Positions 1 through 11,543 are shown, numbered from the stretch's first letter. The stretch is DNA of 11,543 bases from Candidatus Hadarchaeum sp. (GCF_049969415.1 NZ_JBMFOX010000030.1:1-11543); one strand, 5' to 3'. Numbers and translations: made by a program. The notes: generated from the sequence alone by a model not told the origin.

Positions 1-2
1 GG

Positions 3-83
3 GGGAGGGTGAGGAAGAACAAGGGCGCAGCCTTCACCGACCGCCTGAAGCGTGTCCGCTCTGAACGCGGGATCCTCTTATAA
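3..83 (+). other. Possible 3' end of an upstream CDS (GRVRKNKGAAFTDRLKRVRSERGILL*), unidentified
   Basis: Frame is open from the window edge to TAA at 81-83. Too short to assign. Confidence 0.25.
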
Positions 84-213
84 CCACCGTTTTGGAGCTA
101 GCCATTTGATAAACGATGAGGTGCGCGTTACAGCTGGAATGGGCTAATGAAGCGATCCTCTAGTTGATCAACACGTAGCATCCCAGGCGGTTCAAACAGG
201 TGACCATTGTCCC

Positions 214-242
214 TTGACAGACGGGTTGTCTTGGACTATAAT
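214..242 (+). promoter_or_regulatory. Consensus sigma70/sigmaA promoter of the operon
   Basis: TTGACA at 214-219, 17-bp spacer (220-236), TATAAT at 237-242, directly upstream of the ATG at 252. Confidence 0.9.
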
Positions 243-244
243 TA

Positions 245-262
245 TGTAAAAATGAAATTACA
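245..262. promoter_or_regulatory. Candidate operator, inverted repeat TGTAA-N8-TTACA over the predicted transcription start and start codon
   Basis: TGTAA at 245-249 and TTACA at 258-262. A second inverted repeat, TGTC-N4-GACA (208-219), overlaps the -35 box. Function is inferred only. Confidence 0.35.
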
Positions 263-1061
263 GACGTCCACCAAGGAAAAACCAATAGACCCAGATAGGT
301 TGCTCAAAGCGGTTTTCATCGACAAGCACAGTTTCGTCCCTCTTTACCGTCAAATAGCTGATGCTATCCGCCTCGCCATCGTTAAGGGCTACTTAAAACC
401 AGGAGAGCTGCTGCCCTCCGAACAAGAGATAGCGGGGACATTGGGGGTAGCAAAGATGACGGTCCGGCAGGCGCTGTTGGAACTAAAACGGGAAGGATTG
501 GTTTACCGCCACCGTGGAGTTGGCACCTTCATTGCCTTCCCCAAGTTCGAACACCGCCTAGGCAGCTTAGTGAGCTTTACAGAAGACATCAGATCGCGTG
601 GTATGGTCCCCAGTTCCAGGATCCTGTTCTTCGGCCATGTCCCCAGCGACGAGATGGTCGCCGCTCGCTTCGGCATCGAAAAGGGTGAGCCCGTGCTAAG
701 AATCTACCGTGTGAGGTTTGCTAACAACCAACCCGTCGGAATACATGAGGCTTATCTTCCTGGAGATATCCCTATCTCTAAAAACGAGCTCGAGACGGAG
801 GAATCCCTTTATGCCCTCCTAGAGGATAAGGGATTTCAGCTTGTGGAAGCAGAGGAGAGTATCGAGGCTGTGCCAGCCGACCCCACGCAATCGGAGCTTT
901 TGGGCCTGAATGTCGGCGACCCCTTATTAAAGGTTGTCCGCACGGTGTTCACGACTGACCGAAGGCCGGTCGAGTACGTCATCGCCATTTACCGTTCAGA
1001 TCTATATAGGTATTCCACGCGACTCAGGCGGGAACCTTTCGGGCGAGGTGAGAAATGCTGA
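252..1061 (+). CDS. GntR family transcriptional regulator, HutC/UTRA subfamily
   Basis: N-terminal wHTH (PLYRQIADAIR...LPSEQEIAGTLGVAKMTVRQAL...RGVGTF) and C-terminal UTRA domain (SFTEDI, RVRFANNQP, SLYALLE, RPVEY...YRSDLY). Start moved from TTG 207 to ATG 252 because 207 lies upstream of the promoter. Confidence 0.95.
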   Translation: MKLQTSTKEKPIDPDRLLKAVFIDKHSFVPLYRQIADAIRLAIVKGYLKPGELLPSEQEIAGTLGVAKMTVRQALLELKREGLVYRHRGVGTFIAFPKFEHRLGSLVSFTEDIRSRGMVPSSRILFFGHVPSDEMVAARFGIEKGEPVLRIYRVRFANNQPVGIHEAYLPGDIPISKNELETEESLYALLEDKGFQLVEAEESIEAVPADPTQSELLGLNVGDPLLKVVRTVFTTDRRPVEYVIAIYRSDLYRYSTRLRREPFGRGEKC

Positions 1062-1768
1062 TCTCCGAGGAAAGGCCGGCTCTGCTCATTATCGATATGC
1101 AAAATGCCTTCCTACATGAGCAAGGTCACCTCGTAAAGCTGAGTGAAAATAACAAGCCGTATTTAGCGATCGTCCCCAATATAGCACGGCTTGCTGATGT
1201 GGCCCGCTCTCTAAAGATTCCAGTGATCTATTTGCGCCACGCTTACAGGCGTGGCTATATCGACGGGGGCATCTTGGTTCATGAGCTTTTCCCCTCGGAC
1301 AAGGAGGCGGGTGGTTGGCTGGATGGTACATGGGATACGGAGATCTTCGAGCCTCTGAAGCCCAAAGATTCGGACATCGTTATCAAGAAAAACAGATACA
1401 GTGGATTCTTTGGCACCGACCTCGACCAATTATTACGAAATTTGGGGTGTAACACTCTTATCATCACAGGGATCCACTCCAACGTCTGCTGTGACTCCAC
1501 TGCCCGGGATGCAGTCTTTCGGGATTATCGCGTGTACTTCGTGAGCGACGCCACAGCTGCCGCCGATGAATCCCTACACGCGGCGACCCTGCGCAATATA
1601 GAGCGCTACTTCGGGCGGGTAGTGACCACGGATGAGGTCATTGAACACCTGTTAAGGCTGAAAGGAGGTGAGAGGGGGGTAAGCAAAACAAGTCCCCAAA
1701 GAAAAAAGGAAGGTGGCGGGCAAGTAAAGAAGTTAAAGCATGAAAACGAAGAAAGGAGGTCATCATGA
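1055..1768 (+). CDS. Isochorismatase-family cysteine hydrolase (RutB/amidase-like)
   Basis: Asp-Lys-Cys triad motifs ALLIIDMQNAF, KKNRYSGF and TGIHSNVCCDSTARDA. RBS GAGGTGA upstream; overlaps the GntR stop. Confidence 0.92.
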   Translation: MLISEERPALLIIDMQNAFLHEQGHLVKLSENNKPYLAIVPNIARLADVARSLKIPVIYLRHAYRRGYIDGGILVHELFPSDKEAGGWLDGTWDTEIFEPLKPKDSDIVIKKNRYSGFFGTDLDQLLRNLGCNTLIITGIHSNVCCDSTARDAVFRDYRVYFVSDATAAADESLHAATLRNIERYFGRVVTTDEVIEHLLRLKGGERGVSKTSPQRKKEGGGQVKKLKHENEERRSS

Positions 1769-2790
1769 AAAGGTTCCTTGTGGTTTTTTGTGGGCTGCTT
1801 TTGTTCCTTTTCGTGTCTCTCGGAGCGGAGATTAAAGTAGCGTATATCACCTCAAGGGGCGGCCTTGGAGACCTCTCATGGAACGATATTGGGTTCGCAG
1901 GGGTTACGAAGGCAGCTCAAGACTTCGGCATTACGGTGCGCGTGGTCGAATCCCCGGACCCGGTGGGCATGGGTGAGAAGCTGCTGCGTGATGCTGCACG
2001 CGCTGGTTTTAACATTGTGATTACGATGGAGTACGCACATTTGACTGTCCTCCCTACGGTTGCAGCGGACTTTCCGAATACGTTATTCGTAATGCTAAAT
2101 TACGTCATTGAAGCTTCCAACGTCGCCTCGATCGTCTTCTACGAACATGAGGGTTCTTTCTTGGCCGGTGCCCTTGCAGCTATGGTGGTGGGAAATAACT
2201 CCATACCCGGCATCAGTGGGAAGAAGATTATCGGGGTGATAGGCGGCACAAAGTCGCTAGGCATTGACAAGTTCGTTGTCGGCTATAAAGAGGGAGCTCA
2301 ATACATAGATCCCGAGGTCCAGGTTCTCGTGGCTTACAGCGAGACTTTCTCTGATCCAGCGAAGGGACGCGAACTCGCACTGGCGATGTTCAACGCCGGT
2401 GCCGATGTGGTTTACCAGGTAGCTGGGGCTACGGGCATGGGTGTGATACAGGCAGCGAAGGAAACGGGCAAATATGCAATCGGTGTGGACACTGACCAGG
2501 ACTACATTGCTCCTGAGCATGTTTTGACCAGCGTCTTGAAGAGAGCCGATATCGCCTTGTATCTCGTCATCAAGGATTACGTTGAAGGTCGCCACCCTGG
2601 CGGCAAAGTGTACCACATGAACCTGAAGAATAATGGTGTTGGGCTATCTGAGATGAAATATACCCGCCATCTGATCCCAGCTGATTACATTACAAAGCTT
2701 GAAGAAATCAAGAAAAAGATCCTCACGGAGGAGATCAAGGTGACCGACGTCACCGGTCTTTCTAAACCATATTCGGAGATTGATCCCTGA
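1765..2790 (+). CDS. BMP family (PnrA/TmpC-like) ABC transporter substrate-binding protein, nucleoside type
   Basis: Signal peptide, GGLGDLSWND, EHEGSFLAGALAA, FSDPAKG, GADVVYQVAGATGMG, AIGVDTDQ, VLTSVLKR. Strong RBS AAAGGAGGT at 1752-1760; ATGA overlap with the upstream gene. Confidence 0.95.
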   Translation: MKRFLVVFCGLLLFLFVSLGAEIKVAYITSRGGLGDLSWNDIGFAGVTKAAQDFGITVRVVESPDPVGMGEKLLRDAARAGFNIVITMEYAHLTVLPTVAADFPNTLFVMLNYVIEASNVASIVFYEHEGSFLAGALAAMVVGNNSIPGISGKKIIGVIGGTKSLGIDKFVVGYKEGAQYIDPEVQVLVAYSETFSDPAKGRELALAMFNAGADVVYQVAGATGMGVIQAAKETGKYAIGVDTDQDYIAPEHVLTSVLKRADIALYLVIKDYVEGRHPGGKVYHMNLKNNGVGLSEMKYTRHLIPADYITKLEEIKKKILTEEIKVTDVTGLSKPYSEIDP

Positions 2791-2800
2791 AAAGTAGCCG

Positions 2801-2835
2801 AAGGGGGCGGGGGCTCTCGTGTCGCCGCCCCCTTT
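2801..2835 (+). terminator. Intercistronic GC-rich stem-loop after the binding-protein gene (partial terminator or mRNA stabiliser)
   Basis: AAGGGGGCGG (2801-2810) pairs with CCGCCCCCTT (2825-2834); only a short T run follows. Confidence 0.7.
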
Positions 2836-2855
2836 CAAAAACAAGTGATTTCGCT

Positions 2856-4394
2856 ATGCCGCTTCTAGAAGCCCGTGGTATAACGAAAATCTTTCCAAAC
2901 GTTGTGGCGAACGACCATGTCGATCTCGTGGTTGACGAAGGGGAGATATTGGGCCTGGTTGGGGAAAACGGCGCGGGGAAGACAACGTTGATGCGCATAA
3001 TCTACGGTCTTGAACGCCCCAACGCGGGTGAAATCTTCTGGAAAGGGAAAATGGTGTCCATCAACTCTCCCCAAGACGCCATGCAATTGGGCATCGGCAT
3101 GGTGCATCAGCACTTCCAGCTGTTCCCGTCCCTTTCCGTCACGGAGAATGTGGTACTGGGGAATGAGCCGAGGACGGGCCCTTTTCTGAATCGCCGGCAG
3201 GCCTATGAGAGAATAAAAGAATTGATCCAACGCTTCGGCTTCGCCCTCGATCTCAAAGCGCCGGTAAGGTCTCTCTCAGTAGGCCAGCAACAGAAGGTCG
3301 AGTTACTAAAGGCTTTGTACCGCCATGTCAAGTTACTCATCCTGGACGAGCCGACTGCCGTCTTGACGCCACAAGAGGTAGACTCATTAATGGAGCTCTT
3401 AAGACAATTGGCCGCGTCCGGCATCGCAATCATTCTAATTTCTCACAAGCTCCGAGAGGTTTTGGGTGTGGCTTCCCGGATCACGGTCATGCGAAATGGT
3501 CGCGTTGTCGCCAACATGCGGCCCACAGAAGTCACCGAAGACCAGCTAGCCAGCTTGATTGTAGGGATGGAGCTTCAGGGACTGGGGAAATCCTGGGGAG
3601 AGCGTCGGGAAAAGAGAAGGGAGCCAGTGCTCGTGGTACAAAATCTCTCCGTGCTCAACGACCGCGGCCGAATCGCCGTGGACAACATCACCTTTGAACT
3701 CTCAAGGGGCGAGATACTCGGGATAGCGGGGGTCGAAGGGAATGGGCAACAGGAGCTTGTGGAGGCCCTCATCGGAGTGCGGAGAGTGTTGAACGGCAAG
3801 ATATTCCTGAACGGAAAAGAGATAACCCGCGCTAAACCCGTCCACCGCCGTCGGCTTGGGCTGGCGGCAATCCCAGGGGACAGAGTGAAGGAGGGGACCG
3901 CAGCCACAGCCAGTGTGGCCGAAAATCTCATAACGACGACATATCGGCGATTTCCCTACAGTTTCATGGGGGTTTTTAGAGAAAGAAACATAAGGGAATT
4001 CGCCCGGATGACTCTCGAGAAATTTCGCATCATCGCTGAGCCCACTACGATCACTCGTACGCTCTCGGGAGGTAACTTACAACGCCTGGTGATCGCCCGC
4101 GAACTCTCCACGGACCCCTTGGTACTTATTGCCGTTCATCCCTCGCGCGGCCTGGACGTGCAGAGCATGGTGGAGGTTCATAGACACTTGATAAATTTGC
4201 GTAATCAGGGACGCGCGGTCCTGCTCATTTCGACAGACTTGGATGAATTATTGGCGCTCTCAGACCGCCTCTTAGTAATCTTCCGTGGCCGCATTGTGGG
4301 TGAGGTGTCGCCCCGTGCGACGACGCTCGCAGAGCTCGGCCTGCTCATGCTCGGAGGGACGATTGCGCAAGCGCATGAGGGTCTTTCTGGGTGA
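2856..4394 (+). CDS. ABC transporter ATP-binding protein with two NBDs (CUT2/NupA-YufO type)
   Basis: Walker A GENGAGKTT, Q-loop MVHQHF, LSVGQQQ, Walker B LLILDEPT, ISHKL. Second NBD has degenerate Walker A GVEGNGQQE and LSGGNLQ. Confidence 0.96.
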   Translation: MPLLEARGITKIFPNVVANDHVDLVVDEGEILGLVGENGAGKTTLMRIIYGLERPNAGEIFWKGKMVSINSPQDAMQLGIGMVHQHFQLFPSLSVTENVVLGNEPRTGPFLNRRQAYERIKELIQRFGFALDLKAPVRSLSVGQQQKVELLKALYRHVKLLILDEPTAVLTPQEVDSLMELLRQLAASGIAIILISHKLREVLGVASRITVMRNGRVVANMRPTEVTEDQLASLIVGMELQGLGKSWGERREKRREPVLVVQNLSVLNDRGRIAVDNITFELSRGEILGIAGVEGNGQQELVEALIGVRRVLNGKIFLNGKEITRAKPVHRRRLGLAAIPGDRVKEGTAATASVAENLITTTYRRFPYSFMGVFRERNIREFARMTLEKFRIIAEPTTITRTLSGGNLQRLVIARELSTDPLVLIAVHPSRGLDVQSMVEVHRHLINLRNQGRAVLLISTDLDELLALSDRLLVIFRGRIVGEVSPRATTLAELGLLMLGGTIAQAHEGLSG

Positions 4395-5424
4395 GATCGC
4401 CAGAATTGTTCTACTATTAGCCGTCTCCTTCTTTGTTACCGGCTTAATCATCATTTTTACAAAAGAGAACCCACTAAATGTTTTCCGAATCTTGGTGCGA
4501 GCCGCGGTGTGGAGTCGCCAAGGCCTTGCAGAGACGTTGTCTGCAGCTACGCCTTTGATCTTCACTGGGCTGGCGATTGCGGTCGCCTTCAAGGCCGGGC
4601 TCTTTAACGTGGGGGTAGAGGGAAGCCTATACTTAGGCGCTTTTAGCGCGGCGTGGGTTGGATTCACCCTGACACACCTACCAGGGTGGGTGTTGATTTC
4701 GCTGGCCCTCCTCGTTAGCGGGCTGATTGGCGGGCTTTGGGCTCTGGGCCCGGCGGTGGCCAAGGTATGTTATAACGTCGACGAGATCGTCACCACACTT
4801 ATGCTGAACTACGTTGCCATATTTTTCACTACCTACCTCGTCACTTATATCTACGGCGTTCCCGGCTTTGCCAACGCCATGTCTTTCCCCATTGTGCCCG
4901 CTGCCAGGCTTCCCCGGCTCTCTCCGCCATCACAACTGAACCTTGGTTTCGTCATTGCCATCCTCATCGCTCTCGTGCTCTGGTTTATCTTCCGGCGAAC
5001 TGCGTTCGGATACGAGATTCGTATGTTGGGGGCAAACCCATTGTTCGTAAAGTGGTGCGGGATGCCGGATACGAAAATCGTGATAAAGGCTATGTTCCTA
5101 AGCGGCTTCTTGGGGGGTGTAGCTGGAGCAATCCAGATCTTGGGGATTCACTACCGGTTCATCGCGAATTTCTCTCCTGGTTACGGGTATACCGGCATAG
5201 CCGTGGCCCTACTCGCTCGCAACAATCCCTTGGGCGTCCTCTTTAGCTCCTTCCTCTTGGGGGCCATCTACAACGGCGAGTCCATCGTCGAGCTCATGAC
5301 AAACATCCCCATGGAAATACCCCGGATCTTTGAGGGGATCATCATCGCTTTGACGTCGGCTGAGTTGGTGATGGGGTTCCACCTGAGGCGCCGAAGGGTT
5401 GGGAGACAGGGGGACAAAGGATGA
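4375..5424 (+). CDS. ABC transporter permease (BPD_transp_2, NupB/YufP type)
   Basis: TPLIFTGLAIAVAFKAGLFNVGVEG, EIVTTLMLNYVA, GYGYTGIAVALLARNNP and many TM helices. Start set to ATG 4375 because the longer GTG extension lies inside the ATPase gene. Confidence 0.93.
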   Translation: MRVFLGEIARIVLLLAVSFFVTGLIIIFTKENPLNVFRILVRAAVWSRQGLAETLSAATPLIFTGLAIAVAFKAGLFNVGVEGSLYLGAFSAAWVGFTLTHLPGWVLISLALLVSGLIGGLWALGPAVAKVCYNVDEIVTTLMLNYVAIFFTTYLVTYIYGVPGFANAMSFPIVPAARLPRLSPPSQLNLGFVIAILIALVLWFIFRRTAFGYEIRMLGANPLFVKWCGMPDTKIVIKAMFLSGFLGGVAGAIQILGIHYRFIANFSPGYGYTGIAVALLARNNPLGVLFSSFLLGAIYNGESIVELMTNIPMEIPRIFEGIIIALTSAELVMGFHLRRRRVGRQGDKG

Positions 5425-6317
5425 ATTTTGTGGACCTCGTTGGAGTAACTCTGAGACAGGCTGCTCCGTTGATGTTTGCTGCCTACGGGGGGCTGTTCAG
5501 CTACCACGTGGGGATCATCAACATTGCTTTGGAAGCAGAGATGCTCGCTGGGGCCTTTGCGGCGCTTGTGGTCACAGCCTGGACTGGGAATGTTGAACTG
5601 GGTCTTTTGGGGGCAATGTTCGCCGCGGGCCTCCTGGGATTGATCTTCAGCCTTCTCATCGAAAATCTGCAGGCCAATCTTGTAACGACCGCCTTGGGAC
5701 TAAATACACTGACGATTGCTTTTGCACGTCTTCTGATGTGGGTGGCCACTGGGAGCCGCGGAGCGTTCGTTCCCCAGGAGCTGGCCACCCTGCCAAGCTT
5801 GCGGATTCCCCTGCTGTCATCAGTACCAGTGCTACAAGCCTTTTCAGGTCACAGCATTCTCGTGTATGGGGCTTGGCTGGCTTGGGCTTTCACCTCACTT
5901 TTGCTCTACCACACCCCGTTGGGCCTGCGTATTCGCGCAGTGGGGGAAAACCCCGAGGCGGCACGGGCAGTAGGGCTCAAGATCAAGTCGGTGCGGATAA
6001 TGGCTCAGCTTCTCTGTGCGGTTCTATGTGGAGTGGGAGGAGCCCAGCTTTCCTTGGGCGATTTGCGGCTTTTCACATCTGGTATGACGGCGGGCAAAGG
6101 GTTCATTGCCCTCGCAGCTATTTACTTCGGACGCGGTAATCCTGCTTTCACGACCATTGCCTGTGTTCTCTTCGGTTTCTTTGACGGCCTTCAGTCCCGG
6201 CTCCAGCTGTGGACCGAAATCCCCCCACAGTTAGCACAGATGATCCCTTTCCTGAGCGTGGTGGTGACGCTTGTGCTCGTCTCTTGGAGAGAAGCGCATA
6301 GGAGAGTGAGAGCATGA
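5421..6317 (+). CDS. ABC transporter permease (BPD_transp_2, NupC/YufQ type)
   Basis: GIINIALEAEML, TPLGLRIRAVGENPEAA, AGKGFIALAAIYFG. ATGA overlaps at both ends. Confidence 0.94.
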   Translation: MNFVDLVGVTLRQAAPLMFAAYGGLFSYHVGIINIALEAEMLAGAFAALVVTAWTGNVELGLLGAMFAAGLLGLIFSLLIENLQANLVTTALGLNTLTIAFARLLMWVATGSRGAFVPQELATLPSLRIPLLSSVPVLQAFSGHSILVYGAWLAWAFTSLLLYHTPLGLRIRAVGENPEAARAVGLKIKSVRIMAQLLCAVLCGVGGAQLSLGDLRLFTSGMTAGKGFIALAAIYFGRGNPAFTTIACVLFGFFDGLQSRLQLWTEIPPQLAQMIPFLSVVVTLVLVSWREAHRRVRA

Positions 6318-7282
6318 GAGGCCAAGCCGTGCTCGTAAGCGGCTATGCAAGTCTCGACTCGTTCATCTTGGTCGACCATATCCGTGGCTTGGGCGAGACC
6401 TCCTCTGTACTTGCTTTCAAAGGGCTTGATCGACCTCTGCCCGGGGGCTGTGCCTGCAACATCGCCATGGCGTGTGCGCGCCTCGGGATCGGGAGTCTCC
6501 TCATCACGGCTTTGGGAGAAGACGTCGAGGGTATAACCTACAAGGAGCGCTTGGCATCCGCAGGTATCGATACGCGCTTCGTATGTTTGGTGAGAGGGGT
6601 AGCCTCTCCCAGGACAGTGCTGGTCAACGATCAAGATGGGGGCCATTTAACCTTCTATTATTCAGGTGCAAGCGATCACTTAATAGAGATGATGAAGGGA
6701 AACCTTGCCGAGCTTGAGGGACTCGACGTGCGTTACAGCGTCATCACTGTCGGGGACCCGGGGTTCACACGAGAGCTTGTTGTACTCCTTCACCGAAGGA
6801 GGGTGCCGATCCTTTGGGCCTTTAAGGCCGATATGCGTGCTTACCCTTACCATCTTCTTCAGCTCTTGTTGGAAGTTGCTGAATACTTAGTAGTAAATGA
6901 GGCGGAAGCTCGGCTGCTGTGCAAATTATTCGCCCTGGGCGACATAAGTGCACTTCTGGACTTTGGCCCCAAGGGTGTCGTGGTAACGAAGGGAAGCAGG
7001 GGGAGCGAAGTTATTACGGATGTTGGGAGGGAGACCATCCCTTCCGTCCAGCCTTGCCGGATGGTGGATCCCACAGGGGCGGGGGATGGGTTCGTGGCAG
7101 GGGTACTGTATGGCCTCTATCATGGTAAATCCCTCGCGGTGTCAGCGCGGGTCGGAGCTACGCTCGCCTCGTTTGTCCTTGAGGAATGGGGAGCTCAAAC
7201 AGCCTTACCTGGCCTTGCAGAGCTCAAAGCACGGTATTGTAAAAATTTTGGCTCATGGCCGGTGGAGGAGGGAGACCAATGA
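6314..7282 (+). CDS. PfkB/ribokinase family kinase (nucleoside or sugar kinase)
   Basis: PGGCACNIA (PfkB signature 1), NEAE (NxxE), VVVTKGSRG, VDPTGAGDGF (signature 2, catalytic Asp). Confidence 0.93.
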   Translation: MRGQAVLVSGYASLDSFILVDHIRGLGETSSVLAFKGLDRPLPGGCACNIAMACARLGIGSLLITALGEDVEGITYKERLASAGIDTRFVCLVRGVASPRTVLVNDQDGGHLTFYYSGASDHLIEMMKGNLAELEGLDVRYSVITVGDPGFTRELVVLLHRRRVPILWAFKADMRAYPYHLLQLLLEVAEYLVVNEAEARLLCKLFALGDISALLDFGPKGVVVTKGSRGSEVITDVGRETIPSVQPCRMVDPTGAGDGFVAGVLYGLYHGKSLAVSARVGATLASFVLEEWGAQTALPGLAELKARYCKNFGSWPVEEGDQ

Positions 7283-8010
7283 ACCAGCCTCGCACCTGGT
7301 ACTTGCATCAATCTGGGGCGCTCCCAGAGGTTGCCATTTTGGTAGGCGATTCGAAGAGGTTAGATCTATTCGCGGAGAAACTTAAACATTCGGACACAGA
7401 TAGAAGCCACCACGGCTTCGCTCTGTTGAAAGGCACGTATGAAGGCATCCCTCTCTCAGTAACGGCTTATGGCATAGGTGCTCCTGCCATCGCGGTCGCT
7501 ATCGAGGAGCTCGCCACGCTGGGGGCAAAAATCATTGTCAGGGCGGGGACGGTAATGGCGTTGTCCTGCCCGCTCGGGAGCTTGATATTGGCAGAGGGGG
7601 GTGTCAGGTTAGAAGGGACTTCTTCTTCCTATCTCCCGATCGAATTCCCAGCCATTCCCGACCCCGAGTTGTTTGAGGGCTTCGCAAGGGCCCTCTCCTC
7701 CTTGGGTGTACCTTATTACTTGGGGTTAGTCGCCAGCCTTGATGGCCTGTACCCTCGAAAGCTAAAAGAGGAAAAGATCGATGTGAAGCTGTTTCACAAG
7801 TTCGGAGTGGTAGGAATGGACATGGAGACAGCAGCGGCCTACGTGGTGAGCAAGTTCCTGGGATTAAAAGCGGTGAGCCTTTGCCTGGCCAGCGTGGAAT
7901 TCGGGAGCTTCAACACTCTGGCTGAGGGGGAGAGGCGGTCACTGGAGGAGCTACTGGTGGAAGCGACCCTCAAGGGAATCAAAAGCTATTTTGAGAGGGA
8001 AGGCTGGTGA
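7279..8010 (+). CDS. Nucleoside phosphorylase, NP-I (PNP_UDP_1, uridine phosphorylase-like), divergent
   Basis: LVGDSKR, GIGAPAIAVAIEEL, IVRAGT, RLEGTSSSYLP, GMDMETAA. ATG 7279 follows RBS GGAGGAGG and overlaps the pfkB stop (ATGA). Confidence 0.88.
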   Translation: MNQPRTWYLHQSGALPEVAILVGDSKRLDLFAEKLKHSDTDRSHHGFALLKGTYEGIPLSVTAYGIGAPAIAVAIEELATLGAKIIVRAGTVMALSCPLGSLILAEGGVRLEGTSSSYLPIEFPAIPDPELFEGFARALSSLGVPYYLGLVASLDGLYPRKLKEEKIDVKLFHKFGVVGMDMETAAAYVVSKFLGLKAVSLCLASVEFGSFNTLAEGERRSLEELLVEATLKGIKSYFEREGW

Positions 8011-8786
8011 TGAGAATGTTCCAGGAGGGAAAGAAGCTTGTTGTGGGCATGGTACACTTGCACCCTTTGCCAGGCTCGCCGCGGTTCGATGGTAACCTGG
8101 ACGAAGTGGCTGAGGCTGCTCTTGAAGATGCTTTAGCGTTGGCAGATGAAGGGGTAGACGCCCTGTTGGTGGAGAACTACGGCGACGTGCCTTACTTGAC
8201 TAGGAAGCTTCCCTTGTTGACAGTGGTAGCAATGGCTCACATCGTTGACCTGATCAAATCTAAAATTGTCATCCCCTTGGGCATAAACGTGCAGTTTGAC
8301 GCTTATGAGGCCGAACTAGTGATCGCCACTGTCTGCAAGGGAAATTTTGTTAGGATTGAAGGCTTTGTCGACACCCTAATCACGGACACTGGCCTCGTGA
8401 CCCCCTGTGCTGCTGAGTGCCTCCGTCTTCGCCGGCAAGGAGGGGGTGAGAAAGTTGCGATTTGGGCCGATGTCCAGGTCAAGGAAACCCAGCCCATTGG
8501 CAACCGCAACATTGTGGCTGCTGCAGTGGCTGCTGCGAAGAACTTAGCCGACGCAATCATTGTCACCGGCAGTGCGACCGGCTCCGCCCCTGCGGCGAAA
8601 ACGCTGAAGGAGGTGAAGGCGGCCGTTGACCGGCCAGTGCTGGTCGGCAGTGGACTGACACCGGAGAACGCCCCGGAGTTGCTTGCGATCGCCGACGGAG
8701 CGATCGTCGGCACAGCGTTAAAGACAGGGGGGCGGATCGATAGACGGAAGGTCCGGAGGCTTATGGAAGTGATTCGAAAGCTATGA
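8010..8786 (+). CDS. BtpA/SgcQ family protein (TIM barrel, function unknown)
   Basis: VGMVHLHPLPGSP, GVDALLVENYGDVPY, PLGINV, ADVQVK, ADAIIVTGSATG, PVLVGSG, DGAIVGTALK. Start is ATG 8010 (TGATG coupling) or GTG 8007. Confidence 0.93.
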   Translation: MRMFQEGKKLVVGMVHLHPLPGSPRFDGNLDEVAEAALEDALALADEGVDALLVENYGDVPYLTRKLPLLTVVAMAHIVDLIKSKIVIPLGINVQFDAYEAELVIATVCKGNFVRIEGFVDTLITDTGLVTPCAAECLRLRRQGGGEKVAIWADVQVKETQPIGNRNIVAAAVAAAKNLADAIIVTGSATGSAPAAKTLKEVKAAVDRPVLVGSGLTPENAPELLAIADGAIVGTALKTGGRIDRRKVRRLMEVIRKL

Positions 8787-8799
8787 GCGGAGGCGCCAA

Positions 8800-10239
8800 A
8801 TGAAGACTATACAGATGTTAATAGACGGTGAGTGGAGATCAGCAAAGTCTACTTATAACGTTATCAATCCGGCAAACACCGAGGAGGTGGTTGCAAAGGC
8901 CCCTCTTGGGACCCGGAGCGATGCCCAAGAGGCAATCGAGGCTGCGTACCGTGCTTTTTCCGCGTGGTCGCAGAAAAGCCCTTACGAAAGGGCAAAGCTA
9001 CTAAGGAAAGCGGCGGCCATTGTGATGGAGCGCATTGAGGAATTGGGTCGCTTGCTCACGCTCGAGACCGGTAAACCGCTTAAAGACTCCTTGAAGGAAA
9101 TCGAGTTTGCTGTCCGGGTCCTTCAATATTATGCCGAGGAGGCCACGAGGGTTTTCGGCGAGTGGGTTCCGACGATTTCCCAATCCGTCCGCAGTATTGT
9201 GATCCGTCAGCCCGTGGGTGTGGCAGGCCTAATCGTGCCTTGGAACTTTCCTGTAGACCTTCTGGCTTGGAAGCTTGGCCCGGCACTTGCCGCCGGTTGC
9301 ACTGTGGTTATCAAGCCCTCCAGTGAGGCGCCAGCAGCGGCCACGGAGTTTGTAAGAGCGGTCAACGATGCTGGCTTTCCACGGGGAGTCATAAATGTAG
9401 TTCCAGGAAAGGCCTCTGAGGTAGGCTTGGAGTTAGTAGAGAACCCCAAAGTTGCAAAACTTAGCTTTACCGGAGAGACGGAAACAGGCAAGTACATTCT
9501 GGAGAGGGCAGCAAAACATTTGAAAAGGGTTTCCCTCGAGCTCGGGGGGAACGCTGCTGCCATCGTATGCGATGACGCTCCTTTGGAGGTGGCGATCTCG
9601 GGCTGCGTGCGTCGTGCATTTTCCCATATGGGGCAGATATGTATAAGTATCAATAGAGTATACATTCTCAAAGAAATAGCCAAATCTTTCATTGAGGGGG
9701 TCGTTGAAGCGACCACGAAGCTGAAAGTCGGCAATGGACTAAACCCGGAAACTGACCTGGGGCCTATGTTTCGGGAGGAGCTGCGGCAGAAGACAAAAGA
9801 GCACATCAGGGACGCCCTCGAAAAGGGAGCGAGATTACTTTGTGGAGGCAAGGAACCTGAAGGGGAGGAGTACGAGAAAGGTTTCTTCTTCATTCCCACG
9901 GTGCTCATAGACGTTGATCACCGGATGCGAATTATGCGTGAGGAGACCTTCGGCCCGGTGATGCCTATCATGGTGGTTCAGAGCCTTGACGAGGCCATTA
10001 AGTTAGCGAACGACACGCGCTACGGCTTAGCAGCATATGTCTTCACAAAAGACCTCTCCAAAGCAATAATTCTTGCAGAACGACTTGAGGCCGGGGGAGT
10101 GGCTGTAAACATCAACGACGTTACAGAACTCCAGGCACCATTTGGTGGTTGGAAACAAAGCGGCATAGGCCGTGAACTCTCACGACATGCTCTTGATAGT
10201 TATTTAGAATACAAACATATCCGCATAGGAATAATTTAA
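8800..10239 (+). CDS. NAD(P)-dependent aldehyde dehydrogenase (SSADH/GabD-like)
   Basis: PWNFP, KPSSE, FTGETETG, LELGG (catalytic Glu), GQICIS (catalytic Cys), EETFGP, PFGGWKQSGIGRE. RBS GGAGG upstream. Confidence 0.96.
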   Translation: MKTIQMLIDGEWRSAKSTYNVINPANTEEVVAKAPLGTRSDAQEAIEAAYRAFSAWSQKSPYERAKLLRKAAAIVMERIEELGRLLTLETGKPLKDSLKEIEFAVRVLQYYAEEATRVFGEWVPTISQSVRSIVIRQPVGVAGLIVPWNFPVDLLAWKLGPALAAGCTVVIKPSSEAPAAATEFVRAVNDAGFPRGVINVVPGKASEVGLELVENPKVAKLSFTGETETGKYILERAAKHLKRVSLELGGNAAAIVCDDAPLEVAISGCVRRAFSHMGQICISINRVYILKEIAKSFIEGVVEATTKLKVGNGLNPETDLGPMFREELRQKTKEHIRDALEKGARLLCGGKEPEGEEYEKGFFFIPTVLIDVDHRMRIMREETFGPVMPIMVVQSLDEAIKLANDTRYGLAAYVFTKDLSKAIILAERLEAGGVAVNINDVTELQAPFGGWKQSGIGRELSRHALDSYLEYKHIRIGII

Positions 10240-10335
10240 GAAGCGCTCGGGGCAAATCTTTAAGCACCAGCCTGTTCTCACTCACCATCTCTCCGTACTC
10301 CACTTCCGGGAGGTTCGGCCTTGGCAACTAATACG

Positions 10336-10360
10336 CATAGTGCCCCGTTTATTGTGTCTG
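10336..10360 (-). repeat. Probable right terminal inverted repeat of the IS256 remnant
   Basis: On the minus strand ...ACACAATAAACGGGGCACTA overlaps the transposase stop, resembling IS256-type ends as I recall them (ACACAA...CACTA). No partner end found in the window. Confidence 0.5.
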
Positions 10361-10655
10361 GGCGGCATGGTAGCTCCCCATCGACACTTCCGCAAACCCC
10401 CGCAGCCTGCGGCCTTCCAACCTCTCGGAGAGGCTCCTCAGCACCAAGTACAGGAGCTTCTCCACCGCCTCCTCCCGAGAGAATCCACCACCTTCGTCCG
10501 CCGCTTCACTTCCCTGCTTAGGCACTCCAACTGGTTTGTGGTATAGAAGCACCTCCTGATGGGCTTTGGATGGCGAAGGAAGGCAAGTAGAGCGTGAGAT
10601 TTGGCCTCCCAGTGCGCGACGATCCGGGGATAGATCGAGCCCTAACGTTCCCTTC
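10336..10655 (-). mobile_element. IS256-family insertion sequence remnant (3' part of the transposase plus probable right end)
   Basis: Minus strand reads RER*GSIYPRIVAHWEAKSHALLAFLRHPKPIRRCFYTTNQLECLSREVKRRTKVV, then frameshifts into FSREEAVEKLLYLVL...RRLRGFAE...QTQ* (TAA 10349-10351). The TTNxxE...KRRTKV motif is typical of IS256. Internal TAG and frameshift make it a pseudogene. Confidence 0.88.
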
Positions 10656-10659
10656 GCCT

Positions 10660-10750
10660 TTTCATCGCTCCCTTCAAGGGGAGCTCCTCACATTGGAGGG
10701 GCCCATCGCAAATCGAGGGAGCTTGGTCTTCAGCCGGAAGCAGTGGAAGA
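10660..10750 (+). pseudogene. Remnant of an Arc/FitA-like ribbon-helix-helix antitoxin
   Basis: HRSLQGELL at 10663-10689, then after a frame change AHRKSRELGLQPEAVE. Both resemble Arc-family antitoxins that precede PIN toxins (recognition from memory). The 5' end is missing at the IS junction. Confidence 0.5.
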
Positions 10751-10764
10751 AATGGCCGCTAGGG

Positions 10765-10885
10765 CGAAGGTGGTGGACCATCTGGCCGCCTTCCAGCTCG
10801 CCTTGGAGACGGGGTTGACTACCTATGACGCAAGCTACCTTTTGCTTGCCCGCTCGTTGAAGATCTCTCTAGTGGAGCTTCAGAG
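10765..10885 (+). pseudogene. C-terminal remnant of a VapC/FitB PIN-domain toxin
   Basis: VVDHLAAFQLALETGLTTYDASYLLLARSLKISLV matches the PIN C-terminal GLxxYDAxY motif. The N-terminal Asp motif and the terminal TxD are absent. Confidence 0.72.
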
Positions 10886-10941
10886 GGCCCAAGGTTGGAC
10901 TCTTTGGCCCGGCGCATTCCCAATTTGATCCAAGGCTGATC

Positions 10942-10961
10942 ACCCGGGCTCAAGCCCGGGT
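10942..10961. repeat. Short GC-rich hairpin ACCCGGGCT-CA-AGCCCGGGT
   Basis: Perfect 9-bp inverted repeat at 10942-10950 and 10953-10961. Confidence 0.7.
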
Positions 10962-10990
10962 CAATGGAGCGGCTCGGGTGGGATTGTTTC

Positions 10991-11052
10991 CCCTCGGTTG
11001 TTTATTGGTCCAAAAAGTGCCACTTTTTGGACCGACTAAATCCAATCGTGGG
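10991..11052. repeat. Long inverted repeat with a perfect 27-bp core GGTCCAAAAAGTG-C-CACTTTTTGGACC
   Basis: Perfect 13-bp arms at 11007-11019 and 11021-11033. Imperfect extension: TTTA/TAAA, CGGTTG/CAATCG, CCC/GGG. Confidence 0.85.
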
Positions 11053-11118
11053 TAGGGTACGGGCTTGTCCGCCGACCTTCTTCCGTAGTTATGGGGAATC
11101 CCAACGCTCCGTCCCATC

Positions 11119-11164
11119 CTGGACTTTGGTCTTAAAAGTCACTAAATACTAGACCACAGTCCAG
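11119..11164. repeat. Inverted repeat CTGGACTTTGGTCT-N18-AGACCACAGTCCAG
   Basis: 14-bp arms with one mismatch (11119-11132 and 11151-11164), just downstream of the reconstructed vapC stop on the minus strand. Confidence 0.75.
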
Positions 11165-11168
11165 AAAG

Positions 11169-11543
11169 TCACTGAGTTTGGGAGAGGAGGCGGTCAAGAA
11201 GGAGCCCTCTGGGCCCTCCTTGACCCTGAGGAAAGCTCGGTCGTTGGTAAGGAAGGCCGTGGCGCCCGCTGCCCTGGCTGTGGCAAAAAGCAAGGCGTCC
11301 GGGGTTCTCAGCCCATAGCTGGCTCGAAGCCTTGCGTCCTCGGCGGCAATCTCCACATCGGGAGCCAAAAACCGAACATTCGGGATCCCCAAAAGTAGCT
11401 CCAAGGCTTCCCGCACCTTCCCCTCCCCCTTCTCCCAGAGCTTCACCAAGAACTCATGAGGGTGAGAGTGGAAAGGATGAGCTCAACCTCCCCCTCGGCC
11501 TAGGGTGGCAAATGGCTTCTCGGAGAAGGCGGAGTAAGGAGGG
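11169..11543 (-). pseudogene. vapC: VapC/PIN-domain toxin pseudogene, 5' end beyond the window
   Basis: Reconstructed as PPYSAFSEKPFATLGR/GEVELILSTLTLM/EFLVKL...ARLRASYGLRTPDALLFATA...FLTNDRAFLRVKEGPE/LLLDRLLSQTQ*. LRTPDA and FLTND are PIN motifs. Apparent indels near 11492, 11455 and 11206. Confidence 0.8.

Follow-up and report, generated by a model that had tools for sequence, protein, structure and literature searches.

We tentatively interpret the ten-gene operon of the window (the whole 11,543-nt stretch of DNA analysed here) as a repressor-controlled system that takes up and degrades a nucleoside-type compound, belonging to an uncharacterised operon family and most likely acquired from bacteria. 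The operon is present intact in a small subsurface archaeon and also occurs across several bacterial phyla, and it encodes a protein of the BtpA family, whose reaction is undescribed. Ten co-directional open reading frames lie on the plus strand between positions 207 and 10239 (Table 1), with overlaps at seven of the nine gene junctions and gaps at the other two, of 65 nt between the BMP-family binding protein and ATPase genes and of 13 nt between the BtpA and aldehyde dehydrogenase (ALDH) genes. This layout, described in the initial annotation from the sequence, was confirmed by the ORF listing and by Pfam, and the family assignments made there were all upheld by Pfam and NCBIfam. As the products of all ten genes cover their Pfam models almost end to end, none of the genes looks broken. 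For permease 1, whose ORF is open from GTG 4285, the better-supported start is ATG 4375, which follows ggaggga and gives a 20 nt overlap with the ATPase gene. The NP-I ORF is open from ATG 7255, and its better-supported start is ATG 7279, which follows GGAGGAGGG, is where the stored protein P0130 begins, and makes the kinase/NP-I junction an ATGA overlap. The start of the regulator gene is ambiguous between TTG 207, from which the ORF is open, ATG 252 and TTG 300.

Table 1. Genes and promoter-like site of the operon, with positions in the window.
Feature	Position	Strand	Evidence
Sigma-70-type -35/-10 pair, perfect	214..242	+	TTGACA, 17 nt, TATAAT; 12/12 match
GntR/HutC-family regulator, winged helix and UTRA effector domain	252..1061	+	Pfam GntR 6e-21, UTRA 9e-37
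Isochorismatase-family cysteine amidohydrolase, RutB/N-carbamoylsarcosine-amidase-like	1055..1768	+	Pfam Isochorismatase 9e-49
BMP/PnrA-family substrate-binding protein, N-terminal hydrophobic signal sequence	1765..2790	+	Pfam Bmp 3e-62
ABC ATPase, two fused nucleotide-binding domains, CUT2 type	2856..4394	+	Pfam ABC_tran, two stretches
ABC permease 1	4375..5424	+	Pfam BPD_transp_2 2e-37
ABC permease 2	5421..6317	+	Pfam BPD_transp_2 1e-28
PfkB-family kinase, ribokinase/nucleoside-kinase type	6314..7282	+	Pfam PfkB 6e-36
NP-I (PNP_UDP_1) phosphorylase-like enzyme, variant subclade	7279..8010	+	Pfam 3e-30
BtpA/SgcQ-family phosphate-binding (beta/alpha)8 barrel	8007..8786	+	Pfam BtpA 2e-72
NAD(P)-dependent aldehyde dehydrogenase, nearest GabD-type succinate-semialdehyde dehydrogenases	8800..10239	+	Pfam Aldedh 1e-171

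The earlier description placed these genes under one consensus promoter. The consensus match itself stands, but it is of the bacterial type, yet the genome is that of an archaeon (identified by its TBP) of the Hadarchaeota; hence the site is not of the host's own promoter type, and it need not be used in the archaeal host. It stops 10 nt 5' of ATG 252. By our own arithmetic, which assumes equal base frequencies, about 0.004 sites matching at 12/12 positions are expected per 11.5 kb on both strands, and the window's promoter-like sites in total are not enriched (7 vs 5.9 +/- 2.6 in shuffles). Short inverted repeats (AGAC-5 nt-GTCT, positions 219-231) overlap the promoter and could be a candidate operator of the GntR regulator, and the AT-rich segment at 237-254 could be an alternative candidate for an archaeal TATA element. 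TTGACA-type promoters are also found 5' of the GntR gene in three bacterial counterparts (loci L038, L048, and L125).

The synteny of BtpA with PNP_UDP_1, PfkB, isochorismatase and BMP genes, which the initial annotation had suggested as a check, recurs across genomes: in 40 of the 170 BtpA loci fetched as a comparison set the isochorismatase, PfkB, PNP, and BtpA genes occur together, with all ten genes in 8 of these loci and nine genes in 24 more. The order GntR-BMP-ATPase-permease-permease-isochorismatase-PfkB-PNP-BtpA recurs with little change, the variants being an exchange of the isochorismatase and PfkB genes in some loci and a downstream position of GntR in Enterococcus-type loci; homologues of the regulator are present in 45 of the 170. 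The carriers are bacteria of at least four phyla, with named records from Bacillota, Chloroflexota, Actinomycetota and Mollicutes, including Enterococcus hirae, Vagococcus, and Clostridium. The earlier statement that the gene set does not match clusters such as deoCABD, rutA-G or psuKG is also supported, as no window protein exceeds the NCBIfam equivalog cut-off of a characterised pathway, whether deo, rut, psu or another. In our literature searches, we found no publication that deals with the operon or with catalysis by BtpA. Further, R15P isomerase scored over its cut-off in none of five cultured carriers and DeoB is present in four of them, and thus the operon is not simply a canonical route. 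These results describe a widespread operon family that is biochemically uncharacterised.

The top PDB matches of the kinase are 3b1n and 2c49, deposited as "ribokinase, putative" and "sugar kinase MJ0406", both of which we take to be nucleoside kinases, and its residues D15, GG44-45, N195xxE198, and G255-x-G257-D258 are conserved (38 orthologues). All NCBIfam kinase equivalogs are far below cut-off for this protein, which is scored equally poorly by the ribokinase, nucleoside kinase, and R1P kinase models (56 bits for the last, cut-off 330). The phosphorylase, whose top PDB match is 1odi, is likewise below cut-off for the uridine phosphorylase model (113 vs 280 bits). It keeps R35, R96-x-G98-T99 and M190-E191, which are conserved in about 39-40 orthologues, but has H53-G54 for R-E, L165 for F/Y, S33 for P and S213 for T, where R-E, P, and T are present in 39/39 of the other orthologues and F/Y in 38/39; the same substitutions are common to nine near relatives. 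Presumably, Met-Glu is ribose-binding, Arg/Thr are phosphate-binding, the Arg of R-E is an inter-subunit residue and the substituted positions include some on the aglycone or base side. Given that this inter-subunit Arg, present in 39/40 orthologues, is missing from the window protein, the latter may be no normal phosphorylase. For the hydrolase, the top PDB matches are 3irv and RutB 8bkd, with the RutB NCBIfam model below cut-off (127 vs 378 bits), and neither the 39 operon orthologues nor the members of its own subclade vary in the triad D14, K112, C145. Its near relatives are 61-88% identical and the next best at most 47%, and by this measure the hydrolase appears to be a distinct conserved lineage. 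Judged from their sequences, the phosphorylase and hydrolase belong to a conserved subclade of their own, in which active-site residues are altered. Because of this separate hydrolase lineage and the changed pocket, the window's operon probably prefers an aglycone unlike the one handled by the main bacterial operon and unlike those of canonical uridine or purine nucleosides. A role of the hydrolase in base deacylation or ring-fragment hydrolysis, as annotated, is suggested by family chemistry alone.

It is unlikely that the operon scavenges ordinary nucleosides, with the NP-I enzyme yielding ribose-1-phosphate, PfkB yielding ribose-1,5-bisphosphate for the host R15P isomerase and type III RuBisCO, and BtpA, the hydrolase, and ALDH being accessory, in roles such as base deamidation for nitrogen or aldehyde detoxification. 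The host does carry R15P isomerase (TIGR00511, 444 bits vs cut-off 314) and type III RuBisCO (608 vs 497 bits) on contigs other than the operon's (C13 and C6), solved BMP-family receptors bind ordinary nucleosides, to go by their names, and NP-I enzymes are paired with PfkB kinases in the Thermococcales and haloarchaeal pathways described by Sato et al. (2022; PMC9700705). However, conservation of BtpA and the hydrolase within the operon is as tight as that of the kinase and the phosphorylase, and the core of the operon must be self-sufficient in the bacterial carriers, since R15P isomerase is found in 0/5 of them and DeoB mostly is present (4/5). The host also already has a separate bona fide uridine phosphorylase and an MTA phosphorylase, both passing cut-off, and the window phosphorylase is atypical at base-side and phosphate-side residues. 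A modified nucleoside is a plausible substrate, which is supported indirectly by the canonical uridine and MTA phosphorylases of the host, by DeoB in four of the five carriers and by the atypical aglycone-side residues of the phosphorylase.

The BtpA protein scores 238 bits on TIGR00259, above the cut-off of 153. A PDB sequence search found no solved structure of its family and only weak matches to TrpA and GGGPS. In its AF2 model (pLDDT 95.6), the fold has the standard phosphate site of HisA/TrpA/HPS-type barrels, and its structural neighbours (HisA, TrpA, HisF, ThiE, HPS, GGGPS, and KDPG aldolases) were all tied. As these ties span isomerases, aldolases, synthases, and decarboxylases alike, the structure search favours neither an isomerase nor an aldolase. 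BtpA is also a neighbour of sugar-phosphorylating systems elsewhere: PfkB is beside it in 59/170 loci by tblastn, a divergent PfkB in 12 of the other 103, and a mannose-type PTS in 10 loci. A PfkB-BtpA pair without NP-I is also present on contig C39 of the same genome, alongside an Opp-type ABC system, a PurD-like ligase and a GntR/UTRA regulator. These associations bear on the improbable reading that the substrate is not a nucleoside but some other ribosyl- or sugar-amine compound, for instance a glycosylamine, a ribosylated vitamin or metabolite, or an adduct of the Amadori type, with the NP-I-like protein cutting another ribosyl bond and PfkB-BtpA acting as a general sugar-phosphate module. 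Both the pair on C39 and the PTS-linked loci agree with it, as do a solved BMP-family relative deposited as an atrazine periplasmic binding protein, the binding of riboflavin and other non-nucleosides by some BMP-family members, and a weak match of the kinase to the fructoselysine 6-kinase model (73 bits). The same families also argue against it: 40 orthologues keep the Met-Glu and Arg/Thr residues of NP-I, whose roles are presumed as above, the two solved chains nearest to the kinase are taken to be nucleoside kinases, and nucleoside receptors (TmpC/PnrA, BmpA, and BmpD) are among the closest solved relatives of the binding protein in the PDB.

The perfect sigma-70 promoter together with Bipolaricaulota-labelled close relatives on a 78 kb contig (BtpA 75% identical over 80% of its length, hydrolase 82%) suggests bacterial ancestry, and the operon was most likely acquired by the Hadarchaeota archaeon from bacteria. 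The same observations could be read to mean that the operon is foreign and does little or nothing for this genome, being either on a misbinned bacterial contig or from a recent, unexpressed transfer, and this would accord with the failure to find a close copy in the 40 relatives searched (best BtpA identity 46%), with a contamination estimate of 2.09% for the genome, and with the contig being only 0.8% of the assembly. We regard this as quite improbable, as the contig fits the genome in GC (54.4% vs 53.9%) and tetranucleotide profile (r 0.84, 17th lowest among 50 contigs), copies of its 3' flank (10336-10663) lie on two further contigs of this genome, C99 (88%) and C60 (85%), and in G011, a genome of the same family that also matches its PIN region, other members of the window's subclade carry archaeal labels, and related BtpA-PfkB-NP-I-BMP clusters are native to the same archaeal family. 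The ten genes are moreover intact, and the subclade-specific residues are kept among relatives. It is very improbable that the operon salvages, and does not degrade, a base or a precursor of a cofactor, such as a nicotinamide-, B6- or purine-intermediate riboside, the hydrolase then being a nicotinamidase-like deamidase: the top NCBIfam models of the transporter parts are those of a putative B6 ABC transporter, the isochorismatase family includes nicotinamidases (a weak match, 25 bits) and PurD adjoins the paralogous pair on C39, but the B6 models are below cut-off (ATPase 473 vs 670 bits; binding protein, far below, 89 vs 400), no histidine is found among hydrolase positions conserved in at least 90% of 39 orthologues, contrary to the metal site that nicotinamidases of this family carry, and a tail of ALDH or Fe-ADH typically marks carbon catabolism rather than salvage.

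These tails also bear on the aldehyde step of the initial annotation, for which they provide support. Among the 40 loci, 27 end in Fe-ADH with a TrpA-like protein, 9 in ALDH, 4 in neither and none in both, and the window itself adds one ALDH case; the Fe-ADH is nearest the ADH domain of AdhE and FucO. Such mutually exclusive tails point to an aldehyde intermediate. The split may, however, reflect just two operon lineages, so that the 36 loci count not as independent observations but as about one evolutionary event. The window ALDH (top PDB match 3jz4) passed no NCBIfam cut-off; going by its GabD-like sequence, an anionic semialdehyde would suit it at least as well as glycolaldehyde, and the aldehyde could be base-derived rather than sugar-derived.

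In the reading that we prefer, of a catabolic operon for a nucleoside-type compound, the HutC-type regulator, which reached no NCBIfam equivalog cut-off, would free the promoter on binding of the substrate, or of an intermediate in phosphorylated form, to its UTRA domain. The compound would be imported by the BMP-type ABC system, the Cys-Lys-Asp amidohydrolase would take an amide or carbamoyl nitrogen off the aglycone or an N-substituent, the NP-I enzyme would cut the N-glycosidic bond, and the PfkB kinase would phosphorylate the ribosyl part to a pentose phosphate or 1,5-bisphosphate. BtpA, in the place of the haloarchaeal R15P isomerase, would then isomerise or cleave the sugar phosphate to give, finally, a triose phosphate and a short aldehyde, the latter being oxidised by ALDH here and reduced by Fe-ADH in fermentative bacterial versions.

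Comparison with known systems shows partial likenesses in each case. The best named relatives of the window hydrolase are RutB proteins, with the Asp-Lys-Cys triad kept, but no other Rut families are found among the ten window proteins by Pfam; the Rut pathway ends in a semialdehyde that is reduced and its RutA needs O2, and many operon carriers are presumably strict anaerobes. In the E. coli sgcXBCQAER locus, to our knowledge itself uncharacterised, SgcQ, which we take to be a BtpA-family member in a locus that uses a PTS, similarly adjoins a system delivering a phosphorylated sugar, but there is no NP-I enzyme, isochorismatase or ALDH, and the locus offers no explanation of the operon. The deo operon of E. 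coli and Bacillus (DeoA/DeoD phosphorylase, DeoB mutase and DeoC aldolase, yielding glyceraldehyde-3-P and acetaldehyde) shares nucleoside phosphorolysis and, as proposed for the window, cleavage of a pentose phosphate to triose phosphate and a short aldehyde removed by ADH or ALDH. The window, however, has no DeoB or DeoC family member by Pfam and a kinase instead of the mutase, and BtpA (with the TrpA-like protein in bacteria) would stand for the class I aldolase. The DHAP shunt for 5'-deoxyadenosine and methylthioadenosine employs a phosphorylase or nucleosidase with a kinase, MtnA isomerase, a class II aldolase and an aldehyde reductase, and resembles the proposed route in its NP-I enzyme, kinase, aldose-1-P to ketose-1-P isomerase, aldolase, ADH and short aldehyde product; it differs in having no importer or amidohydrolase, and genes for IF-2B and class II aldolase proteins are absent from the operon, with a cut-off-passing MtnA elsewhere in the host genome.

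The pentose bisphosphate pathway of Thermococcales, as summarised by Sato et al. (2022; PMC9700705), consists of nucleoside phosphorylases, an ADP-dependent R1P kinase, R15P isomerase, and type III RuBisCO. Its logic of nucleoside to R1P to R15P is shared, and the host itself has the last two enzymes, but the pathway as summarised there has no counterpart to the BtpA, hydrolase, and ALDH steps, and the operon also occurs in bacteria without R15P isomerase (0/5). In the non-carboxylating pathway of halophilic archaea, according to the same authors (PMC9700705), R15P isomerase, rbsK (PfkB), and urdpase (NP-I) are found in operons, and the products are triose phosphate and a C2 aldehyde that is reduced by an NAD(H) enzyme. 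The window is alike in combining in one operon an NP-I enzyme, a PfkB kinase and a putative sugar-phosphate-converting enzyme, the first two being annotated in the haloarchaea as uridine phosphorylase and ribokinase. It differs in having BtpA in place of the IF-2B-family R15P isomerase, the HAD RuBP phosphatase, and the FucA-type aldolase, in adding an ABC importer, a HutC regulator and a cysteine amidohydrolase, and in the proposed oxidation of the aldehyde by ALDH, where the haloarchaea reduce it.

The ten ORFs of the operon each have a full-length match to a Pfam family, and seven of their nine junctions overlap, gaps being present only 5' of the ATPase gene (65 nt) and of the aldehyde dehydrogenase (ALDH) gene (13 nt). 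Together with a promoter scan, the ORF listing and the Pfam matches bear out the initial annotation of co-directional genes with overlapping junctions under one consensus promoter. For permease 1 and the NP-I phosphorylase-like enzyme, better-placed start codons were noted. By our own arithmetic, a perfect sigma-70 site is expected about 0.004 times in this amount of DNA; the total of promoter-like sites in the window (7 vs 5.9 +/- 2.6 in shuffles) is not above that of the shuffles. This consensus is bacterial and the host is archaeal. In the bacterial counterparts of the operon, TTGACA-type promoters and GntR-like operators are found 5' of the regulator gene, and for the archaeon an AT-rich segment of the window may serve as a TATA element. 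Scanning the window for Rfam families and tRNAs gave no match. The coordinates of these and other features are collected in the table.

Coordinates of the operon, its flanks and the BtpA loci compared with it
Feature	Location	Position	Strand	Remarks
Ten ORFs of the operon	window	207-10239	+	
Sigma-70 consensus	window	214-242		12/12 (TTGACA, 17 nt, TATAAT), directly 5' of first gene
AT-rich segment	window	237-254		candidate TATA element
Start of permease 1	window	4375	+	ATG after ggaggga, downstream of ORF start
Start of phosphorylase	window	7279	+	ATG after GGAGGAGGG; gives ATGA overlap
Segment near window start	window	25-100		within first 100 bases; matches start of host contig C60 (79%)
Repeat	window	10336-10663		3' flank, non-coding-looking
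PIN-domain (VapC-like) gene	window	11132-11449	-	intact
120-aa ORF	window	10566-10928	+	no Pfam match; C-terminal part resembles decayed PIN fragment
L026, loose cluster of a same-family genome	G009 C11	10700-20000		BMP-ABC importer, BtpA, NP-I, PfkB, second BtpA, second PfkB
L031, paralogous cluster of the host	G000 C39	21-8146		two Opp-type permeases, PfkB, BtpA, PurD-like (GARS) ligase, GntR/UTRA, SBP_bac_5
BtpA after PTS genes	L093, L104, L109, L172, L186 and others	~7000-12500		often with TrpA-like gene
BtpA of Haloferax, Halobellus, Halorussus	L135, L147, L154, L167, L177, L181, L193	~10000-11800		followed by convergent PfkB

The distribution of the operon was examined by searching 170 BtpA loci (11 and 79 of them from species represented by a single genome each, the other 80 metagenomic, with a few contigs present twice) with the ten window proteins. 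Genes for the isochorismatase-family hydrolase, the PfkB kinase, the NP-I enzyme and BtpA occur together in 40 of these loci (the operon loci); all ten genes are present in eight loci, and nine of them, with ALDH alone missing, in 24 more. The order GntR-BMP-ATPase-permease-permease-isochorismatase-PfkB-NP-I-BtpA recurs with little change, the exceptions being an exchange of places between isochorismatase and PfkB in some loci and a GntR gene downstream of BtpA in those from Enterococcus, Vagococcus and Atopobacter. Among the carriers identified by name are Enterococcus hirae, Vagococcus humatus, Atopobacter sp., Clostridium lundense, C. rectalis, Brassicibacter mesophilus, Anaerobacterium chartisolvens and Oscillospiraceae, and also Anaerolineae, Actinomycetes (including Propionicimonas) and one Mollicutes MAG. 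The gene set is strikingly conserved. The initial annotation had proposed an undescribed catabolic pathway for a modified or unusual nucleoside, and one objection to it, that the gene set might not recur elsewhere, is removed by this synteny search.

In the Firmicutes-type loci, BtpA is followed by an iron-type alcohol dehydrogenase (Fe-ADH) and a TrpA-like barrel protein. This tail is present in 27 of the 40 operon loci, ALDH in nine, both in none and neither in four; two of these last four contigs (L065, L105) end at most a few hundred bases from BtpA, and the other two (L047, L048) continue at least 2.7 kb past it. The nearest relatives of the Fe-ADH are the ADH domain of AdhE and lactaldehyde reductase, and the window ALDH is nearest to GabD-type succinate-semialdehyde dehydrogenase. 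As a reducing or an oxidising enzyme for a short aldehyde occupies the same place in the operon, these alternative tails provide the best evidence that the pathway would produce an aldehyde. Since the two tail types largely correspond to two lineages, the split should weigh more like a single evolutionary observation than like 36.

The importer, encoded by consecutive genes, is of the BMP/PnrA (CUT2) type and consists of a Bmp binding protein (PF02608), an ATPase with two fused domains (PF00005 twice) and two permeases (PF02653 twice); its binding protein is similar in sequence to solved nucleoside receptors and may bind a nucleoside. A vitamin B6 transporter was rejected, as the scores were far under the cut-off. 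The regulator belongs to the HutC subfamily of the GntR family (PF00392, 6e-21, residues 46-109; PF07702/UTRA, 9e-37, residues 130-268). The hydrolase, judged from its Asp14-Lys112-Cys145 triad, which is invariant in 39 operon orthologues and 20 subclade and outgroup sequences, is a cysteine amidohydrolase like RutB, N-carbamoylsarcosine amidase and biuret hydrolase and not a true isochorismatase; it scores 127 bits with the RutB model TIGR03614 (cut-off 378). Nicotinamidases have a metal site with histidine. The 39 hydrolase orthologues contain no conserved histidine, which argues against a nicotinamidase, and on this ground, and with a nicotinamidase match of only 25 bits, nicotinamide riboside was rejected as the main reading.

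None of the window proteins reaches an NCBIfam equivalog cut-off, the BtpA/SgcQ subfamily model alone being passed. The NP-I enzyme falls under the cut-off for both TIGR01718 (113 bits vs 280) and TIGR00107 (53 vs 232); its paralogue on host contig C2 scores 282 against the cut-off of 280. Arg35, Arg96-x-Gly98-Thr99 and Met190-Glu191 are kept in the window enzyme, and their counterparts in the uridine and purine phosphorylases of E. coli bind phosphate (at a site of three Arg and a Thr/Ser) and ribose (through Met-Glu). The uracil-type Gln/Arg and the purine-type Asp are missing at the aligned positions. In place of an inter-subunit Arg-Glu pair, which 39 of 40 orthologues have, the window enzyme has His-Gly, and the pair is likewise altered in nine near relatives. 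The kinase retains the ribokinase-type Asp15, GG, NxxE and GxGD motifs, and its best solved relatives are 3b1n (deposited as a putative ribokinase) and MJ0406 (deposited as a sugar kinase), both of which we take to be nucleoside kinases. In NCBIfam scoring it matches the ribokinase, nucleoside-kinase and ribose-1-phosphate (R1P) kinase models about equally poorly (for the last, NF041134, 59 bits vs 500, and NF053626, 56 vs 330, close to the scores for the other two), and the pseudouridine-kinase model is absent from its matches. The BtpA-adjacent kinases of haloarchaea and of the Hadarchaeota paralogues have an R1P-kinase model as best or second-best match (101-196 bits vs 330). The window kinase shows no such preference, and the identification of an R1P kinase from the family label alone was therefore dropped.

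The window alone departs from the other sequences at four of 15 near-invariant columns of the phosphorylase (Pro33Ser, Arg53His, Glu54Gly and Thr213Ser; Phe/Tyr165Leu is a further change) and at four of 12 columns of the hydrolase; its kinase and BtpA show no deviation at such columns. The nine phosphorylases closely related to that of the window (48-74% identical) have Ser-His-His-Gly/Asn-Phe and Leu-Asp-Gly-Leu in common with it. In hydrolase relatives that are 61-88% identical, the changes at positions 113, 141 and 142 recur, and the fourth, at position 181, is absent in the nearest relatives. Beyond these relatives, the next-best hydrolase match is at most 47%, and the hydrolases of other operons are about 33% identical. 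Decay after transfer was rejected, since the changes in the phosphorylase and these three in the hydrolase recur in near relatives. In at least seven cases, relatives of the hydrolase, phosphorylase and BtpA are recorded on contigs of matching sizes (9570, 14534, 11875, 78020, 11316, 10988 and 28624 bases), and hence these genes very probably travel together there also. The labels of this subclade are mixed: the 78 kb contig is labelled Bipolaricaulota, and other members carry the labels Hadarchaeum, Bathyarchaeia and Nitrososphaerota. A joint change in the hydrolase and phosphorylase, the two enzymes that would face the aglycone, fits a shift of substrate.

The reading that we favour, tentatively and with somewhat less than even confidence, is a five-step breakdown of a nucleoside-type compound, each catalytic step of which we infer. 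The importer would take up this compound, the cysteine hydrolase would strip an amide or carbamoyl nitrogen, the glycosidic bond would be cleaved and the ribosyl part phosphorylated, BtpA would convert the resulting pentose phosphate or bisphosphate, and a triose phosphate and a short aldehyde would be released, the aldehyde then being oxidised by ALDH. It is unlikely that the operon scavenges canonical nucleosides and feeds the RuBisCO route of the host. The host possesses a type III RuBisCO and a ribose-1,5-bisphosphate (R15P) isomerase, and it has separate uridine phosphorylase, MTA phosphorylase and MtnA as well, all of them passing their cut-offs. The isomerase is of the IF-2B family and lies on contig C13, none being detected in the window by Pfam. 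Among five cultured bacterial carriers, R15P isomerase scored over the cut-off in none and DeoB is present in four, from which the operon would be neither the canonical route nor dependent on a known isomerase.

BtpA passes TIGR00259 (237.8 bits vs 153.4) and matches PF03437 over positions 2-253 of 254 (244 bits vs 30). Its predicted fold is a (beta/alpha)8 barrel (pLDDT 95.6), for which Foldseek and VIA-align searches gave many tied phosphate-binding barrels (TM ~0.6; Z 17-21), including HisA/PriA, TrpA, HisF, TrpF, ThiE, HPS, GGGPS and KDPG aldolases, and no function from the fold; a sequence search of solved structures gave weak TrpA and GGGPS matches only. The model points to binding of a phosphate ester and nothing more. 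Among the other BtpA loci, a divergent PfkB is found in 12 of 103 (including haloarchaea) and a mannose-type PTS in ten, with TrpA-like and PGM/PMM proteins also present. As the commonest neighbours of BtpA are sugar-phosphorylating systems, the kinase product is almost certainly the substrate of BtpA. In the ten PTS loci, some titled Oscillospiraceae or Pseudoflavonifractor, BtpA directly follows mannose/sorbose-type PTS genes, and L093 also has Fe-ADH. By this arrangement, the BtpA/TrpA-like/ADH trio is a portable module for phosphorylated sugars.

The paralogous cluster on host contig C39 has a regulator 42% identical to that of the window, and its PfkB-BtpA pair adjoins a phosphoribosylamine-using ligase, which hints at ribosylamine chemistry. 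A non-nucleoside ribosyl or sugar-amine compound as the substrate of the operon is quite unlikely; the C39 pair speaks for such a compound, and the similarity of the binding protein to solved nucleoside receptors speaks for the nucleoside-type breakdown.

The host genome (1.47 Mb, 138 contigs) is 95% complete with a contamination estimate of 2.09%. It encodes TBP, which among 14 control genomes was detected in the four archaea only. The window, which makes up the whole of contig C30 (11,543 bases), is ordinary for this genome both in GC content (54.4% vs 53.9%) and in tetranucleotide profile, where with r = 0.84 it ranks 17th from the bottom among the 50 contigs that reach 5 kb. The repeat in its 3' flank has copies on host contigs C99 (88%) and C60 (85%) and two copies in the same-family genome G011 (69-71%); neither it nor the segment near the window start matched an Rfam family or a tRNA. 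The PIN-gene region also matches G011 (75%). Based upon its composition, the flanking repeats and the PIN match, the archaeon is most likely the true source of the contig, despite the contamination estimate. A search of the E. coli genome collection gave no DNA match to the window.

A close copy of the operon was absent from the 40 relatives searched (best BtpA identity 46%). These relatives have a looser version, with BMP-ABC, one NP-I gene, two PfkB and two BtpA; isochorismatase, ALDH and GntR are not found in a cluster of the L026 type, and the second PfkB of L026 scores 196 bits with the R1P-kinase model (cut-off 330). The perfect bacterial consensus in an archaeal genome and the Bipolaricaulota-labelled close relatives suggest acquisition of the operon from bacteria, and the promoter may be a relic of inter-domain transfer. 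In a FastTree phylogeny of 184 BtpA sequences, the window was observed to branch in a well-supported clade of 15 rows with L039-L041 and other proteins; the deeper branches are not resolved, and the tree gives neither the donor nor the direction of transfer. That the cluster is foreign or unexpressed, as the bacterial promoter could be taken to indicate, is distinctly improbable beside the ordinary composition and the flanking repeats of the contig. The weakest alternative, that the operon serves salvage, is highly improbable beside its aldehyde-handling tails.

Returning to the nucleoside-type breakdown, a more inclusive form of it, which is rather doubtful in its entirety, would make BtpA an unrecognised sugar-phosphate enzyme, either a non-homologous replacement of an R15P or aldose-1-phosphate isomerase or a pentose-phosphate aldolase. 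Combined with PfkB and NP-I, it would constitute a third pentose (bis)phosphate route, both bacterial and archaeal, that turns ribosyl compounds into triose phosphate and a short aldehyde, and the window subclade, with its own cysteine amidohydrolase and Arg-to-His phosphorylase, would be adapted to a modified nucleoside that bears an amide or carbamoyl group and comes from sediment RNA turnover. Nucleosides left by dead cells serve as a major food source in sediments, in guts and in the subsurface, and members of the BtpA/SgcQ family occur widely, in organisms ranging from E. coli to cyanobacteria and archaea. Solving the operon, which cultured Enterococcus, Vagococcus and Clostridium share with uncultured Chloroflexota, Actinomycetota and archaea, would give this family its first catalytic function and the bacterial TrpA look-alike a function, and would name the imported compound. 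A search of the open-access literature found, among the matches listed, nothing on the operon or on catalysis by the BtpA family. New here are the archaeal ALDH-type copy of the operon, the mutually exclusive tails, the distinct hydrolase and phosphorylase subclade, the parallel canonical enzymes of the host and the retained bacterial promoter. The archaeal copy would be a case of a whole catabolic operon crossing domains with its textbook bacterial promoter.

The known routes for ribose, viz. the deo/pentose phosphate pathway and two archaeal pentose bisphosphate pathways, do not cover this operon. Its reported lack of a match to the deo, rut and psu clusters holds in the Pfam results for the window: the class I aldolase DeoC and the phosphopentomutase DeoB of the deo operon are both missing among the ten proteins, no Rut family other than that of the hydrolase is present, and the C-glycosidase family of PsuG in psuKG is absent. 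In the haloarchaeal non-carboxylating pentose bisphosphate pathway, a single operon encodes R15P isomerase along with PfkB and NP-I proteins annotated "ribokinase" and "uridine phosphorylase", and the pathway ends in DHAP and glycolaldehyde, the latter being reduced (PMC9700705). The window operon resembles this pathway in its kinase and phosphorylase families and in the aldehyde-handling enzyme at its end, but differs from it in that BtpA stands where the isomerase would be.
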